Shown here: positions 1-64,000 of the stretch, in pieces
How positions within the stretch are numbered: the first letter of the stretch is position 1
How the letters are laid out: each line of letters begins with the position of its first letter
Assembly: GCA_024137785.1 (NCBI GenBank)
Contig: JAHRHZ010000111.1
Location: 16,562,509 to 16,626,508, forward strand
From: Ginglymostoma cirratum
Lineage: Eukaryota
Direction: 5' to 3'
Length of the DNA: 64,000 nt
Position numbers and translations under genes: made by a program
The notes under the pieces: generated by a model
Seen by the model: the letters and a program-made list of their open reading frames with translations, nothing else
Databases searched by the model: none
Told to the model about the DNA's origin: nothing

Positions 1-403
1 CCCCCCTCAACCTCCATCAATAATCCTAATCTATTCAACATCTCTTCATAGCTAGCGCCCTCCATACCAGGCAACATCCTGGTGAACCTCCTGTGCACCC
101 TCTCCAAAGCATCCACATCCTTTTGGTAATGTGGCAACCAGAACTGTACGCAGTATTCCAAATGTGGTCGAACCAAAGTCCTATATGACTGCAACATGAC
201 CTGCCAACTCTTGTACTCAATACTCCATCTGATGAAGCATGCTTTCTTGACCACTCTATCAACCTGCGTTGCCACCTTCAGGGTACAATGGACCTGAACA
301 CCCAGATCTCTCTGTGCATCAATTTTCTCCAGAGCTTTTCCATCTACCATATAGTTCGCTCTTGAATTGCATCTTCCAAAATGCATCACCTTGCATTTAC
401 CTA
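1..403 (-). mobile_element. CR1-clade (HER1-like) LINE, ORF2 3' fragment
   Basis: Minus-strand translation of ~62-170 gives RPHLEYCVQFWLPHYQKDVDALERVHRRFTRMLPGM, the typical CR1 ORF2 C-terminal motif. Nucleotide similarity to the copy at 32241-33080. Confidence 0.9.
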
Positions 404-645
404 TAGAGTTGCATGCAGGTCAGAGCTGGTAAGGTTGGCAGATTTCCTTTTGTAACAGATATGAGTGAACCAGTTGGGTTATTCAAACAGCTGACAGTTT
501 CAGATCCACATTACAGAGACTATCTTTCCAGGTTTATTAATTAAACATAAATTCCACCAGCTGCTATGGTGTGGTTTGAACTCATGTACCCAGAGTATTA
601 ACCTCTGGATTACTAATCCAGTCACAACACCACTCTGCCACCATC
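404..645 (-). mobile_element. tRNA-derived SINE fragment (same family as 57652-58035)
   Basis: Minus strand starts GGTGGCAGAGTGGTGTTGTGACTGGATTAGTAATCCAGAGG...GAGTTCAAACC (Pol III A/B-box-like). Body resembles 57652-57780. Confidence 0.65.
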
Positions 646-1639
646 TTCTGCACACATGATAAAGGAACTGTACAACTTAATTGGTCTTCAGGGTGCCAAT
701 CATAATCTTTGTCTGAAATATCTGGCACACTTTCTGATTAGTGACAGTCATTAACATATTTCCTACTACTTAGGGAATTTCTTCATAGATACTTAATAGT
801 GTTTTTTTATTTTTAATGATTGCCTCAATACAAGTCTGACTGAACAATAAGTTGTAGAAAGTGGTCCGGAATAAATTTGCCAGTAATTCAGTGTAGCAAA
901 GGCAGTATGACAATAAGTCATGTTAGAATTGTGACACGATGGGTAGCTCAAAGGATAAGAAATGTCATAGGAATTCTTCAAATTTATGGCTGCAATTTTG
1001 ACAAAAATACAGTTTTAAAATTACTTGCTCTTGGCATATGACATTCTCAACTGTCCTTGAGAATTTGGAGTACACCCAGAGAAACAAAAGAAACAATTAA
1101 AAGTGGTCATGTATTGATGAGATTGCAGCAGTCCATTAAGAAGAATGCAGAAAGACAGACACTAGTGGTCACGTCCAGCCTACAACGATCAATCATGGAA
1201 TGTAAGTATGCATGTACATTATCTATTTGACTTGAATGCCAATAAGAACTTCCGAATGTTCAATAACATTGACCATTAGAGTCAGTACTGTTTAAAACAA
1301 GGTGAACTTCACTAGTGTACAACTGATTTGGAAGGATTTTGGTTCAACAAAATATTATTAGTGAAGAAGATAATGACACCATGCCTAAGTACAAAGTTCA
1401 GAACAAGTTGCAGCTCAGCACTCTTACTCATGTCTCATTGTAGCATCCTGCAAGCAAAACCAACTTCAAGTCATATTATTGGCTGGCTGTAAAAGCTAAG
1501 AAAGAAGATAATTGCAGATGGTTCCATTTGCAGCGTCAGGATGACACTTTACTTCAAAAGCACTTTATGGTTTGTATGGGCGAGATTGTAATATAGGAAG
1601 TAGGATGTCCAATGTGTACATGGCAAGCTTCCATATGCA

Positions 1640-1880
1640 GTAATGTGATAATGGCCAGGAAGTTAGCTCAATTTTTGAAATGATGTTGATTGTTAATTAG
1701 TGACTGGGACTCTAAAGATAATTTCCCTTTCCTTCTCTGAAACAGCACCAGGAGTCTTTCATTCTAATCAAAAGAATGGGTCAAGTGTCAGTTTATTGTT
1801 TCTTCTGAAAGGTGGCACCTGTATGAAATTTAAACTCCTATCTTCTGACTCAGGGCTAATAGTGCTACAACTAAACTTTA
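1640..1880 (-). mobile_element. Decayed Deu-domain SINE (SacSINE1/AmnSINE-like)
   Basis: Reverse-complement similarity to the better-preserved copies at 59040-59402 and 57480-57640 (e.g. TCTGAAAGGTGGCACCT). Confidence 0.45.
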
Positions 1881-2011
1881 GGTAGCCTATTCTATCACAA
1901 GAATTAATGTATCATAGCTGAGCGCTTGAGATCATCCGTATTGATCCAACATCATTCACAATCACAGCATTTCACCGTTAGCAACATTTTCACAGCATTA
2001 TGCAACAGGAG

Positions 2012-2103
2012 TTGATGGTATGATGGTAATTTCCTAGCCTGATAGATCTTATATTTGATGGTATGATGGTAATTTCCTAGCCTGATAGATCTTATATTTG
2101 ATG
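2012..2103. repeat. Perfect 43-bp tandem duplication (2.1 copies)
   Basis: TTGATGGTATGATGGTAATTTCCTAGCCTGATAGATCTTATAT at 2012-2054 and 2055-2097, then TTGATG at 2098-2103. Confidence 0.95.
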
Positions 2104-3939
2104 TTTTTTGTAGTTAATGTGGTGGTTGATCACTGAAACATTTTCACAAGAGTTTGCAGATGCCCTTTAACAACAAAACATAAGTTTATTACAGAAAACA
2201 AAACAGATGTTATAATAGAAAATTTAGAAATATCTCAAACAGCAAAACAAAGTTTCAACCTGTTTTCTGACATTATTTGTTAGAGATTAAAGTCTAGAGA
2301 AGTTTTACTCCTTTTTCAACTCTTCAGTTTTGACTTAAGTGATGCCTTTCTTCTGTGCACAATGGGGAAGTTGAATCTTCAGCTTTTGAAGTCCTGCTGT
2401 CACCTTCACCTGGTCCATGTTTGACTGCTCCCTTCCCTCCCTCGGCTTCTGTGGTTCCATTTCTGGCGACAGGCTGGCCATCAATATCCATGACAAACCC
2501 ACTGACTCCCATCATTACCTTGACTATACATCATCACACCCTCTAGTCTGTCAAAAACTCAACAGTATAAACATTTCCTCCATTAATATTGCAGGGTGCT
2601 CCAGGCCCTTGAGTGCTGTCCCACGTTTTTGGAACAGTGGACAATTAAGGTCACTGTCCAGAATATCTTTAGACTTATGAAATAAAACTTTAAAAATAAA
2701 ATAATAAAAATTAATAAAAAAGACCAAATCCCTCTACAACTATTTTAAAATCTAACTTCCCAAAACAATTTTATATTATAGTGTACACCTTCATCTCAAT
2801 TGGAGGAATAAAACTTCCTTCCACTTGTGACTTCCACTGCCAACAGTCCTTCTCTAGTTTAGCTCGTTAACTCTTACTTTTAGCAAACAAGTTAACGAGT
2901 CTGTTTCTCAACTTCATACATTGGTCAGTCAGCGTTGGTCTATTGCAGAATCCACGGGTGTCACCAATAAAAGTGACATAACCTGTTTTGGTCATCAGGC
3001 TTTGTTTGAATTCAACTAGTGAACTGCCAGTACTTCTTTGAGCCCTGAAACATAGATCTCTGTTTTGGTATGTGGCAGGAAATCCAGTGGGCCTTTTGCC
3101 AGTGAGTAAAAGACAAGGGATAAAGGGGGAGCCAGTAACTAGATTTGCCACATTTTCTACACTTTCCTTGCCCTTGGCTATTTTGCCAACTTAGTACCCT
3201 GCTCCTACTGCCTCCCAATACCTTTTGATGCCTTTAATCCTAAGGACTATATCTAACTCCTTCTTGAAGAAAAACCTTACACGACAATCTCTCCTCAGGC
3301 TCCACACAATCTGTTTTGTAAAATGTTTGATTATTTCAACTGTCATGTTGAGCAGAAAAGCAGTTTTGTATTCAAACAGATGCTGTATTCGCTGAAAGCC
3401 ATTGTATCTATGTTGCCATGCATTGTTTTGGCCCCGAAATCTCTGCTTGAAGTCAGGCAAGATGTTATTGATGATAGGTAGAATTCATACTGATAGGTGA
3501 TGATTTATGAAACACATCACTAAATGCCAGTGGGCTGCAAAACTCAAAGATGTTAATTTGTATATATTGTTTGCAACTCAGTGTAGTGTCTCTATTTTGC
3601 TCTGCAGAACTTTAAACACTTTAAGGACTGCGCAGGATAGCACACACTTGTTTCTCTTCCCTGTTTTCTATTCTACATAATAACGATAATGAAGAGAAAG
3701 AGTTTAAGAACGATCATAAAGCATAAGACTGTATAATTGAATGTAAGAAGAGAAAAGAAAACAGATAAAAGAAGTGCAGGATCGTGAAACTTGAAGAAGA
3801 AATACAACTAGAAACAATGAGGTTGATGACCTTGTTGAGAGATAAAATAAGAAGACAATCGAAAAAAAAACTGAAGACATGGGGCCCAAGTGAAATATTT
3901 CCAGATTTACAGCTGATACATTCCTGCTTAGCTTTGTTT

Positions 3940-4905
3940 TATGTGAGGAAAGTGTAAAGTGGCTTCAGGAGGATTTGGACAGGCTTAGCGAGTGGGCAAA
4001 AAGGTGGCAAGTGAAATATCATGTGGAAAGATATAACGTAACCATTTTGATAAGAGGAACAGATGCGCAGAGTATTTCTTAAATGGTTGAAAATTGTAGA
4101 TGTGGGAAGGAACCAAGTTGTCCTTCTCAATACATCAGTGAAGGTTAACATGCAGGTGCAGCAAACTATTGGGAAGGTTAATAGAATGTTAGGTTTTATT
4201 ACAAGAGGATTTGAGTTTAGGAGGAGTGAAATCTTGTTTCCGTTTTATAAGTGCATGTTTAGACTACATCTGGAGTATGTGTGCAGTTTTGATTTCCTTC
4301 TTACTGTCGTAAAGGGAGTGCAACAAAGATTAACCAAACTTGTTCCCAGAATGGTAGAATTATGCAATGGAGAGAGATTGGGCAAACTGGGCCTACATTC
4401 TCCAGAGTTTGGAAGAATAGAGGTATTATCATTGATGCCAACAAAATACTTAAAGGGATAGACAGGGTAGATGCAGGTAAGATGATGAGCCTGTAATAAG
4501 GGGGATGCCATTTTGGACCAAGCTGAGGAGAAATCTTTTTACTCAAAGTGATTGTGAAGCTTTTCAATTCTCCACCACATAGAGCTGTGGGAACTCAATC
4601 TTTAACTATATTTAAAGTAGAGGTTGATAGGTTTTTGATTACCAATGGCATTAGACTAATGACAAACATGTAGGTAAAAGAGAGTTAATAGGAACTGCAG
4701 ATGCTGGAGAATCCGAGATAACAAGGTGTAGAGCTGGATGAACACAGCAGGCCAAGCAGCATCATAGGAGCAGGAAAACTTGACGTTGATGAAGGGCCTA
4801 GACCCTTCATCAGAAAAGAGAGTGATGAGTTTGATCAACCATGATCATATTAAGTGGTAGAGTGGGTTCGAAGGGCTTAACAGTCTATCCCTGTTCCTTT
4901 GTTCA
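3940..4905 (+). mobile_element. CR1 LINE 3' portion (decayed), interrupted by a family-A insert
   Basis: ORF 4063-4461 contains KVNRMLGFITRGFEFR..FRLHLEYV..VQQRLTKLVPRM..ERLGKLGLHSPEFGR, typical of CR1 ORF2. CR1-type 3' UTR follows to ~4905. Confidence 0.9.
4686..4813 (-). mobile_element. Family-A Penelope-LTR-like short insert with mutated hammerhead; 10-bp TSD
   Basis: Near-identical to 11322-11416 and similar to 57789-57913. AAAAGAGAGT at 4676-4685 and 4814-4823. Minus strand reads CUGAUGA-AGGG-UCUAGG-CCC-UUCAUC-AACGUC. Confidence 0.8.
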
Positions 4906-5092
4906 TAAGATGGAAAAATAGAGGAGACATATAAAAAATACACTGAGCTGGCCAGATAAATGCTGGAAGGTACTAGCATGGTCTTGGCTGCTGCTGTTTT
5001 TAAAGAAATACTCATGGCCAAGTTCAGAATCTGTGAATTTGGAGATAAGTTGAATAATTGATATCAAAACACAAAACAGAGAGAGGGCATCA

Positions 5093-5141
5093 CAGACACC
5101 TAACAAATGGAAACTACTCACACATCTAACAAATGGAAACT
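5093..5141. repeat. Short tandem duplication, 26-bp period
   Basis: CTAACAAATGGAAACT at 5100-5115 and 5126-5141. Confidence 0.85.
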
Positions 5142-6179
5142 GTGTGTAAGAGATTGATTGTGGCATGACTGCCATGCACAATTTATATATTGGCTCCAGG
5201 AGTCCTAAGTACAATATTAAAATTTTAAGAATAATAACAAAACTGGAGCTCTATTTAATTCTGAGGAAAAGTGTAGGGAAATAAAGTGCAACATTATCAT
5301 TCTGAATGGACATGTTGATGGCATTACAGACAGGATTGAGGTGGTGTACCATAAGCGATAATAGGAAAAAGGAAGTCACCTACTTCCAAGCCTTGCTGAC
5401 TCACCCAGGAAAAAAGCCTTTTCAAGAATATTTCATTTGCTTTAATGTGGTAAATGTGGCAACAACAAGTTTTATTACTCAAAAGAAAACACTGTCTTTT
5501 TCTATCATGCCATGAAATGTGTAAGTCACTCTAACTTCTTTCCTTGTCTCACTGACCTTTATCCTTAAGTTGACACAGATAGGCTTTTAACTGGAGGTGG
5601 AACTGGTAAAAAATATTTGAATTGGTTATGGTTCTTGGAGTGCAACCAGGCATTTTTATTGAAATTCCGTTATACCACTATGTCAACAAAACCTGTGAAG
5701 GTGAATGCATTGGAAAGTTTCAACTGAGCAAATGGCATAACAGGTGTTGGACTGGGCTGAATAGATGGCTGACCTATCAATCAAAGATGTCAGAAATCTG
5801 TTTCGTCCCATAAATCACTGGCTAATTTCCCACAACTTGCCCACAACACATTTTAAACTAACAGGCCTTTCATTTTCAAGTTTCTCTCTCTTGGCTTTCC
5901 TAACTAATGGAGTCACGCTTACAAATTTCTAATTTAAAGAAACAATTCCTGAATCAATAGAACTTTGAAAGATTATGGCTATAACATAACTGTGCTTTCC
6001 TCATCAACTTCCTTTTAAAAAACTGGTGGAAAACATCAAGGTTTGATTAATTAATTTCCCCTAACTTTGTCTTATTAATATTACAATAGTACTGTTGTCA
6101 TTGAGGCTATATACCACCTCCTTTTCCAAATTCCTGAATTTTCCTAAAAGCTTTTCTGTAGCTATGAATATTTTCAGTT

Positions 6180-7760
6180 TCTAGCTCCAACCATGTGTCC
6201 GCAATAGCAGGCTTTTTAAGCTCTATTGAGTCTCCAATTTACTCAGTGTCTGTATGAAAATCTCTGTCAGGAGCAGATCCAATTCTATCCTTTTAACTTG
6301 TTGCAATTCTTCTGTCGTTTAACTTCAAATGTTTCTTATTTGTTGGCCTTCCTTCTTCTGCTTTAGTTTAATATTCCATTCACATGGGCTATCCATAACC
6401 CTGTTGGTTGACCAAAGGTCTGTTCTAAACCCCACTTATTTTACAAAGCTTTAAATTATATTTTTGCCACTGTTTTTGTTTTTAACTGAGCCCTTCATCT
6501 TGTTTATTATTTTAAAGCTCGTTTAACATCTATTTATCCTCTCTGCTAGGATATCGGTCCCAAATTAATTGAGATACAGTCTATCCCAATGGTACGTCTC
6601 CCTTCCAGCCCTATCGTGTTGCTGGTCTCGCAAGAGCACACACTCGTGTAGCCACATTTTTACCTCAATGATCAGTGGCTTCTATGCCCTTTAGGATGAA
6701 CTCAGGCAATAATCCAGAGATTACCACCTTTGAGGTCCTGATTGTTATTTTTTTAAAATTCATTCATCCAATGTGGACTTGACTAGCTATATCGGCATTT
6801 ATTGCCCATTGCTGATTGCTCTGTAGAAGGTGGTGGTGAGGTGCATTTGTGAGCTGCTGCTGCCCTTGGGTTAGAGAAGCACCCATAGTGTCTGGGACGT
6901 TTTTCCAGGATTTGACCCAGTGACTACAAGGGCATGACGGTCTAGTTCAACTTCAGGATGATCTGTGATCTTGCAGGTGATTGTGTTCCTGAGCTTTCAA
7001 GATGGCAGAAGTTGTAGGTTGGGATGGTGCTGTTGGAGAAGTCTTAGCCAGTTACTGCGTGCATCTTGGAGATTGTGTACACTGCCGCTGAGAATGAGGT
7101 GAATGTTGAAAGTGGTTGATGTAGTGTCAATCAAACAGGCTGCTTTTGTCCTGGATCATGTTAAGCTTCTTGTGTTATTGAATCGGTAATTCTCCAGGCA
7201 AGTGGAGAGTATTCTATCACATTTCTGCCTTGTGCCTTCGACGGTAGATGGTTCCCAATTCAGTTCTGAACTTTTGATGCACCAACAGTAGAATATCTCC
7301 TGCTTTTCTTTCCCATGTCATTGGACTGCTCAGAGTAAAACAACTGGATCTTCATCCTGCCTTTCTGATTTCATTTACAGCAACTTTGAATATCCATTAC
7401 CCTTACATAAGGTCACTTTCTGGAACTTTTGTTTATCACTGCTGGATGTCCGATCTATTCTCTGAATTATTGAATCTCTGAAAAATATATTTCTACTCTT
7501 TTTTTCTCTGCCTCTTGAACAGCATCTATGCCCTGGTGCATTAGTTAGTATTGTGGCTATCCACCCCACTGTATTTTATCAGATCCTCACAGATATTAGA
7601 TGGAAAATGTATCAGTTGAATAGAGTCTAAGGAATTGCTTCTGCTATCCCTCTGTTGACAGATGGATATACACTCCCATTCCTCCACCTGTGTTTGTGCC
7701 TGAGGTGACTATATGGTAGGGAAAAACTATCTTGAAATTTTGTTAAGCATTGGGCAGACT
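6180..7760 (-). mobile_element. Decayed CR1 5' region with ORF1 SGNH/GDSL-esterase relic
   Basis: ORF 7375-7569(-) contains RNIFFRDSIIQRIDR (cf. VVIGDSIVRGIDR). ~7300-7357(-) reads EDPVVLL...NDMGKK (cf. EDPVVVVHVGTNDIGRK). Interrupted by 6755-7245. Confidence 0.6.
6755..7245 (-). mobile_element. CR1/L2-group LINE 3' end (same family as 37850-38305)
   Basis: Reverse complement of the 37850-38305 element (TTGTCCTGGATCATGTTAAGCTTCTT encodes KKLNMIQD). Tail GGCATTTATTGCCCAT near 6795. Confidence 0.75.
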
Positions 7761-9699
7761 CTAAATTGTGCTTCAACTTGAGAGACAGAATATTTTGGAC
7801 TTAGTCCGTGCCAGACTGATGTGTCTATATTTGGGACAGGAATCCAGTTAGCTGTGGCTTTCTTATTCAGCTAGAACATTAGGATCCTGTCTCAATCAGT
7901 GCCTCCCCCACTATTAGCTAATGTGACCCAATTTTAATTCCTGAAAATTTAATGTGATCTCCCAGTGTTATCAAAAACAAAACAGCAATAAAGCAGCATA
8001 GCAATATTCAGTATATAGCTATTAAAACATACAAATTAAAGATCTCTCCTATGCCTAGAAATGCACATGCCAGGATCTGCTTTTGTAGCTAGTTTTTTAC
8101 CCCTGGAATAGGACTAGCTGCCAGTGGCTATGGCATGCCTGGCATATGCGTGTTAGAAGAACTTACCAACAGCTAATCAATCTGTTTGGTTGTGACTGTA
8201 CCTTCAATGGTCATCAAGTCCTGGGGTCAGCCTGAACTTGGAGCTTCTGACACAGAGATAGGTATGCTACCCATAGTTCCACAATTACTGTCAAAACACA
8301 GAATTTCATGAAATATCAACATGAAAACCTGAGTTTCTAAAGTACTTGTAAAAATGTTATTTTATAAACTCGTGTAGGTTTTGGCCAAAATTTCCATCTT
8401 CTTCAGTGACAGCAGATTCAATGAAGCCCCTCTGCTTCACTCAGCCTGACACACATGCCTCTCAGGCCGATCCCTCTTCCCCAAATTGATTGCTTACTCA
8501 CCAGCCCCTCTCCCCTTGCCATTGTCTAAGAAGTAGAATGGCTATCCTGGATTCAGGAGCATATACTTTAGGCAAGCAGGAGCAGAAACATGTTCCTGTT
8601 TGAAGCTGCCTCTCACTTTCCTAGCTGAGCTATGTGTCCACTTGATTCTTTTTCTGCACCTAGTTAAACTTGTTAAACTTGAATTAAACTTGTCAGCTTT
8701 TTCCACGCACTGAATCGGTGCATAAAAGGACAGGACCCATGTTGCATTCACTACTGAAGGTCTCCTCTGACGTTAAAGGATGCTTTGGGCTCATTGTTCA
8801 CCTCCTTCAGTTTGACTACACCCAGTGCATCCAATCCCAGCCAAGACTGGGCAGTTTCCTCTCCCACAGCCTCTGAGGAGGGGCAGCTCACTGCCCCAAA
8901 TGTGATCTCTGCGCTCCCCCATCACGGGTCATAACCCATATTTTGGGAAACAACTGATCCAAAATAAAATTGTCCGACAGCTCCAGGGAAGTTTTCCATT
9001 CATTTTTGATCAGACTTCACAGAAAGCCAGAAGAGGGTCCGAGATCCGGATTCAATGTCAACTCAAGTGGATTTATCTTGCTGTACTCACACAAATCTAC
9101 CTCCTCATGTCTGGAAAATCTCCCCACCACAATCCCTTCTATGCTTCAAACAAGAGGTAGAGAGATCTCTGCAAGTGTGGCACTATGGGACATTCTCATC
9201 GTGCAAAAATAGCCACTAAGCACAGTCTTGACAGTTAACTGTGTATTGCAGATGGTGATGGCACTGAAAGAGTTAATGTTAAATTTGAATTAGCTCTGCT
9301 CAGTCTGATGATTGGTCTATTGGTTGAGGCAGGGAATTCTGCACTAACCTTCCTAAGGAGAGAGTGTATTCTGTATAGCTCCTGTGAGCCCTTGTAATTA
9401 TGCCTGACATGCAATATATTTGTTTATTGTATGATAGCAATAAGTGCTGTCTGGTTAAGTAAGAACAGTACCACTTCTGTGAAGACCTTATAGTCATGTA
9501 TCTGTAACCAGTGAACATTAGAGATGCCCAAGATGAGGAAGAAACAAAGGAATATTGGTGGCTCTGAACTACCCCCAAATAAACCTTACTCTGAATCACA
9601 TAATGGCTGATGCTGCGAGGTGCCAGTAGTGGCAACCATACTATCAATCTAGCCTTTATTTCTGAGTTGTTAGTAATTTCATTCTAACTGCAATCAAAT

Positions 9700-10380
9700 T
9701 GCTTTACATTGACTTTTATTGCCACCACTGATGTGACTATGACAATGATAAACTATAGCTCCTCATCCTTCTCAACCTGTGCAGCCTTTGATATGGTTTA
9801 TCATGCTACATTCCTACAATGCTTCTTCTTTGTGGATAAGACTATTCTTGTCTGATTTAATCCTTATATATTCAGTAATAACCAAATAATTATTTGCAAT
9901 GACTTGTCTTCCTACTACCTCATGGTTACCTCTAGTGTCCTCAATGATCTATCCTTAGCCCTCTCCTATTTCTCATCCATATGTTGCCCCCTCAGAGATA
10001 TCATCCAAAAGTACAACATCAGTTTTCATAGGGTCACTGAGGATGCCTAACCTCTCACCATCAGTTCTCTCTGTTCCTCATTTGCCTCTGCAATTTCAGG
10101 CTGCTTGTCTGACATCCAGTGTATGATGAGGTGAAATTTCCTCCAACTAACCAGCAAAAAGATGAAGCAAGTCACTTCTCATCTGACTATAAACTACCCC
10201 CTTGTCACCGATTCTATCCTTTTCAACCAGCAACTCTCTGATGCTGAACCAAATCACAGCTTGGCACTGTATTTCACCTCAACGTATGCATTGGCCTCAT
10301 GTATCATGTAAGCATTAAAGCTGCTCATCTCCTCCACCATGTCATTACCCCTGCCTCAGCTCATCTGCTGCTGAAATCTT
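9700..10380 (+). mobile_element. L2-clade LINE reverse-transcriptase fragment (decayed)
   Basis: Frameshifted translation gives LLILLNL/AAFDMVYHATFLQ (cf. LLDLSAAFDTVDH) and SILSPLLFLIHMLP (cf. QGSILGPLLFLIYMLP). Confidence 0.8.
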
Positions 10381-10780
10381 NNNNNNNNNNNNNNNNNNNN
10401 NNNNNNNNNNNNNNNNNNNNNNNNNNNNNNNNNNNNNNNNNNNNNNNNNNNNNNNNNNNNNNNNNNNNNNNNNNNNNNNNNNNNNNNNNNNNNNNNNNNN
10501 NNNNNNNNNNNNNNNNNNNNNNNNNNNNNNNNNNNNNNNNNNNNNNNNNNNNNNNNNNNNNNNNNNNNNNNNNNNNNNNNNNNNNNNNNNNNNNNNNNNN
10601 NNNNNNNNNNNNNNNNNNNNNNNNNNNNNNNNNNNNNNNNNNNNNNNNNNNNNNNNNNNNNNNNNNNNNNNNNNNNNNNNNNNNNNNNNNNNNNNNNNNN
10701 NNNNNNNNNNNNNNNNNNNNNNNNNNNNNNNNNNNNNNNNNNNNNNNNNNNNNNNNNNNNNNNNNNNNNNNNNNNNNNNN
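10381..10780. other. Assembly gap (400 N)
   Basis: Run of N characters. Confidence 1.
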
Positions 10781-11321
10781 TTCTTAATTCCTCATTCTGT
10801 TAATGACGTAGTGATCCCAAGGTGTATCTGATGGTCTACAATTTGAGAGGTGCTGGTCTGACACCAGAGAGTGAGAACTGATCTGCAAACATAGAGGGAA
10901 TGGTTGGACTGGCCAATGAAGAATGGTTGGGAGATGGTAGTTGGTATTGAACAAGGAAACCAGGCTTGTGAGGGGATTGGAGGGGACACTGTTGCTCCTC
11001 AGGGAGTGATCCCATAGGAATTACTGTAAAGACATGTCAACTATCTGAGTCTGTCCTCTCTTCACTGTAGCTGACCGGGAGGGGGTAACCTTCGTCAAAT
11101 TTTCACACCTAAGTAAAGTCAGGTTGTCAGGAAATTGAAGTCTGTTGTCTGACATTTTTCCATTTCATTACCCATTTGAAATCTGATCCTCACCTAATTC
11201 CACCTTTGTTTCTAGTTATAAAGCTACTGATCCCTTATCCTTTAAAGGCTTGTCAAAACTTATTCTGACCACCCCTCCACCCCCTGTGTCTTGATTCCTG
11301 CACAACATTTATAATTGTATC

Positions 11322-11416
11322 AGAGATAACAGGAACTGCAGATGCTGGAGAATCCGAGATAACAAGGTGTGGAGCTGGATGAACACAGCAGGCCAAGCAG
11401 CATCATAGGAGCAGGA
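11322..11416 (-). mobile_element. Family-A short insert, truncated before the hammerhead core
   Basis: GAGATAACAGGAACTGCAGATGCTGGAGAATCCGAGATAACAAGGTGTGGAGCTGGATGAACACAGCAGGCCAAGCAGCATCATAGGAGCAGGA is almost identical to 4682-4776. Confidence 0.85.
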
Positions 11417-11459
11417 TACCTGATTGATTGTTTCTCCCCTTTCCTTGCCAAGTTGATCA

Positions 11460-11760
11460 TGTGGATAGAGCGGAGAAGCTGGAGCTGACTGACAGTGAAG
11501 TTTAATGGGAGATTTAAGAGAGGTGCTCAAAATCATGAAAGACTTTGACAGTATCTGGAAGGAGTAGCCTATAAGGTTGCTGGCAGCAGATTCAATCATA
11601 ATTTTCAAGAGAGAATTGGATAAATAGTTGAAGGGAAAAATTGCACAGGCTATAGGAAAGGATGGTAGTCTGGGACAAATTGGATAGCTTATTCAAAGAG
11701 CCAGCACAAGAGTACATGCTTAAATATTTATCTTCTGTGCTATATATTTCTATGAAGCTA
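11460..11760 (+). mobile_element. CR1 3' end fragment
   Basis: GGGAGATTTAAGAGAGGTGCTCAAAATCATGAAAG (GDLREVLKIMK) followed by a CR1-like 3' UTR ending TTCTATGA. Confidence 0.65.
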
Positions 11761-12902
11761 AGCTAATACTATTCAGCAATTGTCAGCTTTGTTATTTATA
11801 TTGTTGTGCTTACCTATGTCCATTATTTCATATTTGCAAATCTTGCTGATTGCAATTAATCAGCAATGTTTGATCCTCCAAATTGGTCATTTGTCTTATT
11901 TGAATGGATATGTCAAAGCCAGAGAACTAATTGCTCTCAATTTTGATTTATGCTGATTTCATATTATCTCCCAAAAATCTAGTTTGCAGACTGGTTACAG
12001 ATTTCATTCTGTGTTTTGAGGCACAAATTAGAGATTTCAAGTAGCCCTGTGATTAGTAAAAAGTAAAACAGTAGGAGTTGAGAAATTGTAGAATAATACT
12101 AAGCTTTATTCTGTCAGAAAAAGAACGAAGGGAACATTTGGGGATTGTGTCTGAAAGCTGAGTCCTTTTCAAGCAGTGAGAAAGTCATTCCCATGACTTC
12201 AGGGATCATTTTAATTGATTGCTTTCAGTCTCTTGCTAGTTTGTGGCATGAAGTTACCACATAGACATTTTCAATTTTTGTACAGGATTTTTTATTGGGT
12301 CATGGCTCAGAAGAACAGAAGTTCTATTTCCTCCTCAGTATGACAGAAGAAAAAAAATGGAGCAGCAAGTATTATGTACAAATGAACAGCTTAACTACTT
12401 CATCAAATAGATGGAGATTGGGCGAGAGTTCTTAGTCCTCCAAGCAGTGACAAAGCACTCTCTTTTGAAGTTTTAGTTAACTTTGAAAGTCTTCAGCCAA
12501 CCCCAGGATATGCTGTTTTAATTTAAAGATGAACAGCAATAATTATTTGTAACTTTAAATGTTTATCCTTTTCAAAAATACTGTCTCCAGTTATGTGACT
12601 TTTCATGTTCTGTAGCACTAAGTGTATGATAATTTGCAAATATGCATCACATAAAATCAACAAGATTCTGATTTTCAATTTCTACACTGTCCATTCTTGT
12701 AGTGACACTTCAGTTTGGTCTTAATCAGTACAAAGTAATAAGCATGTGGTTTAAATCTATATCCAAAAGAATTTGGGGTGTAGGAGATGAAAGTATTTAA
12801 AATAATTTCACTTCGTTTTGTTTGGAGCCGAAAATTTAAAGTCTTGATCCATCTAGGTTGAAAAATAGACAGAACGAATGAGAAATTGTGTTGACTCAAA
12901 GG

Positions 12903-13020
12903 TTTTGGAGTAGATCTGTAGCTCAGTTAGTGGGTGTTGAGGTTGGTTGGCTCGCTGAGCTGGTTTGTTGTTCCGCAGATGTTTCGTTACCGTGCTGGGT
13001 GACATCCTCAGTGCAGCCTT
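12903..13020 (-). mobile_element. Family-D Penelope-LTR-like fragment carrying a hammerhead motif
   Basis: GC-richer ~120-bp island in AT-rich DNA that ends in the hammerhead motif at 12973-13016. The Penelope link is inferred from the minimal-HHR architecture. Confidence 0.55.
12973..13016 (-). ncRNA. Minimal type-I hammerhead ribozyme motif (core intact)
   Basis: Minus-strand RNA: CUGCA-CUGAGGA-U-GUCACC-CAGCAC-GGUAAC-GAAA-CA-UC-UGCGG. Helix I CUGCA/UGCGG (5 bp, one G-U), helix II 5/6 bp, A15.1-U16.1 pair, AUC cleavage triplet. Confidence 0.7.
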
Positions 13021-14144
13021 GAGGCAATATTATACTACATTGCTAAAAGCAATTTTATAACTCCATTTACTTCCAAAAATACAGTATTAAAGTCTGCTAA
13101 TAAATGGGATCCTATTATGAAGTATTTAACTGAATTTTAAAGACGTATCAGGACCTCTTTTCATTTGCTCAATCAAATGGTATGACGCCATTGGGATAAC
13201 CATACCAATACTGCCCCAGTTCCATTGACATCTATGTCTCAATTTTTTTTCATGGAAATAAACAATTAATCAGGCAGCTTTTCAGGGAGACAAACAGGCA
13301 AATACATATTAGGCATGAGCATTTATTCCAATACTAATTGGTTTCATGTAACATTGATATAAGTGACCAGTCAACTCACAGCTTTCAATTATTTTTGGAG
13401 GTATTCCCATTTCTTAGTATAGTTGCGTTCTAGTTTATAAAACTAAATTAAGTGTAAGCCAAAATGTTCATGCATATAGTTACTCACTGCTAAATAATCA
13501 GTTTTAAAGCTCAATGATGAGGATTTCAAGAGAATCCTTTATTTTTAAAGCCACAAACAATCTGAGGAGCAGTCAATATTAGAATGTATGTACTGGCAAA
13601 TTGAGAAAAGAAAAGTTATATGAAGGTAATTGCAAATGGAATAGCGTAGACAATTTAGAATGCCATACAATATTTACCAAATGATTGTGAATGGTCTAAT
13701 AATTCATGAGTGACATAATCAGTCCCTCATGACAAAAGCATTGAAAAATATAATCCTTTCTGACATTAAAACATTTGGGATCTTTCTAATCAGCATAGCA
13801 TGAATAAATTATTTCCTGAGGGTTCATAAGGATATGAAAAAAGCATCATTTATTATGGGACAGTGCTGGTGAGATCACCGGTAATGATGAATTAGCCATA
13901 TAACATTAAACACAATGAAGGAATCGTTAGGAAATGTAATAGTTATTGAATTAATGCAGGTTATAAATTACAATTACAAACTTTTTCCAATTGAATATGA
14001 AATGATATGTTTGTGATGCTTGACCTTTATTGACCTCATTATTGTATCTTCGCATTATTATTCTATAAAGATGTTTTGAATATTAATGCTTCCTCCTCCT
14101 GAACAAGCAATAATGTTACTGTACATATAAGTTATTCTAATTTA

Positions 14145-14260
14145 AATAAAACAAAGAATGGATACTGGAAATCTGAAACGAAAATAGAAATTGCTGAAGA
14201 AACTCAGCAGGTTTGGTAGCAACTGTGGAGAGAAAGTCGAGTTAACATTTTGGGTCCTGT
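14145..14260 (-). mobile_element. Family-B Penelope-LTR-like fragment (older relative of family A)
   Basis: GATACTGGAAATCTGAAACGAAAATAGAAATTGCTGAAGAAACTCAGCAGG...GTGGAGAGAAAG...GTTAACATTTTGGGTCC. Similar to 39740-39830, 53340-53445 and 57375-57460. Confidence 0.6.
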
Positions 14261-14299
14261 AAATTATTCTAATGTTTAGCAGTCTTCTCTATCTTAGTT

Positions 14300-14560
14300 A
14301 GAGAGTCATACAGCACAGAAACAAGACCTTCAGCCTACCATGCCTTTGCTGACAAACAAGCATCAAACTACACTAATCTCATTTACTTGCAATTAGTCCA
14401 TAGCCGACAGTGCCCTGGCTTTTGAATGTTGCAAGAGTATTTTTATACACCACCTTTTCAGGCAGCACATTCTATCTATCTACTCCCCTCTGGGTGTAAA
14501 CAAATTCCTCATATCTCCTCTAAGCCACTTACTCCTCACCTCAAATCACCTCAGGTATGG
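14300..14560 (-). mobile_element. CR1 3' UTR fragment
   Basis: AGAGTCATACAGCACAGAAACAAGACCTTCAGCCTACCATG parallels the CR1 tail at 32241-32300. Confidence 0.65.
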
Positions 14561-14994
14561 CAGATGTCTAAGACTGTTGATTTTAGTTTAAACTATATTG
14601 ATCACCTATTGGCTCAGTGTACCATTGTCTACATCAAATGTTATTTCCTCCTCATCCATTTGTACCCCATAAATCCAGATCGCTCTTATGATAATTTTCA
14701 TAGCTTTCTATCCTTGTTGCAACTACTCTGACCGTAAGCTCCCTTATGATTCTCTACTGTTAGTTCTTTTGAACTCTTAGCAAAATTCGCTTCCAAACTT
14801 TTAGCTTCTACATGATGTTTTCATATGATTACTGTTGATTAACTTACTTTTGCCTCAGGCATTGCCACAGTTGTACTTGTGTTTTTCATTGTTACAGTTT
14901 TGATATACTCGTGAGTGATAATATTTTGAAGCAGTGAATATTTTCTTTGCTTTATTTGTGTTTTTGCCACTGGTAACGTTGAGGAAAAAAGTTA

Positions 14995-15220
14995 TACGTC
15001 AGCCATTGCTTAACATCTCTGAGTCTGAAGGTGCTGAATTTGTGTCTTAATACAAGACCTTAACCATATACATATTACGCCTGATTCTCCAGTGCTGAGG
15101 GAGTTCGGCACTGTCAGAGTTGCCATCTTCCAAACTGAGATGTCAAACTAACGTCTAATCAGCTTTTCTGGGCAAACATAAAAGACTCCATCACTAATTT
15201 GAAGATGAACATGTGAATAT
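14995..15220 (+). mobile_element. Decayed Deu-domain SINE
   Basis: CTCCAGTGCTGAGGGAGTTCGGCACTGTCAGAGTTGCCATCTT...GAGATGTCAAAC...TAAAAGACTCCATCACTAATTTGAAGATGAAC matches the Deu-type core seen at 59060-59180. Confidence 0.6.
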
Positions 15221-15444
15221 TGATACTGTCTCTCTGTGACATACTCATAAAATTTACATTATCTTTTGAGAAGAATTAGCTGTCATAGTGTTGAACAGCT
15301 TTTACCTTCTTCTGTGATGCAAACTTAATGTCTAGAGACTCAGTTGGCAAGTTATCACCATGGTTATCTTTTGTTTCCTTCTCTTCCTCGTGTGGCTATC
15401 TCTCACATCTTGTAATTTCTTGTACACCTTCTACAACGTAAATC

Positions 15445-15515
15445 AGTAAAATAACTTCAAAGGTTAAGATTAAGGCATGACAGGATAACTTCGCCAAGTG
15501 GAATGTCTGTCCTGG
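15445..15515 (+). repeat. 71-bp dispersed duplicate of 16510-16580
   Basis: 66/71 identical by manual alignment. Confidence 0.9.
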
Positions 15516-16499
15516 TCTGTTAACATACATTACAAGTGTTTTGATAAAGACTTCAAACTTATTAAATTTCTTTTGCTTTGAAACTTTTTATCATCTTCTG
15601 TAAAGCTTCAAAAGCACTTTATAACTTCTCTTAATCTTCTAACTTTTTTCGAAAACTTCCCTTGAAACCTTCAGATTTCAATGGGTAAAATACCACCTTT
15701 AAACATTTTCAGTTTCACCAAGGAATAGTAGCATCATATGGCCATAACTGAACTGACTGAAACATATTCAAAAGCCAGAACAAACAAGTTCATATTTCTA
15801 TTGCTATAGGTCTCTTAATTCTTCTGAAATCCATCCTAGGCCTTGCCCTTCCCTATCTCTATAACCTACTCCTACAACCCTTTTAAGACTTAGCTACTCT
15901 TACAATTTTGACCTCTTGCATATTTGTAGCTTTAATCTTTAGACTTTCAATAGATTAATTCCTAAACTCTGGACTTGTTTCCCTTAAAACTCTGCTCCAC
16001 TTTACCTGATTGCTTCCTTTAAGGTACTCCTTTAAATTCTATCTATTTGACCAAAGCTTTCAGTCTATGGAACAAATTTTGTTTAATAACACTCCTGAAA
16101 AGTGCACTGGGGCATTGAAATATGCAATATAAATCCCATGTGTAGTTGGATGTTTTTCTTCTTCCAGTCAGCTGATATCTAAACATCATGTTAATTATGT
16201 AAATGGTCATACAAGGTTCTTCTTAGCTTGATGACCATCTTTAACCAGAGTTTGGAAAAGTGACTGATGGGTCAGCACAGGGAAGTCATGAGTTATTTGA
16301 TTGTTGATTAGCTACAGCTGGGATCTCAGTTTCACGTCAGTAATTTTAATAGACATAAATTTCTAAGCTAGCACAAAAGTAAGAATTTATTGACATAGGA
16401 AAGGGAGCTGATTTGACAACAAGGGCAAAAATTTTCTGCTAATTTCCCATTTATACTTAATACTGCCAGGCCAAAGTTAAAGTAGGTTAAAATGCTTAA

Positions 16500-18600
16500 A
16501 GTTAAAGCAAGTAAAATAACTTAAAAGGTTAAGATTAAGGCATGGCAGGATAACTCAGCCAAGTGCAATGTCTGTCCTGGGGCATGTGAGCGATCATGGA
16601 TACTTCTTATGACCCTAGTCCTATAAGTATCACTGGTGGTACATGTTTGAGGTCCAGATTTCAGAGCTCAAGAAAATGCAGTCACTGAGGTAGATATTCA
16701 CTGATAGAGAATAGTAAGTTAATAGGTGGAGTCAGAGTAAAGGAGAAAGTAACAAAGTCTGATTTGGGGTTACAATGTGTGTGAATGAATGCATAGAATA
16801 AAGTTGATAAGATCAAGAAGCTACAGTATGCAGTGCCTTGTGTGATTATCGTGATGTGGTGCTAATGGAGATCCAGCTTGAGGAAGGTGGGATCTGAGTG
16901 TTAACTATTCCTAGTGACAAGGTGTTCAGAAAAGATAGGAAAGGAAAGGGAAAAAAAGAGGAATTTGACATTTTTAGTTAAGGAGAATATTGCATGTTGA
17001 TGAGAAAGAATGTTTCAGTGGGTTTAAGGACAGAAACAATTTGGTTTTATCCAAGGAATACGTAGGGTAAAATTACATTGGCCAGCATAATACGCGTCCT
17101 TTCCAATTGCTGGTGGTCAATAGAGTAACAAAACTGCAAAAAAATGTAAATATTATAGACTAGTTATTACGAAGGACTTTGGTTACTTATATATTAAAAA
17201 ATGGGATAAAGGGGCAGCAAGGGGCAAGGGGAGAAAGATTTGACAGAAGTGCGTGTACAGTCCAGCAAGAAAGGAGGGACGGCCAGATCTGATTTTTGGG
17301 AATGAGGTACTTGAAGTAGATCAAGTGACAGTGGGGGAACCATTTAGGGTACAGTGATCATTTTATAATAAGGTTTAGCAAGACTCTGGTAACAGACATT
17401 GGTCATTTAAGGAATGACTGAGCAAATTGCAGAGATGATGACAATAACCTTTCAATCTTCCTTGGATTCAGGTGTGGAGGATTGGAGAATTACAAAAATT
17501 GTTCAAAAAGTGTTATAAATAGCAGCATAGTAGTTACATATCTATCAGGCTAACTTCAGAAGTAGGTAAAGTTCTACAAACTGTTATTCGCTCAGAATTA
17601 GTAGTTACATGGATAAGTATGAATTACTTAAGAAAAGTCAGCATACATTTGGAAAATAATGTGTAACTAAATTGCTCATTCTTTTACAGTCAATGAGGGC
17701 AAGGTTATTTATGTGACGTGCATGGACTTCCAAAGGCATTCAATGCAGTGTTGCACAACAGACCAGTGAGGAAACTTATAAGTCACAAAATAAAAGGGCC
17801 AAAAAATGTGTAAATAAAATTTGCTGAGGGATTGGAAACAGTGTATTGGTTAATCGATATTTTTTGTGCTGGAAGAAGGTTTGTAGTGGAGCTTCACAGG
17901 GGTTGGGTTTGAGACTCTGGCTTTTCCGGGAATATATTAATAATCTGGATCTTTGTGCGTAGGAGACAATTTCAAAGTGTGCGATGACACGAAACTTGAG
18001 AGAATGTAAAACTTCAACAAGGCTTTGGCACGGTGATGGAGTTGGCAGATAGGTGGCAGATGAAGCTCAATATAAAGAAGTATGAGGTGATAACTTTGGT
18101 ACAAAGAACATGGAGAAACAGTATAAACTAAAGGGTATTATTCTAAGGGATGTACAGGGAGAGTAAGACCTGACTGTACATGCACATAAGTCATTAAAGG
18201 TGGCAGGATAGGTACAGGACAGTTAATAAAGCAAATAATAATCTATGTTTCATAAATGGAGGTATAGTGCACATGTGCAAGGATGTTATGATAAACTGGT
18301 ATAAGGCATTGGTTAGATATCAGCTGGAAATTTCTGTGCAGTTCTGAGCATCACATTTCAGGAAGGATCTGATTGCATTGGAGAGAATACAGAAGACGTT
18401 TATGAGAATAATTCCAGGGATGAGACTGTATTATATTAGCGAGGAAAGATTGGAGTAAATAAGGCGATTTTCATTGGAGAGGAGGAAGCAAAGGGCTAAT
18501 TTAATAAAAGGTTTTCAAAGGCACGAGTAGTCTGGAGAGTGTGTTTAGGAAGAAACCGTTCCTGCTCACAAACACATCAGGAACCAGAGGACAGAATTCT
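16500..18600 (+). mobile_element. Long, internally deleted, decayed CR1 LINE (ORF1 start, endonuclease, RT)
   Basis: MAG*LSQVQCLSWGM at 16542 (CR1 ORF1 start). GLQCV*MNA*NKVDK at ~16768 (endonuclease start). MDFQ/KAFNAVLH at ~17722 and KCA/DDTKL at ~17975 (RT). CR1 C-terminal motifs at 18300-18520. Confidence 0.85.
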
Positions 18601-19649
18601 AAAGCATTCCTTGCTCTGACACACACTCATCATTGTCAAGATATGGGAATAATATGATCATCAAAATCTAGTTGTAGTTGTTTTAATTGTTGAGGTAATC
18701 ATTTAATTTTGAGGTAAACATTTACTTTAACATACAAATTACTTTGAAATATTAATGTATGTAACTGATGCACCATTGTTATTTCTTGTGGAAGAAATGT
18801 TTTTGTGTGGTTAGATCCAACATATTGAAAAACTTAACATTATGAAAATAATTTCAACAGAAGAACACTTAGGAGAGAATATTAAGCACAATTTATGTTT
18901 CAAAATTATCCCAAATTATCTCCTACACAGTAATGAGACTGAGCAGAACAAAATGATTGCTAATTATAACATTGCTAAATGGTTAATTTTGAACATTTTT
19001 CAAAGCTTTCATATTTCTGAGTTGATCTAAGCAGCTTCACTAATATGAGCAAAAGTCTGCTTCAAAAAAGAATGATGTAAGCCACAAGTGCAAATGGACT
19101 ACTCATCCTTATTAAAGCTGTTCTGAGAACTTCTACCCATCAAAAATGGGTTAACATATGTTGGCGTTGAATTAAGAAAACAGGCATATGTTTGTTAAAG
19201 TCATGAATGATAAATTGACACAGAATAACATAGCAATGGAAGTGATTCACTTATTCAATGTGATTTGTACTGGTGAACTTCTCGAAATTTGACTCTAGAG
19301 TTTTACAGCAGAACCTGAAGGGATTATTACTGAGTGACATTTTGCTAACTATATGTTGTAGGCACATCACAATGTAGGGAGAGGGGGATGAGATTGAGAT
19401 CTGCATTGGGAATTCCTATAACAAGTTTGTTAAAAATCCTCTGATGAGCCCTATTTGATCCCAAAGATGGACTGACATATGTTAAATTGAATTACAAATT
19501 TCTGACACAGAGTTGTTTTCAAAAGGGATATTAAGTCAGTTGATTTACTATATATTGCATCATTGAATGGGTAAGTAAAGCCTAATAGGCATCCATTCTA
19601 TACATACGCTTCAGCAGTGACAGGGCAGGACTGTGATGAGACCACAACT

Positions 19650-19862
19650 AGAGTAATGTGTGCAATTTTGTCTCCTTATCTGAGAACGGATGTTCTAGTT
19701 ATGGAGAGAGTGCAACAAAGATTTTCCAGGCTGGTTTCTGGGCTGACAATACTGACATATAAAGGGAAACTGGATTAGATAGGGCTATATTCATTAGAGT
19801 TTAAAAGAATGAAGGGGTATTTCATAGAAACCTATAAAATTCTTAAATGGACTAGACAGGAC
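19650..19862 (+). mobile_element. CR1 ORF2 C-terminal fragment
   Basis: VQFCLL...MERVQQRFSRLVSG and GLYSLEFKRMKGYFIETYKIL-like translation. Confidence 0.75.
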
Positions 19863-20350
19863 AAGTAGAGAGCTGGTGCAGTTTTTTCAGTATATGTATC
19901 AATGTTTACCATTGAACATATCAATAAAGAATGATATTGCATTGGCTTTATAGAGTAATGTTATAGTGACCAGCACATCTAGTAATCCCAAGGATTGCCC
20001 ACTGATGGATATATCAGGCGGAAACAGTCTCAACCTATGCTGCTGATCTCAGTGTCTGAACTGTGCTCTGCACAGTTGGTTCTCAATGACACCTTGAACA
20101 GACGATTTAATACATGGTTGACTTCTCCTATCGAATGATCTGCTCCAAATGTTAGTCCTTTTGAAAATGATAGTTCTTTTATTTTGCTTTGTTTAAAATG
20201 CTGGTGATCATTATGCTGTTCAGCCGCACAATCAAAAAATCATGATTAAATGTATGGATAACTTGTAAATGCTAAAAATGTGAAGAAAAATATGGATAGT
20301 GCAAGAAGCATGCAGCAGGTCAATCATAAGGAAAAAAGACCACTTGTATT

Positions 20351-20397
20351 AGAGCTGCTTGACCTGCTGTGTTCATCCAGCCCCATGCTTGTTATCT
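20351..20397 (+). mobile_element. Family-A micro-insert with 10-bp TSD
   Basis: GCTGCTTGACCTGCTGTGTTCATCCAGCCCCATGCTTGTTATCTC is the reverse complement of the family-A core. CACTTGTATT at 20341-20350 and 20398-20407. Confidence 0.8.
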
Positions 20398-21053
20398 CAC
20401 TTGTATTTTAAATTTGTATCCTTTACCATAAACTAATTTAGGGCAATTAGTACCCAATAGTATTGTCGCTGTCTATTCATATGCTTGGTTGTACAGCTTA
20501 TAAACAGTGTAACTGAAGCAACTAATCTTCAACAAAGGACTTCTAAGGTGAAGTTTTAATGAACCTGTGACTCACTGGTTTCAAACCTTAAGGTCAAATA
20601 TGTTGTAGTTACATAACTGCTGATTTTAATCATTATGAATGACTGTTTATACAGCCAGTTCTCAGTCCATCGGTAATCCTGTATCTGTTTCCTGTCCCTT
20701 ATACACTCCTGAATATGCTCTCTAGTATAAACCCATAATTCATCAGAATGTATGCTAATTCATCTTAGTAAGGGTAGAAATCATCAGAGCAGGGTGAGAT
20801 CAGGTGTGGCTATGTAATCATAGATTTCACTCATCAATTATGACTGATTATTACAGACAGTAATTGGTCCATCAATAGTTCTATACTTGTTTCATTTTCA
20901 GAGAATTGTGTAAAACCTGTGCAACAATTTTTTTTTTGTTTTCTGTACAGTGAAAGCATGATACATGACTAAATATATTGAAATGATTCACAGAAGCTGC
21001 TAAAAGTAGGAAGGAGACCAGGGAGCATTCATAAAGAGAGAAGCTGAGTCAAT

Positions 21054-21530
21054 GGCCAGAATTTAATTGTCGCTGTGGTTGACGAGCCTACTGGTTAAAC
21101 AGCTAATGGCAATTATACGACAGCCAATTCCAGGAGACCCATCAGGATTACATTCTGTTGACATTACTGGGGACATATCAGAAATTACTGTTTAAGTTGG
21201 TCATTTCACTGTAAGGGCAGAGAAGTGGCTTCCTGCAGTGACTTCCTTGCTGAAAGTTGTCGCCTCCATTGGGCACAGGATGCACAAGAAAATTTACCTG
21301 CTTGATTGCACACAAAATATGGTCACCCTATTTGTTGGTTGATGACCAGTGATGGCAGAATTAGGCCGTTGAGTGGCCACTCAAGTGGCCTCAAATCACC
21401 TCCTGTCACCCTGGATCTAATTGGAAAGTATCAAGAGGGCAGTGGAGTCTCTAACTGCACCCCATATATAATTTATACAGCTTGTCTCTCTGTCCTAGCA
21501 CCTCTGCCCTGACAGCATTAAATTACACTC
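21054..21530. mobile_element. Possible non-autonomous DNA-transposon (MITE-like) relic with internal palindrome
   Basis: GC-richer block starting GGCCAGAATTT and ending AAATTACACTC. Perfect 16-bp palindrome TTGAGTGGCCACTCAA at 21369-21384. TIR/TSD not clean. Confidence 0.3.
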
Positions 21531-21569
21531 CACAATTCTTGTTGGTGGCCTTTGCTCAGTTCTGATGCA

Positions 21570-22019
21570 AACCAGGTCAGAAGTCGCATGACACCAGGTT
21601 ATGGTCAAACAGGTTTCTTTGAAAAGACAAGTTTTGGAGCATCACTCCAAAATATCAGACACAGTATCAGACACAGAACTTCTCAGTAAAATTCAAAGTG
21701 TCACACCATTGACAAGGATGTTTTAAACAAACCTAAGATGCTGATAAATCTTTAATCAGTTAGGTTTCAATTGATTAATATGTATATGTAGATCCCAGAA
21801 TTCCTTTCAAGTCAGTGTCCTGAGAGAACTAAAGGTTTTATCAGTGTAAAGATGAGGTGATATTTTAGGTTATGCATGTTAGGCATGTTAGGTGCAAGGC
21901 CTTGTTTAGAATCTGTTTGTGTTTTGGTTTGGAGTCAGACTAGTTTTATTTCTAAAGCAGGAATTTATAAAATGTCACATTGACTGGATTGAAAGGCAGG
22001 ATGTTAGAATTTGTTTGTT
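21570..22019 (-). mobile_element. Family-C Penelope-like element 3' fragment
   Basis: GTCAGAAGTCGCATGACACCAGGTTATGGTCAAACAGGTTTCTTTGAAA...TTTGGAGCATCACTCC is homologous to both arms of 44056-44260. The CUGANGA part of the ribozyme is missing here. Confidence 0.6.
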
Positions 22020-22947
22020 TGTAAAATGGTAGTGGGGGAAGAGTGCATGGTCCCTATAAAAGGTGTGTTTTTAGGCATGGAGATTAAAAAAGCATCTGCA
22101 GGCAGCAGCAAATGTACAGGGAGTTATTGAAATTGAAACATTACATTAAAAGGTTATATAGTTAGCAGGCAAAGCAGCATTTTTATCAAGACAACAGGTT
22201 TTTGAATTTAACCAATTAATTTAAACCAGGCCCTAGATATGAATACCCAATTAAATTTAAATCTGATGTTTTGACGACCTCAGACTAATCCTATTGTAAG
22301 AAATTAAGAGGTTATCAAGGGTATAAAAGAAAAGGACATTTGAAAATCAAGGTGAGAGCAAACTGCCATTTGTTAAGAGAACATCTCTCAACTGCCATCA
22401 ACTCTAAAGAAAGAGAAAGTACTGGCTCTCGTAGAAATCTCTAAGATCTCAGAGTAAGCACCATCAAAATAGAGGTACTACGTACTATTAGCTAATATTC
22501 CTGACACAATAATTCGATGGAGGAAGGTGTTCCTGACTGGAGGGCAGCGGAGAAGGCAAGGAACATTCCAGGAAACTTAGTCTGGCTGTAATTTTGAGAA
22601 AGTAAGCTTAATTGTTGAAAATTAATTTGGTTTGGGACTTGTAACTATTGGAATAGCATACCATTAGAACTTTGTTTTATTCAGGAGTAGTTAGTAGTTA
22701 AGGGGGAATTGTTCAGTTTGGAAGTATTTCTGTTACTTTGTTAACTGTTGGAGTTAGATAAATCGACTGTTACTTGCTGATTGTAGAGTGAGTGTCATGA
22801 GTTCACCTCCCCTTTATAACAGATTGGGAGGAGACAGGCAGGTTATACCACTTTTCACATTTCTTTTAACAGATTACAAGGTGAGGTGAGCTTCTCTGGG
22901 GGTTTCGGTGTTAATTATCAGAGGGGTTCAACCACTTTTTCATAACA
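22020..22947 (+). mobile_element. Probable solo LTR (~930 bp)
   Basis: Begins TGT and ends TAACA. CCAAT motifs at ~22213 and ~22248, TATAAAA at 22322, no ORF. 5' boundary uncertain (22002 or 22020); no clear TSD. Confidence 0.45.
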
Positions 22948-25407
22948 TCTCGAGGCTTAGATGGCCGTGCATGTTCCACTCAATAATTGATTATGTTCAA
23001 AGCTTGATTGCATCGGTTCATGGGAAATTTTCAGCTTGGGCTTGTACAAATGAGTTTGAGTGGACATTTTAGATGTCATTTTACCTGGGAAAAATAAGCT
23101 CAATTTCCTGCAATTTTTAAATGTGTTTTCCTGATAGCAATCTGGAGGTTTTTTTTTTTGCAAAGAGAACATAGTATGCAGAGGTCAATTAGTTCACTTG
23201 GCTGGATGCTTGGTTTGTCATTCATTGTGATACCCAAGAACATTTCTATTTCCATTCCAACTGAAGTCGCCACAAAAGTTTTGCCATCTCAACCTTGTCC
23301 CTTGCCTGAGGTATGTTGACCCTTGAGTTAACCTCACCACCAGTTGCCTCTCTCTCCACTGCTTTGGAATGACGGCAATTTTCACTTCAACTCCTAGCAT
23401 CCAGCACTGCATTTATTGTCAATAGCATCTTGGAACTTTCTGTTTCAGGTCATTAGGCTATGACTAAATGCAGTTTCCAAGGAGAACAACTTACATGATA
23501 ATTATTCCAGGTTGAAAATTTAAAAAAAAAATCCCCTTGCAAATTCACATGAAAAGACTTGTGTCACTTTGTATTTGTTGAAAAGGGTTTTCATTTAATT
23601 CTAGTCTTGGATTCCACAAGCCTACATTATTAATGTAGATCTTAATTATAGATGCAGGGTTTATCTGGGTGGTTGCTGATGGCACACGTATTTTGATTGA
23701 GTCTAATAGCTTACATAGGAAATGTTCTTATTACACATTTCTACTTGATTGAACACTACTGGATTCTATCTTTCTTGCCTTGAGAAACAATTGCCTCTAT
23801 TGTCTCGCAACACTCCATTTCTCTACATATGACAATGATGAATACTGAATCTTCATGCAAAGGAAGTGTATTGTAATACCATCTCGGTGCATAGCTCAAG
23901 AATATAATTATGATTCATGGATATTTTGGTGTGAAGTGACAATAAATGACAATGTCATGCATGGTTGTGACCTGCAAAATAGGATATATATCATCTTGTA
24001 TATCTTACAGCGCGTGGTCTGTGTATTAAAATAAATTGAGATTGGTGACACCATTTATTTGATACAGTATTATAGTTGTCATTTATCAGTGGACCAGAAC
24101 ACGTTCTGCCTTCACTGTGACAGAAAGGCCTGAGGCTCATATTAATGTCAGAATCATTATGGAAGGAAATGCTCATTTAGAGTTGTCTTTTCTCCCACCT
24201 TTTTCTAAGGAAAGGAAACAGCACCACTTGATATTAAAAAAAACCCACCAAATTTATTAGTTTATGAAGTTCCTTAGCCTAAATAATCCCAAACCACATT
24301 GTTTTATAGAGATTGACTTGCAGAATCCACCAAAATGTATTATTACTAGTTAGCTTAACTCATATTCACGTTGCCAGTGGGTGTGAAGGAGTTAATGCTG
24401 TTACTTCACTGCACTGCATAACAGACATAAAATTCATTGCAAAGGAAAGCATTAACCTTGGTCTAAAATGATGCTCATTCACAGCCATTTGGTGGGGTTT
24501 AGTCATGGAAGAGAGCTAGTGTAGAGCATATTCCGAAGGCCACTAGGAATGAAGATCTCAGTTATGTTCCCAATTATCTTAAATAAATAAAGAAATTCAA
24601 ATTACACAGAATAACTGGTCCTGTTAGCAGGCACGCATGGAAACATTTCCATCACTGACTTTAATATTTTAGTGGACTACACCCTAACGTCTAGTACAGG
24701 GCTAATTAATACCCATAAGCACTCAAATCAGAGGCACCAGAATAGATCATTTAACTCTCTGAATCCATTCTGCAATTGTTAATCCATGCCTTCATTCCAC
24801 TTACCACCCTTGATTCTGTAACTCTTAATATGTCTATCTAACAAAAAACCTAAGGCATCTCTACCTTGGCCAGAATGTGTTGAGATTGCAAAACTCGCTA
24901 CAACCAAGAATAATTGAGACAATTAATATGGATGCACTTAAGGGGGGTTTACCTAAGCCTGTGAGGGAAAAGAGACTAGAAAGTTATGTTGATAGAGGAA
25001 AAAGAAGCAGGTTGGGACTAAGGAAGCTCAAGTGGAGGACAAAGCCTGTAATGACCTGTTTTACTGCATGAATGCCCTGTTTTAGTGCGAATATTATTCA
25101 GCAGTTTGCATCCTGTGGTGTCACTCAACAATATTGCATGTTTATACAGCACCTTTAACATTCTAAAGCAATCCAAAGCATTATATGGACATTTTTAAAA
25201 CAAAATTTGAAACTGAATCGTAGGAACTGTTGATTAGTTCAGAGGCAAATATTGCAATATCGCTTTGAGAACTTGCAAATGATCAAGAACCAGGAAGTAA
25301 AGCAGCATGTGACCATCGATCAGTTACTGTTAGAAAGTAGAAAGTAACTGCAGGTATTGCAGTGAGTACTGAGGACTACTCAGTTCCAAAAATATACCTG
25401 GTTGGTG

Positions 25408-25650
25408 AAGGCTCTTGTGGTGCAATGGTAGTGTTCCCATACCTGGACTAGGAAACCTGGGTTCAAATCCCATCCTACACCAGAGGGGTGTAAGAATAAA
25501 CGTGAATAGGTTGATTATAAAGTATCTGCAAAAGCATTTTTAAGGGTCTTGCAGTGCAAGTGGTAATGTTCCCACCTCTGAACCTGTAAGTCTGAGTTCA
25601 ACTCCCACTCACATTGGACTTGTCACAACAGGTTGATTTTTAAAATATCC
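25408..25650 (+). mobile_element. Tandem pair of short tRNA-derived SINE-like units
   Basis: Unit 1: GGCTCTTGTGGTGCAATGGTAGTGTTCCC...GGGTTCAAATCCCA...AGGTTGATTATAAAGTATC. Unit 2: GGGTCTTGCAGTGCAAGTGGTAATGTTCCC...GAGTTCAACTCCCA...AGGTTGATTTTTAAAATATC. Confidence 0.7.
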
Positions 25651-26109
25651 ATACCTATTTGGGAGCTGTCCTGCAATTTGTTGGAGCCTTCAAATAATAT
25701 TAATGAAGTACAAGTAGGTTTAATTTGTGTGTGATGTTGGTGAATTTACATAAAAAGGGTCAGAAATGGAGTGACCAACAGGTTGGCCAAGGAGGTAGGC
25801 TTTGGGAAATGTTGTAAAGGAGGTAAATGTGAGTGATATGAGAGAGAGAGAAAGACAGAGATGTAGGGAGGATATTCCAGAGTTTAATTCCCAGACACTG
25901 ACAACCCAAGAACTGGTGATAGAGGGATTGAAATTGGAGATGTTTAAAAGGCCAGAAATGAGACAGGTCGAGAAAGTCAGGTTACAAGGTTTCAGAGAGT
26001 GGTGTGTGTGAAAATGTTGAGCATGACTGCTAAAAGAAGTTGGGATGAAAGGATTATTATGGTTTCTGTTGTCACCATACAACACCACTTTGCCAGCCTC
26101 CAGACTTCA

Positions 26110-26340
26110 CTCCCATCCTCTGAGACAGTATATGCGTGGCTTGTTTAACTGATTTATGTGACATGAATAAATGGGGCTGATCCTTTCCATATTTTGACTG
26201 TATTATTTTTAAGGAGTTTAACTGAAGGCTTCTATGCTCCGCAGCAGCCTTCCCACTGAATTGTGCAGTTGCCGAGATGGAATAATTTCTAACTTCCAGG
26301 ACCTTCAGGCATTGACGATCTGGGGTGATATTGATACCCC
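26110..26340 (-). pseudogene. Possible HARBI1-like transposase N-terminal relic
   Basis: ORF 26072-26512(-) contains ITPDRQCLKVL...SLQLNSL...QS..G...SHKSVKQATHIL, loosely resembling Harbinger transposase N-termini. It lies divergent to the Myb relic. Confidence 0.35.
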
Positions 26341-26417
26341 AGCTGCGCACCACTTCAGAAGCTACAAGCCAGAAATTTCCATTCAAAGTCTGCTGCTCAA
26401 CCATTAATATAGAGGAG

Positions 26418-26643
26418 ATGGCTGAGAAAAGGACATTCGCTTTCTGCTTCTTCATGGAGGTCCTGGTGAACAGAATGACGGAGATGAGGGTCAATGTGTT
26501 TCCTCTGGGCAACCAAAGGAGGCCATGACCAGATGCTGCCAGTTTGTATTAAGAGCACCTTTTGGGCCAACTCAGTGTCACTGATGAGAAGAAACTTCCA
26601 GCATTATAGCAAAGAGATCATTGACCTTCTCTGTTCGACAATA
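26418..26643 (+). pseudogene. Myb/SANT-like DNA-binding ORF relic of a PIF/Harbinger transposon
   Basis: Two overlapping frames give MAEKRTFAFCFFMEVLVNRMTEMRVNVFPLGNQRRP / HDQMLPVCIKSTFWANSVSLMRRNFQHYSKEIIDLL, matching the F..LEVLV.....R..LFP...RRP....W......VS...R...QC.KK.NDL pattern. Followed by GTAAGT at 26644. Confidence 0.65.
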
Positions 26644-29600
26644 GTAAGTGCTACCATCTTCTCTCTGCTATTTCTCACTTGCTGCAACTCTGCCGTTGCA
26701 CACACCTCCCACTGAGACTAATGGTGAGTTACTGCTGCTGTCTGTATCTAGCATCTTCACTCAATGGCTCTTGCCCAGCCCATCCTCCCATGGCACTAAG
26801 CTCTCTGTACTTCATACTGACTCCCTCAGGACATCACAACGTCTCTCCTGTTGCTGCACTGCCACTAATAGCTCTTCCAAGCACCTTCATTTCACTCAAA
26901 TGTTCCTTTTGTGAGGATAGTGGGAACCAGAATGGGGCTGTGTAAGAGCATGTTAACCCCTTCAGCTTTCAGTGTTGGCAATCAGGATGAGTTACCTGAC
27001 TTTCTGACTGCTTTAAGAAGTAAGGCAAGACAGAGATACTGTGAGTGTCTAAGGGAGCACAGAATGAGAGAGCAGTAATAATGCAACAAAGAGTTTTACA
27101 ATACATTCGGTGCAAATGCATGAGTTGGGTGTAATATCCTGTGTACAGCGACCTGACAGGGGCATTGCAATGTAAGGTGCTGGTGAGCTCCAAAAAGTGT
27201 GATAGTGAAGTGGTGAAGTTTCTTCTGAGTTAGTCTAAGATTGACCACAATGATGTGGTGAGACTGGTGTTCCACTATTACCAATATCCACGGGCGAAGG
27301 TTGGAGGCACTCAGTCCCTATGTGGTAGGGATGGATTGCCATGTGATATTGGCAAATAAATATGCATGTAGAGACCCAGAAAAGCAACCACCAGGTAACT
27401 GTTTAAACTTTCAAGTAAGAGTTTGGTGCCATCTAGTTTTTCACCAGTGCTTTGGGAATCATGAACTGCATAGTAAGATTAGCTAATCATGAGAAGTAAA
27501 TATATGAAAATATGTTTGCCAATGCTTACTAGTAATGGACTCATCAAGCTGCTGAAAAGTAATTTTTCCTCTATACTGAGAATCTCAATATTTTTATTCT
27601 TTAGAAGTGATATTCTAAATTTCTTGCCATCACCCACACCACTGAAAGTGCTGGGAAACTCCACCTTTAGTCTTTTCCTTTCCCACTCTAGTCAGACGAT
27701 GAGTTACGATTATACTGAATGTTAGAGCAGCTCGAGGGGCCAAATGGGCTACTCCTGCTTCTATGCTTCTTATGCTAATTGAAGTCAATCAGAACTGCAA
27801 CAAATAATGAACGGATGCTCATTAATTTCTGTCACCTTGGCACAGCAATGTCTTGATGTTGTACATATTGAAAATGATTGCAAGTCAATAATAGTCACAT
27901 GGTTGAATTTCTTGAACAATATTTATATAAAACACCAAATCAGATTTCTCATCCAAGCTGACCACTGGCCAGTTTGGAATTAATTCCTGAATATCTGAAT
28001 TAGGTGTTTCACACTTCAGGTTTAGATGATTTCATTTTTCCTTTTGTTAAAGATTGCCTGTATTCTTGAGAAGAGCGAAGCAGTTCTACACTCTCAGCAT
28101 TTCCTACATCCTGCTGTCAAGAGAACGTACATCACAACGGCTTAGGAAATAATTCTATTAACTGTTGGAATAGGAAGAATTTGACAAAGTTTTGCTTGAA
28201 AAGCTGCTATTTGAGCTCAAAGGGTGAACTGAGTGAATTGACAAATCATTGGCTATTGCTTGGAAAATGATAGGTACTCTTTTGTGAAGTTTTATTACAT
28301 GCGGATAGGAGGAGGAGATGCATTTATTAGTATTCTAATTTATGTTAATATTTCGACTCAGAAACTTGATAGAATGGGGGGACTTCTTACAGCTAAGGAG
28401 ATGGGGGCTTAAATGGGACAAAAAGTTAAATCCCTAGAAGTAATATCAAGATGAGATTGCAATGTCATACCATCCTTTTCAGGGTTTACCCAGGTGTGTT
28501 TGCAATGAGCAGTGAACCCCTGTGCAGATGTCAGGTATAGCATCTTATGTTATAGATAATTAAATATTGAATATAACCATCAGTGCTAGCTTGAACTGCC
28601 AATGGAGCCTGTTTTTTGGCCTGTCAAAGGTTCATCCAAGATGGTCAAGGCTTTATTTTAGTGAAAAAAGTGAAGGGCTGTGGTTGTGGCCATGTGAGAG
28701 GGTATTGTTCACCACCCTTCGTCTCTTAAGACACACTGTCAGTGCTTGGCAAGTGATGCCAATGTCTTGGAAGGCCCTTCACCTGTTTGGCTCATCACTC
28801 CTGCTCAAGGCATTTCCCTGCTGCCAGACCTCAGTGCAGGATTTGCAGGCAGAGGATCTGTTCTCGCAACATCACTAAGCAATGGTGCCTTAGGATCTTC
28901 AGGCTTTCTTGGCAAGTTACAACTTAAGTTTGAAGCCTCATGGAAAAAGCTGTAATTTTGGCTGTGATCACCAACATGCCTGTCACTGGAAGCTTCCCCA
29001 CAACCACCCTGTATTCCACTGGGCCTGTCCCTGAGACTGTCTTCTGCCAGGAGATAAAGTGATGAGTCGAAATTGTTAGAAATAGCTTGTGTGGTTAACA
29101 GGGAAGGATAGTATTTGTGGAGATTGACTGTGAAACATGGATGTGAGATGACAAGATGAGTGAGACTACTGGTTGTTCAAATGGAGAGGTGACACGAGAA
29201 AGCGGATTGAGTGGAACTGCAAGGTGTGTTGTCCTGAGGATATTGTCATTCAGCTTTCCTGCTCTCCTTGAGTTCTGAGTCACTTTTCTTTGGCACAATC
29301 TTCAGTTTGGTGGGCGGGGTGTGGTGGAGGGGCGGCGAACTACGTTAGTGCTGCTGACTTCCTCAGCTACTTCAATGCTTGCCTGTTCGCTGGGGGAGAT
29401 TGTCCTCTTCCTCCTATCTTTGGGAGAATAAGCCTCACTGCAGCTGCTCAAATCCCTCAGCATGGCTTCCAAATTTAAGCAAGAGTGCTAGGGAGCAGTT
29501 GTCCCAGGTCTCCTATCCATTCCAATGGTGACTGCAACCCCAAAGATCCCATGTCCTATTGAGCTGCCCCATTCCATGCCAGCATCCTGTCAAATCCTCT

Positions 29601-30989
29601 TCGATGGATCCAGCAACTCGGTCTATTGGACCTCTCTAATTGGACAGTGGGCCTTGTGGCAAGATAATAATACCATTGATCAGCTAAACTTACTTGCAGA
29701 GCTCCCTACTTAAACTAGTGTCTGACTCACTCATGGTCCTACCATTTCAACAGGGACCAGCAGACCTTATGATTTTAAGTAACTAGGGTATAGAGCTTAT
29801 GACCAGCAGCCCTGGAATAGTTGAGCCAGCAGCATGTAGTGTGGGACAATTGCAACTGTACCCTTTCTGCAACAGTAATTGCTGAGCTTTTATAATGATC
29901 TGGTTGCTGAGCAATCCTTAAGTTTGTGTTAAGCAAAGACAGAACCACAACATGGTGAGCCGTGATGGTCTCTCTGTGGCAGAATTGTCCAGAACTTTCT
30001 GCCCAACTTAAATCAATTTACAGACCATACTATGTTAGGATGATTGCTCATACTGAGTGGTTCAGGAAATCAAAACTGAATTGGATAAAACATGTTAGTG
30101 GTGATAAAATGTCAGTTAGAAACTTTCACCACACAGAATATAGGAGTTTAAAAAATGAACCATCTATTTACATATGGAGATCGCAAAGGATGAACCTGGA
30201 GGTGACAAAAATGTCCTTCTAGATTTGACACTCACCATGTTCAACATTTGGGGGTGAGGTTTATTGTCCCCAGACAATATAATTGAAAGTGGGCAGCAAT
30301 GTGTGAAACACATATGATATTGCTGTAGAACAGCCAAATTTACAGTTGGTATAGTGCCAACCAACTGTTTTGATTGAAGGTGGGGAAAAAGGAATAATTT
30401 CTCCCTATTATTCCCCCCCAACCATTCCTGTAAAATTCGCTCCCAGCAGCCTTGCAATCAATCTGGAATGTTGAACGAATTAACTAAAGCATCAGAATGC
30501 AAGGTAGTGTTATGAGCAAATTGCATACTGCTTTGCTGAGCCAATACCTCGAGCACCCATCCACTTGTGATCAATGAGGCATAAGTGTTGGAAGTTTTCC
30601 AGAATAGAAATGAGGCTGAATCCTTAAGTCAAATATCTTAGTAATGTGGGAAAACTGTCAAGTCTTAGGACTTTTAACCTCCTCAAATGAGAAGCAATGT
30701 AGATCTAGAAAATTACTTCAATGTAAGCCAGAAAAGTAGCAGAAGGGGCAAACAGGTTTAAATTTGGTTGAAGAGGAATTCATAACTAAGGTGATCAGCA
30801 GCCAAAGTAGATTTTCAGTTAGAACAGCTGAAGCCAAATGCTGGAATTAATTAAGAAACAATTAGAAACCACATTGGGAGGAGACTAAGACCATTCCTGG
30901 GTGTTGAAAGAAAGAAGACTCGTCTTCCTTTTCTGTATTTATCAAACTCACCTCTTGCTCACCCCTGTGAATTATCCTCTAAATCTCTA

Positions 30990-31790
30990 CTCTAACAACG
31001 AGAAGGACAGGAGGGTAAGTTACTTTTGTCACACGCATGTCTGATGTTGTTTGTAACTTTGACAAGAGCCGGTCCATATTGTGGCAGGACAGATACCTGA
31101 TAGAGAGATCCAAACGTAGAGGTCAGTGCTAAAACCAATTTGATTAAGGGGTTTGGAGAGCCAAATGAGACAGTGTCTTGGGCGGTAGTTTGCATAGTCA
31201 GTGGGTTTAAAAGTTTCTTTCTTTGACGATAGGGGCAGTTGATGGAAGACCTCTAGGGGAGAAGGACCGTAACTGAATATAGAGAACGGTTAATAGTGGT
31301 GATGCAGGAAAGGCATTTGGATGTTGGGCACTTTGACGAGACAGTCAAGGTGAGTCCGTTGAACAGGGTGAGCTCAGACAGGACATGTGGGTAGATGGGA
31401 AAGAAACTGAAGAAAGATATGTTTTCAGGCTTAGGGCACAGAGGCACTAAAGTGGACATTTGACCCTCGGAAGTAGTGGAAGAGAAAAGAACTGTTAATG
31501 GCTGCTATTTAGATGGTCTCAATCTTGGTAAACCAGAAATCTCCAAATTTCTCGGATGTAAACGTGGAAGTAAAAATGGAGGAGACAGGAGAGAGGGATT
31601 TAAAATTTACTGAATAAAAAAGTCAGGTGTGATTTTTACATCAGAGGATGACCAAGGGATAAAGATCGCTTTGTGGCAAAAGTGAGAAGGACCTGATAGC
31701 GCCTATGTGATCTATCTGGATGTAATTGTGACAAGCTAAATTAGTCATTCTTTCCTTTCGTTCTGTGTCTGACAGTAATTTCACTCGGCT
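30990..31790 (-). mobile_element. Decayed L2-like LINE ORF2 fragment
   Basis: Purine-rich plus strand. The minus strand gives LTFGSLYQ/VSVLPQYGPALVKVTNNIRHACDKSNL (cf. QSGFRPxHSTETALxKVTNDILCDCDKG). Confidence 0.6.
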
Positions 31791-32240
31791 GGTAAAAGAG
31801 ACAGATTTTCTCCAGTGATATTATCATGGTCTGGCTGCATTAGCCCAAACTTGCCAAGAGCAAAAATGAAGTTGAGTCAAAGGTAAGTTGAAAATAACTG
31901 TTGTACAGTTTTTGGTGGGCCAGGAAAATCTCGGCAGATTTTACCCTATCCTTGAATGTCATTGCTTTGGCTGACCCCTCACAAGTCTGAGTTGGAGGTC
32001 ATTCCCAGAAGCCACTTGCAGTGACCCCACACCTATCTGTTTTGACAGCCAGGCAGCTGACCTCCCTAGTTCATTTGGAAGTAACATCAGCCAAAGTCAT
32101 TGAAATCAGCCTGGCCTCCTTACTATCTTTACTGCTCATCACTTGCCCGTCCGTTCCACCCGAGAGGTACAATCCCATTGAAGTGGAATCTCAGATTTGT
32201 GAATATCCAGAAGGAGACCATTTGGTTCATCACTTAGAGC

Positions 32241-33080
32241 CATAGAGTCATTAAGATGTACAGCACAGAAACACACCCTTCAGTCCAACTCGTCCATGCT
32301 GACGAAATAGCCTAAATTAATCTATATCCCAGTTGCCAGCATTTGGCCCATATCCCGCTCAACCCATATATCCATCCAGATCCCTTTAAAATGTTGTATT
32401 TGTACCAGCCTCCACCACTTCCTCTGGTAGCTCATTCCGTACATGCACCACCCTCTGCGTGAAAAATTTGCCTTTTAGATCCCTTTTAAATCTATCCCCT
32501 CACACCTTAAACCTATACCTAGTTTTGGATTCCCCCACCCCAGGGAAAAGACCTTGACTATTCACACTATCCGTGCCCCTCATGATTTTATAAACTTCTA
32601 TGAGGTCTACCCACGGCCTCCGATGCTCCAGGTAAAATAGCCCCAGCCTATTCAGCCTCTCCCTAAAGCTCTCTCCAACCCTGGCAATATCCTTGTAAAT
32701 CTTTTCTGATCCCTTTCAAGTTTCACAACATCTTTCGTGTTACAAGGAGATCAGAATTGAACACAATATTCCAAAAGTGGCCTAACCAATGTCCTGTACT
32801 GCCGCTACATGACCTCCCAACTCCTATACTCAATGCGCTGACCAATAAAAACAAGTGTACCAAATGCCTTCTTCACTACCCTGTCTACCTACAATTCTGC
32901 TTTCAAGGAACAATGATGCTGCATCCCAGGGTGTCTTTGTTCGGCAACCTCCCCAGGACTTTGCCATTGAGTATATAAGTCCTGCCCTGATTTGCTGTAC
33001 CAAAATGCAGAACCTCACAATTATCTAAATTAAACTCCATCTGCCACTCCTCGGTCCATTTGCCCACTCCTGCACATGAT
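32241..33080 (-). mobile_element. Relatively young CR1/HER1-type LINE 3' end
   Basis: ORF 32903-33109(-) contains KWTEEWQMEFNLDNCEVLHFGTANQGRTYILNGKVLG. Full 3' UTR to the CTCTATG tail at ~32241. Confidence 0.92.
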
Positions 33081-35162
33081 CTCCAAAGAGCATTATGATA
33101 TAGTGTCATGCACCTGGCTTTTTCCTTTAGCTCTTCACGTTGGCTGATTATAACGTAAAGGAAATTAATATGGATGTCTTAAGAATTTGCAGGAGGAGTT
33201 TGCACAATACAGTTTTCAGACCTACCTCTAAAGCTGGGGGATTAAAGTGTAGGGGAGTATATAACACTCACAGTATTAATAGTTCCTTTACAATTATTGA
33301 ATGAAGAATTTTCAGCTCTTGAGATAGTCTCACTCTATCACAATAATTTGCCTCTGATTCCTTAATGAAGGAAAGTTATGGATTTGTCTATAAAAAAAAT
33401 CAAATCTGCTATTAACATGTAAATAGATTTTACAGAATTCCTTGAGAGTCTCAACTAAGGCAGATGTTTTACTAATTGCTGTAATGTATGCTTATGGCAG
33501 AGATCAGAATTCTGGGAAATGGAAGAGAATTAACAGTGGAATTTGGGCATGGAATTGTAAACTATTTTGAAATTTTTCACTGAGTATCAAACTTATGGAT
33601 GTTGAAAGAAGGTACATTTCTAATTTCATTATTGAAATACATCAGAAATATATCCATTGTAGAGCAGTGACACACAAAAATGTATCAAAATTCCAGGTAA
33701 CGTACCACCATTCTTTCCAGTTCATCAGTTCTAAGGTGTACTTCTAATCAGAGCCAATATCCTAAAATGCTGCAATTTCAGCGCTGCATCAGGAATAATG
33801 ATGTATCTAAACAAGCAATTTCCAAGCTGTTTTGCAATGCTGCAAACTTTTTTTTGCTAGTTTGCTCTTTTCAATTTTATGAACTATTACATAAATACTC
33901 CAGAGTCCTACCCATTTAGATTTCAGAAGCCAGCTTTTGATGCCAATTATAAGGAGCCAGATGTCAAAGTGTCACAGCATGATAAAGTATATAAGCCTGC
34001 ACAGCCACAAGCTGTTTCTTATTGTGTGAATAGCTATAGATCTGCTGATCTGTGATCACTGTTGCAATTAGAGTCAACATTGGTACTGATTTTAAAAAAG
34101 TAACAATTGCTTCTTCACGAAATACGTTGTTCATATTAGTCTAAGATGTTGATTTAGCTGAAGAAACACCAAATGACTTGTCATTTTATTTTCTCACCAG
34201 TTTCTTCATTCTCTTCCAGTGCATAATTATAAGTAAGATCCCAGATATCAATTTCAGTCTGTGCTAAATAATACAACCACAGTTGTGGTGGTGATCAAGC
34301 CACTGAGTAGGGAAGAGAAGATCAAAGGCACTGCACCCAATTTTATAGCACTTCCCAAGAACACCAGGAAAGTGAAATAAATCAAGATCAGGAGTAGACC
34401 ATATGAACTATTCAGCCTCCTTCGCCATTCAATACCGTCATGGGCTTCAATTTCTTTTCCAACCACTTCTCATACCTCTTATTCCCTGAGAGACTGTAAA
34501 TGTATCTAACTCAGCCTTAAGTACTTCCAGTGATAGAACATTCACAATGCTCTGGGGTCGGCAGTTCAACAGAAGTAATTGTGAAGTCATGTGTGAAGTA
34601 ATTTCTGCTTTTCTCAGTCCTCAATGATTGGCTCCATATCCAAAGACTACCATCCCACTCCTGGAGGTCTGGAGAATTCTAATTCTCCTACAACTGAGAA
34701 TATTCCTTCCTTGGATTTGTATCAATGCTGTTTGTCATTTTGGCTCCGCTATTGAATTTCCTCTTCTACTTTTCTACTGTAAAGAGAAATCTGCTTCCTC
34801 TCTAATGAATACCTCTTGTCCATGGTACTATTTCAGAAAATTTCTTCTGTAGCTTTTCTAAGACCTGAAGGGATATAAATTGCTGGAGCGATTTGAGATT
34901 TTAGAACTGCTGGTCCTCTAATTAGTTTGCCAGCATCAATAGACCATCTATTGTCAATTAACCAGAAGCATTAGGAGACTGCCTACTAAGAAATGGTTGA
35001 GCTGATCCAAACATCTATTAGCACTGATATGATCCCTCAGTTTGTCACCCAATTGCAGCATTCTAATGCTGATCGTAAAACATGATTCATTATCCTTTAT
35101 TTTGGGATGTGGGCATTGTGGACCCCAGATGAAATTGGAAAACAGTTAAGTACAATGACCAG

Positions 35163-35230
35163 GGCAGTTCATCCAGCTCTACACCTTGTTATTTCAGATT
35201 CCCCAGCATCGGCAGTTCCTACTATCTCTG
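35163..35230 (+). mobile_element. Family-A short insert with degenerate 14-bp TSD
   Basis: GTTCATCCAGCTCTACACCTTGTTATTTCAGATTCCCCAGCATCGGCAGTTCCTACTATCTC is the reverse complement of family A. AGTACAATGACCAG (35149-35162) vs AGTGCAATGATCAG (35231-35244), 12/14 match. Confidence 0.8.
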
Positions 35231-35789
35231 AGTGCAATGATCAGTATGCCTTGCTTTAAAAAACTGTTGGAATATCACCAGCCCAATTTTCTGAATTTCA
35301 AGACTTGTGCAGTAGGTGACTCATTTCCCAATTCTGTTACTTACCTTTCAGCAGCTGCTGTTATCTTGCAATATCTCTCATTAGTTATTAAGTCTTTCTG
35401 TTTCACAATTAGATTCTAAACTTTTCATACTGTAGATCACAGCTGAAGTGACTTTGGTTAATTTTGTTTTCAATTGCTTTATATTAATATTAACAGTAAC
35501 ATTAGCTTTTTCAAATTGCATGATATCATTCTTGCATTTAATGAGTTGTGAAAAATTTACACCATGGCATTCTTCTTCTTTTATCTTCTTGTCTTGCAAA
35601 TTATCCTTAGATATATTCTATCCGTTCTTTATGAATATGTAAGCATTTCAAATACCATTGCTCCCGACCACACAACATATCCTTTTAGTAAGAATAATTT
35701 CCCTAGGAGTCTGGCTGCCACTGCTTCGCCACCAGTCATCAAGGAGGTACTACTGCAATTATTCCAGCAGTGAATGACTTGGTGTAAAA

Positions 35790-36330
35790 AAAAAGACTTA
35801 CATTTTATAAAGACTTGCGTTTACAAGTTGCTTTTTTATGATCATCGGATATCTTGAGTCCTTTAGTGACAATGAAGTGTTTTTGAAGCATAACACTGTT
35901 GTTACATAGGACTGTGACAGCCAGTTTTCTCCCACAGCAAGTCATTTGGTGCCTCCTTAGCTAAATCAACATTTTAAGCTAACATGAACTACATATTTTG
36001 TGACGAAGCAATCATTACTTTTTTTAAAAAGCCAGTACCAGTGTTGATTCTAAATGCAACAGAGATCTCAGATCAGTAGATCTATGGCTGTTCACACAAT
36101 AAGAAGCAGTTTGTGACTGGATAATCCGTTCTAGTGATATTGAATAAGGGATAAATATTGGTAAGGGCATGATATATAATTCACTTACTCTTCTTAGAAA
36201 TATTACAGTGGGTTATTTTTCATCTCTCCGAGCAGGGTAGACAGGTCTTTGGTTTAATATCTTTTTTGAAACACAGCAATTCTAGCATTGACATTTTGTC
36301 TTTGCATAATTTGAGGGACTATTGCTCTTC
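35790..36330 (-). mobile_element. Deu-domain SINE (interrupted, decayed)
   Basis: Tail AAAGACTTGCGTTTA...CCCACAGCAA and core GGGATAAATATTGG...CTCTTCTTAGAAATA...GGTTTAATATC, reverse complement of 59040-59402. Confidence 0.6.
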
Positions 36331-36547
36331 CTAAGTTATCTAATTGATTGTTCTTGATCTGCGAAACTTGTAATAGATCCTGGGCATTATACCAATTCTG
36401 CCATAAATATCTAATTAGGTTGGTGAGCTGCATGAGTCTGGTGAGTGTCCTTGGGCAGCAGACCAGCAAAGGTGGTTTGAATTTCAGATCACTATGTCAG
36501 TATGACTCAAAAGAGGGTGGAAAGCAATTAACAAAGAAGGAGAAAAG

Positions 36548-36834
36548 ATCATAGAATCATAGAATCCCTACAGTGTGGAAACAGGACCTTCGGTCCAACA
36601 AGCCCACACTGACCCTTGGAACATCCCACCCAGACCCATCCCTGGGCAAATGACCAATCCACCTCGCCTGCACATCTTTGGACTGTGGGAGGAAACTGGA
36701 GCACCCGGAGGAAACCCATGCAGGCAGGGGGAGAATGTGCATACTCCACACAGACAGTCGCCCGAGGGTGGAATCAAACCCGATCCCTGGCACTGTGAGG
36801 CAGCAATGCTAACCACTGAGCCACCGTGCTGCCC
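36548..36834 (-). mobile_element. HE1-type V-SINE, full length
   Basis: tRNA head GGGCAGCACGGTGGCTCAGTGGTTAGCATTGCTGCCTCACAG, V-core GTGTGGAGTATGCACATTCTCCCC...GGGTTTCCTCCGGGTGCTCCAGTTTCCTCCCACAGTCCAAAGATGTGC, CR1-type tail with GATTCTAT repeats. Confidence 0.93.
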
Positions 36835-37849
36835 TAACAAAATGAGGTAGGGAGATGGAGTGAGGTAAGGACTATGAATCGTGGTCAATGGCAGTTCTTT
36901 AATAGTATCAATGGCCTCAGCTTCTGATCTATATGTTTGTATGGATTATAACACAGAGGAGACTATTCAGCTTATGAAATCCATCCTGCCTCTCTGGAGT
37001 AAATTAATCAATCCCATTCCTCACTCTATCCTCACAGCCCGATGAAGTTATTTCTTACAGGTATTCAACTTACTTTGGAAATCATTGATCATTTCAGCTT
37101 CTACCAACCTCATAGGCAACAAGCTCCAGGTCATTAGTCTCTTCCAATTAAAAGTCACCCATTTGTTCTATTTGTTTCTCCTACTAACTTTTGTTTTCTC
37201 TTGATCCTTTCTCATCCAACTGAAATTGTTCCTCTTCAAAGTTAGAGATTTAACTGTAGATAGTTCCTTGCTCTTTACCCTTACTAAATTCAACCTTGAT
37301 ACAGCGATGACTCTCTCAAAAGTTTTGTACACCATTATTCAATCCATTTGGTTCAGCATTTCTCAGCATCCAGAAATTCTCCTGGCTAGGTGGACTGAAA
37401 ACAGATTTTGACTAAACTTTATCTCTCTGTTTTCTTTAGGAAATGCTTTTTGTTTTCATTGTGAGAAGTACAACAACTTTCTTTCTTGATGTATGTCAAG
37501 CTGTGAAGTGTTATGTGTACAATACAGATTAATCAATTCGGGGAACGTTAGTTATTTTCCATTTTTATGTTGTTAAGAATCTGTCTGCCATATAATGGAG
37601 CTTGTGCATCACGTAATTGCTTCAGAAAAAGATAAAGTTGTGATTTTTCTCACAAAGCTTATTCTTTTGTGTTTAGTTTATAGTTCAGTTAGGACAATTA
37701 TGTTTCTGGAAAGACTCTAATAGGTCACATGCATTATTATGATCAGTTTTTGTTCAATTCCCATTGACTGACATTGCACAGATACCTTTCAACTATCATC
37801 TTATTAGGATATCAATGTATTACCACTAGTCCAAATAAGTACAATTTCA

Positions 37850-38305
37850 ACAATGCTCAAAAAGCTCAACACTATCCAGGACAAGGCAGCCCATTGGCCA
37901 GCACCCAATCCACCACTTTCAATGTTCATTCCCTCCACTCCCATTGGAAACAGGATACACCATCTACAAGACGCACTGCAGCATATCACCATGGCTCCAT
38001 CGACAAAACATTTCAAAAGCATGACCTCCACCACCTAGAGGGTCAAGGGCAGCAGATGCATGAGAACAACACCCATTAGAGGTTCCCCTCAAAGCTGCAC
38101 AGCATTCTGACTTGGTTTTTACATTATGATAGGATCAAAATCTTGAAACTCCATTCCTAACAGCACTCTGGGTGTTCTTTTATGGCGCAAGGACTGCAGG
38201 AGTTCAAGAAAATGACTCATCTCTATCTTCTCCAGGACAATTAGAGAAGGCCAATAAAGGTTGGCCTGGACAGTGACACCTACATGCTGTGAAAGAATAA
38301 AGAAA
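37850..38305 (+). mobile_element. CR1/L2-group LINE 3' end
   Basis: ORF 37853 begins LKKLNTIQDKAAH. Ends GGACAATTAGAGAAGGCCAATAAAGGTTGGCC...CTACATGCTGTGAAAGAATAAA. Confidence 0.75.
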
Positions 38306-39724
38306 GCTTTACAGGAGCTTTATTAAAATGGGACTGAGCATCAGAAGCAGACGCAAGTCCATTGACCAAAAGTAATGATCAAAGAAGTCTGTTGTAAGGA
38401 CTGTTTAATTAAGAAAAGTGAGCTACTGGAGAGGTAGAGAGGTGTATGGAGGGAATTTCAAAGCCTGGGTCCAATGAAACTTGGCAAAACAACCAACAGA
38501 AGAGGTTCTGTGAGAGGCGGGAATTAGATAAGCGCAGATATCTTGATGTGTTGTGGGCCTGAAGGGGAGTTACAAGGACAGATGGGGAGGCAAACCTCTC
38601 AGTGTTTTCAAAACAAGGATGGGAATTTTAAAATCAAGGTGTTGGATAGGAGCCAGTGTGCGTCAAAGAGCACAGGGTGATGGCTGGAATAGGACTTGGT
38701 GTGAGATAAGACACATGAATGGAACGTTGGTGTGCGAAGTTTAATTTTATAACATAGTCAATTAATCTTCTGATTTATGGAAACTCATAACAGTGATAGG
38801 TTGAAGGATGACCAATTAATAAATATTAAGTGTTCCCTCCACCTACTTCTCTCTGGCAATAAAGAATTGGATGCATTCATCTGGCTTGGAATTCAGACCC
38901 TCAATGTAAGTTGGCTGTGGCAGTGGCTGGAAAATGGGAAAAGGTTTCTGCTACAACCAGAAGGAATCAGATGTATAAGGTTAATAGTCACAGCCCCCTT
39001 AACACCCTCTGGCAATGTTGTCTTCACTCTGCTCTAAGGCTGTAATTAGGGCTAAAGGGGACGACAAATTTTAGTAAGAATCTCCTTAGTGATGCAAAGA
39101 CATCTGACATTATTTCACCTCTGGTTCAGGTTTGGAGAATTGTTTCCTGAGAAATTTGTGCATTTATGACCTCCCAATTAGATCCATTCTCTCTTCCTTC
39201 CTCCTCCAGCTTTGTGTTGCCTCTGGTCATTCACCCTGCTGCTGGCCAAGGGGATTACAAGCTACTGCAGAAACCTTTAATGGTGTGAGCTGAATTAAAG
39301 TTTGAACCAAGGTCTTCAACACATGGCACCTAAGTCCCTGTTCATTTCAATAAACAAGAGAAACTACCAAACTTAGGAAAAAAGTAGAAAATAATCAGAA
39401 TTTAATGTAAAAAGTCATTGAACCTGATCGAGATATAGCACTGATCAAGGAGTCATTCCCAATGCTGTGTATATGTTCTGCAAGTTTCGGAAAGTGTTAC
39501 GTGAGTATTCAGGTCAAGATGATACCACTAGAATCAGATCAGCATTACACACTGACATACACCATCTGCCTACTCTGCGTGCTTCTCTTGCATGCTTGCT
39601 GAACCTGTGTTAATGGCTTAGCCAAAATGCTGCAAGCCCTGCCATTATAAAAATGTGGATGCATAAGTGCCATGTTGCACCTAAACTGGTGATTAAGAAG
39701 TGAAGCTTCAAGCAAGGCAATGTT

Positions 39725-39925
39725 GTGCTTGCTGGGAATTAGAAAGTAAGAAAAAGAGGGTGCTGGAAAAACTCAACTGGAGGTGTGACAGTGTGTGTGA
39801 AAGGAGAAACCAGGTTAACATTTCTGGTCGGTGATGAGTGCTTTCATTCTTAACACATAGATGCCGCCAGATGATGAGCATTTCCAGCATTTTCTGTTGT
39901 CATTTTGAATTTTGCAACAACATCT
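39725..39925. mobile_element. Family-B fold-back (inverted) Penelope-LTR-like repeat
   Basis: TGCTGGAAAAACTCA (39761-39775) pairs 13/15 with TGAGCATTTCCAGCA (39875-39889). The centre holds a degenerate GTTAACATTTC...CTTTCATTCT ribozyme-like segment. Confidence 0.55.
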
Positions 39926-40689
39926 TTCATTCCTTTAGACTCCTGTTTGTAATGCCTGTAGCTGAACGTTTGGAGGGGAGGGCACAACGGTCTCCAAATG
40001 GCTGCTTACCCTTCATGTGCTACGCTTTATGTAGCATTCTCTGAAATGGATCATTACTGAAATCAAAGCTTGTTGGTCTGGCGTTCACCTCACGTGCACT
40101 GCAGCCAGATTTATTACTCCTTTCATCAACTGCAGATAATTTTCCTTTTAAAGGCCAGGGGCTTCTAACAGCTGCTGGTTTATCTAGTTTCCTGACAGCT
40201 CCCAGTCTCAACTTGCTGTACCTGTTTCCCATAAATAAGAAGATTGCAGCAAAGCCGAACCTCCCTGCATCATGAGCAAAAACAGACAGGACTTACCAGA
40301 TTTGGGAATTGGGCTCGAGCATTACCTGCATTGGAATTTGCAAAAGGCTGACTGCTGAGAATATCTCAAAAGGAAATTATTCTCAGATGAAAGAATAATC
40401 TTGGATAGATATGCTTCTACACCATGCAGTTTGACTGAGGTAGTTTGTCTGTAAAATCTCAGCTGAGTAGAAGTCTTATGATTATTTTAAGTTTGTTTGC
40501 TCATTAAAGAATCTCACAGAAAACTATGCATTTTAATCTAAATTTTTCAAGATTGGGCATTTTTCTCATTTAATACCTCTGGTTCCAAACAACTAGTTAC
40601 TCTTAAAATTACCCAGAATGTTACAGCACTAACACACCATTTGACCATACTGCTCTGTCATGCTCATGTTCCTTAAGGATCTTTTTAAT

Positions 40690-41830
40690 GTGATGTATTT
40701 GTAAAGTATCACACATTTTAGCAGACTGGAAGCTCGTGGTATAAAAGAGCCAGTGACAATATAGTTTTCAAATGTGGGGTTATTGTGAATCACTGTTTCT
40801 TTCAGAATGAGGGAAGGTATGCATTGAAATTCTGCAGAAGTTCAGTGCAGGGCTGCTTCAGCAATGTGCTAATTTTATTTGTACTTGAAAGAGGGTTAGT
40901 AAGTGGATAGAAGGTGCAGGATGGATAGTGAGGAAGTTTATATGGATTGCAAGAAGATAAAGACATGATGGTGTGCATGTGCCTGAAGTTGGCAAAACAG
41001 GTTACCAAAGAAATGAATAAAGTATTGGATTCTGGGCTTAACAAAGGGAGGCACAAGTTATGCTGAAACCGTATAAGCAACAGTTCCGCACCAACTGGAG
41101 TACTGTGCCCAAATCTTGCCCCTATTGTTGTATTATGCACAGATTCCAGACCAGACAAGCCTGTGCCAATTACACAATGTCACAATGTTTGACACCCTGG
41201 TATAGCCATACATGCTTTGCTTTCAGCCCCTCTCTGTGGAAATAGAGTCAATGTAGTCAGTCAACTATATGTGTGTAATGTGTCATGGTAAGTGCAGATC
41301 CAAGACTGTGTGTGTGCGTGTGCGTGCGCGTGCGTGTGTGTGCGCGCGTGTGTGTGTGAGAGAGAGCGTTTATGATATCACAGTCTTATAAATACTTACT
41401 AATATACATAAACTTCAGATTCTTGACTCAAGAACCCGAGATGCTGTGTTATGTTATGCAGACTAGTTTTATAAACCACAAAACAGCATCACTCATAATT
41501 TTAAGAAGAATGTGAATGTGGTAGATGAGGTACAGAAGAGATCTCCTGAAATGATTCTACAGATAAGAGGTTTCAGTTATCTGGACAAGCTGAAGAATCA
41601 AGGATTTTTCTTTTTGGGAGAGAGAAAACCAAGATGGATTTTGCAAAGGCTTTTGAAATAATGAAAAGTTAGAATTAATAAAGAGAATTGATTTCCAGTG
41701 GCTAAAGGTTCAATAACTAGATGGCATAGATTTAAGGTGATTGGGAACAGAATCTGAGGCTAAATGAAGAAAACCTTGTTACACAATGAGTGGTTAGGAT
41801 TTGGAGAGCACTGCCAGGTGGGACATTGGA
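40690..41830 (+). mobile_element. Highly decayed CR1 ORF2/3' UTR, split by ~41125-41500
   Basis: MLKPYKQQFR / QLEYCAQ at 41060-41112. Resumes at ~41505 (DEVQKRSPEMI...FEIMK) with a CR1-like UTR. Confidence 0.6.
41307..41366. repeat. Compound (TG/CG)n then (AG)n microsatellite
   Basis: Uninterrupted pyrimidine/purine alternation at 41307-41358, followed by AG repeats. Confidence 0.95.
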
Positions 41831-42499
41831 TAGAGATTCAATGTATTTGGGGTGCATGCTACCTTACTCAAGGAACTCGAAGTATTCTAATTTGCACCAC
41901 ACTGGTGAATTCAACAGTTTCATGCGTCACTCACCAAGGAAAGAGGAGTCGGTGACAAGAAGGGCCAGCAAGACTATTATTTAAAGGAACAGACACCTAA
42001 GCTGCAGGTGAGGTGAATTTGTAGCACATTCGTGATTGTATTGTGTTTGAAAGTGCTGTAATCTGGAGGTGTATTGGTGAGTTCCTGAATTTGGCAGCGA
42101 GTGTTCCTCTATCTCCAAAAGGTATAGGAGAAGACTTGGTGATCAGTCCATGCAAAGACTGTAACAGATGTGAACAATAGGGAGAGGGCAAGTTCTACTG
42201 AATGACCTCTGTCAATGTTGTTGGATGCCACCATGCCCCCTAAAAAGCACTACAGATTGTTTGGAAGGCCCATCAATACTCCCAACAGTGTGATATGGGT
42301 TTGAACATGGTATCATCATTCGGTATGTGAAGGTGGGGTGGAGTCTTGGTGTTTTAGGTGAGAATTTGAAGTGCCAGGGACTACTGGCAAAGTACTAGAA
42401 CTGCAGTGCATTTAATCACATGGGCTGAGTCTTTGGTGGGTGAAGTATGTAGTGCAAAGATACATTCATAAACTTTGAGAATGCTTGAGCCTATTTTAC

Positions 42500-42680
42500 T
42501 TTTCAAGGTATTCTTGCACTGCTCTTGGGTCCAAACCATGAAGACTGAATCTCCTGACCAGCTGTTCTCATCGTCTTCTGAAGGTGGTTCCCAAGAGCTT
42601 CCTGCAGAACTGTATTATCTCTCTTCACGTTTACCTCCAGTGCTAAGGTTCTTGGGTTTCATCTGTATCCATGAAGGCCT
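42500..42680 (-). pseudogene. Possible additional Harbinger Myb/SANT relic
   Basis: Frameshifted minus-strand pieces FMDTDE / LEVNVKRD / VWTQEQCKN resemble the Myb-like pattern at 26418 and 49720. Confidence 0.3.
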
Positions 42681-43839
42681 CTTTTTAATTTGGTGACTAT
42701 TTCCTCTTGTTCCGAATCACAGCAATAGTACACAGCTTATAAATCAGTGCAGCTTCCCTTTTAGATACACAATCTGCCTTTAACAACAGGAAGCTGATTA
42801 TACTTAGTGCCATCAGCACAATACTACCCAACTTTCTGCAGAGGGTAGTGGCATTTTGCAACCCAGGAATTGCAGCTTTTGGGAAAGTCAAATGGCATTG
42901 CTAAAGTTGGAAGTTGCCCATGACCCGCAGCAAGCAGGCCATTGAACCAGAAGTCTCATGCTTGAAAACAACAGGAAATCAATTTTCAGCCTCTTCTCTG
43001 AATTCATTTTCTATCCTCTTGGTTAATCATCTTTGACATTTTCAACCGAGCAATATGTGGCTCTATTTTAATGTAAAGCAAAAGAAAACAAAACATTCTT
43101 TCCATTTCTCTCCCTCGTGATATTGTTCACTGAAGTAAAAGATCTTGGTATTATGTTCAGCTCAACTTATCCCACAAAACTTTATTTCATTTGAGGCTGT
43201 GAGCCTCAATTATGCTACTTACTCAATAGAATTTTCTCACCATCCACCATGGCCCCGTAAATCAGTCTAGAGCAGAGAGCTGTAAATTGAAAACTATTTT
43301 GGAAAGACAAGCCTATTTATAAAGAACACATTTACTACTTCTCTACTGTTGTACAATATAACGGATATTACCCCTGTAAGCATGCCTGTAATTATTTAGA
43401 CTTTTTCTCAATACCTCCTTCACTACAGTGCAATTGAAGCTATTTCAGAAACACTATTCAAAGATACAAGTCATAGCAACTTTTTTTCTACTCTTTCTGC
43501 ACTTGGTTGAAACTATAAATAGCATCACATTCTGTAATGTTCATGTGAAAAGAGCTTTTGGCTTTTATCTTGGTAAAAGCCCACAGGGGGATAAATTCTA
43601 TCACAAATCATCATTTTACTTCTCTTCAATCAATTCTCCACGGCAGGAAAATAAAACATTTCAGGAAGTGTATTTAATTCTGTAACAAAAAATGAAAATT
43701 AATCACATTTTTTACAATCTGGTTGCTAGATTATTTAGTTAGTTATTCTCCTACATCACTATTAGTATCTTCAAATGGCATTACAATTTCATTACCATTA
43801 AAATAAGAGAAAACATAATTGTTATTTTCAATAACATTA

Positions 43840-44400
43840 GCATTCTCATGGGGTATAGCCATTTTTGGTAAGGGCAACATTTGTTGACCATACCTAATTG
43901 TCCTTGGGGAACTGAAGGTGAGCCACTTTCTTGATCTGATCCAGATGCATTCACAGTGCGAGTGGTTTGGTACAATGGCTTGCTCGGTTATTTTCAGAGA
44001 GAAGTTGGGAGCCTACCACATTGCTTGGCTCTGCAGTCTCTCTTAAGTCAAATCATATATAAAGTCACATGGTACCAGGTTACAGTCCAACAAGTTTATT
44101 TGAAATCACAAGCCTTCAAAGTGCTGCTCCTTCGTCAGGTGAAGTCATGAAGGAGTGAGGCTCCGAAAGCTTCTGGTTTCAAATAAACCTATTGGACTGT
44201 AACCTGGAGTCATGTGACTTCTGACTTTGCGCATCCCAGTCCAACACTGGCACCTCCATATCAAATCAGGTATGGACAGCAGAATTTCTTTCTTCCCTCA
44301 AGGACATTAATGAACTAGATATGTTTTTATGACAATGATGCTAGTAAGGGTACCATGAAAACAGAGTATATTTCAATTCCAATCTTGTTTTTATATAGGC
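43840..44400 (-). mobile_element. tRNA-derived SINE (57652 family), interrupted by the family-C fold-back
   Basis: Tail CATTTGTTGACCATACCTAATTGTCCTTG at ~43878. Body resumes after the insert as GGACAGCAGAATTTCTTT...AAGGACATTAATGAACTAGAT, like 430-480. Confidence 0.6.
44056..44260. mobile_element. Family-C fold-back Penelope-LTR-like insert, two head-to-head hammerhead relics, 8-bp TSD
   Basis: Perfect complementary blocks 44062-44071/44211-44220, 44075-44090/44192-44207 and 44094-44105/44177-44188. TCAAATCA at 44048-44055 and 44261-44268. Confidence 0.8.
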
Positions 44401-44499
44401 TTTGGGACAATAAGGTTTAGTTTACTGACACTGAAGAAATTTAGGATTTATGTTCTGCTATATTTTACTCATGCATATTCATAATGACCATAAAGTTAA

Positions 44500-45560
44500 A
44501 TCTACCTTTCCTTATCCTTACGACCAGCCTGGAGCTTTTGATACTGTTGACTGTACTATCCTCCTTCAAAATCTGTCCATTATCTTCCACTGCATGTGAC
44601 TACTTTTGTCTCAGTTTATTCTTATCCACCTATTCATAGACAGAGAACCATCTGTAATGATTTCTTTTGTTGTTCATGCACCATTTACCTCTATGGTCTT
44701 ACATGGATTTATCCTTGTCCTCTCCAATTTCTCATTTATCTGCTGTCCTTTGGTAACAACAACTAAAAGCAATGGTAAGTTCCATGTGACCAACACTTCC
44801 TTCACCATCTCCAAATGAGTAGACTGCACGTTCAAGAGAATTGGATAAACAGAAATTTCATCTCTAACGAAGCACTTGGAAGAGCCATCGTCACTGACCT
44901 CGGTCCTTCCCACAATATCCAATCCCTGGGCACTGACACTATCCCTCTCCCAGTCGACTGTCTGATGCTAAACTAGACTGGTATTATATTTAGGTCTGAG
45001 GTATGCTTCCAACTATACATTCATTACGTAGATAAGATCACCTATTTCATTCTCCACGAAAGCACTCAACAGAACCCCTGTCATGGTTTATCTGCTGCTA
45101 AAGTCTGATCTATGCCACTTTTTAAACCTCTGGATTGATTATTCCAGTGCAGTCCAGGTGACCACCTATGTCCTGCTGTCTGTAAACTTCAGGCTGTTGA
45201 CATTTCTGCTATTCCTGTCCAAACGTGAACCAACTCTGTGCTCACTCGTAACTATGGCTGTTGCTTAAGCAATGCCTTGATTGTGAAATATTCATCCTTC
45301 CTTTAAATTCCTCCTTGTCCTGTACTCTCCTTAGCTCTCTAATCTCCTCCAGACCCACAACCATCCGAGATATTTGTACTCCTCTAATTCTAGCCCTCAC
45401 CTATCACTGATCTTATTTACTTCTCCATTGCTGGTCATACCCCTAGTTGCCCAGAATCTAAACTCTGCAACTCCCTACTTTAATGTCTCCAATTCTATTT
45501 CACTTTCATCCTTTAAGAACGTTCTTCAAACTGATGGCCTTAATCATGTTTTTGCCACTA
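44500..45560 (+). mobile_element. Decayed L2 LINE 3' region
   Basis: GCTTTTGATACTGTTGAC (AFDTVD) at ~44533. L2-type 3' UTR (ATCTCCTCCAGACCCACAACCATCCGAGATATTTGTACTCCTCTAATTCT). Confidence 0.7.
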
Positions 45561-45659
45561 ATATATATTGCTAAAAATGTTATAGAACAATTAACCAATA
45601 GCTTTTACGTGATAGGATGTCAGATTTTGCTGACAACGCTACTATGAAGACCCCTGTGG

Positions 45660-45960
45660 GTCTTCGCCCCTTCATAGAGGGATCAATGACCAAGGTTCAT
45701 AAATTTAAGGTAAAGGGCAGGAGGTTTGGGGAGGCTGTGACGGACAGCTTTTAACCCGGAGGTTGTTGGGAATCTGGAACTCACTGCCTGTAGGGGTGGT
45801 AGAATTAGAAACCCTCATAACACGTAAGAAGTATTTAGATGTGCACTTACAGTGCATACAAAGCTATGGGCAACATGCTGGAAAATGGGATTATAATAGA
45901 TAGTGTAGATTTGATGAGCCAAATGGCATTTTACTGTGCTACAAACCTCTGACTCTAACC
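45660..45960 (+). mobile_element. CR1 3' UTR fragment
   Basis: CATAAATTTAAGGTAAAGGGCAGGAGGTTT...GGGAATCTGGAACTCACTGCCTG...AAGAAGTATTTAGATGTGCACTT, ending CTCTGACTCT. Confidence 0.75.
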
Positions 45961-45991
45961 TTGGAATGTTTGATTGTGTTACGTTGTTGTT

Positions 45992-46277
45992 ATCATACAA
46001 TCAGTAAATCCCTACAGTGTAGAAGCAAGCCATTCGGCCCATCAAGTCCACACGATCCCTACAAAGAGCATCCCTGTAACCCTGCATTTCCCATGGCTAA
46101 TCCACCAAGCCTGCACACCTCTAGACTGTGGGAAGAAACTGGAGCACCCAGAAGAATCCCACGCAGACACAGAGAGAACATTCAAACTCCACACAGATAA
46201 TTGCCCGAGGCTGGATTGAACCTCGGTCTATGGCGCTGTGAGGAAACAGTGCTAATCACTGAATGACCAGGCCCCCC
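45992..46277 (-). mobile_element. HE1-type V-SINE (more diverged)
   Basis: Colinear with 36548-36834 and 54911-55188. Confidence 0.88.
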
Positions 46278-48309
46278 ATTATTGACCTATAAAAGTGGCT
46301 TCCATCTTATTTGAATTGGGAATTGTACTTTTGGTATGCTCAGGGGCAGCTACAAGCATTACTTGCCTGAAACAGGTTGGATCCTCATAAATAGTGTTGT
46401 CTTGATGGCAACGTTGTGCACACATTTCTAAGTCTATTTGTAAGATGGGTAGTCTTTGTTTGATAAAACTATGTCAATGCTGACTTAGGACTGGGAAATA
46501 CATAGAGGTTTGATAAGACAACAAGGTAATATGAAGAAAAACTCTCATGAAACTCAGTGTCATTTGTTTTCACTTTATGTTGACAGCATAATCATTGACA
46601 GCAAAGATGTTTCCAATGGAAATCCCTTCTGCTGTCTCCCAAGAAAAGTTAAAATCTGGTATCTAGGAGAAGAGCACAGCCAATAAAAAGATGTTTGGCA
46701 TGTCAAGCCTCCCAAGATGGCTTCCATCAAAACATGGGCTTTTGAAAACAGAACAAATTGCACTTTGGCAATTACTTATTGAGGCTGCAATTCTTCATGC
46801 AAGTTAGATGTGCACAGCTGGCACCACTGCTATGATCCATGAGTACCCAATTAATTGAAATTTTGTCTGTTCCTCTGCAGCATGTCATTGTTATTGACCA
46901 AATTTCCTCATCCCAAGGGTAATAGCAGATGAGCAACAACTGACATCTTTGCCAGTGATGCCTACATCCTGGGAATCAGCATTTAATTTAGTGTATTAAT
47001 GACAAGGAGATTATTCCCTCCCTTATGATAAAGGACCAATATTTATCAAGAAACATTTTAGCCAGGTTGGAAATATTAACAAAAAGAAACGTTTACTCTC
47101 AAAGGGCCGAGTTTAAGATAAGTCTGTGCCAGTGGTGGAACAGCTGTTGAAGAATTTCCTACTTGCTACAATCTTGAGCAATTTCTGCTAAAAGTAACAA
47201 GGACTGAAAATACTTGCATGTGATGTACTTCCTTCAGAAATACTGCTGACCTCCTTATGAGGAGGTGGCGTATTGTAGCAGGCACCTCATCCTCTTCCCT
47301 GGCCTAACAAACATTAGTTCTTTTTAGGATTCGATCAGAATGTTTTTTCCTCTGTGTTTTAACTGGGTTCCCTCCTGGACAGGTGTCAAGCTGCAATGCT
47401 GTGATGTCTTATTTCTCAACTTTGTCTTGGTGGTGGCATCATACCAGCAGCTTATCCGAAATAGATGATAAGCCCTGAAGAATCTGGGTCAATTTTACAT
47501 GATTTTCTATGAGGAAACTGGGTTGGATCAGTAATGAGGTCAGAAGCTTTGGCCCTGTTCCCTTCTGCAGGGATGAAGAAAATCCAGGCCATTAGAAAGT
47601 ATAATGATGCGGATTGTTGTATCATACATCATTTGTATCATGTTCCCATCCTACATAGGGAGAGGACTCAATGGTGTTTAATAATTAATGAGCATTTGCT
47701 GTATCCTTTAATTGTAGGTACTTACTGTAGTAACAGGCAAATCATGTTACATTTTTGCTGTCTAATATAAAACCTTTCAGTCCAAGGAAGATGTTATGGT
47801 ACGGAGACTAAAATTGTTTAAATGCTCTTGGATAGCTGAAGTGGAAAGGAAAATTGAAAAGCATCAATTACGTCAAAGTAATTTGCAACAGTGAATAAAC
47901 AGTTTGAGTTTTGACTGAAAATACTGAGAGTTCTTGTCCTTTTTCCCTGAGTCTATCTACAAATGAATTCAAATGTAATTCAATGTGAGATATTCCATAT
48001 TTGTAACGAGTTAAGTTATGCTGTAGGGGTGACTCACTGTAATTTAGCAGCAAATGGTACACTAACAAAGTGAAGTTTTCAGCTCCATTGAGCCTTCTGC
48101 CGCTCGGCATGTGTAACCTGAAGTATTTTGGGCTGTTTCCCTTTGATGCCTGAATTTCCTAAGTGGGGAGTTTCTATTCTGTCATAACACAAAAGTGAAG
48201 AGATTCAATTGTACACGCAGTTCTCACTTGATTAGCTTTGCACCTGACACTATGAGTAGGACAGGCTTTAGCTAGAAACTAGAGAAGATTGGTTCCTAGG
48301 TTTAGTTTT

Positions 48310-49050
48310 TTCATAAGGCCCTGCCGTAAGTACAGACCTGGCATCTTTCAGTTTGATGGTTCCACCTTTGGCTCTGAAATCAAGACTGGGGTTAAGCAGG
48401 GGTGCATCTTAGCTTCCACTCTGTTCAGTGCCTTTCCTCTGTTTTACTGACATGTACTTTCCCTGCTGACACTGAAGGAGTATAACTCCACACAGAATCC
48501 AATGGAAACCTCATCAACCTATCAAAAGTGAAAGCCAAGACAAAAGAAGGATAGGTGCTGATCTGAGATCTTCAGTGTGTTAATAATACTGCATTAGATG
48601 TCCAATCAGAACACCAGTCCCAACAGCTCATGTGTCATCTGTCCCGTACATGGGACATGTTCTTCTTCACCATTCAGTGTCAAGGCCACTGTAGCTTTGG
48701 GTTAAGGTGTTTTGTGGCACCTGTCATTGAACTCAACAACACCACCACTGGAAGCAGTCCAAATGTTGTGATATTTTACATCTCCGGTGACAGGTTACTA
48801 GTTTTTACCTCAGTGAGGTCAGCACACACATTGGAAATGTAGCCATCAACTTTGGCCAACTAAGCAGCCGTGGAAAAACATTACTGACGCACAGGATCAA
48901 GGTGCTTACTTCCAAGCACCATATCACAGCGCTTTGTTGCATGATAGTAAAGTTTGGGAAAGTTAAAAAAACCAAGTGCAAAGACTCAATAATGTCCATC
49001 TCTTGGTGTCTATGCTGCATCCTTAGCATCACGTGTCTCATAAAAATGGA
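48310..49050 (+). mobile_element. RTE-clade LINE RT fragment (decayed)
   Basis: EIKTGVKQGCILASTLFSAF (GVKQG.. at 48388-48426; cf. GVKQGCVLAPTLF) and GNLINLSKVKAKTK at ~48504. Confidence 0.8.
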
Positions 49051-49719
49051 TTATAATCTCAAATTACTTACAGATATATTAAACTTTTAAGTACAAAAAT
49101 GTGTTTTTGTTTCAAAGAATGATATACATATTCCCCCACAATATCTTAGTTAAATTCTAGAGTGCCTGAAACAATGATTCATCTGTTCAGCTTCCAGATA
49201 AGATAAATAGTTTGCCTTACTTAAAAGCACATTGTTATATTTTTCCGTAGCTGTATAATTCTTAGCTGTCTTTTGTGGAAGAAATAAAAGTTGTGACGCT
49301 TCTTGGGGTCTTGGGGAGCTTGAAGATCCCATGCATGTTAACAGTGTCTGTTTGCTATTATTGTTCTTTGCGAACTGTTTGAGAGGACCTATGAGTATTC
49401 ATCCCTACAAATGCCCCTCTCTACCTGTGGCCCTGCATGAGGCAGAGGAGGGAGATCATGGTGCAAATGGTAATAGTGCATTGAAATCTTAGCCATTTCA
49501 ATATGGACATATCCTGTCATTTCTACCTGTATTCATTGGACTTGGCTGGTGGACCAGGAGGTATCCTGAGTCACCTATTGTTCCTTACAGCACTAACATT
49601 TCCATCCTACTTCTACATTTCTAAACTAGCCACAAAGTGTGGTGTGGTGAGACCTTGCACAGTTAAAGGGAACCCTGGGAGGGGGCAGAACAGCTGCAGC
49701 CTGCAATCTTTCAGAAGCT

Positions 49720-49880
49720 TGAAGGAAGCAGAGAGAAGGCAGGATGACTCTTCCCTGAAGGTGTTCCTGGAGGCAGTGAATGCTTGAAGGAATGCCTTCT
49801 TTCTTGCAGAGGAGTCAAATACCCAAATGAAACCTGTTTGTCTGAACATCTCTGTGTGTGATCTGTCCCAGCTGGGTACA
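49720..49880 (+). pseudogene. Second Harbinger-type Myb/SANT ORF relic
   Basis: RRQDDSSLKVFLEAVNA*RNAFFLAEESNTQMKPVCLNIS parallels the relic at 26418. In-frame stop at 49785-49787. Confidence 0.5.
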
Positions 49881-50169
49881 GTGCCTCAGAGTTTACTGAC
49901 TGAATAAAACACATGAAAAAGTGACATCCTACTTTCAGAAGCCACATCATGTGACATGCCCAGCAATCCCCTGTCCTCAGCGCAACATACCTTCGGCCTC
50001 TTTCTCAAGGCATCTTTTCAAACACCCGTCCCAACAGCTCACATGTGGAATCCATCTTGTTATCATTTTGTACTTGTCCCTCAGAGTTGCCCTTTGTAAG
50101 TGTTACCATTCCCTCTTTTCCCACAGTCCACTCTTATGCTCATGACTATCTTCTTTTTTCTCACTGAAG

Positions 50170-50350
50170 GTAAAGAGATTGCCCAACTCCAAGAACAGGC
50201 AGAGAACCAGGGTGAGGCCTACAATTGTAATGCCATTTGACCACTGCAGAGGAACAGGAACTGCAGAGAATTGCACAGATCATTGGGCAATGCCTCTCTC
50301 CATTGCTCATCTTCTACATATCTGACAACATCAAAAGCCATCACACTCTC
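50170..50350 (+). mobile_element. Possible Rex1/Babar-like LINE C-terminal fragment
   Basis: TAEEQELQRIAQIIGQCLSPL resembles C-terminal ..LQRVV..AQ.IIG..LP.L motifs. Confidence 0.4.
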
Positions 50351-53339
50351 TCTTGGCATGTAACAGTCACTCATGCTGAATGGATGTTATTAATAACAAT
50401 GCAGAGCTGGAAAGCTGACCTCAAGTGTTTCAACTGTATAATTATTATATATATCATGTAATGAAGGCTAGCATGACATTGTAAAATGGATACAAAATCT
50501 TATTTAAAAGTTCTTGACGAATAATTTCAGCCAAAAAGCAGGCAGGCTGTCGTGTTAACACAGCATTCTTCACAAATTGCTTTACAATTTGATTATCCCT
50601 TGGACAATACAATGACTACTGTAAAGGTGTAAGAAATCAAGATTCTAACAGAACAGGAGGTTGGAAGGACACCACAGGAAATCCAATATAATTGATGTTG
50701 CTTTATGGTTCATCCAAGTTAACACAGTAGCCATTTTAAATTCTGACCCATGTAAGATCGGTTGTGAGACACCATTTTCGAAAAACGTCCCAGGAAACAT
50801 TCCGAGAGAGACTCTCAGAGTGAGTTCTCAGCCAAAGGGAGCATGAGGAGAAAGGCTTTAAGAAATCAACCACTTCCTTTGAAAGAGTCTGGACAATCTG
50901 CAATTGCTGTAATTACAGAAGTAATGAGAGGGCAAGCAACGTTCTTTTTGTCTCCTAATGCCTCCTCTAAAGACTGAGTCCACCGATATAAACTCACAGC
51001 ATCCAATTATTGGGCTACAGCAGTCATTGCAGGGCTGAGTTCTGACTCCAATGTTTCAAACCCTTTACTTTGGAAAAAGATTCTTTAACAAGTAAAAGGG
51101 TCTGAAATGAGAGGAGTAATCTTAATTTCAATGTTATAATGTAAATATATTTTATCCATACTGACTGTAAAGCTTTTTATCTAAATTTTAGCTAATAACA
51201 TACATTTTCAGTATAACATTTTTACCAAGCAACTTTCAGCAAGAATGTGTAGTAAACTAACCTTTTGATTTTTTTAAGACTAATACTCTGCTCCTGGTTA
51301 TTGTTGAATTGGAATCTCCAAAAAATTAAAAGGGAGCTAACTAGTTTATTTAAGTTCACAGTTCACGGATCAGTCTGGGACGTGCCTGGTGTGGTTATCA
51401 CATATGTCAAGAATAATTTCTGTTTTTGATCTCCTGCAGTAAATTCCAGGGTGACAGAGGAGTTGTCGAGAAAGGGAGTTGAAGAACCGGAAGAGGTGTA
51501 TGAATGAGCACTCTGGGTATGATCCAACTCAGAAAACGTCAGTTCAGCAGATTTAACTAGAACAACTCAAATGTAGCTATTCAAAAAAACTGACAATCTT
51601 TGAAATATTGTCCGGCATTTGTTCTGCCCTGCATGAATTTGGCTTTTACTCATAATACGAGTAAACTATGAGTAAATTAATGTGCTAGTTTATTCGATTA
51701 GGTCCTTTGCTGGTGTTCCTAGCGTTTATTGACTTTTTGACCCACTTGGCCCAAACTACCTGACCCAAAAACTGGTAAGATCCAAAATCTGGCATGGGTC
51801 TGGTACGAAGGTTGTCAGATTTGATACATTATATTTTTACAGCGTTAGAGAGTGCTATGTTGTCACACAATGACACAGAAATCACATTTTATTCAGATTA
51901 GGAATAATCCCTTCCCTTAGTGACTTCATTCCCTTAAATTTGGTTTTATTCTGCTTGGGCCTCCAAGATCCATGTGTGGTAGTGATTTCAGAAACCAAAA
52001 GTCAATACTGCAAACAGTGTCAGCATGGCAACTGGCACGTGGACCCTCGCAACAGCCGTACAGCTTAGAAGGAACACTGTTCTTTGAACAGACTCAAAGC
52101 TGAGCTACAGAGATGTTTTTTTGTCAGCCTGCATATCAAGGGATTTGAGGAGTGGGCAGAAAAGTAGATACAAAGCGAAAGATTGTCTATGATCATATTA
52201 AATAATGGATCAGGCTCAAGGGGCTTTTTGGGCTGGTCCTGCTCCTATTTCTTAAGTTCTTACTTCAAGCTCTGCTCTGCTGAACACAGATGCTAAGCCT
52301 CTGGCATCAGGGAAAAGAGATTTTTGGAATTATTGACAGGAAACGTGTGCTTCTGTTAAAATTTTCAGGTCAAGAGATTCGAGAAGTCTTTAAAAAAGTC
52401 TTAACAACCTTGTTCTGATAGACGATATACATTAAATACTTTACATTTAGCAGTTTTCTAGGCTATTGGTTTTTTGGGCAGATGCAAAGTACAGGCAAGA
52501 TTTCCTTTAGGATTCTGTGTGACCAGCTATAAATTGATTATGCACTTTCATCTGGTAGAACATAATGCGCTGACTCCTTCCATATAATCATATTTCCCAT
52601 TCTTTATTATATGCTTTCGGACTGCTTTTTAAGGAGCTTTCATAAACCTTCATCAGTCTTTCTGATGGTCGAGTGGTGTTTATAATTTATTTTGTGTCAA
52701 CAAAAATCAATGAGAGATGAGAGGAGCTCCAACACATACATCTTGTAAAAAACATTGCCTTTAACCCACACAGCATTGTAAACACATTGTTCAGATATCT
52801 TGAGAACTTTAATATTAGCAATTTACTTCAAACGTCCACATTTGAAGTCTTTGAAGCTTCTCTCCTGCTTGTTATCTATAACCATTTATACATTTTGCTG
52901 TTCATTTTCACAGCATTTAACAAAAAGGCTTTATTTTGTTACTGAGGGAGTCTGTTAAGTAGTTTTGAATAAAAACGTTAATAAAAATGTAATATTCATG
53001 GTGTTAAAAATTCATTATCTGAACCTACGCGGGATTACTAGTGTCAGAACTCAATGGCCAAAACTAACTATTCTTTCCTTCACCATTGCCAATGGGGGGG
53101 TGATCATCATTTTGATACAGTGTTAGAATAATAAAAGGTGGCTATTGGCCCAGTGTGCTGACTTCTTGAAAGAGTTATCCAATTCATCAACTTGCCTGTT
53201 CCCTTAAAATTCTGCATTTTTCTTTTTTTTTCAATTATATATCCAATTCACTTCTGAAGGTTATATTTAAAGTTGCTTGCACAAATTCATTAGTGTGTTC
53301 CAGATACCATAATTCACCTTGTACAAACAGTTTAGGAGC

Positions 53340-53445
53340 AAATTACTCCAGATGCTGGAATATGCACTGAAGACAGAAAAATGTGGGCAATCACAATGGG
53401 TCAGGCAGCATACGTGGAGAGAGAGAAAGCTAACATTTCAAGGAC
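53340..53445 (-). mobile_element. Family-B Penelope-LTR-like fragment
   Basis: CAGATGCTGGAA...GGTCAGGCAGCATACGTGGAGAGAGAGAAAGCTAACATTTCAAGG shares motifs with family A and with 14145-14260. Confidence 0.6.
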
Positions 53446-53479
53446 AAATGGTTCTCAAATTCTTATAGAAATCCTTATA

Positions 53480-54230
53480 GATTACTGGGTCTGTTAGTAG
53501 CAGAAACAATTTCTCCTGAGTTGATACAGTTTGGTAAGAGGAATAGGAGGCCATCTCCTCATTGTAAAGTAAAGGTATAAATGAAGAAGAGGTGCAAAGA
53601 GATCTAAAGGTATGGGTACCCAAATCATTATTAGTAAAACAAATTAACAATGTGCAAAGAAAAAGTTAATTTTCTAAAGCAGTGAAACATAGAGAAATTA
53701 CATTAAATGAGTATCTTAGCAAGCCCATACTTGAGTGCAGTTCTGGTCTCCATATTACAAAGAAATATCAAAGTTGTGGACAAACTACAAAAATATTTAC
53801 AAGTCTAATACCAAATTGAGACGGTACCAGTCAAGACGGAAGAGGTTGGATGTTTTTGTTTTCAAAAACATAGAGAGATTACCTGATAGAGATTTTTAAA
53901 ATTATGATTAGGTTTGATTTGGTGGACACAGAGAAGATGTTACCACTTGTGCGAGTGTTCAACACTAAAGATCCCAAATAGAAGATTATCTCCAATACAT
54001 CCAGGGGAATTATCTTTATTCTGAGAATATAGAATACCTGACCACACAGGCTAGTTGAGGGGAATAACATGAAAACATGTAAGGGGAAGCTGGGTGACAT
54101 AAGAGAAGGGAGTGCAAGTTTACCTTGATGTAGCTCATGAAGTAAATAATGGGAGAAGGCTCATGTGGAAGATAATCCTGAGCATTGATGTGTTGGGCTA
54201 AATGGTATGTTCCTATGCGTTAAATTGTGC
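53480..54230 (+). mobile_element. Decayed CR1 3' portion
   Basis: CCCATACTTGAGTGCAGTTCTGGTCTCCATATTAC and DLIEIFKIM-like sequence at ~53880, followed by a CR1 UTR. Confidence 0.65.
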
Positions 54231-54910
54231 ATAATTTTATTATATTGGACACGTTCTAAAAGTTGTGCAGCTGTATTAAATTCCACCTCCATCCCTTTAC
54301 TCTGATTTAAGGAGAACAATCCCAGCATCCCTTGTCCTTCCACAGCACAGAGGTATCTCACTGATATCGTTGATGCAGTTCAAACAATTCTCTTCAAACG
54401 TGTGTTCTGCTGTCAAACACCATTGTTTCACAGCCCAGGTATTTAAGGTTCTCTACCTCTTGCACACGGTGAATACTGAGATGTGTATAGCTGTGTAAGC
54501 TTATGCTTAACCAATATTGTTTAGAAGGGGCTGGGTATAGGATATTCACACAAAATCTGAAATGCATTCTGCCTGTCTTGCATGATTGGAATGCTGCAGC
54601 TGTATTCCACACACATTCACACTCATTACCACATCAAATGTTGATATCTTGGCTGGATTAAGCAGACAAAGACCTGGTTGCAATTCAAATCCTGGGCCCA
54701 ATACTGGCTGACATCAGTACTAAGTGCTGATATTGCCATATGTTGCATATGGGATTGTCACAAAAAGAGTCCCAGGGAAAGAGAACATTTCAGATCATAG
54801 AAAAAACACACAATACAGAAGAGGCCCTTCAGCCTATCGAGCCTGCAGGGACAAAAAAAAACTCTAAACCTAAACTATTCCCACTTAACTGCACTTGGCC
54901 ACTAGCCATT

Positions 54911-55188
54911 TCACAGAATCCCTACAGTGTGGAAACAGGCCCTTCGGCCCAACGAGTCCACACTGAACCTCAGAGCATCCCACCCAACCTACACTGCCCT
55001 GAACACTACTGGCAATTGAGCATGGCCAATCCACCCAACCTGTACATCTTTGGACTGTGGGAGGAAACCCACACAGACACAGGGAGAATGTGCAAACTCC
55101 ACACAGACAGACGCCCGAGGCTGGAATCAAACCCAGGTCCCTGGCACTGTGAGGCAGCAGTGCTAACCACTGAGCCACCGTGCTGCCC
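54911..55188 (-). mobile_element. HE1-type V-SINE inserted in a CR1 tail (54795-55310)
   Basis: Head GGGCAGCACGGTGGCTCAGTGGTTAGCACTGCTGCCTCACAG, V-core and tail present. CR1 UTR sequence continues on both sides. Confidence 0.92.
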
Positions 55189-57788
55189 ATGAATACTATG
55201 ACACTTCATGTGCTCATCCAAATACTTTTTAAAGGTTGTGACACTTCCCACCTCAATTAGTCTCCCAGGTAGTGCATTCCAGATTCCTGCCAGTCTCCAG
55301 GTGAAAAAACTGGGGTTAGAGAATTCGGCAATAAGCTCCAGAATAAAACCTGCGACTTTCCCTGCTCTGGGTCTCCCTCCCCCAACTCCAGTCAGCTTGG
55401 ACACAATCATGTGACCCATTACAATTCTCTCCCTACCCTTCCCCTTATGCCACACCTGGCATTTATGATAGTAGTTGAGGTCATTCTTGAGGCAAAGCCT
55501 CATTTTCATCCTTATACTTTTTTCTCATTCCCAGATGGGAACGTGTCTTACAGGGTACGACTAAGCTAGGGAGTTAAATTTCCGTCAGCCTAATGCTGAC
55601 ACTTTCAGGTACCTTTTCCATTCACCCTGCTACCCTTATCCCACTCACACTGAGTTGGGTCTTAACCCCCTTAATTACAGAAACTTTTTGTTTAGCATTT
55701 GGTGAACAAGTCCTATCTTCACATGGTAGAGTTTCATATTGTGCTGAATTTTATAGTTTAATTGAAGCATTATTGTCACGTGTACTCAAATACAGAAGTG
55801 CAGGAGTTCAGTGAAAAGTGCATAATGTCGCCATACACATAATGTTACTGAGCTGAAAGATTCCACGTATCATTGCCCTAATGAATTCTTCTACCTTTTA
55901 GATTCACACTATTTTTTACTTTTAGCATCTAAATGAGAGTTATCCTTAAACATTCCTCATTGTTTTAAATTCAAGCTTTGATCATAATCGCCTCCTTTAA
56001 CTCACTGAAACTGAATACAAACCCTCTTCTTTATTGTATCATTAACATTTTTATTCCACTTCATTTCCTAAAAGAAATGAAATCTCAGGATTCCCTATTG
56101 CACTCATTGACTATTCTGTTAGTAGCCTGTGCATTTTCTATCAGATCGAACATTGCTGTGATGGTTATACAGTATCTTTAGTAATGTTCCTTTTTTTTGT
56201 ACTCAGGGAGGCTATTTTCAGCATGTTGTAATCAAGATGATCTGATTACTGGCCATTTCTGATTCTCTCTTCCCAAAATCGGATCAGAGCTGTCAAATGA
56301 AATACGTTGTTTTTCCAGGCTGCTGGAATTGGGAAAAAAAATCCTCAAGCTTAATTTTCATTTACTTACGCTGTTCTGTCTCTCCCAATTGCAATGAGAA
56401 AAATATTCAGCGATCTTACACTTGCACGCGATTGTTCTTCAAACCTTGTTAAAAGGTTTGCCTCACTCTATAATTCTGTACAACATTTCTGTTTACCCTA
56501 TTTGTCATGAAACAAACTGTATTTTGACAAATGCCTCAAAGCAAGGCAGTTGAATTTACTTTTGTTCAGGCTTTTTTTTTCAAGTATTTTTCAGTATGTT
56601 TGGGTTGACATTGTATTGTTTACAAACTTATACTAAATTCAAAATAGGCTATGATAATATTGATCATTAAAGTTACAGTTGCTGGGCAAATTAATAAGGA
56701 GTTTGTTAGCAGAAAAAATAGATTATCATTAGAGTTTGAAGATTGTTATGGAGGCATAGTGGGTGGAGACTTGGTAAATTTTATCCTTACCTGAATGGGA
56801 ACAGATAATCATCCCCTTTGAAACTATTGATTACACATTCAACACAAATCTTAGAATAGTGATCCATACTATATTTTAAAAAATCACCCTGCGATTGATT
56901 TGCCAATCTAAAACACAGGGCTGTGATCATCCATCTGACAGGTAACTGATTCCAGAATTCATTTCAACATCAGAAATCCATCAAGCAACTCACATCTGTA
57001 TGATAACATTCTTATTCCAGTGAAACAGATCATTCTCTCACTTACCATGAGAACATCAAGAGAAAATTCATTAGTGAATATGGGAGAAGAATTCTTAAGC
57101 AGTAACTTAGAAGGAAAGAAAGCGACTTGCATTTTTGTGGTAATTTTCATCATCACCAAGCATCTCATTGCGTTTTTACTCAAAGAGGTAATATATTTTG
57201 AAGTGCAGTCAGTGTTGTAATGTAGGAGATGTGGCAGCCGATTTGTGCAGAGCAAACGCACACAAATGGCAATGAATTACTGAATACAGTGATATGCTGT
57301 CATGTGTGATTTTTCAGCAATGCTCAAGCTCTGTGCAAACGAGAAACAGCACTGAAATAAATAAAAGCAAAGTAGTGAAGATACTGGAAACCCGAAATAA
57401 AAGTAGAAAGTGCTGGAGAAACTCTGGCACATTTGTGGAGAGTGAAATAAAATTAATATTTTATGTCTGTTATGATTTGTTTTGGGGCCCACAATGATAA
57501 TTAGATAATCTGTTCTTATGATTTTGATTGAGTGATAAATATTGGCTGTTGCCCTTGGGATAGCTCCCAAGCTGTTCAACACATGCTGACCTTTTATATC
57601 CACCTAGGACTGGGCCTTAGTTTAACATCTCTTTTCGAAAACACAAAAGGAGGCTGGTGGCATAGTGGTGATGTCACTGAATTAGTAACCTGGAGGCCCA
57701 GGATAATGTCTTTGGGGCATAACACCACCTGTTAACAAATGTCCTTAAAGGAAATCTGCTGTCCTTACCCGGTCTGATCTATATTTGA

Positions 57789-57913
57789 GATAGTAGGAAC
57801 TGCCGATGCTGGAGTCTGAGATAACCAGGTGTGGAGCTGGATGAACACAGCAGACCAGGCAGCATCAGAGGGGCAGGAAAGCTGACCTTTCGGGTCTGGA
57901 CCCTTCTTCAGAC
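57789..57913 (-). mobile_element. Family-A short insert with 10-bp TSD
   Basis: CTATATTTGA at 57779-57788 and 57914-57923. Body homologous to 4686-4813. Confidence 0.85.
57883..57912 (-). ncRNA. Minimal hammerhead ribozyme motif at the family-A terminus
   Basis: Minus-strand RNA: U-CUGAAGA-A-GGGUC-CA-GACCC-GAAA-G-GUC-A. Core and helix II intact; helix III palindrome mutated (AGGU); helix I mostly lost at the insertion boundary. Confidence 0.55.
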
Positions 57914-59039
57914 CTATATTTGATCCCAGCCCCAGTGTGATGACTCTTAATTCTTCCTCTTAAAGAGCTGAACGAAATACTTGGTTCACAAGAGCAATCA
58001 GGGACAGACAGCATATGCTGGTCTTGTCAGGGATACATCCCGTGCAAGAATAAAACCAAAAGTAACTTCCTCAGTGCTGCACTGGAGGTCTCGGCCTTGA
58101 ATTGTTTTTTTGCTCAACTCCTTGAGTGTGTTTCTTGTGATGCAGAGACCAACTAATTCATAGCCAGCATTTAAGCTGAACTGAATGGGTGCTACTTGAA
58201 CACATTTTCCCCCAAGCCTGTCTCAGCGAAAATCTTGAATCATTGAGGGAGCTTGCGGTTTCTTGACCTGCTCACAGACATCACTGGTCTCTGGTTGAGG
58301 GTGCCAGACAGGATAATATGCCAGATTCAATCCAACGACTACAAAAGTTTGACAATTGGTTGACAATTGCCATCGAAGTAAATGGCAACATACTTCAACA
58401 TCTATGAGACCACAAGCAGAAGTCGGCCATTTGACCCATTTTGTTTGCTCCACCATTTGCCTTTGCTGCAAAATGCACATCATTGCTCGTCTCAGATCAT
58501 TCATTAACAAAAATGTGGAGCATCTAGTTGTTTTATATCTTATCATGACATTTTAGAAAGTAATGTGCTATTTTATAATTCAGTGCATTAAAAAAGGGAA
58601 TAGCTTGAATAATTGCACAAGTTATATCATCAATAACCCTATTTACGTAAGAGTTCTGCTATTTAGTTTTTCAAAGGCAACTTTGTTATCTTGTATTAAT
58701 CTGTTAAATTGGCTTGATTATTTGAAGTGGCGGATGTCAGTTGACATAAGGGTGGTTTTGCAATACGGCTTTCTGGTATTTATGTTTACCAACATTAAGA
58801 TCACACAGCTACACATAATGAATGCATAACCAATTCATTATTAACTAAGTCCTTTAAAAAAGGAAATATCTGATTAAATCCAACATTGAATGCTACAGAT
58901 ATAAACAGGTATGTTTTCAAAATAATATGTTAGTTTTTGTAATTATGTCTTACTTGCAAGAGAACCAGTAATTATTTTCAATGCTGTGCTGTACTAATTT
59001 TGGTTCCCAATGTCAATAACATGGATTCAAGGCATGACT

Positions 59040-59402
59040 CAAAGATCCAAACCCAACATCTAGACTGATACTCATGGAATCTGTGAGGGATGCCATCTTT
59101 TGGATGAGATATTAAGCCCAGTGTGCACTCTTATGTAGACGTAAAAAGGCCAATGGCATTATATGAAAGAATAGAAAGGGAGTTATCACTGAGAGGGCTT
59201 AGCTGATATTCATACCTTGACTAATATAACTGAAGACAGATTATCTGTTCATTATGACATTGATATTTTGTGGGATTATGCTGTTCACAAAATGGTTGTC
59301 ATGTCTTGTACATTATAACCACATTGCACTTGAAAACCTCTTCCTTGTATGTAAAGTGTACTGTGAAAGGCTCTCTATAAAAACAAATCTGTCTTTCTTT
59401 CT
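59040..59402 (+). mobile_element. Deu-domain SINE (SacSINE1/AmnSINE-like), best copy in window
   Basis: TGCCATCTTTTGGATGAGATATTAAG...GACGTAAAAAGGCCAATGGCATTAT...ACAGATTATCTGTTCATTATGACATTG...GTGAAAGGCTCTCTATAAAAACAAATCTGTCTTTCTTT. Confidence 0.7.
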
Positions 59403-60027
59403 GCAACAGAAAGCTGGTTTAATCCGATTATGGACTTAACTAATATACAAAGGTTTACATATAGTGATCGCTTGAACATAATAACTTACATAATGACCTT
59501 GGATGTTTGTCTGTTCTATGCTGTTATATTAAAACATTGTTACAGATTTTGAACAACTTGATTAATTGGGGATGAAGCACAGATTAATATTCTGATGACT
59601 TGGTAGACGGCCTTGGAGAGTTGGGGAAGAATTGCATCACACTTTATCCCATTAGAATTTTTACTTGTGATTAATTATCAAACTCAGGTCATTGAACTGT
59701 GGATTTAATCCAAAATTAAGTTATTTTGCTTAATGCATGGAACTAACATAATTGCAGATAAATTTTTTTTCTGGCTTCACAGGGAAAATTTTAGCTTTCG
59801 TTATGTTTATGTGTGAACAACACTCTATGGGTGGAGCACATTGATGGGTAGCAGGGCCTTGGAAAGAATCATATGTATCTAATGGAATCTACTCAGTTTT
59901 CTGATCATTTGAACTAATGGGTGGAAAATCAATGGGTTTTGCTACAATCATATTATGTTGCATGATTTATACTCCTCCTGTTGCAATTGCTGAAGCAATC
60001 CTGTTATTCCAAGTTTAACTTGAGGAC

Positions 60028-60420
60028 AGAGATGATAAGAACTGCAGATGCTGGAGTCAACGATAACACAGTGGGTGGCATGGTGGCTCAGTGGTTAGCA
60101 CTGCTGCCTCACAGTGCCAGGAACCTGGGTTCAATTCCACCCTTGGGTGACTATCTGTGTGGAGTTTGCACATTCTCCCCATGTCTGTGTGGGTTTCCTC
60201 CAGGTGCCCTGGTTTCCTCCCACAGTCCAAAGATGTGCAGGTTAGGAAGATGGGCCATGCTAAATTGCACATCCACGCCCAGGGATGTGTAGCTTAGGTT
60301 GGTTATAAGGGGATGGGTCTGGGTGGGATGCTTCAAGAGTCAGTGTGGACTTGTTGGGCCAAAGGGCCTGTTTCCACACTGTAGAGATTCTATTCTATGA
60401 TAATGGAGCTGGAGGAACAG
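60028..60420 (-). mobile_element. Family-A copy split by an HE1 SINE
   Basis: Left part GAGATGATAAGAACTGCAGATGCTGGAGTCAACGATAACACAGTG ends at ~60073. It continues as TGGAGCTGGAGGAACA at 60404-60419. Confidence 0.7.
60073..60401 (+). mobile_element. HE1-type V-SINE, full length
   Basis: A box TGGCTCAGTGG, B box GGTTCAATTCC, V-core, tail GGGCCTGTTTCCACACTGTAGAGATTCTATTCTATGA. Confidence 0.93.
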
Positions 60421-63400
60421 GAAACATCAACCTTAACTAGAGGACATTTTGCCTTCATTCTTTTCACTTTTAATAAGTAACTGCAGATTGTTGTAAATGT
60501 AGCTGGTTTAATTTTGTTTAACTTTAAATTTTAAATTTTCACAGAATGGATCAATCCAACATTTCTTGCCTCGGGTTTTCCTATGGCTACACTTGTGAAA
60601 TTCTGACTTTTAATGTTTACATGTCTTGGGAGAGCCATTTAATTAAATTGTGTGGTATATTTTCTTGTCTGAACACTGAGTTTCATAATTAAAAATGGTT
60701 GTTGAACAGAATCTTGCCTATTTATAATGAGCATCAATTTTCTCAATATGTTTTGCTATCCTAGCACTGGCAATTTTCAAATTAATGCATTGATGCAGTG
60801 GGAGGGAGCGTTGATACTGTCTAGGCTGGTCAGACCTTCTAAAGTCAAATCATTCATCTTAATGCTAGCAGCTCACTTGAAAAGGGGCTCAGAAATCATA
60901 ACTCTGTTGAGGTGGGGAGAGAGGAATCTTTAAAAGTATGTGTCCATTTATAACATCTGTCTTACCTCTTTAAACAAAAAGCTGCAAATAATTGCAATGT
61001 GACTTTTGACAGGGTGCTTGGTAGTTCAAAATGGCTGGCCAAATCCATCATTTGGGAGAATAAATATGCAAGCAGGATTCAGTGCTGTCCATGAATGATA
61101 CTGCAGTACATTACGTGACCCACTTAATTGACAACTGACAAAGCAGAAGTGATTCATCATGAGATGTATGTAAAGTGGGTTGTTCTATATTTTGCACCAT
61201 CAACATATTTTTTTCAGAGGATGGTAATGTAGCATGCATAGAAGTCAGTACTGGGCAGGTTCAGCAGTTTGTGTGCTATCTGCTAGGAACAGAAACAGTA
61301 GGAGCCAATCTGTATACTTTGGAGAAGTTTCCAAGATTATCTACAATTATCCGCTATGCTTGCCACCAAGTATTGCCCAAGAAAACCTGGTCCATATTTA
61401 TTGCAGGTGTCTGTCAAACTATATCACAATCCTTACAGTTCTTTCACTGTTTATGGTGAGGAAATTGTCTGATGTAATAGCCTTCATACCCACCAGAGAC
61501 AGTGTTTTAAAAGCATTATTTTATTGGTTGTGAACACTTTGATGCCTAGAGATTGTGAAAGTTTTTATGAATTGCTAATTCTTGCTTACTTTCTTGTTTT
61601 TTTTCTGTCATCATTACTCTTGTATGTAAAAAGTCTTGCCATACTGACAACTTAAAAGGGTGACACAAGCAAGCATACATGAATGAAGCCAACCTGAAAG
61701 ATACACAGTCATTACTGCGCCCAGGATCTGTTGCAGTGTCAACACATCTTTGTTAATGTGTATGCACCCTTTCAATCCTCAGTGTTTCAGGACTATGACT
61801 CACTTTGCAGTACAAGACTGGGGTGAGTACAAAGCATGGAGCCAAAACTCAACGTGAGTTCAGATTTTAACAGTCTTGGAGGTGTCCTCACCTGCCAGAG
61901 AATCGAGGAGTAACTGAAGGCAAAAATAATCCAGCTTCCAACTAACAAAATTCTGTTGAGTTTCTTCTCCTTCATTCTCTCAAACTCGGTGCATATTAAT
62001 GGTTTATCTGCCTGTTTGTATTCTACATTCTAAGTTCTACCCAAAGGTATATTTCAGAGACAGCACTGTACCAGGTTGAAAGGTGATGATGCTGTGAGTT
62101 TGATATCTTCCAGTCAGGTGAAGGCAGACCCTGTCAACAAGTCCAAGGTAAGATTGAAAGGATGAAAACTTGTTTTCTTTTTAAACAGGATCTCCTACAC
62201 AGGACTGAATACAGAACTTCAATCAGCCTCCTCCTATGATAGCAACCAAATGCTGGGCTTTCAGCAGCATGTGGCAGGTGTGTACTGGTGATGCATCCAT
62301 AATGACACTGATGCTCACATAACCATAGAAAGTGAGGTGCCTTCCCACCAACCCTATCAAATGCAACACAGTCAGTGCAGGGGACAAAATATTTGGATCT
62401 GTGGGTTGTCCAACCGGATCACATTTTATCTGTGTACATGAAATGGCTTCGTATATCATACTGGATGCTCTTTTGCTGTAAATGAGTCTCGAATACTGTC
62501 ATTCAAATACATTTTTTCTAAAGGAATAAACAGAAGAATGTTAGTCTCTTCTGTAAGATTCATTGAAATTTTCACAATACAGCAGAACTCTTTTGTTGGC
62601 TCCACTTTTAACAGGTCTGTTGACTTTGCCACCTCATCGTTAGTACCTTAGTAAAGTTTACAAATGATATGACGTATATCTCCCTACCCCCACCTGTAAC
62701 TTTAGTCAGTAGATGGCAGGCTTGCTACATGGGGAATCATCTACTGCCGTTTGCACTGATTGCATTAAATACAGATTTTGCATGGTAAGTTTTGAAATAG
62801 AAGGTATTATTTCGAATATCATCTACCTACAAAACCAATGTAAAGCAAATATTTTATTTTCATTGATTATTATCTTATTTGGTATAGAATTTGGACATGT
62901 GAACAATGCAGGGAATAGCTGTAATATTTCTTAAGTTAAGGTCAGTCGCAATGCTTCCTTTCAGAATTCTGAAGCCCTACTGAGTCTTTCAATCAATGTC
63001 AGCACTAACATTTTAGCAACAACCTGATTTCTTCATCTGTTAATTCATCGAAGTATCAATTGAAGTTAGAATACAATGCTTAACATCAAGGTCAAAATAA
63101 CTAAATAGAATATAAAACATTGGCAGCCTAGACATTTGCTAATTGAATTTGTTTGCCTCATTCACCAGCCAAAGTTCATCCTGGAGGAAAGCTAACATAA
63201 AGTTTACCAGCCACCTCTTCACCTTCTGCATTTAACACACTCTTCCAAGTATAGCACTTACACAGGCTTTTTTTTCTCACCAGGATTGAGACCATTTGTT
63301 GTTAAGCCAATTCTCTCCTGAAATGTTTCTCCTACCTCTGTTTTCCATGCACAGTCTATTTGTTGTGTTGTATAGCCCCTTTAAAGTTGATGTGCAGTTA

Positions 63401-63495
63401 TGAATGTGCACATCTTACAGTGGGACAGTATTTGTGTCCTACATAGCACTTTTCCAATTGCTGCACGATCACACAGCTCAGAGGGAATATTGTTC

Positions 63496-63545
63496 CTCTC
63501 TCTCTCTCTCTCTCACTCTCTCTCTCTCTGTCTCTCTCCCTCTCT
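63496..63545. repeat. Imperfect (CT)n microsatellite
   Basis: CT dinucleotide run with a few interruptions. Confidence 0.95.
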
Positions 63546-64000
63546 GTCATTTGAACCCTCAAGGCAATTTCTCTCTAGTGTTTCTTCCATCTTTCCATTT
63601 TCTCTTCCAGTTTTCTATCCATTTGCCCTAACTCTTGCTTTTACAACTGTATTCCCACTAAACTGCTTGCAAGCCAACTTCTCTTCCAGATACTCATGTT
63701 TTTAGATACTCCAAATGCTCCAACCTTATTAGACATTATCCTCCTCCTTTTCAAAACGATCAGATCCTACTCAAAAACTTACTCTCATTCTTCCAATCTC
63801 ACAACTCCCACCACACCTCTGATCTTTTACACACTTATGGTCCTGAGCATGCTTACACTTCACAGATGTGTAACACTTGCAGAAATAGCAAAGGGTTGGG
63901 TCTTGAAGTGTTAGGCAGATGAGGACTAGACACCATATGAATGTGAACTAGTAACATTTATTTATTACTAAAGTAAGATTTATGGTAAAGTATGACTTTA

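Follow-up and report, generated by a model that had tools for sequence, protein, structure and literature searches.

Minus-strand positions 13016-12973 of the window (the whole 64-kb stretch of Ginglymostoma cirratum DNA analysed here) spell out a minimal type-I hammerhead ribozyme, which the original prediction held to be nearly intact and able to cut any minus-strand transcript crossing the locus. This raises the question of whether the segment is a working ribozyme, possibly one put to use by the host, or a remnant of the mobile element to which such motifs belong. We conclude, with a probability of about 0.9, that it is a fossil, namely the 3'-terminal 121 bp of a Penelope-like element (PLE) of the Penelope/Poseidon type, decayed neutrally and most likely neither cleaving nor serving the host. 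Hammerheads in the end pieces of PLEs have been described before, in fish and reptiles, and the locus itself is one decayed copy among thousands, with at least 962 better-preserved ribozymes in the same genome. Scan hits of this kind in shark-like genomes are to be filed as PLE ends.

Table 1. Minus-strand features of the hammerhead and of the element fragment that carries it, in window coordinates
Feature	Position	Strand	Basis or remark
5'-truncated 3'-terminal PLE fragment, 121 bp	12899..13019	-	genome matches, copy ends
Minimal type-I hammerhead motif with two lesions	12973..13016	-	sequence, descriptor scan, fold energies
Helix I	13016-13012 with 12977-12973	-	5 pairs, one of them U-G
Core C3-A9	13011-13005	-	read directly
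U4-G5-A6, stop codon of the upstream RT/GIY-YIG ORF in long copies (...HQRLH*)	13008..13010	-	frames
ATG (A9, extra U, G10.1), putative ORF start 2 nt past the stop	13003..13005	-	frames; same place as in anole PAc
Extra U after A9	13004	-	read directly
Helix II with 6-nt loop	12986..13003	-	strands 13003-12998 with 12991-12986, 5/6 pairs; mismatch C13001-A12988 is a rare lesion
G12-A14	12985-12983	-	read directly
Mini helix III, A15.1-C-A-U16.1 (ACAU)	12979..12982	-	ACGU in the family; CpG decay gave A12980
C17 and predicted scissile bond	12977..12978	-	break between 12978 and 12977; 28 nt from the A of ATG, inside codon 10
PLE ORF, its first 35 codons, open at the element end	12901..13005	-	frame read; tandem copies L056 and L057 carry it on into the ORF
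AC-rich loop closed by a 7-bp stem	12920..12961	-	predicted fold; resembles the stem-loop where PAc starts reverse transcription and may act likewise
Optional PLE tail, 36-38 nt, between the two 3' ends of the family	12899..12936	-	+69/+71 and +107 from ATG

The hammerhead motif and its lesions

Positions within the motif follow hammerhead numbering. Read directly, the minus strand agrees letter for letter with the sequence quoted in the original prediction and carries all core bases in register. The minimal hammerhead (min-HHR) core of C3-U4-G5-A6-N7-G8-A9, G12-A13-A14, A15.1-U16.1 and H17 is present both in the window copy and in the majority of its family. The motif is closed by a helix I of five pairs, within the 4-5 bp of min-HHRs, and helix II starts with the G10.1-C11.1 pair after an extra base behind A9, with 5/6 pairs in the window copy and 6/6 in the family. 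Core, helices and cut position (12978/12977) thus stand as predicted. The palindrome at 15.2-16.2, from which dimers build helix III, is present in the family (ACGU) and lost from the window copy (ACAU).

Both strands of the window were scanned with a loose and a strict hammerhead descriptor, and 300 dinucleotide-preserving shuffles served as the null. The motif at 13016-12973 was the single match; shuffled windows gave 0.06 matches per window with the loose descriptor and none with the strict one. Rfam returned no hammerhead at gathering score in the whole window and none at E ≤ 10 in 12800-13200, and the 44-mer folds no better than its shuffles (z 0.37). Both the silence of Rfam and the ordinary fold energy fit a hammerhead form without helix III. 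The segment is a genuine hammerhead ribozyme motif.

The claim that this copy lies one mutation from the active state fails, since two changes separate it from the family ribozyme. Besides ACAU, helix II has acquired a C-A mismatch: its first strand reads GUCACC in the window against GUUACC in the family (17 versus 1,487 exact genome matches), and the TTA of this helix is kept in 50/53 copies reached through the reverse transcriptase (RT). The calculated energy of helix II is -1.5 kcal/mol in the window copy versus -6.0 kcal/mol in a natural intact copy (L051), and that of the helix III self-duplex is +2.8 versus -3.1 kcal/mol. In the lowest-energy fold, which is not a hammerhead, GGAUGU pairs with ACAUCU and ties up core bases. 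Helix I still has a pairing probability of 0.5-0.66 and the core bases are intact, so the fold model allows that the copy may retain trace activity.

The repeat family and its parent element

The original prediction had proposed to judge the motif by a genome-wide consensus of 12903-13020 and by its linkage to RT and GIY-YIG reading frames. Searched with 12880-13040, the genome (4.36 Gb) gave 3,850 first-look candidates, so the segment is high-copy rather than single-copy. Of these, ~40 were scored; their matches span only ~13019-12899, and the best copies other than that of the window are 91-95% identical to it over the same ~121 bp. In public sequencing runs, loose ends accumulate at 12899 and 13019, as expected from the ends of the fragment. 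Compared with the majority of 16 aligned family copies, which keeps the core, perfect helices and the ACGU palindrome, the window fragment shows seven differences. As to helix covariation, the copies come from near-identical masters and differ by decay; other helices surround the same core in PAc, a Poseidon element of Anolis carolinensis, and in a second repeat family with its core at 57911 of the window.

Upstream of the ~121-bp stretch, other copies extend by very unequal lengths into GIY-YIG and RT frames on the same strand. As the original prediction held, the motif is a minimal type-I hammerhead of a PLE. An inverted partial copy often adjoins the longer copies. When the genome was queried with the RT, the best 150 of 11,532 candidates were scored, and 20 long loci, picked for long open frames, displayed partial tandems and inversions. 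The family thus has the partial tandems (pLTR) and inverted 5'-truncated copies of PLEs. Five partial copies (L035, L039, L047, L063 and L067) start no more than ~15 nt upstream of the core, like the window copy, in a set whose filter favoured such copies. No target-site duplication is visible by eye at the junctions of the window fragment. Contigs of a related organism, with flanks ~4% different, reach 25 and 27 letters from unique flank into the element, below the bridging bar of 31 letters, and give a weak hint that the insertion is old and retained.

A 671-aa frame in L051 matches RVT_1 (PF00078) with an E-value of 4.8e-11, and direct reading shows a C-terminal motif of GIY-YIG type, with two Cys and His residues (the Pfam GIY-YIG match is weak, E 0.027). 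The frames of L057 and L051 overlap at 82% identity and combine into an uninterrupted ORF that starts with the tail peptide and ends at the core TGA, giving a parent unit of about 2,489 bp (~2.49 kb) with a single ORF of about 828 codons. The distance from tail to next core is 2,208-2,399 bp in the seven distinct tandem loci listed, and 2,391-2,399 bp in five of them. A single ORF with RT and C-terminal GIY-YIG therefore characterizes the family and was lost from the window copy by truncation. The peptide that the window still encodes matches the flatworm PLE protein P0004 at its N-terminus, with 11/22 residues identical (pairwise E 2e-5).

In the L051 frame the linker between RT and endonuclease contains three scattered Cys and, from YVDD to the endonuclease, no CxxC or Zn-finger-like Cys motif. 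Such a motif is present in Neptune and Nematis (PMC8557442), and its absence from this linker sequence points to Penelope/Poseidon rather than Neptune. Protein relatives were sought with L051:3703-5715 (minus); 8,000 candidates were scored and the best 120 listed. PLE proteins of Chiloscyllium punctatum and Stegostoma tigrinum are 64-67% identical to the L051 frame, those of Dicrocoelium, Clonorchis and Schistosoma 52-56%; no clade name is attached to any of these proteins. Outside sharks, the best named relatives come from parasitic flatworms, with no other vertebrate among the 120 matches listed, a likeness that could be due to database bias or to old horizontal transfer. Cercyon-type PLEs are listed for Clonorchis and Schistosoma (PMC4209133).

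The family closely resembles the min-HHRs that Cervera and de la Pena (2014, PMC4209133) described from the pseudo-LTRs of metazoan PLEs. Both have the type I form, a helix I of 5 bp and a helix II of 6 bp, the extra base between A9 and G10.1, the G10.1-C11.1 pair, the palindrome at 15.2-16.2 and dispersed single copies, thousands of them, that stem from truncated PLEs. The window copy differs from these min-HHRs in lacking the palindrome and one helix II pair. One supplement file of that paper contains no shark entry.

Tandem units join inside the hammerhead core

In 61/71 copies long enough for the comparison, the core triplet U4-G5-A6 lies in the reading frame of the endonuclease motif (it is out of frame in the other 10/71), and 38 of the 61 in-frame copies have no intervening stop. 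The L051 frame is closed by the TGA in the core of the following hammerhead. Head-to-tail units thus join inside the hammerhead: the core UGA closes one ORF and an AUG two bases on opens the next, so that tandem units have no UTR between them. Core position N7 varies among genome matches, being G, U and sometimes A or C. Besides the UGA-GG-AUG junction there are N7=U variants that read UGAUGAUG and have an overlapping in-frame AUG; this form, TGATGATG, makes stop and start overlap and supplies two in-frame AUGs. A database relative, P0005, likewise begins with two Met.

PAc (Frangieh et al. 2024, PMC11167929) shares with the family the CUGAGGAUG and GAAACGUC core motifs, an RT with C-terminal GIY-YIG, and an ORF AUG at the start of stem II, the cut falling 26 nt past the start codon in PAc and 25 nt past it here. 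In PAc a UTR of 126 nt precedes the AUG, in contrast to the family, whose ORF crosses helix I to terminate at the core UGA; the helix sequences also differ. The literature searched, including PMC11167929, PMC8557442 and PMC13725137, does not show the stop-in-core layout, though Repbase/Dfam, subscription papers and some supplements may hold it.

This layout invites the tentative idea, which we regard as rather doubtful, that the hammerhead core doubles as a translation junction where translation and self-cleavage gate each other. If so, a ribosome that has finished one ORF would reinitiate on the next, unfolding the ribozyme in passage, and cleavage in codon 10 would sever the start codon from the downstream unit. 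With a stop and a start that both lie in the catalytic core, the family provides a compact test of such cross-control.

Decay, cleavage and competing readings

The prediction that ACAU arose from palindromic ACGU by CpG decay is confirmed by exact genome counts with a 22-base pattern of hammerhead variants. ACGU is in the majority with 566 matches, and the two possible transition products, ACAU and AUGU, are about equally frequent (139 and 146). The same picture emerges from 53 copies that were found through the RT and hence not selected for likeness to the window ribozyme. In this set the CG/TG/CA counts for helix III, C11.1-G12 and loop II are 29/10/9, 28/9/11 and 25/11/8, respectively, the rest being other letters or unread. 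Replacement of G12, the catalytic base of the hammerhead (PMC6155905), by A has 116 exact matches in the genome. The catalytic base has been struck by CpG decay about as often as other sites, which implies that inserted copies are not under selection to cleave; family copies decay neutrally.

These data bear on the reading from which we started, that the locus holds a near-active ribozyme which cuts minus-strand host transcripts and was possibly co-opted by the host. In its favour are the complete core, the 5-bp helix I and the hint of an insertion shared with a related organism. Against it stand the two lesions with their competing fold, the family-wide neutral decay that includes G12, and the 962 genome places where core, helix II and ACGU are all intact, next to which the window copy is not special. 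According to the literature, single minimal motifs showed no cleavage in vitro and dimers were cleaved poorly (PMC4209133), and in the anole element PAc, the only relative tested, the ribozyme depended on the protein for cleavage (PMC11167929). The descriptor scan and a small repeat library built from fetched loci reveal no second copy of the family in the 64-kb window. With no same-family partner in the window, published monomers inactive and PAc dependent on its protein, the claim of transcript cutting is unsupported and unlikely, the lone window copy probably does not cut, and we regard this reading as highly improbable.

Does the family cleave in vivo? A pattern at the predicted cut had 10 genome matches, 4 indels and 6 junctions; two of the junctions seem to go back to a single duplicated event, which leaves 5 independent. 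A control 7 nt upstream of the cut had 2 matches, both junctions, and one 4 nt downstream had 7, namely 1 junction and 6 indels; the patterns differ in sensitivity and all counts are tiny against >1,400 copies. Every copy that starts at the predicted cut (L073, L075-L079) adjoins inverted element sequence, four in tight fold-backs, and these junctions might follow run-off at a cleaved RNA end. The excess of junctions at the cut is a weak hint of cleavage by the family in vivo. That cleavage usually sets the 5' ends of insertions can be rejected, given 6 junctions at the cut versus >1,400 copies. For PAc, no reads end at the cut site, and cleavage is dispensable for insertion in vitro, where catalytic mutants still insert (PMC11167929).

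An equally improbable alternative is that the fragment is the monomer of a non-autonomous retrozyme and not a truncated autonomous PLE. Animal non-LTR retrozymes share with the family a type I hammerhead, descent from PLEs and large numbers of monomers, and short hammerhead monomers akin to PLE ends occur in vertebrates, one cartilaginous fish included (bioRxiv 10.64898/2026.07.22.740005). However, retrozymes are short non-coding units of fixed length in tandem arrays, whereas the family consists of variable truncations of a coding element: relatives run upstream by variable lengths directly into coding sequence, the locus has no tandem array, and its 3' end is a standard PLE end.

Still another possibility, which we consider remote, is that ACAU marks a subfamily spread by its own active master, transposition tolerating or even using ACAU. 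The 139 exact copies and the insertion of PAc catalytic mutants would suit it. Yet AUGU is as frequent as ACAU, as independent deamination on either strand predicts, and CA and TG are balanced among RT-anchored copies; this symmetric decay leads us to reject an active ACAU subfamily. Finally, a chance match to the descriptor, as the silence of Rfam and the unexceptional fold might suggest, is negligibly probable, being refuted by the strict scan of shuffled windows, the family majority with perfect helices and palindrome, the intact copies in the genome, and a core and AUG position as in the tested PAc ribozyme.

A decayed PLE end thus remains the preferred reading, and its 3' side fits PLE biology. 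Copies end at +69 or +71 in 16/64 matches and at +107 in 29/64; in two public runs the loose ends cluster at 12899, 12935 and 12937. The two 3' ends, 36-38 nt apart, bound an optional tail of the 30-40 bp known from PLEs. PAc likewise has two 3' ends 30-40 nt apart in an AC-rich stem-loop, with the distal end at +111-118 versus +107 here (PMC11167929). Where most family copies have G-C, the stem at 12920-12961 has A-U, a double change made up of two CpG transitions that may be coincidence.

The most likely history of the fragment is as follows. Judging from relatives, the parent RNA would be a tandem or partial-tandem transcript, and the element protein, priming on nicked AT-rich DNA, would start reverse transcription at one of two sites near the AC-rich stem-loop. 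The copy ends and the biochemistry of PAc suggest that for the window copy it began at the distal 3' site (+107) and halted just beyond the hammerhead. The parent ribozyme, like its published relatives, was presumably weak and most likely cleaved only when helped by a second copy and/or the element protein. After insertion, neutral decay added the CpG transition in helix III and the transition in helix II, and the copy has no partner nearby.

The description of the region as repeat-poor holds in part. The library covers just 3-9% of 8001-20000, but other repeats match 11309-11424 and 14150-14383. Neither a host gene nor a transcript came to light in the region. None of the 123 stop-to-stop frames of ≥72 aa in the window matches Pfam at E ≤ 0.001, a search that short exons would escape, and no 1-kb bin of the window has a CpG o/e above 0.41. 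Two runs guessed to be RNA cover the repeat only and not its unique flanks, and so count neither way. A run of N, standing for withheld or unassembled bases, lies at ~10380-10780, 2.1 kb from the motif. The second repeat family is represented by an end fragment at 57781-57919 (minus) with a hammerhead-like core at 57911, different helices and a non-palindromic mini helix III that reads AGGU. At 11309-11424 there is a related piece that lacks the core, and 4669-4819 yields matches with the same hit count.
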